Positions 1 through 55,593 of a DNA stretch of 55,593 bases are shown in pieces. Under the pieces are notes generated by a model, which ran no database searches, was not told the DNA's origin, and saw only the letters and a list, made by a program, of their open reading frames with translations. A program made the position numbers and the translations under genes. Origin of the DNA: Candidatus Beckwithbacteria bacterium (GTDB taxonomy: Bacteria; Patescibacteriota; Microgenomatia; UBA1400; CG1-02-47-37); the NCBI GenBank assembly GCA_043803225.1, contig JAZDKF010000047.1, forward strand, positions 1 to 55,593, given 5' to 3'. How positions within the stretch are numbered: the stretch's first letter is position 1; every line of letters starts with the position of its first letter.

Positions 1-99
1 CCTTGGCAAGACTGTCGGCGCCGGTCGTCCGGCGGCCGCGATGTCGCCCGAACTGTCGCAACTTCCTGTATCTGTAAGCTCTATGGTAGAATTAGCATA

Positions 100-135
100 G
101 CGTTCTTTGAAGTAAGTCCGAGCTTCGTTGTAAAC
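100..135 (-). pseudogene. Start-less fragment resembling the C-terminal tail of a Patescibacteria serine recombinase (VYNEARTYFKER)
   Basis: Minus-strand frame reads VYNEARTYFKER, preceded by an in-frame stop at 154-156 with no start codon, and stays open to the window edge. It has the same xRTYFK motif as 14344-14394. Family link is from recall. Confidence 0.4.
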
Positions 136-139
136 TCGC

Positions 140-757
140 TCACTTACTGATCGTTATTCTGGCTCCAGAAAGATTGGCAAGTTCACTACTGGATGATTTT
201 ATTTCAACCACATAAACATTATTACCGGAGTGAAGTTTAAAACTGGGCGAAGTTTTCCAAACAATAGAATTAGTATTATTATAAATTTCCGTTATCGACA
301 TAATCGCGCCAGTAGTTTTATTTTTTAATCTGGCCCAGGCTTCGCCGTTAACTATGGATAATCCGGCTTCAAAATAAGCAATAACATCGGCAGGATAGTC
401 ATTACTGTTAAGCCGGACTTCAACATTAGTGACAGTCCAGTCTGTCTGAGTCGTACTAGCCGAGCCTAAATAAACTATCTGCGGCTGGAAAGGGATTGAT
501 GGGGCTGGGGCAGGATTGACATAGGGTATTAATGAGGGTGATGACTGAAGGGTTGGATTTAATGACGGAGAAGGTTCAAGAGATAAAGAAGGTGTGGGAG
601 AAGGTAAATTTAAGTTGGTGACAATTTTTGATTCTTGCAGTGTTTTTAAAGCGGTAATTTTTTGATTGAGATTTTTCTGCCCTATTCCCAAACCAATTAT
701 TAGTAAAAAGTTAATAGCAAGAACTATTGAAATTATAATTTTAAATCGTTCCATCAA
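140..757 (-). CDS. Hypothetical membrane-anchored surface protein with Pro/Ser-rich linker
   Basis: N-terminal hydrophobic helix (IIISIVLAINFLLIIGLGIG), PSPTPS/PSPS linker and beta-rich C-terminal domain. TATACT -10 box just upstream on the minus strand. Confidence 0.75.
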   Translation of the reverse strand: MMERFKIIISIVLAINFLLIIGLGIGQKNLNQKITALKTLQESKIVTNLNLPSPTPSLSLEPSPSLNPTLQSSPSLIPYVNPAPAPSIPFQPQIVYLGSASTTQTDWTVTNVEVRLNSNDYPADVIAYFEAGLSIVNGEAWARLKNKTTGAIMSITEIYNNTNSIVWKTSPSFKLHSGNNVYVVEIKSSSSELANLSGARITISK

Positions 758-787
758 ATATTAGTATACATGATAGAATTAGCGTAA

Positions 788-860
788 GCGCCAGTAGCTC
801 AGCGGATAGAGCATCCGCCTTCTAAGCGGAGGGCCGCAGGTTCGATTCCTGCCTGGCGCA
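788..860 (+). tRNA. tRNA-Arg(UCU)
   Basis: GCGCCAG/CTGGCGC acceptor stem, anticodon loop CTTCTAA, T-arm GCAGG-TTCGATT-CCTGC; no encoded CCA. Confidence 0.95.
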
Positions 861-906
861 CTTCGCTTCGCTCAGTGCAAGCCCTTCGGAAATACCTCAG
901 GGCAAG
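861..906 (+). repeat. Two tandem REP-like units (CTTCG..CTCAG-KGCAAG) directly after tRNA-Arg
   Basis: CTTCGCTTCGCTCAGTGCAAG (861-881) and CCCTTCGGAAATACCTCAGGGCAAG (882-906). Confidence 0.6.
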
Positions 907-933
907 CATAAAAGTGGTAAAATATATTTAGAT

Positions 934-1008
934 GGTGGCTGTAGCTCAGTTGGTTAGAGCGCCTGCCTGTGGAGCAGGAGGCCGGCGGTTCAAGTCCGCT
1001 CAGCCACC
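934..1008 (+). tRNA. tRNA-His(GUG) with encoded G-1
   Basis: G-GTGGCTG/CAGCCAC-C acceptor, anticodon arm CCTGC-CTGTGGA-GCAGG, TTCAAGT T-loop. Confidence 0.95.
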
Positions 1009-1031
1009 CTTCGACTTCGCTCAGTGTAAAC
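1007..1031 (+). repeat. Third REP-like unit directly after tRNA-His
   Basis: CCCTTCGACTTCGCTCAGTGTAAAC, similar to the units at 861-906. Confidence 0.6.
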
Positions 1032-1047
1032 GATCGCTAGTTCACCC
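1023..1047 (+). repeat. Cassette-boundary repeat R0 (degenerate)
   Basis: AGTGTAAAC-GATC-GCTAGTTCACCC; right half matches GCTAGATCACCC of R2. Confidence 0.5.
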
Positions 1048-1077
1048 AAAGTGTATAAAATTAGATCAAAGTATATC

Positions 1078-1106
1078 TTGACACGCTTTTAAAAGTAGTG
1101 TTTAAT
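1078..1106 (+). promoter_or_regulatory. Putative sigma70 promoter upstream of the hairpin/NYN gene
   Basis: TTGACA (1078-1083), 17 nt, TTTAAT (1101-1106). Confidence 0.5.
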
Positions 1107-1119
1107 ATAATTATTCTCG

Positions 1120-1153
1120 CCTCGTCCATGCCTTACGGCCCGACGAGGTTTTT
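1120..1153 (+). terminator. Intrinsic terminator-like hairpin in front of the NYN gene
   Basis: CCTCGTC / GACGAGG stem with inner GCC-TTAC-GGC, followed by TTTTT. Confidence 0.55.
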
Positions 1154-1161
1154 GTTATAAT
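1153..1161 (+). promoter_or_regulatory. Extended -10 promoter (leaderless NYN start)
   Basis: TG-T-TATAAT, 5 nt before ATG 1167. Confidence 0.6.
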
Positions 1162-1166
1162 GAGTT

Positions 1167-1769
1167 ATGCCGAGACAAAAGAAGAAAATACTTTATATCG
1201 ATGGAGAGAACTTAAAGTTTTATATTAAAAGTGTTTTGGCTTCAAAATCAATCCAGAAGCCCTATTTATTAGAAACTATTGATTACGCAAGGTTGTTTTC
1301 TTTTGCATTAAAAGATTTTGATTTATCTGAAAAAAGATTTTATTCAGCGAGACTGAGGGAACAAGAAGGATTTTTAACAAAATCTAGAGAGTTGATTCAA
1401 AAACAACGGGCATTAAAATCGAGGCTAGAACAACAAGGATTTATTTTTATTATCTCTGGTAATGTCAGAAAACAAACCGTGAGCCTTAATGGAAAAAAGA
1501 AAATAATATTTAAAGAAAAGGGCGTGGATGTAAGAATTGCAGTTGATTTGGTAACTGAATCTTGTGACGGTAAAGTAGACACAGTGATTTTATGCAGTTC
1601 AGATTCAGATTTACAGCCAGCAGTTTCAGAAGTGAAAAAGAGAGGCGTTGAGGTTGTGTATTTAGGTTTTGAAATTTTCCACAATAAGGGGTTATCCTAC
1701 ACATCTAGCAGGACGATTCTTTTGAGGAATTCGGAAGTACTGGAGTCGTATAATCAAAATTCTGAATAG
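1167..1769 (+). CDS. NYN domain (LabA/DUF88, PIN-like) putative ribonuclease
   Basis: YIDGENL, EKGVDVRIAVD and SSDSDLQP acidic motifs typical of NYN/LabA. Confidence 0.9.
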   Translation: MPRQKKKILYIDGENLKFYIKSVLASKSIQKPYLLETIDYARLFSFALKDFDLSEKRFYSARLREQEGFLTKSRELIQKQRALKSRLEQQGFIFIISGNVRKQTVSLNGKKKIIFKEKGVDVRIAVDLVTESCDGKVDTVILCSSDSDLQPAVSEVKKRGVEVVYLGFEIFHNKGLSYTSSRTILLRNSEVLESYNQNSE

Positions 1770-1815
1770 TTTCCAACGTCCCGCCAGGGGCGGGCAAGCG
1801 TTAGCTAGAGCACCC
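1768..1815 (+). repeat. Cassette-boundary repeat R1 interrupted by a GC hairpin
   Basis: AGTTTCCAAC-GTC-[CCGCCAGGGGCGGGCAAGCGTTA]-GCTAGAGCACCC; overlaps NYN stop codon. Confidence 0.55.
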
Positions 1816-1861
1816 ATCGAAAATTACCTCAAGAGAATCCCCTATTGTATAATATTCACCT

Positions 1862-2212
1862 ATGAGAATTGTTGAAGGTCAACCACCAAATTGCAGAGGA
1901 TATGCACTACATCAATTAGGTCTTTTAGATAAAGAGGCCTTTATTGATGAAAGTCCTTTAGATCAATACCCTTTAATTGAAGCTTCAAAGGAAGAAGCAA
2001 CTGCAATCGGCGTATTGGCCTTTGATAGTCAGGGAGTTCTCGGATTGAGGCATTTAATGGTAATTGACACTGAGAATAAAAACTATGTTTGGCACAGGCC
2101 TAGCACAGGCCAAGATCCTGTTAGAGAAGGTTTATGGACTGCTTTAAATTTGTATGATGAGGGAATTAGTCGCATGGATTCTCTCGTTTACCTAAAGCCA
2201 ATTAATGGATAG
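1862..2212 (+). CDS. Hypothetical protein, possible minimal papain-like (Cys/His) fold
   Basis: 116 aa ORF with TATAAT 8 nt upstream; NCRGYAL...RHLMVI...WHRP pattern. Confidence 0.65.
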   Translation: MRIVEGQPPNCRGYALHQLGLLDKEAFIDESPLDQYPLIEASKEEATAIGVLAFDSQGVLGLRHLMVIDTENKNYVWHRPSTGQDPVREGLWTALNLYDEGISRMDSLVYLKPING

Positions 2213-2239
2213 GTTCTAACGTCATTCGCTAGATCACCC
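2211..2239 (+). repeat. Cassette-boundary repeat R2
   Basis: AGGTTCTAAC-GTCATTC-GCTAGATCACCC; overlaps the stop codon of the preceding gene. Confidence 0.7.
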
Positions 2240-2289
2240 ACTAGGCCTATAATATTGTTAATTGTCTATTGAAGTGGTAAAATTGTTTG

Positions 2290-2745
2290 ATGCCAGAGAT
2301 TCAAAATAGATTTCATCCTGAATTTTCTCAGAGAGAAACTGTATTAAGCACAGGCATACATGTTCTGGAAATAGTTTCAGAAGAACGGAGGCCTTTAGAG
2401 GCAATTGTTTTTGGTGGTTCGTACGCCCAAGGTAAATATAAGCATAGCGAAGATTTGGATGTCGATTTTTATTGGGGTGAGTGTGATTTAATAAATGTGG
2501 TTACTTTTGCTCAAGTTGTAGCAACTTAAGCGTTTTTAGAAGCAAATTTTAGTTTACACATCAGAATAAATATAAGCCGATCAGGGCAAGTGGTAACAAA
2601 ATCAAAATATAACATTTTTGCACCCCCTACATTAGTAGAACAGTTATCTTTAGATCGGGTTAAAGCTTTGCCTCTTGTTCATAGGAATTCACCTTTTATT
2701 GCCAAAAATCAAGAAGTTGTTGACTTTTGGAGGTTAATAGCTTGA
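2290..2745 (+). pseudogene. Minimal nucleotidyltransferase (pol-beta superfamily) interrupted by in-frame TAA at 2527-2529
   Basis: FGGSYAQG...DLDVD motif; the same frame stays open for 71 more codons after the TAA (AFLEANF...FWRLIA, TGA 2743-2745); TGGTAAAAT 6 nt upstream of ATG. Confidence 0.65.
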
Positions 2746-2809
2746 ATGGTGGCACAAGGTTTTAATTTAAGATAGCTTGAGAATAACGTTTAAAGAAAAA
2801 GCGGAAAAG

Positions 2810-2837
2810 AGGTTCTAACATCATTTGTTAGTCACCC
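2810..2837 (+). repeat. Cassette-boundary repeat R3
   Basis: AGGTTCTAAC-ATCATTT-GTTAGTCACCC; perfect CTAAC/GTTAG inverted core around a 7-nt spacer. Confidence 0.7.
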
Positions 2838-2925
2838 TTAGTTTTTTCTTCGAAAGAATCCCCTAACCATTTCATTTGATTCGAACCTATTTACCCAAGA
2901 AACTAATTAATGGTAGAATTAATTT

Positions 2926-3090
2926 ATGACATTTCAAAAGAATCCAAAACAGAAAAACAATTATCCGGATATGCTGGCAGGTTATGAAAAACAAAGAGCC
3001 GGAAACTGGAATCGATTAAAGCAAAAAATTAAACCAAATTTCAGTTTACGGCAGGGTTTTGTTCCAAGTGCCAGGAAAGTACCGACTTAG
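2926..3090 (+). CDS. Small basic hypothetical protein (54 aa), not in the ORF track
   Basis: MTFQKNPKQKNNYPDMLAGYEKQRAGNWNRLKQKIKPNFSLRQGFVPSARKVPT; TG-G-TAGAAT 6 nt before ATG. Confidence 0.55.
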   Translation: MTFQKNPKQKNNYPDMLAGYEKQRAGNWNRLKQKIKPNFSLRQGFVPSARKVPT

Positions 3091-4226
3091 GGCATTAAAG
3101 AGATGGCGATACCTTTTTTGTCGGCCCTGGCAGTTCGGCCGATTCGGTGAATATAATCTTCCTGGGTTTCGGGCAAATCAAAATTAATGACATGAGTAAC
3201 GTTGTCAATATCCAATCCCCTTTGGGCGACATCGGTGGCCAGAAGAATTTTTACTTCACCTTTTTTAAATTGGGCTAAAGCCCGTTGTCTTTGACCTTGG
3301 GTTTTGTTGCCATGAATCGAGGTCGCTTTGAACCCTCTCTTTAGCAAATTTAAGCTAAGTTTTTCCATCTCCCATTTGGTCCGGCCAAACACCAGAACTT
3401 TATTAAAGCCCGGTTGGATTAACAGATCATGAAGAACATCAATTTTATTTTTTCCGGCAAGACGGACAATTTTTTGAACCACGTTTTCAGCAATATCTTT
3501 AGTTTTAACGGAAATTATAACCGGATTTCTTAAAAAACGAGCCATCACTTCTTTAACCTTGCCTTCAATGGTGGCAGAGAAAAATAATGACTGTCTTGGT
3601 TGAGGTAATAACGAAATTAAATGCTGAACATCGTAGATAAAACCCATATCTAACATTCTGTCGACTTCGTCTAAAACAATAGTAGTAAAGTTTCTTAAGT
3701 TTAGAACCCGTCTTTGCTCTAAATCTTTTAATCGGCCGGGAGTACCGATGACAAATTGAGGATTTTGCCTTAGCCGGCTGATTTGGTTACCCATACCGAC
3801 TCCACCAATGCAAAGGACTGAGCCTAATCTTAAGTTTTGACTAAGAGCCCGAAATTCTTCTTCAATTTGGGCGGCTAGTTCCCTAGTGGGAGTAATAATT
3901 AAGACTTTTTTTCCCCTGTTTTTAAAAGTTTTATCGATTAAAGGAATTAAAAAGGCCGCGGTTTTACCCGTACCGGTGTTGGCGATACCAACCACATCTT
4001 TTCCATTAATAATTAAAGGGATAACTTTATCTTGAATTGGAGTCGGGATTAAATAGCCTCGATTGATTATATTTGTCTGGATTTGATACTCAACCGGGAA
4101 ACTTTGAAACTCATTCTCGATAGCAACTACATCCAAGGGTGACTGATTTTGGACCCGATTAATAAAATTAGACGGATCAAATGATCGCGTTTGCCTGCGG
4201 GGACGGAAAGATCTTCGGCGAAACAT
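3087..4226 (-). CDS. DEAD-box RNA helicase
   Basis: Q motif PTPIQ, GTGKT, PTRELA, DEVD, SAT, HRIGRTAR. Confidence 0.95.
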   Translation of the reverse strand: MFRRRSFRPRRQTRSFDPSNFINRVQNQSPLDVVAIENEFQSFPVEYQIQTNIINRGYLIPTPIQDKVIPLIINGKDVVGIANTGTGKTAAFLIPLIDKTFKNRGKKVLIITPTRELAAQIEEEFRALSQNLRLGSVLCIGGVGMGNQISRLRQNPQFVIGTPGRLKDLEQRRVLNLRNFTTIVLDEVDRMLDMGFIYDVQHLISLLPQPRQSLFFSATIEGKVKEVMARFLRNPVIISVKTKDIAENVVQKIVRLAGKNKIDVLHDLLIQPGFNKVLVFGRTKWEMEKLSLNLLKRGFKATSIHGNKTQGQRQRALAQFKKGEVKILLATDVAQRGLDIDNVTHVINFDLPETQEDYIHRIGRTARADKKGIAISLMP

Positions 4227-4234
4227 AAATTTTT

Positions 4235-4726
4235 TTAGGTTTTTAGACTAGATTTTAAACCGGACAGAAGTAATATTTTCGCCTGTTGGGGAGAGATATG
4301 ATTTACGGCGGCAATTTCTTCAGTGATTTGAATTAAAGCCTGTTGAAAAATGGTTAACTTGCCTCCGGGAAGCGTATTTGATTTTTCTTGTTTTTCCAAC
4401 CAGAGAGTTTTAATTACCCAAAGAGTATCAGCAAATTTATTTTGTCTTAAAGCCGTGTCAGCATTATAAACTGGACAGCGATCTTTAGTAAGCGGTTTTT
4501 TAATAATCAGATCAAGCAATTGTTTTAATTTAGCTTTGGAAACCAAGGGACGGATATGTCCTTCATGAGCTTGGCCGCGTTTAAGGGTAAAAGTTAAGCT
4601 GTTTTTAGTTTTTAAGGTTGAAAACGGCTGTAAACTAACAGTATCTTGATTAATTTGAAAAACTTTCATGACTTTTCCATAGCGAACAACCAAATCGCCG
4701 ACAGTTAAATTGGTTGTATTGGCCAT
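4235..4726 (-). CDS. CarD/TRCF-like transcription factor (divergent)
   Basis: GDLVV at the N-terminus, HIRPLVS, LPGGKLTIFQQALIQITEEIAAV resemble the CarD layout; AAGGA SD upstream. Confidence 0.55.
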   Translation of the reverse strand: MANTTNLTVGDLVVRYGKVMKVFQINQDTVSLQPFSTLKTKNSLTFTLKRGQAHEGHIRPLVSKAKLKQLLDLIIKKPLTKDRCPVYNADTALRQNKFADTLWVIKTLWLEKQEKSNTLPGGKLTIFQQALIQITEEIAAVNHISPQQAKILLLSGLKSSLKT

Positions 4727-4770
4727 AACCTATCCTTTGACTGATCCTTACTGATGAAGTACAGATGTTA

Positions 4771-5364
4771 TTATAACATATCTTGGGAGCTAATAGTGAC
4801 CGTTTTAACAATGATAGGAGTAATTGGTTTTGATTTTTCTCCAGTTGAATTAGCGGTGACTGCGGCGGTGGCGATTTTATCAACTGTGTCCAAACCGGCA
4901 ATTACCTGACCGAAGATAACGTAATTTTTAGGCAGGGGGTTGGCCTGGTGCATAATAAAAAACTGAGAACCATTAGTATTAGGACCAGAATTGGCCATAG
5001 CCACAGCCCCGCGGATATAGTCACCGGAAAACGGTTCATCGTCAAACTTATAACCAGGCCCGCCAGTACCGTCACCCTGAGGATCGCCGCCTTGAATCAT
5101 AAAGCCATTAATAATCCGATGAAAGATAGTTTGGTCATAAAAACCTTTTTCAGCCAAAGAAATAAAGTTTTTGGCAGTAATTGGAGTATCTTTAGTATTT
5201 AAGCGGATCACAATATCTCCGAGATCGGTTTGCAGAGTAGCACTATATATTTTTAGTGAAGCTGTGGGAATTGAGGTTTGAGAATTGTTAGTTATTTGTT
5301 TAATTAAAAATAACCCGACGGCAATCGCGGCTAATAAAACTATTAGAATTTTAGTATTATTCAT
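4771..5364 (-). CDS. ppiA: Cyclophilin-type peptidyl-prolyl cis-trans isomerase with N-terminal membrane anchor
   Basis: FHRIINGFMIQGGDP, AMANSGPNTNGSQFFI. Confidence 0.9.
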   Translation of the reverse strand: MNNTKILIVLLAAIAVGLFLIKQITNNSQTSIPTASLKIYSATLQTDLGDIVIRLNTKDTPITAKNFISLAEKGFYDQTIFHRIINGFMIQGGDPQGDGTGGPGYKFDDEPFSGDYIRGAVAMANSGPNTNGSQFFIMHQANPLPKNYVIFGQVIAGLDTVDKIATAAVTANSTGEKSKPITPIIVKTVTISSQDML

Positions 5365-5383
5365 CTTTAGCTATAATACCAGT

Positions 5384-6460
5384 ATGAATAAGAGGTTTAA
5401 ATATAGCAAGGGAGAGTTAAACTGTCCAGTATTTTTTCCTGATGCGACCAGAGCAGTGATTAAGTCTTTGGATTCGGTGGATATTGCTAAGACCAAAACC
5501 GAAGGCATTTTAGTGAACACTTTTCATTTGTTAACGGATATGGGTAAGAAGATAAAAAACGTCAAACAATTCATGAATTGGTCGGGGGCAGTCATTTCTG
5601 ATTCAGGCGGATTTCAGGTGATGAGTTTGGCAAAAACCCAAGGGGGGAAAGTAAGCGATTTGGGAGTGAAGTTTAATTTAAGCAAAAAGAAATCGATCCT
5701 GCTGACTCCAGAAAAATCAATTGAGTTTCAAATGAGGCTGAACCCGGACATGCTGGTGGTTTTAGATGATTTTACTTTAGCTAAAGCCAGTTATAAAGAA
5801 GCTAAAGAAACTGTCGACAGAACGGTGTTATGGGCGAAAAGATCAAAGATCGAGTTTGAAAAAATCTGCAAGAGAAAAAAAATATCCAAAGCTAGCCGGC
5901 CGTATTTACTGGCAGTAGTGCAAGGCGGAGATTATTTAGATTTAAGAAAAGTGTGTGCGGAAAAACTGATAGAAATCGGTTTTGACGGTTATGGGTATGG
6001 CGGTTGGCCATTAACTGACGAGAATAAATTTAATTATGCCGTCGCTGAAACAATTGCCAAGATAATTCCGAAGCAGTTCTTTTTATATGGTTTAGGAATC
6101 GGCAAACCTGACGAAGTAGTTAATCTGGTTAAACTGGGCTATGATATTTTTGACTGTGTGTTGCCAACCAGAGATGCCAGACACGGCCGGTTATATATTT
6201 ATACAGCTAAGGATATTAAATCAATAGATTTAACTCAACCAGAATTTTATCAATACTTTTCTCCGGATAAAGACAGAAATTACGCAGACGTCCGGCCGGT
6301 TAGTACGGCTTGTGACTGTTTACTTTGTACAAATTATTCTAGGGCATACTTAAGGCATTTGTTTAAAATTAACGATTCCACGGCGATGAGACTGGCAACG
6401 ATTCATAACTTAAGGTTTTACTCAATTTTAATGGAAAAGTTAAAGGGTAAAGTTTTTTAG
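5384..6460 (+). CDS. tgt: tRNA-guanine transglycosylase
   Basis: NTFHL, DSGGFQ, FDCVLPTR, CDCLLC zinc site; start moved to ATG 5384 (TATAAT 6 nt upstream). Confidence 0.9.
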   Translation: MNKRFKYSKGELNCPVFFPDATRAVIKSLDSVDIAKTKTEGILVNTFHLLTDMGKKIKNVKQFMNWSGAVISDSGGFQVMSLAKTQGGKVSDLGVKFNLSKKKSILLTPEKSIEFQMRLNPDMLVVLDDFTLAKASYKEAKETVDRTVLWAKRSKIEFEKICKRKKISKASRPYLLAVVQGGDYLDLRKVCAEKLIEIGFDGYGYGGWPLTDENKFNYAVAETIAKIIPKQFFLYGLGIGKPDEVVNLVKLGYDIFDCVLPTRDARHGRLYIYTAKDIKSIDLTQPEFYQYFSPDKDRNYADVRPVSTACDCLLCTNYSRAYLRHLFKINDSTAMRLATIHNLRFYSILMEKLKGKVF

Positions 6461-7669
6461 TCGAAGCCGGCGGTGGAGTTTTTGGGCAAAACGGTGAGAC
6501 TCGTTTCTTAAATGCTGGAGCAGATGGGTGGCGGGTGACTTGGGCAAAAGGTTTAAGGACTTTTCCGGCAGACAAAGATGGTCAGGATGTTTAGCTAAAC
6601 CGATAATAGGAATGTTCCAGGGAATTGTTTTGGCGGCAATTTTAACCTGATTTTTACCGCCGTCGATTAAAATAAGATTGGGAATCCCCCACTCTTGATG
6701 TTTAACTCTCCGGCTTAAAACTTCCTCAAGCATTTTTAGATCATTCGGGGTGGAAAGGGAACGGATTTTAAAGTAGCGGTACTGATCCGGAGCCGGCCGG
6801 CCGTTTTGAAATACAACCATAGAACCGGTCGGATCTTTGCCCTGAAGATTACTAATATCATAGGCCTCGATTCTGGTTAAGGGATAGTTTGAGGACAGCT
6901 TAAAGAACGGTTTAATTAGACGTCTTAATTGCAGGAGCTGCTCGTTAAGCCGATCGGCGGTCAATTGGGGCAAAGGCGAGTCTGGCTGAAGCTTAAGTTG
7001 ATTTAGAACCGCCAAGTGATTTAATTGATTTCTAAAAATAATAGCCTGTTCATAGTTTTTTGCTTTAACCGCCAGTTTAAGCTTGGCTTTAATTTGGCGG
7101 ATTAGAAGAGATTTTTTACCTTTGAACAGAAGTTTCAACTGCTTAATAGTTTCTTGATATTGAGTAGGAGAAATTTGATTCAAACAAGCTCCGGAACAAA
7201 GATTCAAATGAAAATAAAAGCAGGGATAGCCTTGATTAGGCCGATCACAGTAGAGAAAAATCGACCGGAGAATTTTAAGTATGGCTGATAATTGACGATG
7301 AGATGGAAACGGGCCAAAATCACCTTTTTGACGGGTAAAGACTAGACGAGGATAGACTTCTTGGGTAAAAGACAGATAAAGCCGGGAACGATCATCCTTC
7401 AGGAGTAAGTTGTATTTTGGCTGGTAAGTTTTAATCAATTCAGCTTCAAGCAAAAGAGCTTCAAATTCACTGTCAGTGGAGCGGGTTTTAAATTTAACCG
7501 CCTGATTTAACATTACGGTTGTTTTTGGATTTTGGGCAGTAATTAACCGATAGCTTTTTAGCCGATTTATTAAATTTTTAGCCTTACCAACATAAATAAC
7601 TTGATTGGTTTGATTTAAAAACCAATAAACACCGGGTCGGGTGGAAACTTGGCTTAGTTTTTTAAACAT
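6440..7669 (-). CDS. uvrC: Excinuclease ABC subunit C (short form)
   Basis: PGVYWF..YVGKAKNL GIY-YIG domain, UVR coil, IEAYDISN and LILIDGG RNase H-like domain. Confidence 0.9.
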   Translation of the reverse strand: MFKKLSQVSTRPGVYWFLNQTNQVIYVGKAKNLINRLKSYRLITAQNPKTTVMLNQAVKFKTRSTDSEFEALLLEAELIKTYQPKYNLLLKDDRSRLYLSFTQEVYPRLVFTRQKGDFGPFPSHRQLSAILKILRSIFLYCDRPNQGYPCFYFHLNLCSGACLNQISPTQYQETIKQLKLLFKGKKSLLIRQIKAKLKLAVKAKNYEQAIIFRNQLNHLAVLNQLKLQPDSPLPQLTADRLNEQLLQLRRLIKPFFKLSSNYPLTRIEAYDISNLQGKDPTGSMVVFQNGRPAPDQYRYFKIRSLSTPNDLKMLEEVLSRRVKHQEWGIPNLILIDGGKNQVKIAAKTIPWNIPIIGLAKHPDHLCLPEKSLNLLPKSPATHLLQHLRNESHRFAQKLHRRLRLKNFTL

Positions 7670-10503
7670 TTTTTTAAATACTTGCCAGTATAAGAATGCA
7701 GATTCAGGCTGACTGTTTGAGGCGTGCCAAAGGCAACCAGTTGACCGCCTTGATCACCGCCTTCAGGACCCAGATCAATAATCCAATCAGCGTTTTTAAT
7801 TACATCTAAATTATGTTCAATGACAATAACGGTATTGCCTTGATTAACCAGTTGTTTTAAGACGGTTAAGAGTTTATTAAGATCTTCAAAGTGCAGGCCA
7901 GTAGTTGGCTCGTCTAATAAATAAAGCGTGTGGCCCCGATTTTTTATTGCCAGTTCTTTGGCAAGTTTAACCCGTTGAGCCTCACCGCCGGAAAGAGTCG
8001 GAGCCGGTTGACCTAAGGCAATATAACCTAAACCGACTTGCTGTAAAGTCAGGAGTTTAGGGTAAACCGGCGAGTGGTGAGGAAAAAAATCCAAGGCTTC
8101 ACTAACCGTTAAATCCAGGACTTGAGAAATGTTTTTATCCTGGTATTTAACTTCTAAAGTTTGCTGATTATATCTTTTACCCTGACAGACTTCGCAAGTG
8201 ATATAGACATCAGGCATAAACTGCATCTCGATTTTGACCTGGCCTTCGCCTTGGCAGGATTCACAGCGGCCGCCTTTAACATTAAAACTAAACCGGCCAG
8301 CGGTGTAACCTTTAACTTTAGCATCTTTGGTCAGGGTAAATAAATTGCGGATAAAATCAAAGGCTTTGGTGTAAGTAGCCGGATTGCTTCTGGGTGTCCG
8401 TCCGATCGGACTTTGATCAATTAAACTGACTTTGGTTAGGGTTTCCCAACCAGTTATAGCTTGATAATTATTTTTAATTTCTATATCCTGATAGTTTAAC
8501 TGAAACCGGATAGCATGATAAAGAGTGTCGTGAATTAAAGTCGATTTACCGGAACCAGATACACCGGTAATAACAATTAATTGATTTAAAGGGAAGTTAA
8601 CAGTAAGGTTTTTTAAATTATGCTGAGTACAACCGGTTAAAGTTAAGTTTAAATTTTCATCTCTTAAACAAGATGGTTGAACGGTAACTTTCTTTTTATG
8701 ATTTAGATACTGAGATGTTAAAGAATTTGTGGCCATTACCTGTTTTAGGGTGCCAGCAGCAACGATTTGGCCGCCTTGTTTACCGGCTAAAGGCCCAAAA
8801 TCAATTAAATAGTCGCTTTGAAGCATAATATCGCGATCGTGTTCAACAACAATAATCGTATTACCCAGATCCCGAAGACCTTTTAAGGTATTGATCAGAC
8901 GTTGATTATCCCGTTGGTGCAGACCAATAGAAGGTTCATCCAGGATATATAAGACTCCGGTTAAGCCAGTTCCGATCTGAGAGGCTAACCTGATTCTTTG
9001 AGCTTCCCCACCGGCTAAAGTAGAGGCTTCACGGGATAAACTCAGGTATTCCAGGCCAACAGAAAGCAGAAAGTTTAATCTTAGGGAGATTTCTTTTAAG
9101 ATTTGTTGGCCAATAGTTTTTTCTTTTTGGTTAAGCGGTGAGCAATCCAGAATTAACTGATTAATAAAAGCGTAAATATCTTTGATCGAAAGGCTGGTTA
9201 GTTCATAAATATTTAGTTTGTCGATAGTGACAGACAAGGCTTCTGATTTTAGCCTGGCTCCCAGACAACCAGGGCAGATTTCCTGGCTCATATAGCGATT
9301 AAATTCTTGGCGAATATAGTCAGAATCGGTAGTTTTATAACGACGCTCTAAGTTATTAACTAAACCTTCAAAGCCAGGAAAGCCGTATAAAACTTTTTTC
9401 TGGATTGACAAGGGAAGCTGATTCCAAGGAATAGACAGATCAATAACCTGACTTAATTTTTCCCGGAGCCAAGTACCGCTGGATAACTGAGAAGCATAGG
9501 GAATAATCGCCCCTTCAGCTAAAGTTAATCCAGGAGCAATCAGTTTATTTAAATCAATATTTTGAATTGAACCTAAACCAGTACAGGTTGGACAGGCGCC
9601 TTGAGGCGAATTAAAGGAAAATAAACGGGGTTCAAGTTCTTCCAGGCTTAAATTACAGCGTTCACAGGCGTAGTGTTCAGAATAGAGGGTATCTTGCAGG
9701 TTTTTGGGTTTTTCCGGAAAAGACAAAGAAGAATCGTTAATTTTGGCTAGGATTACCAGGCCTGCAGACAGTTTTAAACTGGTTTCAATACTTGATGATA
9801 ACCGGGTTTTTAATAGCTTTAATTCGCCCTTATCTTTAGCTTGAACTTTAGAAAACGAAAAACGTTCAATGACCGCATCAACGCTATGACGGTTGGTTTT
9901 AATTAAGGTAATATCCTCGTCAAGAGAATAGATTTGATTATCCAGCCGGAGACGCTGGATTGATTGAGCTTTTAAGTTTTTAAATAAATCTAAAAATTCG
10001 CCTTTTTTATCCCGAATAATTGGGCTTAGAAGCATAAACCGGCTAACTGCTTGATGTTTGACTGAATCAATGATTTGCTGAAAAATATGATCGGTAATCT
10101 GATCTAAGGATTGCTGACTAATCTCTTGGTGGCAATTGGGACAATGCGGCCGGCCGATTCTGGCATACAACAGCCTTAAGTAGTCGTAAATTTCTGTGAT
10201 TGTGCCGACCGTAGAGCGAGGATTATGAGAAGTAGTTTTTTGATCAATAGCAATCGCCGGAGATAAGCCTTCAATTGAATCAACATCAGGCTTATCCATT
10301 AGACCTAAAAACTGGCGGGCATAAGAACTTAAAGATTCAACATAACGACGCTGGCCTTCAGCATAGAGAGTATCAAATGCCAAAGAACTTTTACCAGAGC
10401 CAGAAAGTCCGGTAAAGACTACCAGTTGATTCTTAGGAAAGCTTAAATTAAGATTTTTCAAGTTATGCTGGCGAGCGCCTTTAATCACTATTTCTTGGTT
10501 CAT
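7654..10503 (-). CDS. uvrA: Excinuclease ABC subunit A
   Basis: Two Walker A motifs (GLSGSGKS, GVSGSGKS), zinc fingers, LSGGEAQR. Confidence 0.97.
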   Translation of the reverse strand: MNQEIVIKGARQHNLKNLNLSFPKNQLVVFTGLSGSGKSSLAFDTLYAEGQRRYVESLSSYARQFLGLMDKPDVDSIEGLSPAIAIDQKTTSHNPRSTVGTITEIYDYLRLLYARIGRPHCPNCHQEISQQSLDQITDHIFQQIIDSVKHQAVSRFMLLSPIIRDKKGEFLDLFKNLKAQSIQRLRLDNQIYSLDEDITLIKTNRHSVDAVIERFSFSKVQAKDKGELKLLKTRLSSSIETSLKLSAGLVILAKINDSSLSFPEKPKNLQDTLYSEHYACERCNLSLEELEPRLFSFNSPQGACPTCTGLGSIQNIDLNKLIAPGLTLAEGAIIPYASQLSSGTWLREKLSQVIDLSIPWNQLPLSIQKKVLYGFPGFEGLVNNLERRYKTTDSDYIRQEFNRYMSQEICPGCLGARLKSEALSVTIDKLNIYELTSLSIKDIYAFINQLILDCSPLNQKEKTIGQQILKEISLRLNFLLSVGLEYLSLSREASTLAGGEAQRIRLASQIGTGLTGVLYILDEPSIGLHQRDNQRLINTLKGLRDLGNTIIVVEHDRDIMLQSDYLIDFGPLAGKQGGQIVAAGTLKQVMATNSLTSQYLNHKKKVTVQPSCLRDENLNLTLTGCTQHNLKNLTVNFPLNQLIVITGVSGSGKSTLIHDTLYHAIRFQLNYQDIEIKNNYQAITGWETLTKVSLIDQSPIGRTPRSNPATYTKAFDFIRNLFTLTKDAKVKGYTAGRFSFNVKGGRCESCQGEGQVKIEMQFMPDVYITCEVCQGKRYNQQTLEVKYQDKNISQVLDLTVSEALDFFPHHSPVYPKLLTLQQVGLGYIALGQPAPTLSGGEAQRVKLAKELAIKNRGHTLYLLDEPTTGLHFEDLNKLLTVLKQLVNQGNTVIVIEHNLDVIKNADWIIDLGPEGGDQGGQLVAFGTPQTVSLNLHSYTGKYLKKCLKN

Positions 10504-10505
10504 AG

Positions 10506-12503
10506 TTATTTGGCTTTCATTTGGCTAATTTTATCGCGAATGACTATCGCCAGTTCAAAGTCCATTTGTTTAGCAGCTAAATTCATTCTTCTGGTTAAAC
10601 CATGAATTAAGCGAATTCTATCTGAAGGCGGATAATTTTGTGGTTTTAAGTTTGAAAGTTGTAAAACTAAAGTTAATGGAATGGTGGTTTTAGGGCGTTG
10701 GATTAATTCTTCTCGGATAGGTTTACTAATTGATTTCGGTATCAGATGATTTCTTTGATTGTATTTTTCCTGATATTTCCGGCGGCGACTAACTTCTTTA
10801 ATAGCATTTTTCATTGAATCAGTGATTTTATCTGCATACATTAAAACCAGACCATTAAGATGTCGAGCGGCCCGACCCATAGTTTGAATTAAGGCGTTAG
10901 TACTTCTTAAAAACCCTTCTTTATCAGCATCAAGAATGGCAACCAGACTGACTTCGGGTAAGTCCAAGCCTTCCCGAAGCAAGTTAATGCCAACGACAAC
11001 ATCAGCTTTACCCTGGCGCAGATCGGCTAAGATATCTGATCGATCCAAAGTGTTAACATCAGCATGGAGATATTGAACCTTAAGTTGCTGTTTTTTAGCT
11101 GTTTGATTAAGATAGTCAGTTAAAGCCTCAGCGGTTTTCTTAGTCAAAGTGGTAACCAGAGTACGTTGGTGCAAAACTTTTCGTTTTAAAATTTCTAAAG
11201 TTAAATCAGCAATTTGATTGGTTGAAGGCCGAATAATAATTTGCGGATCGGTTAAGCCGGTAGGCCGGACAAGCTGTTCAACAACTTTTGGCTGGGAGAG
11301 TGACAGTTCGTATTGATTGGGGGTGGCAGAGGTATAGATAACTAAAGGAGTCCGGCGTTGAAACTCGGTGTAAGTTAAAGGACGATTGTCTAAAGCACTG
11401 GGGAGACGGAAACCATAATCAATTAAAGTTTGTTTTCTCGACTGATCGCCGGCGTACATTCCCCTGATTTGAGGAAGAGTCATATGGGATTCATCAATCA
11501 CGGCGAGAAAATTAGGTGACTTAAATTTTTTAACATTGGCTTTAAAGTAGTCGATTAAAGTAAATGGCGGTTCCCCAGGCTTTCTTCCATCAAAATAACG
11601 GGAGTAGTTCTCAATGCCATTGGTATAACCTAAGGTGGCGATCATTTCCATATCGTTACTAACTTTTTGTTCTAAGCGATAGGCTTCAACTATTTGGCCC
11701 TTTGATTTAAAAATCTTAATTTGATTGATTAGGTCATGTTTGATTTCCTTAAGAGCTTGAGTTTGAGTAACCGGATTAGTCAGATAATGTTTAGCCGGAA
11801 ATATAACGATTCGTTTAACCGGATTACCTTTGATTTTAATTAATTCCAGAGTGTTATCTAAAAAATTCAAGTTAATAATGTCATCTTTTTCAGCCGGCCA
11901 GATGGAAACGGTTTCGCCTTTAACGCTGAAACAGCCGCGTTTCAACTCAAAGTCATTGCGGCGGTACTGGAGATCAGTTAAGCGGCTTAAAATTGCCTGA
12001 CGGTCAATTATTTGACCGCTAATCAGTTCTAAAATGGATTGACCGTATTCAACCGGTGAACCTAAGTTATAAATACAGGATACGGAAGCCACCACAATCA
12101 CATCAGGGCGGGTTAAAAGCTGAGTCGTGGCGGAAAGCCTGAGTTTGTCTATTTCATCATTAATATTGGTTTCTTTTTCGATATAGGTATCGGTTGCTGG
12201 CAGATAGGCTTCAGGCTGATAGTAATCATAATAAGAAACAAAGTAGGAAACAGCGTTATGAGGGAAAAAGTCGCGAAACTCCTGATAGAGCTGAGCGGCT
12301 AAGGTTTTGTTATGAGAAATAACCAGAGTCGGCAGTTGAGTCTGGCTGATCACATTGGCGACAGTAAAAGTTTTGCCGCTGCCAGTAACCCCAAGCAAAG
12401 TTTGATGCGGGGATCTGGCTTGAACTCCGGAAACCAAGTGTTTAATCGCCTGAGGTTGATCTCCGGTAGGAGAAAAACTGCTTTTCAGCCTGAATTTTGG
12501 CAT
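10506..12503 (-). CDS. uvrB: Excinuclease ABC subunit B
   Basis: GVTGSGKT, YYDYYQPEAY, DESH, NLLREGLD, C-terminal UVR coil. Confidence 0.97.
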   Translation of the reverse strand: MPKFRLKSSFSPTGDQPQAIKHLVSGVQARSPHQTLLGVTGSGKTFTVANVISQTQLPTLVISHNKTLAAQLYQEFRDFFPHNAVSYFVSYYDYYQPEAYLPATDTYIEKETNINDEIDKLRLSATTQLLTRPDVIVVASVSCIYNLGSPVEYGQSILELISGQIIDRQAILSRLTDLQYRRNDFELKRGCFSVKGETVSIWPAEKDDIINLNFLDNTLELIKIKGNPVKRIVIFPAKHYLTNPVTQTQALKEIKHDLINQIKIFKSKGQIVEAYRLEQKVSNDMEMIATLGYTNGIENYSRYFDGRKPGEPPFTLIDYFKANVKKFKSPNFLAVIDESHMTLPQIRGMYAGDQSRKQTLIDYGFRLPSALDNRPLTYTEFQRRTPLVIYTSATPNQYELSLSQPKVVEQLVRPTGLTDPQIIIRPSTNQIADLTLEILKRKVLHQRTLVTTLTKKTAEALTDYLNQTAKKQQLKVQYLHADVNTLDRSDILADLRQGKADVVVGINLLREGLDLPEVSLVAILDADKEGFLRSTNALIQTMGRAARHLNGLVLMYADKITDSMKNAIKEVSRRRKYQEKYNQRNHLIPKSISKPIREELIQRPKTTIPLTLVLQLSNLKPQNYPPSDRIRLIHGLTRRMNLAAKQMDFELAIVIRDKISQMKAK

Positions 12504-12532
12504 AACCTTTGATTATAAACTATAATAGGTTA

Positions 12533-13147
12533 ATGAAGCGAGCGGTGGTGTTATTAAACGGCGAATTGGCAGATACCCGATTAGTTACAAAAATAATTAA
12601 AAAATCTGATTTAATCGTTGGGGTTGACGGCGGCACTAAACAGATTTTAAATCTAAAATTAGTACCTGATTTAATTATCGGCGATCTTGATTCATTAAAA
12701 GTATTGCCTAAAGATGTTCCGTTAATCAGGTTTCCTAAAGATAAAGATAAAACAGATTCAGAATTAGCAATAGAGTTTTTAATTAAACAAGGATATCAAC
12801 AGGTTGTAATAGGTGGTTTTTTAGGCAAAAGACTAGACCATTTTGTCAGCAATATTTTAAATTTAGCCAAGTCAAAAATTCAAGTTCAAATAATTGAAGG
12901 CAGACAGATAATCTATTTTGTTAAAAATTCTTTAACAATCAAGGGAGAAAAAGGCGATTTAGTGTCATTGATTCCCCTATTAGTTGATTGTTCGGGAGTT
13001 ATTACGACCGGTTTAAAATGGCCTTTAAAGCAGGAAATTCTGAAAATAGGTTCCAGCTTGGGCATAAGCAATGAAATGACTGGAACAAAGGCAACAATTA
13101 AGTTAAAATCAGGATTGCTAATGTTAGTTCACACCAAGCGCCAGTAG
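12533..13147 (+). CDS. thiN: Thiamine pyrophosphokinase
   Basis: VGVDGG, GDLDS, KDKTDSELA, GKRLDH, GLKWPL, GISNE; TATAAT 6 nt before ATG 12533. Confidence 0.9.
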   Translation: MKRAVVLLNGELADTRLVTKIIKKSDLIVGVDGGTKQILNLKLVPDLIIGDLDSLKVLPKDVPLIRFPKDKDKTDSELAIEFLIKQGYQQVVIGGFLGKRLDHFVSNILNLAKSKIQVQIIEGRQIIYFVKNSLTIKGEKGDLVSLIPLLVDCSGVITTGLKWPLKQEILKIGSSLGISNEMTGTKATIKLKSGLLMLVHTKRQ

Positions 13148-13214
13148 CTCAGCGGATTAGAGCGAATGTCTTCGGAACATTAGGCCGTAGGTTCAAGTCC
13201 TACCTGGCGCACCA
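13138..13214 (+). tRNA. tRNA-Arg(UCG) with encoded CCA
   Basis: GCGCCAG/CTGGCGC-A-CCA; anticodon arm AATGT-CTTCGGA-ACATT. Confidence 0.93.
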
Positions 13215-13290
13215 GGGCCGTTAGCTCAGTTGGTAGAGCGGATGCCTCTTAAGCATCATGTCACAGGTTCGAGTCCTGTACGGCTCACCA
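13215..13290 (+). tRNA. tRNA-Lys(CUU) with encoded CCA
   Basis: GGGCCGT/ACGGCTC-A-CCA; anticodon arm GATGC-CTCTTAA-GCATC. Confidence 0.95.
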
Positions 13291-13302
13291 TTTTGGAAAT
13301 CG
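13289..13302 (+). repeat. att-like core, copy 1
   Basis: CATTTTGGAAATCG, includes the last two bases of the tRNA CCA. Confidence 0.7.
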
Positions 13303-13420
13303 CAGAAAAGGTTGGGGCAGCGCTGGCTGCGCCCGCCTCCGCAGACAGCGCTGCAAAGGGTAAATCGAGGGTCGCCGACAGGCGACGCAAAGAAAAAGAA
13401 AGAAGAAAAACGCAAAAATT

Positions 13421-14230
13421 TTAATGTGCTTCTATATATTTTAACATTGGTGAAATCAAACTATTACAAACAACCTGTGTTTGTTTTTCCCCAGACTGTC
13501 TGAGCAATAACTGTCCCGCTAAAAGATCTGGCTTAGTAGATGCTAAACTTTGATGAAACCAATCGGCTATTCCTGTATTTTCCCTAACATCTTCAAGGGA
13601 AGAATGTGAAGATAAACCCACTGACGAAATAACCTCTTTGGGTACGTTAATAATTCCTCTTCTCCAATCTACTTCAAAATCTCTGACTGAATATACCCTG
13701 CCTTGGCCGAAAGAGAGAACTGGAATATCACCACTTCTCAAATTAGAATCAATTGCAAGCAGAGTAATATTCATCACCGGATCGAATGCATTATGATAAT
13801 ACTGTTCAATTTCTTCAGCCGGTAAAGCCCTTCTCTGGGAAGCCCGTTCACGATCAAAAATAATTGCGTCTATAGCTTTTACGAAATCTCTTCGTGGGTT
13901 GTCTTTTGGTTTCGCTTTTGACTCAAGAACGTCCAAAGAATAACGAAGCTGTCTGTCGATTCGCGAATTCGTTAATGAATTTGTTGCAATACGATGGATT
14001 AAATCTTGCGCATATGCGAGAGGGTCAACAATTCCTTGTGCATCTCCATCTAATAAATCATCCACAAACCTAACAGGATTGTAAGCTGTACGTAATACAC
14101 GGCTACGTTCAAATCCAAAGAATGATAAAAGATATTGCCCCGTAACCATTTTAATCGCACTTGGTCTTCTTTTAACAAAATCGATCGCTTCTTTTGCGGT
14201 AAGTATTTCTATTTCAATTTCTCTCTTCAT
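13421..14230 (-). CDS. Squalene/phytoene synthase family (head-to-head isoprenoid synthase-like) protein
   Basis: AY..VRFVDDLLDG first Asp-rich motif and RDFEVDWRRGIINVPKE second motif; TG-A-TAGAAT 8 nt before ATG 14230. Confidence 0.75.
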   Translation of the reverse strand: MKREIEIEILTAKEAIDFVKRRPSAIKMVTGQYLLSFFGFERSRVLRTAYNPVRFVDDLLDGDAQGIVDPLAYAQDLIHRIATNSLTNSRIDRQLRYSLDVLESKAKPKDNPRRDFVKAIDAIIFDRERASQRRALPAEEIEQYYHNAFDPVMNITLLAIDSNLRSGDIPVLSFGQGRVYSVRDFEVDWRRGIINVPKEVISSVGLSSHSSLEDVRENTGIADWFHQSLASTKPDLLAGQLLLRQSGEKQTQVVCNSLISPMLKYIEAH

Positions 14231-14394
14231 AATGTACAATTCTATCAATTAATTGCTGGCGTAGCCAGCAAATAAAGTCGCGCGCGTTGAAAATAAGCGT
14301 GGCCGCAGGCCGAGCTTTCAGATAATGCGGCGGCTGGGTGCGGTCAGCCGCCGCTACCTTTGAAATACGTTCGAATTTGTTTGAAAACGTTCAA

Positions 14395-14408
14395 CATTTT
14401 GGAAATCG
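14395..14408 (+). repeat. att-like core, copy 2
   Basis: CATTTTGGAAATCG, identical to 13289-13302, followed by similar AG-rich/GGGG sequence. Confidence 0.7.
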
Positions 14409-14479
14409 AAAGAGGATTGGGGGGAGTAAAGTTGTCTTAGGATATGCAAAAGTGGTATAGTGGGCCGGAAGGCGCATTT

Positions 14480-16324
14480 ATGCGAGCAGTTTTAAGCATA
14501 CTTATTGTTTTGTTCTCTATTTTTGTACCGGAATCCGTATCGGCTGTCACGTTGTTGCGGACAGTCGCCAGCCCGACTCCCACACCTGAGCCGGAGCCCG
14601 TCAGAACGATTACTGTGACATCTCCTTCGCCTACTCCCGAGAGTCGCATTATCACCATTCAGGCAACTCCGACCCCCACTCCCACCCCGCTTTTCATAAC
14701 GCCACGATCCACTCCGACTCCAACACCAGCACGTTTTACGTTTACCCAATCGTCTACCGACAGCGCTCAAACTGTCGGGAAGCTGATTATTCTTAATGTA
14801 AGCAGCTCAACGAGCTCTTCCTTTATTCCGATCACATTAGAGCGGAAAAAAGACACTGCCGAGTTGAAGTTTGACGTATTGGGGAGTGAGAGACGTGTTT
14901 CCGTCATGGCTGATTTTATTATTGAGAACGGAAGGTTTTTTCTTATCGGGAAAAACAATGAACGGCAGACTCTCAAAATGTCTCCGCCCAGTTTTTATGC
15001 TGCAGCGCTAGCGGCGCTAAAAAATGTAGGAACTCTAAGAGGATTGGAGCTTAGTCTTGAAGGCAGTAGTCCGTTCTATATCCTCGACACAACGCAAAGG
15101 GTGAAGCTCTTCGGTTTTATTCCAATTTCAGCGCGGGTGAAACTCAAAGTAGATGCCCGTACCAATATGCTTGATACCGTAAACAAAAGTCTACTCTCAA
15201 AACTGGCTCAAGTACCGGATTTCGACAATCTTCTTTCCCAAGGACCGAATTTGGAGTTCAAAAATGTTCGGTTTGAACCGTTGAGTTACCAGGCAGGAGA
15301 GAAGATTGTCATCCGGGCGGATCTCTATAATTCCGGCACCCAAACAGCATACGGTCTCGTGGGCTCGCATGTTAAAAATTGGCTGTTTCACAAGGATCAG
15401 CAGGTTTATGGAGACAATGAGCAAGTAGTCGATATTGCTCCTGGTGAATCCCAAACGATGACATATGTCTGGAATAGTGTTCTTTGCAGTGCGCCAATTT
15501 CTATTATATTTGATAGTGATAGAGTACTTGATGAAATTACCCCATCAACCGTTTGGTACGGCACGACTACATGTGCGCCAATTCATGGACCGGATCTGAC
15601 GGTTACACAGATCAATTTCGAGGGATTATCGTACGGCGGAAAGAATCCGGGAGTGTCCAATAAGGTCAACTATATCGTTAAAAACATCGGAGATGCCAAC
15701 AGCGAACCGGTCAAAGCACTTGCCAAAGCCGGTAATGGCCAATATCTATCTCTTATATCAGTTCCGTTTCTCGCACCAAACGGCTATTATTCGGGAACAT
15801 TTAATTACACTCCAGTAACCTGCGACCCGGTTGATATCAATATCGACACGCAGGGATTAATGGCAAGTACGGAAACCAATCGGGATAACAACGACATCTT
15901 TGAAGATCCACAAATAACCCAATGGTGCAATAATTTGCCTCAATTACAGTTTGATCGCGTTTATTGGAAGGTAAACGGATATTCATTTGGGAAATCCGCA
16001 TACCCCAACGGAAGTTTTATGGATTTTGAAGTAGATGTCGGTAATCTGTCTTGGGAGGCAACGGTTGGATGTGCGGCATTGGTAAAAATTCGTGTTGAAG
16101 TGAATGGCCAATTCTATACCGATATACCGGTCGGTACAGTGGGCAACTGCGCCAATGGTGGCTGGCACAGCGTAGGCGATAATGCACATATGGCAAAAAC
16201 CGTTAAGTTCAAAATCGGTCCTGCCTGTAACGCAGACGTCACGATGACCCTTGATCCTGACCATATCAATCAGGAACTTGATCGCACGAACAACGTGTGG
16301 TCTACCAAGATCCAATGTGAATAA
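14480..16324 (+). CDS. Secreted/surface protein with Pro-Thr linker and three CARDB-like (Ig-like) domains
   Basis: Signal peptide MRAVLSILIVLFSIFVPESVSA, PTPTP repeats, GPNLEF/GPDLTV/LPQLQF domain starts, DPDHINQELDRTNN; TATAGT and GGAAGG favour ATG 14480 over 14444. Confidence 0.8.
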   Translation: MRAVLSILIVLFSIFVPESVSAVTLLRTVASPTPTPEPEPVRTITVTSPSPTPESRIITIQATPTPTPTPLFITPRSTPTPTPARFTFTQSSTDSAQTVGKLIILNVSSSTSSSFIPITLERKKDTAELKFDVLGSERRVSVMADFIIENGRFFLIGKNNERQTLKMSPPSFYAAALAALKNVGTLRGLELSLEGSSPFYILDTTQRVKLFGFIPISARVKLKVDARTNMLDTVNKSLLSKLAQVPDFDNLLSQGPNLEFKNVRFEPLSYQAGEKIVIRADLYNSGTQTAYGLVGSHVKNWLFHKDQQVYGDNEQVVDIAPGESQTMTYVWNSVLCSAPISIIFDSDRVLDEITPSTVWYGTTTCAPIHGPDLTVTQINFEGLSYGGKNPGVSNKVNYIVKNIGDANSEPVKALAKAGNGQYLSLISVPFLAPNGYYSGTFNYTPVTCDPVDINIDTQGLMASTETNRDNNDIFEDPQITQWCNNLPQLQFDRVYWKVNGYSFGKSAYPNGSFMDFEVDVGNLSWEATVGCAALVKIRVEVNGQFYTDIPVGTVGNCANGGWHSVGDNAHMAKTVKFKIGPACNADVTMTLDPDHINQELDRTNNVWSTKIQCE

Positions 16325-16342
16325 GCTCTTAAAATCTTTACA

Positions 16343-17686
16343 TTATTTTCTAGAAATGGTGTAGGTGGTGGGGTAAGAGAGAAAAATTGCCGGCAAGTCT
16401 TCAAGTAAAAAGCGCTGGAAGTCCTGATAGATTTCTTTTCTTTGATCAATGTCAGAAATTTTCCGACCATCTTCCAGGAGTTTATCGATTTTCAAATTTG
16501 AATAATGAGTTATATTTGTATTTTGAGTTGAATGCCAGAGAGCATGTTGATCCGGATCTAAAGGTATTTCCTGGGCCACTAACAGTGCCTGAAAGTTTGA
16601 ATCAATACTGTTAACAACTTTGACATTGGTTTTGATATTCAAGACTTTTTCCCATGAGGCAGCGATTGATTCAGCCAAGCTTAAAAATGACTGGCTGGTA
16701 TCAAGATTAATTTCCAGCTGTCCAGAAAAGGTAGCTTCAGCAGCAAATTTATCAAATAATTCTTGTGCCTGAGACTGATTATAATTATAGGGTTTGACAT
16801 CAGGATTAAAAGCCCATGAATTTGGATTAATTGGAGTTAAGGCTCTAGACTCAGTGATTAATGATTTTTGTTCAAGGGCATAGGCTAAAGCTTGACGAAG
16901 TGATTTATTACTTAAATAATTGTCATTTAGATTAAAAATTAAACCAATATATTGATTCTGATTTATTTTTGTCTCCAAATTAACTTTTGCTTCCCAACCT
17001 GGGGTTAAAGGGTTAACCAATAAATTTTGAAGCATGTCAATTTCGCCTAATCGAAATCCAAGCCAAGCGGCTTCATTAGAGGGATAAAAACGATAAAAAA
17101 GATTTTCTTTAAAGCTAGCCATCTCGATTGATTTAAGATAAGACCCGGAATATTTAATGGCTTTCACCATAAATTGATTAGCGCCTAAATTATTTTTAGA
17201 AAAGACCGGCCGGCTGAGCAAAGTTAAAAAAGGTGAATACGATTCTTTGAGCTTAAAAATTAGCGTATAGTCATCAGGGACGCTAACACTGACATCAGGA
17301 ATAGAAAAGGACAGATCCCGGGCTTTAATAATGGAATTGTCTGACCAGCGGTTATTTTTGTTTAAATGAACTTGATAGAGTGTTTCTGCTTCTAAAATTT
17401 CCCAGGATTCAGCTAAATCCGGCAAGATCTCACCTGTTTCATTAATTTTGGTTAGTCCCCGGCTAATTTGCTGGCTAATAAAAGGCGGTAATGAATTTAA
17501 GGTATACTGGCCAACTAAGCCAACTTTTGTTTTATTTTTTATTTGCGGTAATAAAGGCAGTAAATTTTTAATGGCCATAAACAGGATGACACCGATTAGA
17601 AAACCAAAAATAATTAAACGTTGATGTTTTCCAAAAAATGACTTTAAAATCCAAAAAGGTTTACGAAATGGCCGAGCAAAAATCAT
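16343..17686 (-). CDS. ABC transporter family 5 (OppA/DppA-like) substrate-binding protein, membrane anchored
   Basis: GLTK....PDLAESW, W.D...I.A.D, LRQALAYA, YSNLKIDKLLEDGR, Y..FQ..L.EDLPAIFL. Confidence 0.85.
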   Translation of the reverse strand: MIFARPFRKPFWILKSFFGKHQRLIIFGFLIGVILFMAIKNLLPLLPQIKNKTKVGLVGQYTLNSLPPFISQQISRGLTKINETGEILPDLAESWEILEAETLYQVHLNKNNRWSDNSIIKARDLSFSIPDVSVSVPDDYTLIFKLKESYSPFLTLLSRPVFSKNNLGANQFMVKAIKYSGSYLKSIEMASFKENLFYRFYPSNEAAWLGFRLGEIDMLQNLLVNPLTPGWEAKVNLETKINQNQYIGLIFNLNDNYLSNKSLRQALAYALEQKSLITESRALTPINPNSWAFNPDVKPYNYNQSQAQELFDKFAAEATFSGQLEINLDTSQSFLSLAESIAASWEKVLNIKTNVKVVNSIDSNFQALLVAQEIPLDPDQHALWHSTQNTNITHYSNLKIDKLLEDGRKISDIDQRKEIYQDFQRFLLEDLPAIFLSYPTTYTISRK

Positions 17687-17892
17687 AGCCTAAAGTTTAA
17701 GATAGAAACAAGAACGAACAAGACTGAAAAGATGATAGTGGAAGTAAAAACAACCCGTTCGACGCCTCTTTTAGAATGATAAGCTTGCGATTGCCCACCA
17801 AAAGTTGTTCCTAAACCAGTGCCTTTTGCCTGAAGTAAGATCAAGCTAATTAAAATTATTCCAATCAAGATCTGAACAAAAGTCAAAATCAT
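17683..17892 (-). CDS. secG: Preprotein translocase subunit SecG
   Basis: ILLQAKGTGLGTTFGG motif between two TM helices. Confidence 0.9.
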   Translation of the reverse strand: MILTFVQILIGIILISLILLQAKGTGLGTTFGGQSQAYHSKRGVERVVFTSTIIFSVLFVLVSILNFRL

Positions 17893-17906
17893 AGGTTAAT
17901 TATACC

Positions 17907-18317
17907 TTAATCTGAATCAACTAAAAAATTATTTAGAAAATTAAAACTTAAACTTAAGAGAAAAGAGGTAATAATCAGAGCTACAATAGTAGAGAAAGAT
18001 AAACTAGGTATAGAAAAACCTGAGTAATTAAAAGACTTAGAAGTAAATGCGGTAATGGATAAATTATCAACAATCTTAGTAGCGATTAGAAGCACAAAAA
18101 CATTAGCTACCCAACCAAACAAACCTAAAGTAACCAAGTTTACCGGTAAAAGGAATAATTTAATAATAGGCTTAATTAAGCGATTAATTAAAGTAAAGAT
18201 AGCTCCTGCCCAAAGCAGAGAGAGCAGAGACTGAGGTATAATTAAACCGGGAAAAATCGAAGCAACAATAAAAAGAGAAAAACTATTTAGAAGACTTTGA
18301 CGAATGAAATCTTTCAT
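17907..18317 (-). CDS. 4-TM phage-holin-like membrane protein (YvlD / superfamily IV)
   Basis: NRLIKPIIKLFLLPVNLVTLGLFGWVAN motif. Confidence 0.8.
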   Translation of the reverse strand: MKDFIRQSLLNSFSLFIVASIFPGLIIPQSLLSLLWAGAIFTLINRLIKPIIKLFLLPVNLVTLGLFGWVANVFVLLIATKIVDNLSITAFTSKSFNYSGFSIPSLSFSTIVALIITSFLLSLSFNFLNNFLVDSD

Positions 18318-20139
18318 AGATTAATTTTAGCACAGGTAAGAAGAGCAACAAACCAATAAGACTAATATACAATTTGAATTTAGGATGAGAAATAATTAGT
18401 CGATAAGCCGGATCAACGCTAAGGCTATGGGTGGCGATGGCATAGTCTGATTCTGCCGTCAAGGTTTCACTAAAGCGTTGGTTCCAGCCAGTAGCCGGTA
18501 TTTCAAGGGGAATTTCAAATTGACTAAAGGGGGGTAAAACCGGGATCTCCCAGCTGGTCTGAACTAGACCTAGAAAGTTAGCGGTTAAAGTGATAGTTTG
18601 ATGATAAAGAGCGATATTACCGCTATTTAATAAGATTAGTTTACCTTTTATAGCAATTCCGGCTAACCCTTTTTTAGGTAAATCGAATTTTAAACTGGTT
18701 TGAGGTTGGTGATTTTGAGGTTTACCGAATTCGATGACAACGTCTTTAAGTTGCAAATTATTAGTTTTATAAGCTCCGGCTGGAATGGGATACTGGCTAT
18801 CTTGTCCCTGGAAGACAAAAGCAAAATGATTAAGATCATTTTGATTAAAAAAATCAACTCCACCAGTAGTATTACCCCAAGTCGGATCAATCGGGATCCA
18901 AAGATTTTTAGTCTGATCATAGTACTCCGGCCAAGCGTGAAGAACGTCTTTTTTTAAACTTAATGGCCGAAGACTAGAATTAGTAGTATAGGCAAAACCA
19001 TTAACTGCACGAGCAGGAATTTGTTTGATTCGGGCTAAGGTAATAAATAAATCAGTAAATTCCATACAGACTGCTGAGGTCGGATTATCTAAAGCATTAG
19101 CCGCTCCAAACCGGGTACTAGTATCAGTTAAACGACCGTAGTCATAAATTAAATTATTAACCACATATTGATAAATCGCTTGAGCACTGGGTAGAGTTTC
19201 GGCTAGTTTTATTAAGCGAGGATTGGAGGTTTCCCAATACTTTTGTGAGATTAAATAATCAACAGCTGAATTAATTATTTCTGGAATAAAGTCGGATTTT
19301 GGTCGAAGTAAAATCTCGGCAGAACCAGTAGCAGTAACTTCTAAATTTTGTTTTGAAGAGAGCTGATATTGAGCCAGCCAGTTACCGTCTGCATCCTGAA
19401 TAATATTTATAGGTTTGGGATAGAGAGTTTGATAAACAAGAGTTTGGAATGGAGAGTCTGGCGGTAAAGCAATTTCAGTTTTAATCGGAAAGACATTAGG
19501 ATTTTGTAAATGATAAACCAGATTAAAATCAAAGTACTGAATTTGACCGAAAGTAGCGGCTATACCCTTTTCAAACAAGTCTTCTGACCGAAATCTATAG
19601 GTGACTAAACCATCAGCCGTACTCGTATTAAGCGGTTTTGGAGTAATAGTTGCCGGAAAGCCAAAAGCCGCAGGTATAGTTAAACTAAGCTGGTAGTTTC
19701 TTAAGTTGTCAGTTTTGGAAAGGCGAGGAATAGAAATTTCCCAGACTGAGCCCAGGCGATGACAAAAATCAGTGGAGTTAAATTCAAGCGTAAACTCCTG
19801 GGCTTTATCTTTGCCTAAAACTTTATCATTAAAAGGGACGGTTATATTAGTGGTTTTATTGCCTTGAATTACAGTTGGTTCAATGGAACCTTGATTATTG
19901 TAGACTTTGATATCACTTAACTCGGTCGAACCAATGGAAAAAGTAAATTCTTTAGCATAAATATTTGAGAGTTGGTTAATAAGAGATATTTTTAGCTGGG
20001 CGTGAGTTTGACCATTGGATCTAACCGTATAATCAACGTTGTAATCTGTTAAAAAGTCAGTTTGGGCTAAAATAGGTGTTTTAAAAAACAAAAGAAAGCT
20101 AAAAAAGAAAATGATCAAATTAATCTTACGTTTAAGCAT
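18283..20139 (-). CDS. Transglutaminase-like domain surface/membrane protein
   Basis: AVCMEFTDLF (Cys), HAWPEYY (His), WIPIDPTW; signal and C-terminal TM segments; TG-T-TACAAT 6 nt before ATG 20139. Confidence 0.85.
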   Translation of the reverse strand: MLKRKINLIIFFFSFLLFFKTPILAQTDFLTDYNVDYTVRSNGQTHAQLKISLINQLSNIYAKEFTFSIGSTELSDIKVYNNQGSIEPTVIQGNKTTNITVPFNDKVLGKDKAQEFTLEFNSTDFCHRLGSVWEISIPRLSKTDNLRNYQLSLTIPAAFGFPATITPKPLNTSTADGLVTYRFRSEDLFEKGIAATFGQIQYFDFNLVYHLQNPNVFPIKTEIALPPDSPFQTLVYQTLYPKPINIIQDADGNWLAQYQLSSKQNLEVTATGSAEILLRPKSDFIPEIINSAVDYLISQKYWETSNPRLIKLAETLPSAQAIYQYVVNNLIYDYGRLTDTSTRFGAANALDNPTSAVCMEFTDLFITLARIKQIPARAVNGFAYTTNSSLRPLSLKKDVLHAWPEYYDQTKNLWIPIDPTWGNTTGGVDFFNQNDLNHFAFVFQGQDSQYPIPAGAYKTNNLQLKDVVIEFGKPQNHQPQTSLKFDLPKKGLAGIAIKGKLILLNSGNIALYHQTITLTANFLGLVQTSWEIPVLPPFSQFEIPLEIPATGWNQRFSETLTAESDYAIATHSLSVDPAYRLIISHPKFKLYISLIGLLLFLPVLKLIYERFHSSKSSK

Positions 20140-20159
20140 GAGATTATTGTAACACGGGC

Positions 20160-20189
20160 TTGACATTAGGTTTTTATTCGGGCTAAGAT
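20160..20189 (+). promoter_or_regulatory. Putative lexA promoter
   Basis: TTGACA (20160-20165), 18 nt, TAAGAT (20184-20189). Confidence 0.55.
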
Positions 20190-20205
20190 AAACCAAAGAA
20201 GATAT

Positions 20206-20829
20206 ATGCCAGTTACTTTGTATAAACGTCAAAAACAGATGATTGATTTTATTTCCCAATATATTCAATCACACGGACACTCCCCCACTTTACAAGAAAT
20301 TGCCACCTCAATGGGTTTATCATCATTGGCTACAGTTCATGAACACATTGCCACTTTAGTCAGAAAAGGTGTATTAAAAAAGTACGAAGGCTCAGTTCGA
20401 GGTTTAGAAATTGCTGATCCAAGATTTAGCAGTGACAGTGCCGGCTTAAATTTACCGGTGTTGGGTTATATTGCCGCAGGCAAACCCATCGAACCATATA
20501 CTGATCCAAACGCCACCTATAGCGTTTCACCCCACATGGTTTCAGGGAAAAAACGATCTTTTGTGTTGCAGGTTAAAGGCGACTCCATGATTGATGAAGG
20601 AATATTAGACGGCGACTATGTAATTGTTGAAGAAGACCACGAAGCTTTAAACGGAGAGATTGTTGTAGCCTTGCTGGAAAACGGGTTAGCAACTTTAAAA
20701 AGATTTTTTAAAGAAGCCACCAGAATCAGGTTAGAGCCGGCTAATTCCAACATGTCACCAATTTATGCGACTAATGTTAAAGTTCAGGGTAAAGTAGTCG
20801 GAGTGATTAGAAAATTTCAGCTAAGCTAA
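20206..20829 (+). CDS. lexA: SOS repressor LexA
   Basis: N-terminal wHTH (PTLQEIA), IAAG cleavage site, GDSM Ser, TLKRF Lys. Confidence 0.95.
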   Translation: MPVTLYKRQKQMIDFISQYIQSHGHSPTLQEIATSMGLSSLATVHEHIATLVRKGVLKKYEGSVRGLEIADPRFSSDSAGLNLPVLGYIAAGKPIEPYTDPNATYSVSPHMVSGKKRSFVLQVKGDSMIDEGILDGDYVIVEEDHEALNGEIVVALLENGLATLKRFFKEATRIRLEPANSNMSPIYATNVKVQGKVVGVIRKFQLS

Positions 20830-21652
20830 TTGTAGAGATATCAGCTTGAGCGAGAATGGTATTTTTTGCAGGTAAGAGTTGAGAGTGGTAGGTGGGTTTT
20901 TCTTGTTTGTAAAAGATACCAATTGGAAGCTTGTCAGTTTCTAAAGCTTTAGTTAAAGCTGCCTGAAAATCAGCTGGATTATGGTTGACTGATTTTAGAT
21001 CATAGCTGTTTTTTCGATACCAGTCATAAGGCAGGTTTTGATTATAAGTAACGCAGGGTTGAAGAAGATCAACGAAAGCAAAGCCTGGGTGAGTTATAGC
21101 GGCTTTAATAATTTGAGCCAGCTCGGGAATGTTGCCAGCAAAGCCGCGGCTAACAAAAGACGCATGATTAACTAAAGCAGTAGCTAAAGGGTTAAAAGCT
21201 TCTTCCAAAGAACCGTTAGGAGTACTGGGAGTAACAGTTCCCTTTTTACTAGTCGGTGACATTTGGCCAGTAGTCAAGCTATAGAGATAGTTGTTATAGC
21301 TGAGAACCACAATGTCATGGTTACCGCGAGCGGCAGCAATAAAGTGAGATATGCCTTCGCCAAAGCAACCACCATCACCAATAATGGCAATGACCGGTAA
21401 TTTTGAATTGGCTAATTTAATGCCAGCGGCAACCGGCAAAGCCCGGCCATGCAAACCATGAAAGCCATAGCTATAAAAAAAGTCAGCCAAGTTACTGGAA
21501 CAGCCAATATCATAAACAAGGGCAAGTTCATGAGATTGAATATTCAGTTGATCTAAAGCCAACTTAATGGCACCAAAAATACCGAAATTGCCGCACCCCG
21601 GACACCAGGTTGGATTAACAGTTGTGGTTCGTTTTATTGATTGTCTAGTCAT
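20807..21652 (-). CDS. 2-oxoacid:ferredoxin oxidoreductase beta subunit (TPP-binding)
   Basis: WCPGCG, DIGCS, HGRALP, GDGG..EG, YSLTTGQMSPTS, QPCVTYN. Confidence 0.93.
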   Translation of the reverse strand: MTRQSIKRTTTVNPTWCPGCGNFGIFGAIKLALDQLNIQSHELALVYDIGCSSNLADFFYSYGFHGLHGRALPVAAGIKLANSKLPVIAIIGDGGCFGEGISHFIAAARGNHDIVVLSYNNYLYSLTTGQMSPTSKKGTVTPSTPNGSLEEAFNPLATALVNHASFVSRGFAGNIPELAQIIKAAITHPGFAFVDLLQPCVTYNQNLPYDWYRKNSYDLKSVNHNPADFQAALTKALETDKLPIGIFYKQEKPTYHSQLLPAKNTILAQADISTISLAEIF

Positions 21653-23250
21653 ATCGATTTTACTTTTGCAATAATTTCTTCGGGAAAAAAGGGACGGCCA
21701 TCATATTTTAGGATTTGGGATTCTATCTTAATTCCAGTTTCTTTTTGAATTAATTGATTTAATTGGCCAGTGGAGTTAGCTTCTAAAGTAATTAATTTTT
21801 TTGATGATTTTATAAGGCGTAAAAATTCTGATTGAGGGAAGGGAAAAACCCACGAAAAGTGAATAAAGTTGGTATCAGGAAGCGAGTCAAGGGCAGTTAA
21901 GCAACTACCTTTGTTTGAGCCCCAGGAAATAACGGTTTTAACAGCGTTTTGAGGTCCGTAAAGAGTGGGTTTGACCATATCTGAATCAGAGAGCAAGGTA
22001 ATTAGTTTTTTAGCTCGCTTGTTAACCTGCTTGATTCTTGTCTCTGATACTTCGGTAGCATAACCTAAAGTATCATGCTCATAACTATTAGCCAAATGAA
22101 TTCCACCTGATTGACCGGGCAAGGAACGAAGAGAAACGCCTGTATCAGTAACCGCGTAACGATGAAAAGGAGTTTGGTTGTCTATAGCCGTAGTATTGGC
22201 GATCCCAAAACGTTGATTATTATGGTTCGTTTCAGGCTGAGTAAAAGTAAAGTAGGATTCGGCTAAATATTTGTCAGTTAAAATAATTACCGGCAGTTGA
22301 TATTTTTCTGCCAGATTTTGAGCTAACTTTGCCAATATAAAAGCTTCCTGAGGATCGCCAGGCGCCAGAACGATTCGAGGAAATTCATCCTGAGATGCAT
22401 GAATGCAAAATAAAAGATCACCTTGACCTGTCCAGGTAGGCATACCTGAGGCCGGACCAGGCCGCATAGCATCAACAATGACAAGCGGAGTTTCGGAAAC
22501 TCCAGCTAAACCTAGACATTCAGTCATTAAAGAAAATCCACCGCCTGATGTAGCCACCATGGTTCTCGCTCCAGCAAAACTAGCTCCAAGTGCCATATTA
22601 ACTACACCAATTTCATCTTCTCCCTGCCGGACGGCTAAGTTAGCTTTTAGAGCCTTTGAAGCTAAAAAGTGAAGGATAGAAGTAGCTGGAGTCATTGGAT
22701 AAGCGCTAAAAAACTTCATGCCGCCGGCAATAGCGCCTAAACTTAAAGCCTCATTACCGGTTAAAAATATTTGGTTAGATAAGCTGACTGATGGTAATGG
22801 TTTTAAAATTTTATTAAAACGTTTGGAGTTGGTTTTATACCCAAATTCAGCCGCCTTTTGGTTTTCTTTAATGACAACTTTTGATTTTTTTGAAAAGGTT
22901 TTAGCAATAGTTGAAGTTAAAATTGAAAGATCTAGGTTAAAAAATGCAGCGGAAAAGCCAAGAGCGACCATATTTTTTGACTTTGAATTAAGATGATTTT
23001 CCTGGCAGATTTTTAAAAAAAGAGGATCAGATGTGGACACTTCAAGATCAGTCAGATTTGAGGCGGAAAGAACAGGTTTTAAATCAGCCGTCAGCTGAAA
23101 AGTATTAGTGCCACCCCGAATTAATGAAGGGTATTCAGTATAACCATGAACATAAAGACCGTGCTGAAAACAGGTAGAAGCCATGATCAGACCACTAATT
23201 TTAATACCTTCCCCGGCCGAGCCAATCATTTTCCAATTAAACTTTGGCAT
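21649..23250 (-). CDS. 2-oxoacid:ferredoxin oxidoreductase alpha subunit (gamma-alpha fusion)
   Basis: GSAGEG, YPSLIRGG, YPMTPAT, EDEIG, TSGGGFSLM, RPGPASG; TG-G-TATGCT 7 nt before ATG 23250. Confidence 0.93.
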   Translation of the reverse strand: MPKFNWKMIGSAGEGIKISGLIMASTCFQHGLYVHGYTEYPSLIRGGTNTFQLTADLKPVLSASNLTDLEVSTSDPLFLKICQENHLNSKSKNMVALGFSAAFFNLDLSILTSTIAKTFSKKSKVVIKENQKAAEFGYKTNSKRFNKILKPLPSVSLSNQIFLTGNEALSLGAIAGGMKFFSAYPMTPATSILHFLASKALKANLAVRQGEDEIGVVNMALGASFAGARTMVATSGGGFSLMTECLGLAGVSETPLVIVDAMRPGPASGMPTWTGQGDLLFCIHASQDEFPRIVLAPGDPQEAFILAKLAQNLAEKYQLPVIILTDKYLAESYFTFTQPETNHNNQRFGIANTTAIDNQTPFHRYAVTDTGVSLRSLPGQSGGIHLANSYEHDTLGYATEVSETRIKQVNKRAKKLITLLSDSDMVKPTLYGPQNAVKTVISWGSNKGSCLTALDSLPDTNFIHFSWVFPFPQSEFLRLIKSSKKLITLEANSTGQLNQLIQKETGIKIESQILKYDGRPFFPEEIIAKVKSI

Positions 23251-23287
23251 AAATAACAGCATACCATAATTGATAATTTTCGTTAAT

Positions 23288-23310
23288 CCTACAAGGAGAC
23301 TCCTTGTAGG
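23288..23310. repeat. REP-1 copy upstream of RAYT1
   Basis: CCTACAAGGAGACTCCTTGTAGG, perfect 11-1-11 palindrome. Confidence 0.9.
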
Positions 23311-23327
23311 TGTATAATTAACAAATA

Positions 23328-23966
23328 ATGCCTTCGAAAAACACGTTAAAACAATATATAGAGGATAGCTATTATCATATATATAATCGTGGAGTTAATA
23401 AGGAGCGGATTTTTTTAGATGATCAAGATTATAAAACCTTTCTTAGATACCTTAAAATGTATTTATCGTTATCTGACCTACAAGGAGACTCCTTGAAGGT
23501 AAAAGTAGCGCCCTCAAGACAGTTAAAAAATTACACTGATCAAATTAAGTTAATTGCTTATTGTTTGCTTCCTAATCACTTTCATTTATTAATCTGGCAG
23601 AATGAATTTGATAAAATTAATTTTTTTATGCGATCGTTAGCGACCAAATACGCAAGATATTTTAATCGTAAATATCATCGAGTTGGACCTGTTTTCCAAA
23701 GCGTTTATAAAGCTGTTCTTGTAGAAAGTGAGGATCAATTACTTTATTTAACCAAGTATATTCATCGCAATCCAATTGAATTATTACCTACGAGGAGTCT
23801 CCTTGTAGGTTACAAATACTCAAGCTATGGTAATTATTTGAATTTATTTAATCAAGTTTGGGTTAAACCATTAGATTTTATAAACAAATCTTATAAAACA
23901 TTTGTTGAAGAAACAGATGAACGTGACTTATTAACAATAAAGTCGGTGTTAATTGAAGAAATTTAG
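23328..23966 (+). CDS. REP-associated tyrosine transposase (RAYT, Y1/IS200-like)
   Basis: YYHIYNRG, AYCLLPNHFHLL (HUH), YIHRNP (catalytic Tyr), YSSY. Confidence 0.92.
   Translation: MPSKNTLKQYIEDSYYHIYNRGVNKERIFLDDQDYKTFLRYLKMYLSLSDLQGDSLKVKVAPSRQLKNYTDQIKLIAYCLLPNHFHLLIWQNEFDKINFFMRSLATKYARYFNRKYHRVGPVFQSVYKAVLVESEDQLLYLTKYIHRNPIELLPTRSLLVGYKYSSYGNYLNLFNQVWVKPLDFINKSYKTFVEETDERDLLTIKSVLIEEI
23477..23499. repeat. REP-1 copy inside RAYT1 CDS
   Basis: CCTACAAGGAGACTCCTTGAAGG. Confidence 0.85.
23787..23809. repeat. REP-1 copy inside RAYT1 CDS (reverse orientation)
   Basis: CCTACGAGGAGTCTCCTTGTAGG. Confidence 0.85.
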
Positions 23967-23989
23967 CCTGCAAGGAGACTCCTTGTAGG
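23967..23989. repeat. REP-1 copy abutting the RAYT1 stop codon
   Basis: CCTGCAAGGAGACTCCTTGTAGG. Confidence 0.85.
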
Positions 23990-23996
23990 CTGTTAT

Positions 23997-24677
23997 ATGG
24001 GTGAACTTTATTTAGTATCAACGCCGATCGGTAATCGTCAGGACATTACTCTTCGAGCCTTGTCAGTTTTAACAAATCTTGATTATCTGCTTTGTGAAGA
24101 TACTAGAAAAACTAAGCAGCTGCTGAATTTCTACAATTTGTCTCACTTACCGGAACTGATTAGTTTTTATGAAGAAAATGAACAGATACGGCAAACTCAA
24201 GTAGTAGGTTGGTTAAAAGAAGGCAAAAAAATCGGCTTGGTTTCTAATGCCGGTACGCCATTAATTTCTGATCCGGGATATAAATTAGTAAGAGAGTGCA
24301 TTAAAGAAAAAATTCCAGTAAACAATCTCCCTGGAGCCAATGCCATACTGGCAAGTTTAGTCGTTTCAGGACTACCTCCTGACAAGTTTATGTTTTTAGG
24401 ATTTTTACCGAAAAAAGAAAGAAAAAAAAGCCAGCTGTTGGAAAATGTTAAAGTAATTTTAGAGCGTTTACCTCAAACAGTAATTATTTATGAATCTCCT
24501 TACCGAGTAGTTAAAACTTTGTTGTTAATTAAGACTATAATGCATAAAGCTCAAATAGTGGTTTGCCGGGAGTTGACTAAAAAGTTTGAAACCATATACC
24601 GCGGCGAAGCTGAAAAAGTTTTAAAACAGTTGGGAGACAAAAAACTTAAAGGTGAAGTGGTGATTTTATTTCACTAA
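23997..24677 (+). CDS. rsmI: 16S rRNA (cytidine-2'-O)-methyltransferase
   Basis: LYLVSTPIGN..DIT.RA, CEDTR, SNAGTPLISDPG, YESPYR, CRELTKKFE. Confidence 0.93.
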   Translation: MGELYLVSTPIGNRQDITLRALSVLTNLDYLLCEDTRKTKQLLNFYNLSHLPELISFYEENEQIRQTQVVGWLKEGKKIGLVSNAGTPLISDPGYKLVRECIKEKIPVNNLPGANAILASLVVSGLPPDKFMFLGFLPKKERKKSQLLENVKVILERLPQTVIIYESPYRVVKTLLLIKTIMHKAQIVVCRELTKKFETIYRGEAEKVLKQLGDKKLKGEVVILFH

Positions 24678-26718
24678 CTTTTATTTTAAGATCAACAATA
24701 TTGATTGAATCTGGGGTAATAATGGCGGGGTTACAATTAATTTCATCGATTTGAGGCAGATCTTCAACTAATTGGCAAAGATTTAGAATCATTTTATAGA
24801 CTTCAGTCAGATTAACCGGAGGCAGTCCCCGAGCGCCTTGCAGAATTAAACCGATTTTAATCTGAGAGAATAATTTTTTGATTAACTTTTGATTAATTGG
24901 TAAAAAGGCATGGATGATATCCTGATAAATTTCTGTATAAATTCCACCCGAGCCTAAGGTTAAAAGAGGCGGAAAGCCAGCATAACGTTTTAAACCAATA
25001 AACAGTTCGTGACCGGCATGAAGCTGAGGTTGAAGCAAAATAGTTTTAAAGTTAGTTTTAAGTTTATTAAAAGCCGATTTGACTGATGAAAGCGAGTTTA
25101 AGTTTAAGTAGAGACCTTGTTTTTCAGTTCGGTGTAAAGCTTCGGCTGGATCGGCTTTTAAAACAGCCGGAAAACCAATGTTTTTAAGTTGATGCGGAAG
25201 TTGATTTATTTCAACTATTTTAGTTGAGACTAATGGCAAATGATAAGTTGAGGCCAGTTTAGTAATTTGATGCCAAGTACATTGGCCTGAAGGCAGCGAA
25301 TCAAATAAAGCTAGGGTTTCCCGGGAAGATTTTAGCCGAATCGATTTTTTAACCGGGTAGTGAAGATTTTTCCGGCGTAAATGCCAATAATGGTAAAGCG
25401 TACTTAAGTAATTAACAGCTTTTTGTGGAAAGTCAATAGTAGCAATATGGCGTTTTTGAAGAATATCCTTGGCTTGATCATTAACATCTCCGCCTAAAAA
25501 GGAAACAACCACAGGTTTATTAAGGTGTTTAAATTGTTTAACAATAATTTCGGCAGTTAATTCAAGCTGAGTATTAGTTTGTGGAGTAAGAATAATTAAA
25601 AAGGCGTCTTTGAGCTGATCCTGAACAATAACGCTTAGAGCTTTTTGAAATCGATCGGCCATGGCATCTCCAATCAGATCAATGGGATTGTTTATTTGAG
25701 CTTGAGGTACGGCAGTTTTTAATTTCTCGGCGGTGCTTAAGGACAGCGGGGTGATTTCCAACTGAGATTGAAAAGCCTGATCACTGGCTAAAATTCCCGG
25801 ACCGCCGGCATTAGTAATAATTACCAAATCATGATCAATTAGTTTTGGCTCTAAACTGAAAATTTCCAGCAAGTCGGTAAAGTTTTCTAAATTTTCAGCC
25901 TGAATACAGCCAGATTGATCCAGAGCGGTTTTAATAATTTCAATTTGCGGGCTTAAAGCGGCAGTATGGCTCAAAGCAGCTTTTTTACCAACTTGAGTTT
26001 GGCCGCCAAAAATAACAATAAGCGGTTTTTTCAGAGTGACTTGGCTCGCTGTCTTCATGAATTTTTTGCCGTCAGCAAATGACTCAAGATAAAGACCAAT
26101 GACTTTAGTATTCGGATCTTGACTTAGATAGGTTAAAAAATCAGTTTCAGTCAATCCAGCCCGGTTACCCAAAGAAACAAAAAGAGAAAAACCTAAATTT
26201 TCCGATTTAGCCCAGTCAAACAGAAAAGAACCAATCGCCCCTGACTGGGAGATTAGACCGATATTTCCTGAAGGCGGAGCAGTTTTAGCAAAAGTAATAT
26301 CTAATTGTTTTCGGGGATTAGCAAAACCTAAAACATTCGGGCCAAGCAAATTTATACCGGCTTTTTGACAGGTTTTTTGCAAAGTCAATTCCAATTCGTG
26401 TCCGATTTTCCCGGTTTCAGAAAATCCGGCAGAGATGATCACCAGAGATTTAACTTTTTTAGCTACGGCTTGAGTAGCGATTTGATTAACAATCTGAGCT
26501 GGGACAGCAACAATGACTAAGTCAACAGCACCGGGAATGTCTAAAAGAGTCGGATAGGCTTTCAAACCTTGAATTAAATACTCATGAGGATTAACCGGAA
26601 ATAATTTTAAATTAGAAGTTTTCAGCTTGCTCAGTAATTGATAACCGAGTTTTTTCGGATTGGCTGAAGCACCGACAAGTGCGATAGTTTTTGGTGCAAA
26701 GAGCGAGGTCAAGTCCAT
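24646..26718 (-). CDS. ADP-forming acetate/acyl-CoA ligase (CoA-binding, ligase and ATP-grasp domains fused)
   Basis: ALVGAS, ISAGFSE, LGPN, SQSGA, GN.AG, SHTAAL (phospho-His), TNAGGPG, NPIDLIGDA, EINCNP. Confidence 0.9.
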   Translation of the reverse strand: MDLTSLFAPKTIALVGASANPKKLGYQLLSKLKTSNLKLFPVNPHEYLIQGLKAYPTLLDIPGAVDLVIVAVPAQIVNQIATQAVAKKVKSLVIISAGFSETGKIGHELELTLQKTCQKAGINLLGPNVLGFANPRKQLDITFAKTAPPSGNIGLISQSGAIGSFLFDWAKSENLGFSLFVSLGNRAGLTETDFLTYLSQDPNTKVIGLYLESFADGKKFMKTASQVTLKKPLIVIFGGQTQVGKKAALSHTAALSPQIEIIKTALDQSGCIQAENLENFTDLLEIFSLEPKLIDHDLVIITNAGGPGILASDQAFQSQLEITPLSLSTAEKLKTAVPQAQINNPIDLIGDAMADRFQKALSVIVQDQLKDAFLIILTPQTNTQLELTAEIIVKQFKHLNKPVVVSFLGGDVNDQAKDILQKRHIATIDFPQKAVNYLSTLYHYWHLRRKNLHYPVKKSIRLKSSRETLALFDSLPSGQCTWHQITKLASTYHLPLVSTKIVEINQLPHQLKNIGFPAVLKADPAEALHRTEKQGLYLNLNSLSSVKSAFNKLKTNFKTILLQPQLHAGHELFIGLKRYAGFPPLLTLGSGGIYTEIYQDIIHAFLPINQKLIKKLFSQIKIGLILQGARGLPPVNLTEVYKMILNLCQLVEDLPQIDEINCNPAIITPDSINIVDLKIKVSEIKSPLHL

Positions 26719-26721
26719 GAT

Positions 26722-28344
26722 TTAAATTAAACTTTTTCCGATCATTTGGCTAGGTTTAGGAATTTCCAGTAATTTTAATATAGTCGGAGCAATATCAGCC
26801 AAAATTCCCTGATTAAGATTGATTGACTGATTTTGGAACTTGGAGTTGATAATAATACAGGGAACCGGATTGGCGGAGTGTTCGGTATCAATTTCACCGG
26901 ACTGAAGATTGATAACTTCTTCAACATTGCCATGATCGGCAGTTATAATGGCGATCCCGTCTAAAGCGAGAATCACCGGAATCACTTGAGATAAAAAGAT
27001 ATCCACTGCTTCGCATGCCTTAATACTGGCAGTTAAATTACCGGTATGTCCTACCATATCCGGACAAGCCAAATTAATTAAAATAAATTGATAGATTCGA
27101 TCTTTCAATTTGGCGATTAAACTTTTCGACAACTGAGGAGTTGACATTTCCGGTTTTAGGTCATAAGTAGAAATGTTAGGTGAAGGAATTATCTGCCAGT
27201 CTTCTTCAGCAAAAGGTTGTTCTCGAAGACCGTTGAAATAGTAAGTCACAAATCGTTCTTTTTCACTTTCAGCCATTTTTAATTGTCTTAAATTGGCTTC
27301 ACTGATGATTCGGGACAAAGGCAGGTCAACATGAACCGGAGGCATCATGACTAAACAAGGTAAATTTGCCTGATATTCAGTCATAGTAACAAAACATAAG
27401 TTTTTCAAGACTTTTTGACGTTTAAAAACTGGATTTGTGGTGGCTTTGGTGGGAAGGTGGCTGTGAAGATAACGATCGGCAAACGGATCAAAAGCCAATT
27501 GATTAGCATTGGTTTCAAAGTCCGGCATAACAAAAGCCTTGGTTAATTGACGCGGCCGGTCAACCCTGAAGTTAAAAAAAATGACGGCATCATTATCTTG
27601 GATTAAGGCAAGCGGAGTATTGCTTTCATCAGTGATATTAGTCGGTTCAATAAACTCATCGGATTTTTGCCGGATATAGGATTTTTGAATTGCCTGGTTT
27701 AGGGAGGTAGTTTTTAAACCTGTGCCTAAGGTTAAACAATCATAAGCTTTTTGAGTTCTTTCCCACCGAAAATCCCGATCCAAGGCGTAATACCGACCTA
27801 TAACTGAAGCAATTACGCCTAAATTAATAGTCTCTAATAGTGACTGAATTTGGCTTAAATAGATTTGGGAAGTAGTCGGCGGTGAATCACGGCCGTCAGT
27901 AAAAAGGTGAAGAGCCAATCTTTGAATATTTTTTTGCTTGGCGAATTTAATCAGAGCAAACAAATGTTCATTATTGGCATGAACTCCGCCGGAACCAATT
28001 AAACCAATTAAATGCAAGGTCGAATGGTTAGTCAGTGAATGATTTATAGCCTGATTCAGGCTGGGATTTAGAAAAAAACTACCGTCAGCAATAGCCATAT
28101 TGATCCGAGGTAAATCCTGAAAGACTATTTGACCAGCGCCTAAGTTTATATGACCGACTTCAGTATTTCCGTCTTCTCCGTGAGGCAAACCAACTGCCTC
28201 GCCTGAAGCAGAGAGTTTTGTTGAGGGATAGGCGGATAAAAGTTGGCGGTAGAATGGCAAGCGTGCCTGAGTAATGGCATTACCAGGTCCGGGCGGAGCA
28301 ATTCCCCAACCATCCAAAATAATTAAAACTACTGGCTGGGTCAT
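26722..28344 (-). CDS. gpmI: 2,3-bisphosphoglycerate-independent phosphoglycerate mutase
   Basis: ILDGWG, GNTEVGH, DGRDSPP, GRYYALDRD, NFRVDR, PDMVGHTG, TADHGN. Confidence 0.95.
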   Translation of the reverse strand: MTQPVVLIILDGWGIAPPGPGNAITQARLPFYRQLLSAYPSTKLSASGEAVGLPHGEDGNTEVGHINLGAGQIVFQDLPRINMAIADGSFFLNPSLNQAINHSLTNHSTLHLIGLIGSGGVHANNEHLFALIKFAKQKNIQRLALHLFTDGRDSPPTTSQIYLSQIQSLLETINLGVIASVIGRYYALDRDFRWERTQKAYDCLTLGTGLKTTSLNQAIQKSYIRQKSDEFIEPTNITDESNTPLALIQDNDAVIFFNFRVDRPRQLTKAFVMPDFETNANQLAFDPFADRYLHSHLPTKATTNPVFKRQKVLKNLCFVTMTEYQANLPCLVMMPPVHVDLPLSRIISEANLRQLKMAESEKERFVTYYFNGLREQPFAEEDWQIIPSPNISTYDLKPEMSTPQLSKSLIAKLKDRIYQFILINLACPDMVGHTGNLTASIKACEAVDIFLSQVIPVILALDGIAIITADHGNVEEVINLQSGEIDTEHSANPVPCIIINSKFQNQSINLNQGILADIAPTILKLLEIPKPSQMIGKSLI

Positions 28345-29600
28345 ACTAATTTTAGCTCCTGTTCGATTTCCAGAAGCCGATTATATTTAACAATTCTTTC
28401 CCCTCTGGCTGGAGCACCAAACTTAGTAAAATCGGCGCCAATACCCACGGCTAAATCAGCAATAAAAGTATCGTTTGTCTCACCTGATCGATGAGAAACA
28501 ATAATTTTAAATTGATGTTCTCGGCAATACTTTATTACCTCAATTGTTTCTGAGAGCGTGCCGATTTGATTAGGCTTGATTAAAATTGCATTACAAGCTT
28601 TGGTTTCGATTGCTTTTTTAACCCGTTCCTGGTTAGTAGAAAGAAGATCATCGCCGACGATTAAAGTATTAGCACCTAAAACTTCAGTCAGTTTGGTCCA
28701 GCCTAGCCAAGCATCCTGATCTAAGCCGTCTTCCAAAGAAAAAAGATGATACTCCTGGTTTAGCTGTTGATAGTAAGTAATCAGTTCATCCTGGCTAAAA
28801 GGTTGAGCCCGATCTTTAATTTGATACTGTCCGTGTTGAAAAAAATGATCGGCAGAAACATCTAAGCCTAAAAAGACATCAGTAGTAAATTTATACTGGG
28901 TGGCTTGGATTGCTTCTAAGATGACTTCTAAGGCATCTAAGTTGGTAAATAAATCAGGAGCAAAGCCGCCTTCATCGCCAACTGAGTGAATTGCCTTCCG
29001 GTGGATAAGAACGTTTTTCAAATGGTTGTAAACTTCGATGCCAATTTGTAAGGATTGATGGTAGGGAAATCGAGTTGAAGGAATTAAATGGAATTCCTGA
29101 AAGTCCAGATTGCCGGCGCCATGGGCACCGCCATTAATAATATTAAAAGTCGGGCTGGGCATTTTAGATAAATTTTTGATCAAAGAATATTTCTGATGCA
29201 GATATTGGTAAACAGGCAGTTGAAAGTAGGCAGCAGCAGCCTTAAGGTTGGCGATCGAAATTGAAAGAATGGAATTAGCCCCATATTTACTTTTATTCGA
29301 AGTAGCATCAAGATCAATTAAGAGTTGATCCAGTTTCGTCTGTTGAGCCGGATCCAAACCAATTAGTCTTGGGCCGAGAACTTGATTAACCAGGTTAACT
29401 GCTTTTAAAACGCCTAGACCATTGAAACGGGAAGGATCATTATCACGGAGCTCTACCGCTTCGTATTTACTGCTTGAAGCACCGGAAGGAATGCTGGTTT
29501 GGCCAAAATGACCGGAATCAAGCCAAAGAGTAGTTTCAATCGTCGGATTGCCTCGAGAATCTAAAATTTCCCGGGCATTAATTTTCGTGATTTTAGCCAT
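28341..29600 (-). CDS. eno: Enolase
   Basis: DSRGNPT, GDEGGF, VGDDL, IKPNQIG, SHRSGET, KYNRLL. Confidence 0.97.
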   Translation of the reverse strand: MAKITKINAREILDSRGNPTIETTLWLDSGHFGQTSIPSGASSSKYEAVELRDNDPSRFNGLGVLKAVNLVNQVLGPRLIGLDPAQQTKLDQLLIDLDATSNKSKYGANSILSISIANLKAAAAYFQLPVYQYLHQKYSLIKNLSKMPSPTFNIINGGAHGAGNLDFQEFHLIPSTRFPYHQSLQIGIEVYNHLKNVLIHRKAIHSVGDEGGFAPDLFTNLDALEVILEAIQATQYKFTTDVFLGLDVSADHFFQHGQYQIKDRAQPFSQDELITYYQQLNQEYHLFSLEDGLDQDAWLGWTKLTEVLGANTLIVGDDLLSTNQERVKKAIETKACNAILIKPNQIGTLSETIEVIKYCREHQFKIIVSHRSGETNDTFIADLAVGIGADFTKFGAPARGERIVKYNRLLEIEQELKLV

Positions 29601-31899
29601 TTATAAGTTTTTTCTCAGCCTGGTAAATTATGTTTCTGGTTTGGTCAATCATATCGGGAGTAACGGATATACTGGTAATACCCCACTTAACTAGTTTTTC
29701 AGTTAAATCAGGATAAAGTGAAGGCGCCTGACCGCAGATAGAACAAGTAACTTTTTTCTTTAGACAGATTTTTACCGTAGATTCGATTAAGGATAAAACC
29801 GCCGGATTAAGTTCGTCATACTCACTGGCAACTTCGCTATTATCCCGGTCGACCCCTAAAGTTAACATGGTTAAATCATTGGAGCCGATAGAAACACCAT
29901 CAATCCCCTGGTCAATAAAATCTTCAAGTAAGATCACATTGGCCGGAATCTCCACCATGAGCCAAAGTTTAAAGTTAGCTGATCTGATTAAACCATTAGA
30001 GGAAATAATTTTTTTAACCTTTTGCAGTTCAGCAATATTCCTGACAAAAGGCAGCATTAACCAGAGATTTTTTAGCCCAAGTTTATCCCGGGAATATTTT
30101 AGAGCCTGAAGTTCCAGATTAAAAACTGGTTCATCAACTAAGTAACGATAAGCGCCTCTAAATCCGAGCATAGGGTTTGGTTCAATTGGCTCATAGGCTT
30201 TGCCGCCAATTAAGTTGGCATATTCATTAGTTTTAAAATCAGTTGCCCGATAGACCACCGGACGAGGATAAAAGGCCTTGGCGAATTGAGTTAAACCGGA
30301 AGTGAGCTGATCGATAAATTGTTGTTGTTTTTTATCAACAATCATTTTTTTAGGATGGGTACCGATTTGGGCAATCATAAACTCGGCTCGGAGCAAGCCA
30401 ACGCCATCAACGTTTTTTTGGCTGATAATTGAAGCCAGATCAGGTTCACCCAAATTAACATAAAGCTTAGTAGCAGTGATTAAAGTATCAGGCTGAAGCT
30501 TTGAAGGAGAAATTTTTGAGATTTTGGCTGAAGCTTTTGATTCAGGTTTAATTATTTTTTCTCTTAAAATAATCCCGCCGCTAAAAACTTCTCCGGTTTG
30601 ACCGTTAATAGTGATCACCGAGCCAGTTTTTAGTACTTTGGTAGCGTTACCGGTGCCGACAATACAGGGAATACCTAGTTCCCGGGAGACGATAGCCGCA
30701 TGAGAAGTTTGTCCGCCTTTATTAGTGACTATGGCTGAAGCTTTTTTCATCGCCGGAACAAAGTCTGGAGTTGTCATGTCCGTTACTAAAATCTCTCCGC
30801 TTATTAACTTATTAATTTCTTTAGCTGATGAAAGCTGTTTTACGTGGCCGGCAATAATCCCCGGACTGGCTGGTTCACCTTTAAGAATGAGTTTAAGTTT
30901 GGATAAGTTAACCGGAGCTTCTTTTAGAGGATTTAAATTAAGCGTGGTTATCGGCCTGGACTGAACAATATAAATTTTATTATTGGCAATTGCCCACTCT
31001 ATATCTTGAGGGAAAAAATAATGCTGTTGAATTTTTTGGCCTAGTTTGGCTAAATCAAGAATTTGTTCGTCAATTAATTTAGCTTGCTGTTTTTTGTTTT
31101 TTGGAAGTTTAATTTCTTTGTTTTTATCTTTTACCCAAGTTAACTGCTTATTTTGCTGATTGACTTGTTTTTGTAAGATTTTCCAAGAAAGCTTTTGGAT
31201 AAGATAGTGATCAGGAGTATAAGCGCCTTGAACTATTTTTTCACCCAAGCCCCAAATGGCTTCAATCACAATTTGATTTTTATTGTTAGTTACCGGGTTG
31301 ACAGTAAACATAATGCCGGAAATTTCACTCTGAACCATTTTTTGAACCGGTACAGCAATACCTACTTGAAAGTGATCAAAACCTTTTTCCTGACGGTAAA
31401 AAATTGCTCGAGGTTCAAAAAGAGACGCCCAACAAGCACGAATGCTTTGAATCAGATTAGCTTCACCTTGAATATTTAAAAAAGTTTCCTGCTGACCAGC
31501 AAAGGAGGCATCAGGCAGATCTTCAGCAGTAGCTGAGGATCGGGCGGCGACTAAACAGTGGCGATTATTTAAACCGAGTTGAAGATAGTTTTTGATAATT
31601 TCAGTTGCTAGTTCTTGAGGAATATCAGCCTGGAGAATAAGTTTCTTAATTTTAGATGAGGCTTGATTCAAAGATTGAATATCTTTGGGATCAATTTGAT
31701 TAAGAATAGCTTTAATTATCGGTTTAAGATGGTTGGTTTCGATAACCTGATAGTAAGCCTGAGAAGTGACGATAAAACCAGGTGGAATCGGAAAACCGGC
31801 ATTGATCATCTCACCTAAGTTAGCGCCTTTACCACCAACCAGAGCAATGTCCGATTTACCGACCTGATTAAAATTAACCAATAAACTATGCTGATTCAT
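29593..31899 (-). CDS. ppsA: Phosphoenolpyruvate synthase
   Basis: VGGKGANLGEM, RSSATAEDL, QDIEW, TSHAAIVSRE (phospho-His), ENPMLG-like EPNPMLGFRG, SIGSNDL. Confidence 0.95.
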   Translation of the reverse strand: MNQHSLLVNFNQVGKSDIALVGGKGANLGEMINAGFPIPPGFIVTSQAYYQVIETNHLKPIIKAILNQIDPKDIQSLNQASSKIKKLILQADIPQELATEIIKNYLQLGLNNRHCLVAARSSATAEDLPDASFAGQQETFLNIQGEANLIQSIRACWASLFEPRAIFYRQEKGFDHFQVGIAVPVQKMVQSEISGIMFTVNPVTNNKNQIVIEAIWGLGEKIVQGAYTPDHYLIQKLSWKILQKQVNQQNKQLTWVKDKNKEIKLPKNKKQQAKLIDEQILDLAKLGQKIQQHYFFPQDIEWAIANNKIYIVQSRPITTLNLNPLKEAPVNLSKLKLILKGEPASPGIIAGHVKQLSSAKEINKLISGEILVTDMTTPDFVPAMKKASAIVTNKGGQTSHAAIVSRELGIPCIVGTGNATKVLKTGSVITINGQTGEVFSGGIILREKIIKPESKASAKISKISPSKLQPDTLITATKLYVNLGEPDLASIISQKNVDGVGLLRAEFMIAQIGTHPKKMIVDKKQQQFIDQLTSGLTQFAKAFYPRPVVYRATDFKTNEYANLIGGKAYEPIEPNPMLGFRGAYRYLVDEPVFNLELQALKYSRDKLGLKNLWLMLPFVRNIAELQKVKKIISSNGLIRSANFKLWLMVEIPANVILLEDFIDQGIDGVSIGSNDLTMLTLGVDRDNSEVASEYDELNPAVLSLIESTVKICLKKKVTCSICGQAPSLYPDLTEKLVKWGITSISVTPDMIDQTRNIIYQAEKKLING

Positions 31900-32968
31900 G
31901 GCAAGCCTTTATAAGTTTAGCCTTGAAATAATCTACCCAAGGAATTGGAGTCGGATTAAGTTTATTTAAGACTGAAAGATAGTAGTTAACGAATGCCCCA
32001 AATTGAATCACTTCAAAAACTTGGGCTAACTTAGTTTTAGCCTGAGGCACAAATTCAACGGCGTTAAGGCCGTTTTTATTTATTACGTCTAAAGTTAAAT
32101 CCACCCGAGTTTGCATTCTTTTTGAATAAAGTAACGAATTAAGCATCCAAAACACTACGTGTTTTTTATTAGTTTCGGGAAATTTTAAACCTTCCATTAA
32201 GTGATGATTTAATTCAGGCAAGTCGTGACGATGAGACAGTTGTTTAGCATTTTCATTCATTTGATTTTTAATGACATGAAAAGCCCCGGTTAGATGTTCA
32301 GCGGCGACCATGATAATTTGTTTCGAATGCATCGCTGTTGCCAGTTTTTTTGCCGGATTTTGGGATTGAGGCAATTCTCTTTTATTATGATCTACTATTT
32401 GGGCCATTATTGGTTTTAAGGAAGCAATGGCTGTTGATGTTAGCTTGAGTAATCCAGCCTGGCTGAGTAAGGCCAGCTGACCAATTAAGGAATAGCCAAT
32501 CGCCATTCGAGGCTGTTTCGAAAGATTATATTTTGGATTGATTTTATAAATCGGTAAATAATATTTTTGGGCTAATTTGGCCAATTCCCCACCGGCACAG
32601 ATAACGATAATCTGACATTTTTTTACCAGAGCTTCTTTTAAAGTTTGAACAGTTTCTTCAGTGGTACCGGAATAGCTGGAACAAATGATTAAAGTTTTAG
32701 AATTGGCCCATATAGGCAGATGATAATCATTAATTATATAAAGAGGGACGGGCAATTGATCAGCGTACAAAGATTGGACTATTCTGGCAGCTAAGCCTGA
32801 ACCGCCCATGCCGGACATGATTAAATTTTGAATAGGTTTGCTTGGCACTTTAATTAATTGAACTTCTCTAAAAGCATGCTGGCATTGCAGGTATAAATTA
32901 GTGATTGAACTATATAAGTTTTCTTTATCTAATTTTTGTTGGAAGGAAAGATTGTCAAGCAAATTCAT
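31886..32968 (-). CDS. Bifunctional phosphoglucose/phosphomannose isomerase (archaeal-type SIS)
   Basis: GMGGSG, SSYSGTTEET, QPRMA, QMNENAK, PELNHH; start taken at ATG 32968. Confidence 0.88.
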   Translation of the reverse strand: MNLLDNLSFQQKLDKENLYSSITNLYLQCQHAFREVQLIKVPSKPIQNLIMSGMGGSGLAARIVQSLYADQLPVPLYIINDYHLPIWANSKTLIICSSYSGTTEETVQTLKEALVKKCQIIVICAGGELAKLAQKYYLPIYKINPKYNLSKQPRMAIGYSLIGQLALLSQAGLLKLTSTAIASLKPIMAQIVDHNKRELPQSQNPAKKLATAMHSKQIIMVAAEHLTGAFHVIKNQMNENAKQLSHRHDLPELNHHLMEGLKFPETNKKHVVFWMLNSLLYSKRMQTRVDLTLDVINKNGLNAVEFVPQAKTKLAQVFEVIQFGAFVNYYLSVLNKLNPTPIPWVDYFKAKLIKACHESA

Positions 32969-32969
32969 A

Positions 32970-34391
32970 TTAATTATTAATTGCGTCGACATTGACGCCA
33001 TAAGTAAAATCTATTTCGGGATGAGATTTAAATATTGTTTTTAGTTGACTTTTTAATCGATTATATTGTTTTTGAGTTTTACCTTCAAATTTAATAGTAA
33101 TATAAGGACCATTTTGGCTGGCACGGACTATCGCCATAGTTTCCTTTGTATCCATTCTGACACCGTCGATTTCTACATAATTTGCTTGAGGATAAAGTTT
33201 TTTCAAATCTTTTCCGATAATATTTTTTACAAAATCAAATTTAATTATATCAGGGAGCCCGAGTTTGATTTCAGGACTAGAATAGTAGTGGGGCAGTTTA
33301 GCGACCGCAGTTTTAAGTGATTGTTTCGTCCGGTCAAGATAAGCCAAAAGCCTTAAAGTAGCAAAAGCACCGTCATCATGGCCATAAAAATTATCCATAA
33401 AGAAAAAATGGCCCGAAAGCTCACCGCCAAAAGGCGCTCGGGTTTCTTTGACCTTAGCTTTAATAAAGGAATGGCCGGTTAACCAAATAATCGGTTGACC
33501 TCCGGCTTGAGTAATCGTATCAGATACAATCTTCGAGCAAAGAGTATTAAAAACAATCGGCGCTCCGGGAAGTGAATCAATCACATCTTTAGCAAATAAA
33601 GCCACTAAAACATCGTTCCAGATTTTAGAACCGTTTTCATCCACTACCCCCAAACGATCACCATCAGGATCGTAGCAGATTCCTAAATCAGCCTTTTGTT
33701 TGATTACGCCTTTGCCAAGACGGTCAAGATAGTCAGATTCAGTTGGATCAGGAGTACCGAGAGGAAAATTGCCATCAAGTGAAGTATTTTGAGTAATTAC
33801 CTGGCAGCCGAAACTTCTTAAGAGCCGAGGAATAAAAAGTGACGGGGTGCAATTACCACCATCAAGAACAATTTTAAAATTAAGTTTTTGCGTGATTCTT
33901 TTATGAAGATCTTTTAAGTAAGCAGAAAAAATATTTTGTTTAGTAATTTTGCCTGGGCTTTTGGCTTTAATAAACTTTCCCAATTTAACCAGTTTTTTAA
34001 ATTCATTTATTTCTTCGGTAATCATGGTATCGGAAAAACCAACCGCCAATTTGAAACCATTGTATTCTTTGGGATTATGCGAAGCAGAAACAGAAACGCC
34101 GCCCTTAGACTGATTATAGTACTGAGAGAAGTACATAAAGTAAACCAGGCCTAAACCATGATCAATCACATTAACACCTGTAGAAACAAGCCCTTTAACA
34201 AAAGCGTTTTTAATCATTTCTCCGTGAACCCGGTTATCCCGAACGACAACAGCTTGATTAATCCGGCGTTGAAACAAATAGGTGCCATAAGTTTGACCTA
34301 AAACATAGGCACCGGCTGAGTTTAATTCATTAGGCACTTGGCCTCTTATGTCATAACCCCGGAAAATATTATCGGAAAATACAGCTTTCAT
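32970..34391 (-). CDS. Phosphomannomutase/phosphoglucomutase
   Basis: FRGYDIRG, SASHNP, DPDGDR, GELSGH, VRASQNGP. Confidence 0.93.
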   Translation of the reverse strand: MKAVFSDNIFRGYDIRGQVPNELNSAGAYVLGQTYGTYLFQRRINQAVVVRDNRVHGEMIKNAFVKGLVSTGVNVIDHGLGLVYFMYFSQYYNQSKGGVSVSASHNPKEYNGFKLAVGFSDTMITEEINEFKKLVKLGKFIKAKSPGKITKQNIFSAYLKDLHKRITQKLNFKIVLDGGNCTPSLFIPRLLRSFGCQVITQNTSLDGNFPLGTPDPTESDYLDRLGKGVIKQKADLGICYDPDGDRLGVVDENGSKIWNDVLVALFAKDVIDSLPGAPIVFNTLCSKIVSDTITQAGGQPIIWLTGHSFIKAKVKETRAPFGGELSGHFFFMDNFYGHDDGAFATLRLLAYLDRTKQSLKTAVAKLPHYYSSPEIKLGLPDIIKFDFVKNIIGKDLKKLYPQANYVEIDGVRMDTKETMAIVRASQNGPYITIKFEGKTQKQYNRLKSQLKTIFKSHPEIDFTYGVNVDAINN

Positions 34392-34412
34392 TTTGTCTCC
34401 TAGATAAATATT

Positions 34413-35057
34413 CTAAAGAGTAGTTAGCAATAGATCAAGCTGAGTTGATAAGGGAACATCAGTTTGGCCAGTTTTAATTTGTTCATCAATTTCTAATAAC
34501 TGTTTATGAAGCTCCAGCAATTTAGTTAAAGATACAGATTTTGCCTGAGATTTAAGCTTCCCCAGCTGCCAGGAAACGGCTTTGACTGATTGCGGATCAG
34601 TCTGAACCTGAATTAACTGGGATACACGGCGATGGAACAGGTAAAAAACCAGTTCAGCGGGGCTGTGGATTAGACTCAAGCGAAAGTCAGCTACTTTTAA
34701 ACTATCTAAAAAATTAAATAAGGAAGGAGGCAGTTTAAACTCCTGAACTTGGGCTTTACTAAACTGCTTTTTAACTGCCGGAGTGAGGATTTTTTTCTCC
34801 CAAAGATAAATTTGTTTGTCTTGGTTTGAGAGAACAAGTTTAATTAAACTTTCTTTAAGTTTAGACCGAGGTAAGGTAAGTAAGTTTTCAATTAGGATTG
34901 GCTGATTTTCCTGAAACAGCGGATTAGATTCTAAAGCCTGAGTTAAAGATTCGGATGATAAATTCAGACCATCAAAACGTTTCGGTTTAATAGATAAAGC
35001 CTGATTTAAGCTTTGACGGCTAACAACAAAATTATCGCCGTGGAAAATATAAATCAT
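34413..35057 (-). CDS. holA: Probable DNA polymerase III delta subunit (short CPR form)
   Basis: MIYIFHGDN start, LFNFLDSL, LLELHKQLLEIDEQIKTG C-terminal pattern. Confidence 0.6.
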   Translation of the reverse strand: MIYIFHGDNFVVSRQSLNQALSIKPKRFDGLNLSSESLTQALESNPLFQENQPILIENLLTLPRSKLKESLIKLVLSNQDKQIYLWEKKILTPAVKKQFSKAQVQEFKLPPSLFNFLDSLKVADFRLSLIHSPAELVFYLFHRRVSQLIQVQTDPQSVKAVSWQLGKLKSQAKSVSLTKLLELHKQLLEIDEQIKTGQTDVPLSTQLDLLLTTL

Positions 35058-35431
35058 TTTTTAAAATAGGTTTTATAAATGTTTTCTATAGTTTTTGTGT
35101 CAATTTTTACTTTACCCCGTCCATGATGAGGCAACAACGCCCCGGAAAAATTTTTAGGAATATGCATCAGTTCATGAATAATTATCCTAATTTTATCTTC
35201 CAAACTAAGATAGTCAAATTTTTCTGAAATTATTTCTAGACAATAGTAAGCTGGAAGTTTTAAGGCCATTTGCCAAATATTAGGAAATCCCCAAATTCTG
35301 GCTCTGGCTCTGGCGGTAGCCCCATGGCTTCTAAAACAGATAATCCGCTTAGTATCAATATAAGGTATTTTCAGTTTAGCTTGGACTTGATTGACTATTT
35401 TTTTTATATCAGGGGCGAGAGAAAGTTTCAT
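35054..35431 (-). CDS. Putative HEXXH metallopeptidase (SprT/phage metallopeptidase-like)
   Basis: ARARIWG, IIIHELMHIP, GALLPH. Confidence 0.7.
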   Translation of the reverse strand: MKLSLAPDIKKIVNQVQAKLKIPYIDTKRIICFRSHGATARARARIWGFPNIWQMALKLPAYYCLEIISEKFDYLSLEDKIRIIIHELMHIPKNFSGALLPHHGRGKVKIDTKTIENIYKTYFKK

Positions 35432-35859
35432 TCCGGGAATTGGGTTTGATGGCGATAACGTTTTTTAGCGACTTTTAACTCCAAAACCGCTTTACGAAGA
35501 TCAGCCTCGGCGATAATAAACTCTTTGTCAGACAGTTTTTCTCTTAAAGCTTCTTCAGCTTTTTGCTTAGCAACTTCAACTTTGGCAATGTCAATTTCGT
35601 CAGCCCGGGTAGCGCTGTCGGCCATAACACTGACTGAGTCGTTATGAATATCCAATAGGCCTCCGGAAACAGCTAAAACCATCATTGAGGGACCTTTAAT
35701 AATATATAATTCACCTGGTTCTAATTTGGTTAATAAACCAATATGTCCTGGGAGTAAACCGATCTGACCGGCAAAGCCAGGAGCTAAGACTATATCAACG
35801 TCATCTTCTAAAACCTTTTTTTCCTGGGTAATAACCGTCAGGTGAAGTTTATTGGGCAT
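35428..35859 (-). CDS. atpC: F1 ATP synthase epsilon
   Basis: GQIGLLPGH, operon position. Confidence 0.93.
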   Translation of the reverse strand: MPNKLHLTVITQEKKVLEDDVDIVLAPGFAGQIGLLPGHIGLLTKLEPGELYIIKGPSMMVLAVSGGLLDIHNDSVSVMADSATRADEIDIAKVEVAKQKAEEALREKLSDKEFIIAEADLRKAVLELKVAKKRYRHQTQFPE

Positions 35860-35862
35860 AGC

Positions 35863-38164
<2,302 letters not shown>

Positions 38165-38167
38165 AGT

Positions 38168-39691
38168 TTAGGTTTCAGCCTCCTTAGGAATGCTAAGATC
38201 TTTATGAGCTTGATTAAATTTTATAACAGTTTTCGTTAATAATTTAAGAGTTTTATCAGAGAGAATCTTTTCTTTCGAAACAGTTTCCAACAAATCCGGC
38301 AGAGTAGAATAAATAAACTTGATAAATTCTGTTTGCCAAGTTTTAACTTTATCTAAAGGCGTTTGGTCCAGATAACCGTTGGTTACCGACCAAATGATTA
38401 AAACCTGATCTTCAACCGGCATCGGCACATCCCAGCCTTGTTTTAATATTTCCGTAATCTTAGCGCCTCGGTCAAGCTGGGCTTTAGTAACCGGATCAAG
38501 ATCAGAAGAAAATTGAGCAAAGGCAGCCATTTCCCGATATTGAGCCAGGTCCATTCTTAATTTACTGGCAACTTGGCGCATAGCTTTAACTTGGGCATTG
38601 CCGCCAACCCGAGAAACAGACAGACCGGCATTTATAGCTGGTCTAATGCCCGCGTTAAACAAATCTGACTCTAAATATATTTGGCCGTCAGTAATGGAAA
38701 TTATATTAGTAGGGATATAAGCCGAGACATCACCAGCTTGGGTTTCAATAATTGGAAGAGCAGTAATTGAGCCACCGCCATGAGTTTTATTTAACTTAAC
38801 AGCCCGTTCCAGTAAACGGGAATGAAGATAAAAAATATCACCGGGGTAGGCTTCACGGCCGGAAGGACGACGCAGCAGTAAAGATAACTCCCGATAAGCC
38901 CAGGCATGTTTGGATAGATCGTCGTAAATAACCAGAGCGTCTTTGCCCTGAGCAGCAAAGTATTCGCCGATAGCCGCACCAGCATAGGGAGCCAGATACT
39001 GTAAAGCCGGAGCGTCAGCCGCGTTAGCAGCCACTATAATCGTATGATCCATGGCTTTAAATCGTTTTAAGGTTTCTTGAAGTTGAGCAGTAAAAGCGGC
39101 TTTTTGGCCGATAACCACATAAATACAGATAAGATTTTTCTTTTTTTGATTAATCACCGTAGTTAAGGCAATCGAAGACTTACCGGTGCAACGATCGCCG
39201 ATAATTAACTCTCTTTGTCCCCGACCAATCGGAATCATGCTATCGACTGCAATTACTCCGGTTTGAACCGGCTGGTTGACCATTTCACGGGTAATAACGC
39301 CAGGAGCGATTTTTTCTAATGGATTAGAAGACAACACTTTAGGAACCGGTAATCCATCTAAGGGATTACCCAAGGAACCAATGACCCGGCCGATTAAATT
39401 CTCACCAACAGGGATTTGAAGAATTTTTCCCGTAGTAGCGACTTCATCGCCTTCTTTTAAGTGTTTAGCATCGCCCAAAATAATCGCACCGACAGAATGT
39501 TTTTCAAGGTTCAAAACTAAACCGTAAGTTTTTTGGGGAAATTCTAGAATTTCAGACATCATCGCATCATTTAAACCACTGATAGTTGCCACACCATCAC
39601 CCAGAGTGATAATCCGACCGACACTTTTAGCAGTCAAGTCAGGAGTAAACTGTTCAATACGATCAAGGATAAGTTTTTGCAAGTCAATCAT
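38168..39691 (-). CDS. atpA: F1 ATP synthase alpha
   Basis: GQRELIIGDR.TGKS, PSGREAYPGD. Confidence 0.98.
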   Translation of the reverse strand: MIDLQKLILDRIEQFTPDLTAKSVGRIITLGDGVATISGLNDAMMSEILEFPQKTYGLVLNLEKHSVGAIILGDAKHLKEGDEVATTGKILQIPVGENLIGRVIGSLGNPLDGLPVPKVLSSNPLEKIAPGVITREMVNQPVQTGVIAVDSMIPIGRGQRELIIGDRCTGKSSIALTTVINQKKKNLICIYVVIGQKAAFTAQLQETLKRFKAMDHTIIVAANAADAPALQYLAPYAGAAIGEYFAAQGKDALVIYDDLSKHAWAYRELSLLLRRPSGREAYPGDIFYLHSRLLERAVKLNKTHGGGSITALPIIETQAGDVSAYIPTNIISITDGQIYLESDLFNAGIRPAINAGLSVSRVGGNAQVKAMRQVASKLRMDLAQYREMAAFAQFSSDLDPVTKAQLDRGAKITEILKQGWDVPMPVEDQVLIIWSVTNGYLDQTPLDKVKTWQTEFIKFIYSTLPDLLETVSKEKILSDKTLKLLTKTVIKFNQAHKDLSIPKEAET

Positions 39692-40034
39692 AGATTACTG
39701 TTTCTTTTAAGGATTTGAGACGGCGATTAACAGTCACATCAATAATTTTTCCGGCAATATTGATCTTAAAACCAGCAATAATTGAAGGATCGACTTTAGC
39801 TTTAACCCTAATTTGCCGTTTAAGCTGTGAAGATAGAGTCGATTGTACCAATTTAAGCTGAGAAGCCGATAACTTGATTGGGGCAGAGACTAGAGCTAAG
39901 TTGGGATCGATTTTAACCCAACTTTTTTCAGTTAACTTTTGGGCAATTTGGGGTAATAGATCCAAGGCCCGATTCAGCTCAAGATAATTGATAATGGCTT
40001 CAGTAATGGCTTCGATTTGTTGAGAGTCCTTCAT
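39684..40034 (-). CDS. atpH: F1 ATP synthase delta (short)
   Basis: VSAPIKLS...VDPSIIAG; position between atpF and atpA. Confidence 0.8.
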   Translation of the reverse strand: MKDSQQIEAITEAIINYLELNRALDLLPQIAQKLTEKSWVKIDPNLALVSAPIKLSASQLKLVQSTLSSQLKRQIRVKAKVDPSIIAGFKINIAGKIIDVTVNRRLKSLKETVIYD

Positions 40035-40045
40035 GATGATTAATA

Positions 40046-40528
40046 TTAGGTTATTTTCAATTTTTTAATTTCCTGGTCAATAATGTTTCTTTGCTGGTTA
40101 ACAGATAAATTGCCTTGCAGAACCTGAGTGGTAGCTTTAATGACTAAATCGGTGATCCGGCCGGTAATTTGTTTTTCTTCTTCTGACAGTTTTTCTGACA
40201 TGGCTTTAAGTTTTTTATCAACTTCGCCAGAGGCCTCAATCCTGGCTGTATCCAGAATTTGTTTAGCAGTTTTATCAGATTCCTGACGAGCGGCTTCAAC
40301 AATTTTCACGGCTTCCTTTTCTGCTTCAGCCACGACCTGTTTTTTAATTTCTTCAATTTTAGCTTTTTCTTTCAAAGTAGCCTCTGCCGCTTTGATCGAG
40401 TCTTCAATTTTTTTATTCCGTTGATTAATAACAGTAATAATCGGCTGGTATAAAAACTTTTTCAACACCAGAATTAAAATACCAAAGTTAATAATCTGAA
40501 ACAAAAGTTGATACCATTGTATCGACAT
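40046..40528 (-). CDS. atpF: Fo subunit b
   Basis: QIINFGILILVLKKFLYQPI, coiled coil; AGGAG SD. Confidence 0.93.
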   Translation of the reverse strand: MSIQWYQLLFQIINFGILILVLKKFLYQPIITVINQRNKKIEDSIKAAEATLKEKAKIEEIKKQVVAEAEKEAVKIVEAARQESDKTAKQILDTARIEASGEVDKKLKAMSEKLSEEEKQITGRITDLVIKATTQVLQGNLSVNQQRNIIDQEIKKLKIT

Positions 40529-40550
40529 GGCTTTCTCCTAAAGGTTAATG

Positions 40551-40778
<228 letters not shown>

Positions 40779-40791
40779 CTAATAAATAATA

Positions 40792-41529
40792 TTAATGATG
40801 ATCGCTGGTAGCGATATTAATAAAGACTAAAGTTAATGTAGCAAAAACTAAAGCTTGAATAAAGCCGACAAATATTTCCAGTCCCATAAACGGCAGAGAG
40901 GCAAAAACCGGTATTAAAAAAGCAATCACCGCTAATAAAACCTCACCGGCAAAAATATTACCAAACAACCGGAAGGCAAAAGAGATAATTTTGGCAAATT
41001 CGCTAATAAGTTCCAGAAACCCGACAAAGAAGTTAATCGGACTGCTAAAATCAAAAAACTTTTTAAAATACTTGATGCCTTTTGACTTGTAACCGTAAAC
41101 TTGAATGCTGACAACAGCGAAGATAGCCAAGCCTAAAGTAATATTAAGGTCTGCAGTCCCGCCACGAAAAAATGGAACATAATGAGCGGCTCCGTTAACA
41201 ATTTTGTTGAAGCCGATGGTTTCACTTCCCGGCAGTAAACCAGCCCAACTACCCAGCATGACGAATAAGAAAATAGTAGCGATAAGCGGAAAAAAACGAC
41301 TGGCCTGCTGAGGAGTGATTGATTGAACAAATTCGTAGAATGATTCAAGGATAGTTTGGACCATTAAATAAAAATCTGACTTTTTTTTATTTTTTAAAAA
41401 AAGGGAGAATTTAATAGCGATTATCGACAGAACAAGCGTAACTAATAAACTTACCAGCATTGAGTTGGTAAATTCAAAAAAACCCAAACTAAAAATCGGC
41501 TGGGCCGATATTGATATATGCAAAGCCAT
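40792..41529 (-). CDS. atpB: Fo subunit a
   Basis: SFAFRLFGNIFAGE, IQALVF. Confidence 0.95.
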   Translation of the reverse strand: MALHISISAQPIFSLGFFEFTNSMLVSLLVTLVLSIIAIKFSLFLKNKKKSDFYLMVQTILESFYEFVQSITPQQASRFFPLIATIFLFVMLGSWAGLLPGSETIGFNKIVNGAAHYVPFFRGGTADLNITLGLAIFAVVSIQVYGYKSKGIKYFKKFFDFSSPINFFVGFLELISEFAKIISFAFRLFGNIFAGEVLLAVIAFLIPVFASLPFMGLEIFVGFIQALVFATLTLVFINIATSDHH

Positions 41530-41550
41530 AGTTAGTATTTTTATTATATA

Positions 41551-42414
41551 TCATGATTTTAGGTGGGTAAATAGCTCTTGGGGCGAAAAACCTAATTTTT
41601 TTTGAAAACTGGCTATCAGCGAGTTGGCTTTTTCTCGTGATTCCGGCCAGGCAGAGAATTGATAGTGGGTTATGATTTTCCAGAGCAATTTAGCCTGATA
41701 ATTCGGTAAAGGATATTTATTTTTAAAGTCATCATCCTGACGGGCTTCTCCGGAAAATGCCAATGAACCGGTTTGGCCTTTAGCTTTATGAATTTCCTTT
41801 ATTAGTTTTACTTTAGTATATTTATCAAGTTTTTCATCACGGCGACGAACGATTTCATCAAGGTGGGAAGTTAAAATGACCGCGGTTCCGGAAAGAATAA
41901 CATCATGAACTATTGGAGAAATTTCTCCTTTAGCCCCAAGATAAGTTACCCGGGAAAAAACAATCTTCTTTAAACTAGCCAGAATTAGATTCACTTCACT
42001 GATTAAACCATTATGAAACATTTGATTGAGCAGACAATTAACTATGGCATAACGAGTTCGATAACTGTCGATATTTGACCGGTTAATTTCCGGATCCAGA
42101 GCCCAAAAAGTTAATTGATTAATAATTGCCAGCCTTTGTTCCCGGCCGGATTTTGTTTCCGGATTTGTAGTCAAAAATATGGCGGCCTTTTTTTCTACTT
42201 GAGAGTAATGGATCAGCGGCGGTAAAACTTTATTTCTGGCTTTAACCAGTTTGACCCGGTATTTTAAGAACTTTTCCGCATCTTCTTCGCCAAATATTGT
42301 CGCTAAAAATTCATAACGGGGAGTCCAGTCATTTTTAAAAGCGATCCATAAAATAAGATCAAATCTCAGCCAGATATAGGTAACGAAAATAAAACAGTAT
42401 TTTAACGGATTCAT
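41551..42414 (-). CDS. Hypothetical protein
   Basis: Long ORF; the track start (42447) lies inside tRNA-Glu, so the first usable ATG is 42414. Confidence 0.7.
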   Translation of the reverse strand: MNPLKYCFIFVTYIWLRFDLILWIAFKNDWTPRYEFLATIFGEEDAEKFLKYRVKLVKARNKVLPPLIHYSQVEKKAAIFLTTNPETKSGREQRLAIINQLTFWALDPEINRSNIDSYRTRYAIVNCLLNQMFHNGLISEVNLILASLKKIVFSRVTYLGAKGEISPIVHDVILSGTAVILTSHLDEIVRRRDEKLDKYTKVKLIKEIHKAKGQTGSLAFSGEARQDDDFKNKYPLPNYQAKLLWKIITHYQFSAWPESREKANSLIASFQKKLGFSPQELFTHLKS

Positions 42415-42422
42415 AAATGAAG

Positions 42423-42494
<72 letters not shown>

Positions 42495-42504
42495 TGAAGA
42501 AATG

Positions 42505-42577
42505 TGAGCCGTACAGGACTTGAACCTGTGACCAATTGCTTAAAAGGCAACTGCTCTACCAACTGAGCTAACGGCCC
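42505..42577 (-). tRNA. tRNA-Lys(UUU)
   Basis: GGGCCGT/ACGGCTC acceptor, anticodon loop CTTTTAA. Confidence 0.95.
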
Positions 42578-42584
42578 TGTGAGA

Positions 42585-42926
42585 TTATTTTACCACTTTA
42601 GTCTTATCTGATTTAACTTTAAGAGCGGTTTTCCCAATCCGGTTTTTTAAGAAGTAGAGTTTAGCTCTTCGGGTATTGCCTGATTTTATCAGGGTAACTT
42701 TTATAATTGACGGGCTGTCAACCGGCCAAATTTTTTCAACACCAATACTATCAGCGGAAATTTTTCTAACCGTAAAAGTTGTTCCCGGTTTTCTGCCTTT
42801 GATACTAATAACTATGCCTTGGAATGATTGAGTTTGAGGTTTGTTCTCGACTACAAACCCCTGTTTAACTTTAACCGTATCACCGATAGAAATTTGAGTA
42901 TTTTTAACAATAATTGAGATTGCCAT
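42585..42926 (-). CDS. rplS: 50S ribosomal protein L19
   Basis: GDTVKV, FQGIVI, TFTVRKIS..IGVEKIWP, RRAKLYFL. Confidence 0.95.
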   Translation of the reverse strand: MAISIIVKNTQISIGDTVKVKQGFVVENKPQTQSFQGIVISIKGRKPGTTFTVRKISADSIGVEKIWPVDSPSIIKVTLIKSGNTRRAKLYFLKNRIGKTALKVKSDKTKVVK

Positions 42927-42957
42927 AATAGAGTGAATTTTACCTTTGGATCAAGTT

Positions 42958-44592
42958 TTATGCAAGAGAGAGTTTGGCCGCCTGAATAAAATCAATAAAA
43001 ATCGGGTGCGGAGATAAGGGTCTGGATTTGTACTCGGGATGACCTTGGGTTCCGATAAAGAAAGGGTGTTTAGATGTCGGCAGTTCAATAATTTCGACCA
43101 AGTTCTCTTTAATTGACCGTCCGGAAATAATTAACCCAGCTGATTCTAATTGAGAGACGTAGTTCTGATTAAATTCATAACGGTGACGGTGACGTTCGGA
43201 AATTAAATTGGTTTTATAAGCTTTATAGGCAAGCGTGGCTGATTTAACCTTACAATCCCAGGCACCCAAACGCATAGTCCCGCCATAAGCCCGTAATTTA
43301 AGGTTTCGTTTTTGTTCCGGAATTATATGAATCACCGGATAGGGAGTATGAGGATCGGCTTCAGTAGTGTTGGCGCGGGCTAAACCAGCTACATGACGGC
43401 TAAATTCAACAACAGCTAACTGCATGCCGAAACAAAGGCCTAAAAAGGGAATTTTGTTTTCCCGGCTATATTGAATTGCTTGAATCATGCCTTCCACGCC
43501 TCTGGGCCCCCAACCGATAGGTACAATAATTCCCTGGCAGTCCGACAATAGTTGACTTGGATTTGAACCAAGCGTTTCCGCATTAATTTGCTTTAATTTT
43601 AATTTAACCTGATTGTGCCAGCCAGCATGATTCAGGGCTTCAATCAAGGCCGCATAAGAGTCACTGAGATGATAATCACCAGTAGCAAAATATTTTCCAA
43701 CAATAGCAATGGTGACAGTTTGTTTTTTGGGCTGTTTAATTAATTGAACTAAATGATGCCAGGCTTTCAATTTCGGCTGAGTTACCGGTAATTTAAACAA
43801 AGATAAAACTTTTTGAGAAAATTTTTGTTTGGCAAAAATTAACGGCAGTTCAAGAATGTTTTCAACATCCGGGGCCGAGATAATATGGTCTGGTTCAACA
43901 TTACAAAACAAGGCAAATCTATCTAAACGCCGATTATCAATAAACCGATCAGCCCGAGCCACGATAAAGTCAGGTTGAATTCCCATCGAGTTTAGAAGTT
44001 TAACTGATAGTTGAGTCGGTTTGGTTTTTGGTTCGCCTAAATGAGGCGGAGTGGGCAGGTAAGAAACATGAACATTTAACACCGGATCCTTGTATTTAAG
44101 CTTCATAATCCGGGAAGCCTCGTAATAAAGCGCGTTTTGATACTCACCGACTGTCCCGCCCAGTTCAACCAAGACGAAGTCAGCTTTAAATTTTTTAGTG
44201 ACAGCTTTAATGCGGGAAATAATTTCGTCAGTCACATGAGGGATGGCTTCAACGTCTTCTCCATGGTAAAAAAAGTTCCGTTCTTTATCGATAACTGATT
44301 TATATATCTGACCCATGGTAATAAAGTTTTGCCGGGAAAGATTTTGATCTAAAAACCGTTCATAAGTACCCAAATCCATATCAGTTTCCGCACCATCTTC
44401 ACACAAGAAAGGATCACCATGTTCAATCGGGTTAATTAAGCCGGAATCAAGATTTAAATAATTTTCGCATTTAACCGGAACGACCTGATAACCATGAGAT
44501 TTTAACAGAAGAGCTAAGGAAGCAGTCACTGCCCCTTTTCCGAGACCTGATAATACCCCACCTGAAACAAAAATGTATTTAGTTTGCAGCAT
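42958..44592 (-). CDS. pyrG: CTP synthase
   Basis: GGVLSGLGKG, ELGGTVG, KTKPTQ, GLCFGMQ, ERHRHRYE, GHPEY. Confidence 0.97.
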   Translation of the reverse strand: MLQTKYIFVSGGVLSGLGKGAVTASLALLLKSHGYQVVPVKCENYLNLDSGLINPIEHGDPFLCEDGAETDMDLGTYERFLDQNLSRQNFITMGQIYKSVIDKERNFFYHGEDVEAIPHVTDEIISRIKAVTKKFKADFVLVELGGTVGEYQNALYYEASRIMKLKYKDPVLNVHVSYLPTPPHLGEPKTKPTQLSVKLLNSMGIQPDFIVARADRFIDNRRLDRFALFCNVEPDHIISAPDVENILELPLIFAKQKFSQKVLSLFKLPVTQPKLKAWHHLVQLIKQPKKQTVTIAIVGKYFATGDYHLSDSYAALIEALNHAGWHNQVKLKLKQINAETLGSNPSQLLSDCQGIIVPIGWGPRGVEGMIQAIQYSRENKIPFLGLCFGMQLAVVEFSRHVAGLARANTTEADPHTPYPVIHIIPEQKRNLKLRAYGGTMRLGAWDCKVKSATLAYKAYKTNLISERHRHRYEFNQNYVSQLESAGLIISGRSIKENLVEIIELPTSKHPFFIGTQGHPEYKSRPLSPHPIFIDFIQAAKLSLA

Positions 44593-44598
44593 AGAACA

Positions 44599-47500
44599 TT
44601 ATACCTTAAAAGGCTTCAAAATGCTAGTAATTTCTTTTTTTATTACGTTAAAATTAATCGGATAAGGAAGGGTGATTGTTCTAGTTTCGCCGCCGTTAAT
44701 TAATTTTAAAGTGATTATGTCATTGCCGGGATTGGATTGGAAAAGCTGATTTAAACTGACTAAAATATCTTTAGGAGTCGATTGTTTGATTTCCAAAGTA
44801 ATTTCTTGAGACTTTTCGGTTGTCTTTTCATTAATAGATTCCAGTTTAGACGAAGGGTTAACCGCCGAATCTACAATCAGAGTTAAACGGTCTTTAATAT
44901 CAACTTTACCAGTGACTAAAATCGGTTGATCATTAATCCAGGAAGATTTAGTTGAAGCATAAAGCTTGGGGAAAATTACAAGTTCAATCGACCCGGTATC
45001 ATCTTCCAGATTAGCAAAGGCCATCTCCTGATTAGATTTTTTAGTAACAATTATCTTTAAGCCTTTAATAATGCCGCCAATTGTAACAGTCTTGTGAACG
45101 TGAAGCTTTGGATCCAGTTCACCGATTTGATGAGAAACTAAAGATTTTAATTGTTCCAAAGATTTAGCTAAGGGATGTTCGGTTAAGTAAAAACCCAGCA
45201 GTTGTTTTTCAAAGCTTAATAAATCAATTTTGCTAAATTCTTCAGCTTCGGCCAGCTTATCAATGGCTTCAGTTTTCTGAGTGTCTGAACCGGAAAACAT
45301 GGAGACCTGCGGGCTGTTTTGAATTTTTTGCGCTTCAGCGGCTTTTTGCCTAATGTCTTCAAGAGATAATAATAATTGGCTTCTTTTGGCAAAAGCATCA
45401 AAAGCACCAACCTGAATTAAACTTTCTAAAACTTTTTTATTCACCTTTTGTTGGTCAATCCGTTGGCAAAAATCAGTAAAAGAAGAAAAAAACTTTTTAG
45501 TCCTGGCTTTAATAATCGCCTCAATCGCGGCTTCACCGACATTTTTTATCGCTGACAAACCAAAAACAATTGCCTGATCATTTAAGGAAGTTTTATCTTT
45601 AATAATAGTAAAGCCAATACAGGAACGGTTAATATCCGGTGGATAAACTTTAATCTTCATTCGTTTAGCTTCGGCAATTGCCAGGGGAATTTTGTCCTTG
45701 TCGTTTGATTCAGCTGATAGAAGAGCAGCCATAAATTCAACTGGATAATGAGCTTTCATATAGGCAGTTTGGTAAGAGATCATGGCATAAGCCGTGGCGT
45801 GCGCTTTGTTAAAACCATAACCAACAAATTTTTCGATATAACCCCAAACCCGTTCAGCCACTTCCCGGTTATACCCTTTTTCTCGGGATTGTTGAATAAA
45901 CTTGGTTCTTTCTTTGGTCATTAAAACCCGCTTTTTTTTACCGATTGCCCGGCGTAAAATATCCGCCTCACCCAGAGTGTAACCGGCCATAACATTAGCA
46001 ATTTGCAGAGCTTGTTCCTGGTACACCGCAATCCCGTAAGTTTCAGCCAAGACCGGTTTTAAGTCCTCATGAGGATATTTAATTGAGGATGGATTTTTTT
46101 TACCAGAAATAAAATCGTCGATTAAGTCCATTGGCCCTGGCCGATAAAGAGCCACCATAGCGGTAATATCAGAAAATCGATTAGGAAGAAGTTTTTTGGC
46201 AACTGAACGCATACCGCCTGATTCGAGCTGGAATATCCCAATGGTATGACCTAAACTTAATAATTTATAGACAGCCGGATCGTCAAGAGGAATTTCTGAC
46301 ATATCGACTTTAGGTTTGCCTTGTTCAGTGACAAAATTTATGGCATTCTGAAGCGTAGTTAGATTTCGCAGTCCCAGAAAGTCGATTTTCAGCAAACCAA
46401 TCGCATCAGCATCAATATTACAATCAAGCGAATACATGTCGTATTGGGTCATGATCCGTTCATTTTTTGATTCAAGCTGAAGCGGAGTATACTCAGTCAA
46501 GGGCTTGTCACCGATAACGACACCGGCGGCGTGGGTTGAAGCGTGCCTGGCAGTTCCTTCAACTTTTTTAGCTAAATTAATCAGTTCTTTAAATTCAGGC
46601 TGACTATAGTATTCCTGAAGTTCCTGGCTGTTAATCAAGGCTTCTTCAATACTAAAGCCATAAGGAATCAATTTTGAAATCTTGTCAGGTTCAGAGTAAG
46701 GCATGCCTAAAACCCGGCCAATATCCCGAATGGCACCTTTAGCTTCCATACTGCCGAAAGTAATAATTTGGGCAACCCGGTCTTTGCCATATTTTTCGGC
46801 CACATAGTGAATGACTTCATCCCGGCGGTCATCAGCAAAATCCAGATCAATATCTGGCGGGCTGGGACGTTCAGGATTCATAAACCGTTCAAAAGGGATG
46901 TTGTGCTCGATCGGATCGATGGTGGTAATTCTTAAAGAAAATGCCACCAAAGAACCGGCAACACTACCCCGGCCGGGACCAACCCGAATCTTATGTTGTT
47001 TAGCCCAGTTAACAAAGTCCTGAACAATTAAAAAATAGGTGGCAAAACCTTTGTCACAAATAATTTTAAGTTCATACTTCAGCCTTTTTTCCAGTTCAGG
47101 AGTAATTTTGGCAAAACGTTTTTTCAAGCCTTGAATAGCTAAAAATTCCAGATAGTTTTCAGATTTTTTAAAACCTTTAGGCAAAGTAAAATTCGGGAGA
47201 ATCCATTTCCCGGTCGGAATAGTGACATTGCATTTATCGGCAATTTTAACTGAATTATTTAAAGCATCAGGCAAGTCAGGAAAAAGTTGTTTCATTTCTT
47301 CAGCGGACTTTAAGTAATAATCTGGCGAGTTAATCATTGAGAGTCGATTAGCATCAGAAAGAACGGTCTTGGTTTGAATTGCCAATAAAGCATCCTGAGC
47401 TTTGGCATCAGCTTTAGTCACATAGTGCAGATCATTAGTAGCGACAAGCGGAATTCCCAGCTGACGGGAAAACTCAATTAGTTTTTGATTGACTTTTTTC

Positions 47501-48048
47501 AATTCAGGGATACCCTGGTGAATCTGAAGTTCCAAGTAAAAGTCGTCTTGAAACAGTTTTTGAAAATATTGACAGTACTTTATGGCTTCTTTGTCATTGT
47601 TGTCCAGGATCATTTGAGGAATTAAACCCTGAATACAGGAAGAGGTGGCGATTAAACCTTCTGAATATTTTTCTAAAGCTTTAAAATCAAATCGGGGACG
47701 ATAGTAGTAGCCTTCCAAATTAGCTAAGGTAGTTAAGCGCATTAGATTTTGGTAACCAATAAAGTTTTTAGCCAGGAACAGCTGATGATAGGTTTGTTTC
47801 TGAGCACCAGGAGATTTGTCATGGCAGTCAAGAGTTGTCAGATAACCTTCGATACCGATAATCGGTTTGATACCGGCTTTTTTAGCCGCATTATGAAATT
47901 TAACGGCGCCATACATCACCCCGTGATCGGTAATAGCGATGGCTTTCATCTTCAACTCAATTACCCGTTTAATCAGCTCGTCAAGTTTACATAAACCATC
48001 CAAAAGTGAGTATTGAGTATGAACATGAAGATGAACAAAATCAGTCAT
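44599..48048 (-). CDS. dnaE: DNA polymerase III alpha subunit
   Basis: PHP HLHVH, GRGS, PDIDLDF, KIDFLGL, YGFNKAH, OB-fold. Confidence 0.98.
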   Translation of the reverse strand: MTDFVHLHVHTQYSLLDGLCKLDELIKRVIELKMKAIAITDHGVMYGAVKFHNAAKKAGIKPIIGIEGYLTTLDCHDKSPGAQKQTYHQLFLAKNFIGYQNLMRLTTLANLEGYYYRPRFDFKALEKYSEGLIATSSCIQGLIPQMILDNNDKEAIKYCQYFQKLFQDDFYLELQIHQGIPELKKVNQKLIEFSRQLGIPLVATNDLHYVTKADAKAQDALLAIQTKTVLSDANRLSMINSPDYYLKSAEEMKQLFPDLPDALNNSVKIADKCNVTIPTGKWILPNFTLPKGFKKSENYLEFLAIQGLKKRFAKITPELEKRLKYELKIICDKGFATYFLIVQDFVNWAKQHKIRVGPGRGSVAGSLVAFSLRITTIDPIEHNIPFERFMNPERPSPPDIDLDFADDRRDEVIHYVAEKYGKDRVAQIITFGSMEAKGAIRDIGRVLGMPYSEPDKISKLIPYGFSIEEALINSQELQEYYSQPEFKELINLAKKVEGTARHASTHAAGVVIGDKPLTEYTPLQLESKNERIMTQYDMYSLDCNIDADAIGLLKIDFLGLRNLTTLQNAINFVTEQGKPKVDMSEIPLDDPAVYKLLSLGHTIGIFQLESGGMRSVAKKLLPNRFSDITAMVALYRPGPMDLIDDFISGKKNPSSIKYPHEDLKPVLAETYGIAVYQEQALQIANVMAGYTLGEADILRRAIGKKKRVLMTKERTKFIQQSREKGYNREVAERVWGYIEKFVGYGFNKAHATAYAMISYQTAYMKAHYPVEFMAALLSAESNDKDKIPLAIAEAKRMKIKVYPPDINRSCIGFTIIKDKTSLNDQAIVFGLSAIKNVGEAAIEAIIKARTKKFFSSFTDFCQRIDQQKVNKKVLESLIQVGAFDAFAKRSQLLLSLEDIRQKAAEAQKIQNSPQVSMFSGSDTQKTEAIDKLAEAEEFSKIDLLSFEKQLLGFYLTEHPLAKSLEQLKSLVSHQIGELDPKLHVHKTVTIGGIIKGLKIIVTKKSNQEMAFANLEDDTGSIELVIFPKLYASTKSSWINDQPILVTGKVDIKDRLTLIVDSAVNPSSKLESINEKTTEKSQEITLEIKQSTPKDILVSLNQLFQSNPGNDIITLKLINGGETRTITLPYPINFNVIKKEITSILKPFKV

Positions 48049-48090
48049 TACCTCATCTTATTTTTTTTACCTTTATTTTTCAACTCTAAA

Positions 48091-48113
48091 CCTACAGGGT
48101 CGGACCTTGTAGG
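48091..48113. repeat. REP-2 copy upstream of RAYT2
   Basis: CCTACAGGGTCGGACCTTGTAGG. Confidence 0.9.
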
Positions 48114-48128
48114 TATATAATAAGATTT

Positions 48129-48779
48129 ATGCCGGCGAAGAACGTAGTTAAAGAATTTTATCCTGACGCATATTATCATATTTATAATCGAGGCGTAGCT
48201 AAACAGACTATTTTTATTGATGAACAAGATTATAAATCCTTTCTTTCTTATCTTAAAATTTATCTTTCCTCAATCGATAAATCCATAAAAGTCTCCCCTT
48301 CCAGAAAATTAAAAAATTATTTTCAGAAACTACGCTTGTTGGCTTATTGTCTTATGCCAAACCATTTTCATTTGTTTATTTGGCAAGAGAATAAAAATTC
48401 AATTAGTGAATTTATGCAATCGATTTTAACCAAGTATTCCATGTATTTTAATAAAAAATACAAACGAATCGGCCCTGTTTTCCAAGGTAAATATAAAGCA
48501 GTAAGAATCGTGTCTGAAAATCAGTTTACTTATTTATCAAAGTATCTTCATCGCAACCCTTTTCAAATTCTGCCTACAGGGTCGGACCTTGAAGGTTACA
48601 AATACTCAAGTTATCAAAATTATCTGAGAAAATTTAGCCAATCTTGGTTAGATATAAATGAGATTTTAAATTATTTTTCTAAAACTAAAACGTTTAATTC
48701 TTATAAAAACTTTGTTGAAGAAATTGATGAGACTGATTTACTAAGAATAAAAAACTTGGTCCTTGATTTAGATTTCTAA
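48129..48779 (+). CDS. REP-associated tyrosine transposase (RAYT) 2
   Basis: YYHIYNRG, AYCLMPNHFHLF, YLHRNP, YSSY. Confidence 0.92.
   Translation: MPAKNVVKEFYPDAYYHIYNRGVAKQTIFIDEQDYKSFLSYLKIYLSSIDKSIKVSPSRKLKNYFQKLRLLAYCLMPNHFHLFIWQENKNSISEFMQSILTKYSMYFNKKYKRIGPVFQGKYKAVRIVSENQFTYLSKYLHRNPFQILPTGSDLEGYKYSSYQNYLRKFSQSWLDINEILNYFSKTKTFNSYKNFVEEIDETDLLRIKNLVLDLDF
48573..48595. repeat. REP-2 copy inside RAYT2 CDS
   Basis: CCTACAGGGTCGGACCTTGAAGG. Confidence 0.85.
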
Positions 48780-49342
48780 CCTACAGGGTCGGACCCTGTA
48801 GGTTGGTGTAGGTTGTAAAGCAGAAAATTATAAACATCTTTTAAAACTTTTAATTCCTGCTGTTTTTGGTTTAGCCAGGCCTCTTTACCTCCACGTTTAT
48901 CAGGACTAAAAACTAATGCCTGCAATCCTTCCCTAGCAGCAGTAACTTGCCCTTGTGAAGCAAAGCAGCCGACTTCAACCCAAGGCTCGATATTGTCTTC
49001 ATTGACAATCGCATGAGCTATTATAAATGACCAAGGAAAATTGTTTCTTTCTAATCTCAAGGTAATTGTTCTGGCAACATCATCTTCAGATATGGGCGAG
49101 CAGGCAAAATAAAATCTGGTTATTTCTTCTGGCTGAAAGGTAAATTCAGGTTGAAAAACCCGTTTAAGATTTTCCGGCATTCTGTTCCAATCTATCAGAT
49201 CTTCGTTTGTACTTAATTCCACTAGCCCATCTGTTATTTTACCGAGTCCAGAAAAAACTTGCTTGACTTCTTGGACAATAGACTCCCTACCAGCGCTTAT
49301 CTCTTGATCCGACAATTGTTTTTCTACGAAAACAGACCCCAT
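48776..49342 (-). CDS. Hypothetical protein
   Basis: 188 aa ORF with AAGGA SD; last codons encoded by REP-2. Confidence 0.7.
   Translation of the reverse strand: MGSVFVEKQLSDQEISAGRESIVQEVKQVFSGLGKITDGLVELSTNEDLIDWNRMPENLKRVFQPEFTFQPEEITRFYFACSPISEDDVARTITLRLERNNFPWSFIIAHAIVNEDNIEPWVEVGCFASQGQVTAAREGLQALVFSPDKRGGKEAWLNQKQQELKVLKDVYNFLLYNLHQPTGSDPVG
48780..48802. repeat. REP-2 copy abutting the RAYT2 stop codon
   Basis: CCTACAGGGTCGGACCCTGTAGG, perfect 11-1-11 palindrome. Confidence 0.9.
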
Positions 49343-49371
49343 AGTTCTGTCCTTTGGATAGTGATTACAGC

Positions 49372-50661
49372 TTAGCTCTTGAGGTTAAGTTTGTCAAGAA
49401 GGATTTTTTGGGTTTGTTTCGGATCAGCCTGACCATGGGTAAGTTTCATTACCTGGCCAACTAAAAAACCTAAAACTGAAGTTTTGCCTGCCTTGTATTT
49501 AGCCACAACTTCAGAATTTTCAGTGATAACCTGATCAAGAAGATTCAGATCTATCTTAGCCGTAAGCCCTGCTCTTAATTGAGTATTTAGAGGTTTAGAA
49601 ATATCGATTTTTTTATTAACAATCAAGTTAGCTAGTTTGATTGGTTCAAGGTTTTTTAAATTAGCTTTAAAATATTGAAGTTTTTTTGGATCAGCAACGA
49701 TAATTTTTGCAGTATTAGCTGACAAATGATATTGATCAATAAGAGCTTTGATTCGACTGGCCGGTAACTGTGGCAGTTTAGATCTTAAAGCTTTAATATA
49801 TTCTGGGGTTAGAATAATCGGCGGAATATCCGGCTCAGGAAAGTAACGATAATCTTCGGCGGTTTCTTTAATTCTTTGAGTAAATGTTTGTTTTAATTTT
49901 GGATTATAGCCACGAGTTTCCTGCACTGGTTTCTTCTTGGATTTAAGAAATTCAGATTGACGGCTAATTTCATAGTTAATCGCCTGTTCGACAAACCGGA
50001 AAGAATTTAGGTTTTTAACTTCAACTTTGTAATCAGCCAGTTGGTTCGGATCCGGACTTAAGGAAATATTCGCTTCCAAGCGCATCGAGCCCTTTTCCAT
50101 ATCACAGTTAGAAACATTTAAGCTTCTGACGATCGCCTGAAGTTTTTTTAAAAACTCTTTAGCATCAGCAGCGTGATGCAAGTCCGGCTCGGTGACAATT
50201 TCCACCAAAGGCACGCCGGAACGATTAAAATCAATCAGCGTCACAGGCTGGTTATTAACTTTTTTATGAATCAGTTTGGCAGTGTCTTCTTCCAAATGAA
50301 CCCGGTTGATGCGCACAATTTTACCGGAATCAAGTTCAAGCTTACCGGAAAAACAAAATGGATCGTCCAGCTGGGAAATCTGGTAACCTTTGGGCAGATC
50401 CGGATAAAAGTAATGCTTGCGATCAAAAGTAGTTTCCAAGTTAATTTGACAGTCTAAAGCCAAACCAACCATAATCGCCCAGTCAATCGCTTTTTGGTTC
50501 GGCACCGGCAATGCTCCGGGCAGGCCCAAACACACTGGACAAGTATGGGTATTAGGTTTAACCTGAAAATGAACAGCCGGACAAGTACAAAACATCTTGG
50601 ATAATGTTTTCAATTCTACGTGAATTTCCAAACCGATAGTCGGATATAGTTTAGGGGTCAT
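49372..50661 (-). CDS. gatB: Asp/Glu-tRNA amidotransferase subunit B
   Basis: IGLEIHVEL, YFYPDLPKGYQISQ, HLEEDTAK, DYRYFPEPD. Confidence 0.96.
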   Translation of the reverse strand: MTPKLYPTIGLEIHVELKTLSKMFCTCPAVHFQVKPNTHTCPVCLGLPGALPVPNQKAIDWAIMVGLALDCQINLETTFDRKHYFYPDLPKGYQISQLDDPFCFSGKLELDSGKIVRINRVHLEEDTAKLIHKKVNNQPVTLIDFNRSGVPLVEIVTEPDLHHAADAKEFLKKLQAIVRSLNVSNCDMEKGSMRLEANISLSPDPNQLADYKVEVKNLNSFRFVEQAINYEISRQSEFLKSKKKPVQETRGYNPKLKQTFTQRIKETAEDYRYFPEPDIPPIILTPEYIKALRSKLPQLPASRIKALIDQYHLSANTAKIIVADPKKLQYFKANLKNLEPIKLANLIVNKKIDISKPLNTQLRAGLTAKIDLNLLDQVITENSEVVAKYKAGKTSVLGFLVGQVMKLTHGQADPKQTQKILLDKLNLKS

Positions 50662-52061
50662 AAATCAGGTTTTTGTAAATGATAATCAGTTGCTTGCTGA
50701 TAGGCCTGAGCCACCTGGAAAACTTTAGTTTCGTTAAATTGATTAGCCGTCAGCTGCAAACCAATTGGTAAGCCATTGATAAAACCGCAAGGCAAGCTAA
50801 TACCGGTTAAGCCGGCAATGGAACTGGCTTCAACCAAACGGTCTTCAAGTTCGCCAAACATCGGATTGTTTTTAGATCCGCCCAGCTTTAAGGCCGGACC
50901 CGGAGAAGTCGGCCCCAGATACAGATCAAAGTTTTTAAATAACCGGTTAAAATCATTAATAATCAAAGCTCTGACTTTTTGCGCCTGAATATAAAGTTCG
51001 CCTTCCTGATGATAACGTGAAGATAAAATATAAGTTCCCAGCATCATCCGGTTTTTCGCTTCGCTACTAAAACTTGACCGGTCATGGCCAAAACGGACAC
51101 CGTCGTAACGAGCAAGATTAGAAGACACTTCAGCCCGTTGGACAAGAGTATAAACACCAATGGCATATTTCGGATCCAGCAAAGAAACCGGTTCAATTAC
51201 AGCACCCAAAGCTTTAAATTTTTCAATTGCCTGATTGATCAATTTAATTACCCGAGGATCTAAATCTTTAGATAAATATTCTTTGGGGACAGCGATTTTG
51301 AACCCTTTAATAGACTGGTTTAAGTTGGATAAATAATCCCCGACCGGCAGAGAACTGGTGGTGGCATCATAAGGATCCTGGCCAGCAATAATTTGGGTAA
51401 TTAAAGCCGTATCGGCAGCAGTTTTAGCCAAAGGTCCGGGCGAATCAGTCGAAGAAGCCATCGCAATCACGCCATAGCGGGAAACCCGGCCATAACTGGG
51501 TTTAAAACCGGTAACGCCGCACCAAGCCGCTGGCTGACGGATAGAGCCGGCAGTTTCGGTACCAATTGCAAAAGTACACATGTCAGCACTAACCGCAGCC
51601 GCAGAACCGCCGGAAGAACCGCCGGGCAAATAAGCCAAATTCCAGGGATTATGAGTCGGACCAAAATCAGAACTTTCAGTCGATGAACCATGCGCCCAGG
51701 CATCCATATTTGTCTTACCTAAAATAATTGCTCCGGCTGCTGCCAAACGTTTAACCACAGTGGCTGAATAAGTGGGAATAAAATCTTCCAGAAGTTTAGC
51801 CGAGGCCGTGGTTTTCAAACCTTTAGTTAAAAAATTATCTTTAACCGCTACCGGAATGCCTTTCAGTGGTTTAACAGCCGAGTCTTTATCAGCTAGTTTT
51901 GCCTGATCTAATGCTTTTTCGTTTAAAGTTAAAAAGGCCTTAACTAAAGAATCTTTAGTTTTAATTTGTTCCAAACACGACTGAACCAATTCCTGAGAGG
52001 AAAAGCGTTTTTGTTTTAAGCCATCAAGGGCTTCAGTCAAAGATAATTGGTTAGGTTTCAT
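50658..52061 (-). CDS. gatA: Asp/Glu-tRNA amidotransferase subunit A
   Basis: VKDN, GKTNMD, PGGSSGGS, GSIRQPA, SNLARYDG. Confidence 0.96.
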   Translation of the reverse strand: MKPNQLSLTEALDGLKQKRFSSQELVQSCLEQIKTKDSLVKAFLTLNEKALDQAKLADKDSAVKPLKGIPVAVKDNFLTKGLKTTASAKLLEDFIPTYSATVVKRLAAAGAIILGKTNMDAWAHGSSTESSDFGPTHNPWNLAYLPGGSSGGSAAAVSADMCTFAIGTETAGSIRQPAAWCGVTGFKPSYGRVSRYGVIAMASSTDSPGPLAKTAADTALITQIIAGQDPYDATTSSLPVGDYLSNLNQSIKGFKIAVPKEYLSKDLDPRVIKLINQAIEKFKALGAVIEPVSLLDPKYAIGVYTLVQRAEVSSNLARYDGVRFGHDRSSFSSEAKNRMMLGTYILSSRYHQEGELYIQAQKVRALIINDFNRLFKNFDLYLGPTSPGPALKLGGSKNNPMFGELEDRLVEASSIAGLTGISLPCGFINGLPIGLQLTANQFNETKVFQVAQAYQQATDYHLQKPDL

Positions 52062-52341
52062 GCAAGATAGCTTTCACCACAAAGTAACCTTGATAAGTGG
52101 AAGGGGTATTCTTTAAGGCCTCTGCCTGGGTAAAAGTTCGTTTTAAATCAATCTTGTCTTTCCGGGTAATATTGGATAATCCAGTAACCTGAAAATTAGG
52201 ACTGATCCCTGGGGTATCCAACTGGTTTAAAAGCGAAACCGTGGTTAAAGTTTGGTTAAAGCCGTTTTGAAGCTTTTTAGCTTCAGCAGGTTTAACCGTA
52301 AGATTAATTTTTTTTGCTAAATAATTAACATCAACTTTCAT
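52051..52341 (-). CDS. gatC: Asp/Glu-tRNA amidotransferase subunit C
   Basis: Size, LNQLDT, TRKD, GYFVVKAIL; directly upstream of gatA. Confidence 0.85.
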   Translation of the reverse strand: MKVDVNYLAKKINLTVKPAEAKKLQNGFNQTLTTVSLLNQLDTPGISPNFQVTGLSNITRKDKIDLKRTFTQAEALKNTPSTYQGYFVVKAILHET

Positions 52342-52350
52342 GAACCTAGT

Positions 52351-53259
52351 TTAACTCATTTGGGCTAAAGCTTCTACCCTGTCTTTAATACTCGGGTGGG
52401 TGTTAAATAAGCCGGAAAACCAGCCGATAGAATCGTGGCGGTTCTTTAATGGATTAGTAATATACAGATGCGCCGTGGCTTTGTTGGCTACTTCCAAAGG
52501 TTCTTTATCAGAATCAATTTTTTTTAACGCCCGGATTAAGCCGTCAGGAAAACGAGTCAGTTTCACGGCTGAAGCATCAGCCAAGAATTCACGGCGGCGG
52601 GAAATCGCCAGCTTAATCAAGTTAGCAATCAAAGGTGACAGCAAAGCCAGAACCAAGCCGGCGCAAAACATAACCAATTGCAGTTGGTTATTGTCTTTAT
52701 TATCAGAATGGTTCCGGCCGAAAAAAGTTGAGCGTAAAAACCAATCGGCCAGCAAAGTGACCGTGCCGACCATCACAGTCACTATCGACATCAAACGCAT
52801 GTCGAAGTTACCCACATGAGACAGTTCATGGGCAATGACGCCTTCCAGTTCAGTCCGATCCAGCTTGGCCAGCAAACCAGAAGTAGCGCAAATAACCGCG
52901 TGCTGGGGATCACGGCCGGTGGCAAAAGCATTTGTGGCAGTGTCCTCAATCACATACAATTTCGGCTTAGGCAAACCGGCGGCTAAGCATAAATTCTCCG
53001 CGACCGTGTAAAAAAGAAAGTCTTTCTGGCGATTAGCTTCCCTGGCTCCGGCCAAGCCTAGAATAATTTTGTCAGAGAAATAATAGGAAATATAGGACAT
53101 TAAGCCGGAAAAAATTAAAGCCAAACCAACCCAAGATAAGCCATAACCCGAGGCTTCGCCCAGAATGTAGGCAAAGCCAGCTACAAACACAGTGAAAACA
53201 ATCATTACTAACAGGCTTTTACGCTTATTGCTGTCTACCTGTTCATAAACATTCAGCAT
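52351..53259 (-). CDS. htpX: M48 zinc metalloprotease HtpX
   Basis: NAFATG, GVIAHELSH, SRRREFLADA, THP. Confidence 0.93.
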   Translation of the reverse strand: MLNVYEQVDSNKRKSLLVMIVFTVFVAGFAYILGEASGYGLSWVGLALIFSGLMSYISYYFSDKIILGLAGAREANRQKDFLFYTVAENLCLAAGLPKPKLYVIEDTATNAFATGRDPQHAVICATSGLLAKLDRTELEGVIAHELSHVGNFDMRLMSIVTVMVGTVTLLADWFLRSTFFGRNHSDNKDNNQLQLVMFCAGLVLALLSPLIANLIKLAISRRREFLADASAVKLTRFPDGLIRALKKIDSDKEPLEVANKATAHLYITNPLKNRHDSIGWFSGLFNTHPSIKDRVEALAQMS

Positions 53260-53262
53260 AGG

Positions 53263-53850
53263 TTACAAATCAACCTTGGGCGTTTTCATCTCCTCGGCAG
53301 AAACTTCGACATGAGTGCCGGTTGCCGCTGTTTTTAAACCCGGTTTTTGGCTGAATTTAAACAGCGAAGCGACTAAACTGCTGGGAACAGTGACGATCAT
53401 GACATTGAAGTCAGCGGTTAAATCAATTAAAGTCCGACGGGAATACATGACTTTGTCAGCGGTGTCTCGCAGCTCATCCATGAGTTTCTGGGTCGGTCCG
53501 GCTGCCTGAAGTTCCGGAGTTGATTCAAAAACCGCTCTTATCGGTGCCATAGCCTGGGAAACAACCGAAGCCGCATCAACCAGTTTTTGAGAGTCGTTAG
53601 ACTTAACTGCCTCTAAAATAGTTTTCCGAGCAGCAGTAATCTTATCCAGAGCTTTTTGTTCATGCTTCATGTAGCCTTTAACTGAAGCGACTAAATTCGG
53701 GATCATTTCGGCTTGGCGTTTCAGCTGGTTACCAATCTCCTGGATTGAAGCAGTCAATCTGGTTTCCAGAGTTTTAAACTTGTTATAAACAGACAGAACA
53801 TAGAAGCCAATGGCTAGGCCTAGGGCTAAAAGAATCATGGGTAAAGACAT
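53263..53850 (-). CDS. lemA: LemA family protein
   Basis: N-terminal TM, YN.F, QLKRQAEMIPNLVASVKGY, FN..I...P; AGGAGG SD. Confidence 0.9.
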   Translation of the reverse strand: MSLPMILLALGLAIGFYVLSVYNKFKTLETRLTASIQEIGNQLKRQAEMIPNLVASVKGYMKHEQKALDKITAARKTILEAVKSNDSQKLVDAASVVSQAMAPIRAVFESTPELQAAGPTQKLMDELRDTADKVMYSRRTLIDLTADFNVMIVTVPSSLVASLFKFSQKPGLKTAATGTHVEVSAEEMKTPKVDL

Positions 53851-53925
53851 AAAGCCTCCTACTTATTATTTCAATTGCAGGCTTAGTATAAAACCTTAAC
53901 TATTATAAAATCAAGTTTAGTTCCC

Positions 53926-53954
53926 TTGACGGTGAAGAGATTACTTGAGATAAT
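53926..53954 (+). promoter_or_regulatory. Putative tRNA-Asp promoter
   Basis: TTGACG, 17 nt, GATAAT. Confidence 0.5.
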
Positions 53955-53964
53955 GTCAGTGTTT

Positions 53965-54038
53965 GGACTCGTAGTGTAGTTGGTTAACACGCGTCCCTGT
54001 CAAGGACGAAATCGCCGGTTCGAGTCCGGTCGGGTCCG
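53965..54038 (+). tRNA. tRNA-Asp(GUC)
   Basis: GGACTCG/CGGGTCC acceptor, anticodon arm CGTCC-CTGTCAA-GGACG. Confidence 0.95.
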
Positions 54039-54153
54039 CAACGTACAAAATCAAAGATTTTTACGTTGCTGAAACTTTTAAATTTTGAAATAATTTATTA
54101 CGTTTCGCCAGCGTTTGCCTGTCAACGACTCATCTGCCCGGAAAGGAGGAAAA

Positions 54154-54657
54154 ATGCTAAAAGAATTTTTAAAGACATTGCGGCTTAACGAACAAAAAAT
54201 CAGCATGCTTTTAGGGGCAGTGGTTGTGGTAATTGTGGGAGTGTTAATTTATAACTACTTTACCGGCATTAACCGTCAACCGGAAGTGGCTCAATCCACA
54301 GAAGAGCAACCATTGGTTAAAATCCACAAGGTAGCCAAAGGTGAGTCTTTATGGCAAATCAGCCTGAAGTACTACAACAATGGTTATAAATGGGCGGAAA
54401 TCGCCAAGGATAATAATTTGGTTAATCCTGACCTGATCGAAGTCGGCCAGGAGTTAATTGTTCCTGAATTAGAAGAAACACCGATGACCATCTCGACCTC
54501 TGAATATCTGGTAGTTAAAGGCGATAACCTTTGGAAGATCGCGGTCCGTGCTTATGCAGACGGCTATCAATGGGTGAAAATCTGGGAAGCCAACAAGGCA
54601 AATATTCCCAACCCGGACCTGATCGAAGTCGGAACAAAATTGGTATTGCCAAGATAA
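54154..54657 (+). CDS. Membrane-anchored protein with two LysM domains
   Basis: TM helix, HKVAKGESLWQIS..YY..G.KW..IA..N...NPDLIEVGQ.L twice; AAAGGAGG SD before ATG 54154. Confidence 0.92.
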   Translation: MLKEFLKTLRLNEQKISMLLGAVVVVIVGVLIYNYFTGINRQPEVAQSTEEQPLVKIHKVAKGESLWQISLKYYNNGYKWAEIAKDNNLVNPDLIEVGQELIVPELEETPMTISTSEYLVVKGDNLWKIAVRAYADGYQWVKIWEANKANIPNPDLIEVGTKLVLPR

Positions 54658-54713
54658 TCTCTGGCAAATTTAAGTTGGAAAAACCTGTTAATTCAGGGTA
54701 GAATTAGTGGCGC

Positions 54714-54786
54714 GCGGGAGTAGCTCAATTGGTAGAGCGTCTGCTTCCCAAGCAGAAGGCAGCGAGATCATAGCTCGTCTCCCGCT
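54714..54786 (+). tRNA. tRNA-Gly(CCC) with atypical T-loop
   Basis: GCGGGAG/CTCCCGC-U73, anticodon arm TCTGC-TTCCCAA-GCAGA, T-arm GCGAG-ATCATAG-CTCGT. Confidence 0.88.
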
Positions 54787-55241
54787 CAAAAAATTTTCAA
54801 AATCTTGTATTCCACCGGGCCGTTAGGAGTAGAAAATTTAACAATCTCGTTGGTTTTTTTACCAATAATGGCTTTTCCTAAAGGTGACAGTTGGGAGATC
54901 AAGTTTTTAGCCGGGTCAGATTCATAGCCGCCGACGATAGAATACTGAAGGTCTTTTTTCCCGTCATTTAAAATCACCTGATTGCCGATCTGGACCGTAT
55001 CGTGTCCGCTGGATTTAACAATTTCAGCGGATTTAATTAATCTTTCCAAGTACCGGATCCGGGAATCCAGGAAAGACAGCCGGGCTTTAGATTCTTTGTA
55101 ATAACCGTTTTCCGATAAATCCCCCATTTCCCGGGCTTTTTGCAAGTTCTCCACCACTTCCGGCCGTTCGGCTAAATACTTGTCTTTTTGCTTTAACAAA
55201 TCATCATAGCCGGCTTGAGTAAAGGGAATTTGAGCTGTCAT
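54786..55241 (-). CDS. greA: Transcription elongation factor GreA
   Basis: GDLSENGYY, VQIGNQV, IS..SPLGKAIIG; start at ATG 55241. Confidence 0.95.
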   Translation of the reverse strand: MTAQIPFTQAGYDDLLKQKDKYLAERPEVVENLQKAREMGDLSENGYYKESKARLSFLDSRIRYLERLIKSAEIVKSSGHDTVQIGNQVILNDGKKDLQYSIVGGYESDPAKNLISQLSPLGKAIIGKKTNEIVKFSTPNGPVEYKILKIF

Positions 55242-55593
55242 AGAAAATTCAGTTGAAAAATTGAGAAGTTTAAGTAAGCAGCAAAACCGACCCAGAGTAA
55301 ATAGGGTACTAACAGCCAAGCGGACAATTTACTATAGCGACTGAATTGGAGAATTACAGCCAAGATCAGACCCCACAAAATTATTATTTCCACCAAGGCC
55401 AGACCCGGGTTTTTTAATCCGAAAAACAAGACTGACCAGAGACTATTAAAAGCTAAGTGGATTAAAAATAAACCTTTAGGCGCGTTTTTTTGCCAGGCAA
55501 GATACCAGGATAAACCCATCAATAAATAGAGTGTGGTCCAGACAGGGGCAAACAGCCAATCAGGCGGGGAAAAGGCCGGTTTGGCTAGATACT
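55238..55593 (-). CDS. tspO: TspO/MBR tryptophan-rich sensory protein (5'-partial, runs off the window)
   Basis: Frame open to the window end: KPAFSPPDWLFAPVWTTLY; LNSLWS-like FNSLWSVLFFG, LLVPYLLWVGFAAYLN. Confidence 0.92.
   Translation of the reverse strand, partial: YLAKPAFSPPDWLFAPVWTTLYLLMGLSWYLAWQKNAPKGLFLIHLAFNSLWSVLFFGLKNPGLALVEIIILWGLILAVILQFSRYSKLSAWLLVPYLLWVGFAAYLNFSIFQLNFL

Follow-up and report, generated by a model that had tools for sequence, protein, structure and literature searches.

A glycine tRNA gene with an inverted 54/58 pair in its T loop, probably a working elongator tRNA-Gly(CCC)

Can an elongator tRNA do without the standard U54-A58 pair of its T loop? The question is raised by a tRNA-Gly(CCC) gene in a stretch of 55,593 nucleotides, hereafter called the window, that belongs to a genome bin (G000) of 97.8% completeness with 47 tRNAs. 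In this gene, the pair is inverted to A54/U58, a change referred to below as the swap. U54 has been treated as universal except in eukaryotic initiators (PMC7912444). Our literature search found no description of an A54/U58 pair in T loops. Zagryadskaya et al. are said to have studied the tRNA pair 54-58 in 2003.

The gene was called as tRNA-Gly(ccc) at 54714-54787 by ARAGORN, as the last of the eight tRNAs in the window. Rfam RF00005 matched 54714-54786 over its full length with 60.3 bits (gathering score 29). This is the lowest score among the eight; the other seven reach 61.7-74.7 bits, and their T loops follow TTCRA (Rfam). The gene and its parts are as follows.

54714 to 54786, forward strand: tRNA-Gly(CCC) gene, 73 nt (ARAGORN, Rfam, cloverleaf fold, conservation)
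54714 to 54720, pairing with 54779 to 54785, forward strand: acceptor stem GCGGGAG / CUCCCGC (direct reading)
54728, forward strand: A15, which faces position 48 in the Levitt pair (canonical relatives have G15)
54747 to 54749, forward strand: anticodon CCC, positions 34-36, which reads GGG (direct reading, ARAGORN)
54757 to 54761, forward strand: variable loop AGGCA (direct reading)
54761, forward strand: A48 (C48 in canonical relatives), which results in an A15/A48 combination
54762 to 54778, forward strand: T arm GCGAG-AUCAUAG-CUCGU, in which 54762-54766 pairs with 54774-54778
54767 to 54773, forward strand: T loop AUCAUAG, made of A54 (54767), U55, C56, A57, U58 (54771), A59 and G60
54786, forward strand: discriminator U73 (direct reading)

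The 5' part of the tRNA consists of the acceptor strand GCGGGAG, the bases UA, the D arm GCUC-AAUUGGUA-GAGC and a G, and the anticodon arm is UCUGC-UUCCCAA-GCAGA. Stems of 7, 4, 5 and 5 bp and a class I variable loop are present, and the minimum-free-energy fold is a cloverleaf (-30.7 kcal/mol, z -3.4). CCA is not encoded; CAAA stands directly after the gene. The T stem is built from G49-U65, C50-G64, G51-C63, A52-U62 and G53-C61. Its loop does not match the canonical U54-U55-C56-R57-A58-N59-Y60, to which only positions 55-57 conform, and the elbow nucleotides G18, G19, U55 and C56 are standard. Bacterial glycine identity has been assigned to U73, G1-C72, C2-G71, G3-C70, C35 and C36 (PMC9976931), and this set is complete here. 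A swapped T loop within otherwise intact stems and identity elements was the starting point of the original prediction; direct reading confirms the loop, ARAGORN and Rfam the gene, and the cloverleaf fold and the full glycine set bear out the remainder. That description did not include A15 and A48, both of which are read in the sequence and make an unusual Levitt combination.

Is the swap a real feature, and has it been kept by selection? The family was surveyed in 14 species genomes; five species from four genera (G000, G003, G011, G001 and G002) have the swap. The 73 nt recur without change in the assemblies of G003 and G011, two species of a different genus, with flanks that are 78-82% identical to those in the window. 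Identity to the window tRNA is 97% in G001 (loop AUCGUAG, U47) and 92% in G002, where the T arm reads GCGGG-AUCGUAA-CCCGU, position 26 is A and pair 52-62 has changed from A-U to G-C, a compensatory replacement. A54 and U58 are fixed in the five species, with variation at purine 57, position 60 and pair 52-62. Contigs from four runs of four groundwater studies, compared over 53900-55593, list no difference inside the tRNA and many differences in the flanks, at 54458-54619 and from 54840 onward. Assembly or read error is excluded, since the 73 nt recur in G003 and G011 and the four-study contigs agree; no canonical loop appears in these contigs, and close relatives display no random decay. A TAnAAT-like box (TATAGT in G001) lies upstream of the tRNA in all five species with the swap, and the remaining spacer diverges. 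At 80% identity, the neutral chance of 0 changes in 73 nt is about 0.8^73, or about 1e-7. The 100% identity of the tRNA against 78-82% in the flanks, the compensatory change at 52-62 and the kept upstream box thus show that the gene is under purifying selection, not in decay.

The pairing pattern was followed further in 14 Gly tRNAs of the order, which comprise 12 distinct sequences. Every stem position is paired across these 12, and pairs 49-65 (G-U), 50-64 (C-G) and 51-63 (G-C) are invariant. At 54-58, nine sequences have U-A and three have A-U, with one-sided states in none; at 15-48, nine have G-C and three have A/A. A15 occurs in all five swap genes and G15 in 9/9 canonical Gly tRNAs aligned. 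The complete genome of a sister genus (G009) has a tRNA-Gly(CCC) at the same locus with the canonical loop UUCGAGA and G15/C48, and the tRNA-Gly(CCC) of other families in the order have canonical loops as well. A loose sequence pattern for a Gly acceptor start, an NCC anticodon loop and ATCNT gave mostly chance matches in 286 genomes of the order; the tRNA-like matches listed were the five known swap genes only. One genome of the order (G157), marked as unpublished, underlies none of the conclusions. It had been proposed that the double change at 54 and 58 is compensatory rather than a sign of decay, and the matched 9 U-A and 3 A-U pairs, held by selection, agree with this. The further suggestion of a functional variant in a CPR-like lineage is supported as well, and the proposed survey for the same loop finds it in close relatives, with the sister genus canonical.

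The G009 tRNA-Gly(CCC) is the obvious reference for what has changed. The two tRNAs are 86% identical and have the same locus, length, stems, anticodon arm and identity set; they share G18, G19, U55, C56 and the EF-Tu T-stem pairs. The window tRNA differs from it in A54/U58 (vs U54/A58), A15/A48 (vs G15/C48), A59-G60 (vs G59-A60) and G7-C66 (vs A7-U66).

Does the neighbourhood of the gene account for its loop? Four features surround it.

53965 to 54038, forward strand: tRNA-Asp(GUC) with a canonical T loop (ARAGORN, Rfam)
54115 to 54657, forward strand: LysM-domain protein gene (Pfam PF01476, two stretches, E 3e-25)
54675 to 54704, forward strand: putative promoter, TTGGAA-18-TAGAAT (consensus scan), ending 10 nt 5' of the tRNA
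54786 to 55241, reverse strand: greA, whose stop codon (54786-54788) overlaps U73 of the tRNA by one base

Both protein-gene neighbours had been pointed out before. The upstream gene does carry two LysM domains in ORF 54115-54657, and the discriminator does overlap the greA stop on the opposite strand, by one base (54786). The order tRNA-Asp, LysM, tRNA-Gly recurs in G011, G003, G001, G002, G009 and on contig C37 of the bin; because canonical-loop relatives share it, the LysM neighbour is uninformative on the loop. The greA overlap is the same in G003, and greA does not adjoin the tRNA in G011, G001 and G002. A link between the swap and greA adjacency was considered and rejected, as this adjacency is limited to G000 and G003; the one-base overlap is therefore incidental. 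In the contigs of all four groundwater runs, 54039 is joined to 54112 with a single C between and 72 bases absent; other strains therefore lack most of the sequence that separates tRNA-Asp from the LysM gene.

How does the gene relate to other tRNAs that could read GGG, a codon that makes up 14.8% of the Gly codons in the long ORFs of the genome? Another GGG decoder had been named as something to look for, and the G000 bin offers two candidates: a second tRNA-Gly(CCC) on C37 and a tRNA-Gly(UCC) on C13. The bin also has a tRNA-Gly(GCC) on C26. The C37 tRNA has a canonical loop, a UCC-like body and a 4-nt variable loop. Apart from the swap gene, no CCC tRNA was found in G003 and G001, where GCC and UCC tRNAs stand beside it, nor in G011 and G002. 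No CCC tRNA was found in G005 (91% complete). In G007, G010, G013 and G004, the same locus has only a UCC-like CCC tRNA. CCC tRNAs at this locus have either a GCC-like or a UCC-like body, and the latter is 81-85% identical to tRNA-Gly(UCC). The UCC-like type seems to be a remolded UCC tRNA, shifted in its anticodon, which took the place of the original gene. At one syntenic site, the CCC tRNA has two unrelated bodies across species, even within one genus.

The second CCC tRNA of G000 stands in a block that resembles the window.

C37 (locus L031), 1 to 1881: second block of HtpX, LemA, tRNA-Asp, LysM and tRNA-Gly(CCC), corresponding to 52778 to 54786 of the window

Over bases 1-1732, C37 copies 52778-54615 of the window (HtpX, LemA, tRNA-Asp, LysM) at 67-73% identity; the remaining C37 genes have no close copy in the bin. 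C37 is as near to G003 as the window is. In G003, the swap tRNA precedes greA, TspO and transketolase genes. TspO is the last gene on the window contig, which breaks off at the very point where genes like those of C37 would come next, and C37 itself goes on with a methyltransferase and the transketolase genes. Relatives with a UCC-like CCC tRNA co-occur in the same samples. C37 is either a duplicated locus or a mis-binned contig of a co-occurring relative that takes the place of the window contig's missing continuation. The bin also holds two quite different tRNA-Trp(CCA) (C1:25459-25533 and C27:78971-79045), two different tRNA-Arg(UCG) (window 13138-13214 and C56:244-316) and two tRNA-Leu(UAA) (on C13 and C26). 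These doubled Trp, Arg and Leu tRNAs may reflect a second population in the bin. tRNA-Ile(GAU), tRNA-Asn and tRNA-Ala(UGC) were not found in the G000 bin, and just one CAU tRNA was found there.

Such copies bring up the possibility that the swap gene is decaying or redundant and heading for loss, to be replaced by the C37 CCC tRNA or by tRNA-Gly(UCC). A canonical CCC tRNA does occur in the bin, on a stretch that is either a paralogue of the locus or mis-binned, the locus has only a UCC-like type in G007, G010, G013 and G004, and the Rfam score is the lowest in the window. Against this, the gene is fully conserved across genera between diverged flanks, has 0 stem mismatches in the five species and a compensatory 52-62 pair in G002, is invariant in the four-study contigs that vary around it, keeps a promoter-like box and is the sole CCC tRNA in four relatives. 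The usual marks of a pseudogene (stem mismatches, unmatched substitutions, conservation no better than that of the flanks) are absent. Decay is thus extremely unlikely as an explanation and close to refuted.

Could the altered loop instead mark a tRNA set aside for the cell wall? The original prediction raised a role in peptidoglycan bridges. In such a role, this tRNA-Gly would donate glycine to FemAB-type transferases for cross-bridges and would be kept off the ribosome, as in Staphylococcus. In S. aureus, Rietmeyer et al. described proteogenic tRNA-Gly with G49-U65, C50-G64 or U50-A64, and G51-C63, whereas the non-proteogenic ones have A49-U65, U50-A64 and A51-U63 and an EF-Tu affinity about eight-fold lower (PMC7826273). 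The tRNA-Gly(CCC) studied here carries the high-affinity set G49-U65, C50-G64 and G51-C63, and the weak set is absent. It resembles NP1-NP3 of S. aureus and S. epidermidis (PMC7826273) in being a glycine tRNA with departures in the D and T regions from a FemAB-encoding genome. Unlike them, it has strong EF-Tu pairs, intact elbow nucleotides (G18, G19, U55, C56) and a CCC anticodon, stands alone as a CCC tRNA in several relatives and has no association with Fem genes.

That last point rests on a search for Fem/MurM-type transferases, which had been proposed as a check. Three FemAB-family ORFs (PF02388) of 265, 367 and 347 aa were found in G000.

C12, 98343 to 100240 (L159, 239 to 2136): two adjacent FemAB-family ORFs
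C24, 20928 to 21866: the third FemAB-family ORF

The adjacent pair on C12 sits beside a UvrD-like helicase gene. G003, G011, G001 and G002 have two or three PF02388 genes each, so that all five swap genomes encode the family; such genes are also present in G009, G007, G010, G013 and G004, whose CCC tRNAs have canonical loops. PF02388 was thus found in 10/10 family genomes tested, whichever type of CCC tRNA they carry. Because FemAB is equally present in the five canonical-loop relatives, the swap is not associated with it: the transferases expected by the original prediction exist in G000, but their link to the swapped loop does not hold. In side view, tRNA-dependent peptidoglycan branching may be general in the family. 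A coiled-coil insert of FmhB/FemA has been modelled in contact with the T and D arms of the tRNA, and the FemX of Weissella, which lacks the coiled coil, recognises the acceptor arm only (PMC7826273). The Fem ORFs match the Pfam model at about 5-235 and 300-405, with almost nothing between, and appear to be without a staphylococcal-type insert. By analogy, the CPR Fem enzymes would resemble the FemX type and read the acceptor arm only.

The presence of PF02388 genes in all swap genomes, and of tRNA-Gly(UCC) and the canonical CCC tRNA of C37 as possible readers of GGG, would leave room for a cell-wall tRNA. The strong T-stem set, the intact elbow, the equal distribution of PF02388, the apparent lack of the insert that would touch the T and D arms, the status of the swap gene as the only CCC tRNA found in four relatives and the occurrence of the swap in tRNAs of at least 10 other amino-acid identities all argue against it. 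A peptidoglycan role is accordingly very unlikely, and the proteogenic EF-Tu pairs, the missing FemAB association and the swap in other amino-acid tRNAs leave this part of the original prediction unsupported.

Does the inverted pair serve to keep modifying or cleaving enzymes away? TruB needs U54 and A58. An escape from m5U54/m1A58 modification had been suggested for this tRNA. Profile searches, in which control genomes scored as expected, did not find TruB (PF01509), TrmA-type (PF05958), TrmFO (TIGR00137) or TrmI (PF08704) enzymes in G000. With these four not found there is no known 54/58 modification in G000 to escape, and the suggestion becomes moot. TruB is present in G001 and G002 (swap) and in G009 (canonical), and was not found in G000 and G003 (swap) or in G007; an association between the swap and TruB was rejected, as its presence or absence follows no pattern among these six genomes. 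Three more tRNAs of G000 have non-canonical T loops, with C55 or G55.

C26, 7462 to 7535: tRNA-Phe
C27, 74276 to 74350: tRNA-Ile with a UAU anticodon
C12, 83373 to 83444: tRNA-Cys

The loops of this set are UCCGAUU and UCCGACU (C55) and UGCAAAU (G55), and C55 recurs in Gly tRNAs of the order (G001, G036, G019 and G038). C55 or G55 in three G000 tRNAs and C55 in the order's Gly tRNAs indicate that the T loop is less constrained in this lineage. Aside from its loop, the tRNA-Ile has a genomic UAU anticodon, which suggests direct reading of AUA.

In a broader form of this idea, the tRNA would decode normally and its inverted pair would have been selected to hide the T loop from TruB or from a toxin or defence nuclease that cuts T loops. 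Selection maintains the swap, which has come up independently in many lineages, and G001 and G002 have both a swap tRNA, probably unmodified there, and TruB. However, G000 has no known T-loop modifier and TruB was not found in G003; the swap affects 1/47 G000 tRNAs and would not counter a general T-loop threat; and the C55 and G55 loops of three other G000 tRNAs fit relaxed constraint better. Given loose constraint on the T loop, a variant that is nearly neutral or mildly compensated is a better fit than modifier escape, and selection for concealment is an unlikely cause of the swap.

We consider instead that the gene is probably a working elongator tRNA-Gly(CCC), with a lineage-fixed case of a rare, recurrent and little-described T-loop variant. 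In this scheme, it would be transcribed from its own promoter-like site and CCA would be added after transcription. RNA-library contigs (run X3) cover the gene, although contigs cannot show transcription, ends or level. Charging by GlyRS would proceed through U73, G1-C72, C2-G71, G3-C70, C35 and C36, EF-Tu would bind by way of the strong pairs 49-65, 50-64 and 51-63 of the T stem, and the tRNA would decode GGG codons on the ribosome. The T loop would be closed by A54/U58 instead of U54/A58, with a contact geometry that we infer from the bases; because U55, C56, purine 57, G18 and G19 are kept, docking of the elbow to the D loop should be preserved. The inversion would have arisen once in the family, from a canonical GCC-like tRNA-Gly(CCC) such as that of the sister genus. 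The changes of G15 to A and C48 to A would have accompanied it, and it has been kept by purifying selection ever since. Some observations weigh against this scheme: the gene may be dispensable, in that tRNA-Gly(UCC) could read GGG by wobble and no CCC tRNA was found in G005; it could be redundant in G000, given the canonical CCC tRNA of C37; the turnover to a UCC-like type in four other genomes could point to a lower fitness of the swap form; A15/A48 is an unusual Levitt combination; and the gene scores lowest with Rfam among the tRNAs in the window.

How widespread is the A54/U58 loop beyond this family? One genome per species (about 186,000 species) was scanned for a common D arm followed by G53-A54-U55-C56-R57-U58-N-N-C61. 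This returned at least 120 loci with at least 123 ARAGORN tRNAs, at least 115 of them distinct, counts that are not phylogenetically independent. Among the matches listed, there are 29 Lys, 26 His, 20 Met, 11 Phe, 9 Ile, 9 Thr, 6 Gly, 5 Asn, 3 Asp, 3 Ala and 2 Val tRNAs, that is, 11 amino-acid identities from many phyla. The hosts listed are Kiritimatiellia, Planctomycetota, Chloroflexota, Actinomycetota, Myxococcota, Bacteroidota, Proteobacteria, Bacillota and several Patescibacteria groups, with some cultured isolates. In an even sample of the phylum, 5/401 genomes have a swap tRNA (three His, one Thr and the Gly of the window). The swap is thus an infrequent yet recurring natural variant of many bacterial tRNAs, here in a tiny bacterium from groundwater.

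Position 60 covaries with the inverted pair. Among the matches listed, U60 occurs in 2/115 swap loops, compared with 277/355 canonical tRNAs on the same loci; position 60 in swap loops is mostly C, A or G, and in the Gly family G or A. It is plausible that U60 is avoided since its pairing with A54 could misfold the loop. The other tRNAs with A54-U55-C56-R57-U58, for example tRNA-His of Kiritimatiellia and some Patescibacteria and tRNA-Lys, tRNA-Met and tRNA-Phe of various phyla, have in common with the window tRNA the inverted pair, a purine at 57, U55/C56 and the avoidance of U60. They differ from it in identity and lineage, and most have G15-C48 or A15-U48 and C60 rather than G60. The eukaryotic initiator tRNA-Met (A54, A58, A60) is similar in that A54 replaces U54 (PMC7912444); it has A58 and hence a purine-purine pair, unlike the window tRNA with U at 58 and elongator features.

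Are A15 and A48 part of the same design? A co-adapted core and elbow of A15/A48 with A54/U58, A59 and purine 60 could alter recognition by T-loop readers and give the tRNA a partly separate fate, an idea that we regard as unlikely. Among the matches listed, A15/A48 is found in 2/89 swap and 2/227 canonical tRNAs. A general tie between A48 and the swap was rejected, A48 occurring in 7% of swap and 10% of canonical tRNAs among the matches listed. The candidate design of A15/A48 with A54/U58 is known from Gly(CCC) here and from single His, Asn and Thr tRNAs elsewhere: with an AUCGUAR loop, it is found in tRNA-His of G300 (Patescibacteria), tRNA-Asn of L126 and tRNA-Thr of L142. If such a design were true, TruB, nucleases and Fem-type transferases could see this tRNA differently from other glycine tRNAs.

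The locus is a clean natural experiment, since a single bacterial family carries both the canonical and the inverted pair in the same tRNA-Gly(CCC). With the inverted form unchanged from genus to genus, an elongator tRNA can do without the reverse-Hoogsteen U54-A58 pair. In genome annotation, A54/U58 loops lower covariance-model scores, and such genes should not be taken as pseudogenes or cell-wall tRNAs. This single gene carries little practical weight, as the variant turns up repeatedly in public genomes. At the DNA level, the change of U54 to A puts GATC, a common methylase and restriction site, at positions 53-56 of the tRNA (54766-54769 in the window); this holds for any T loop with A54 and is probably incidental.
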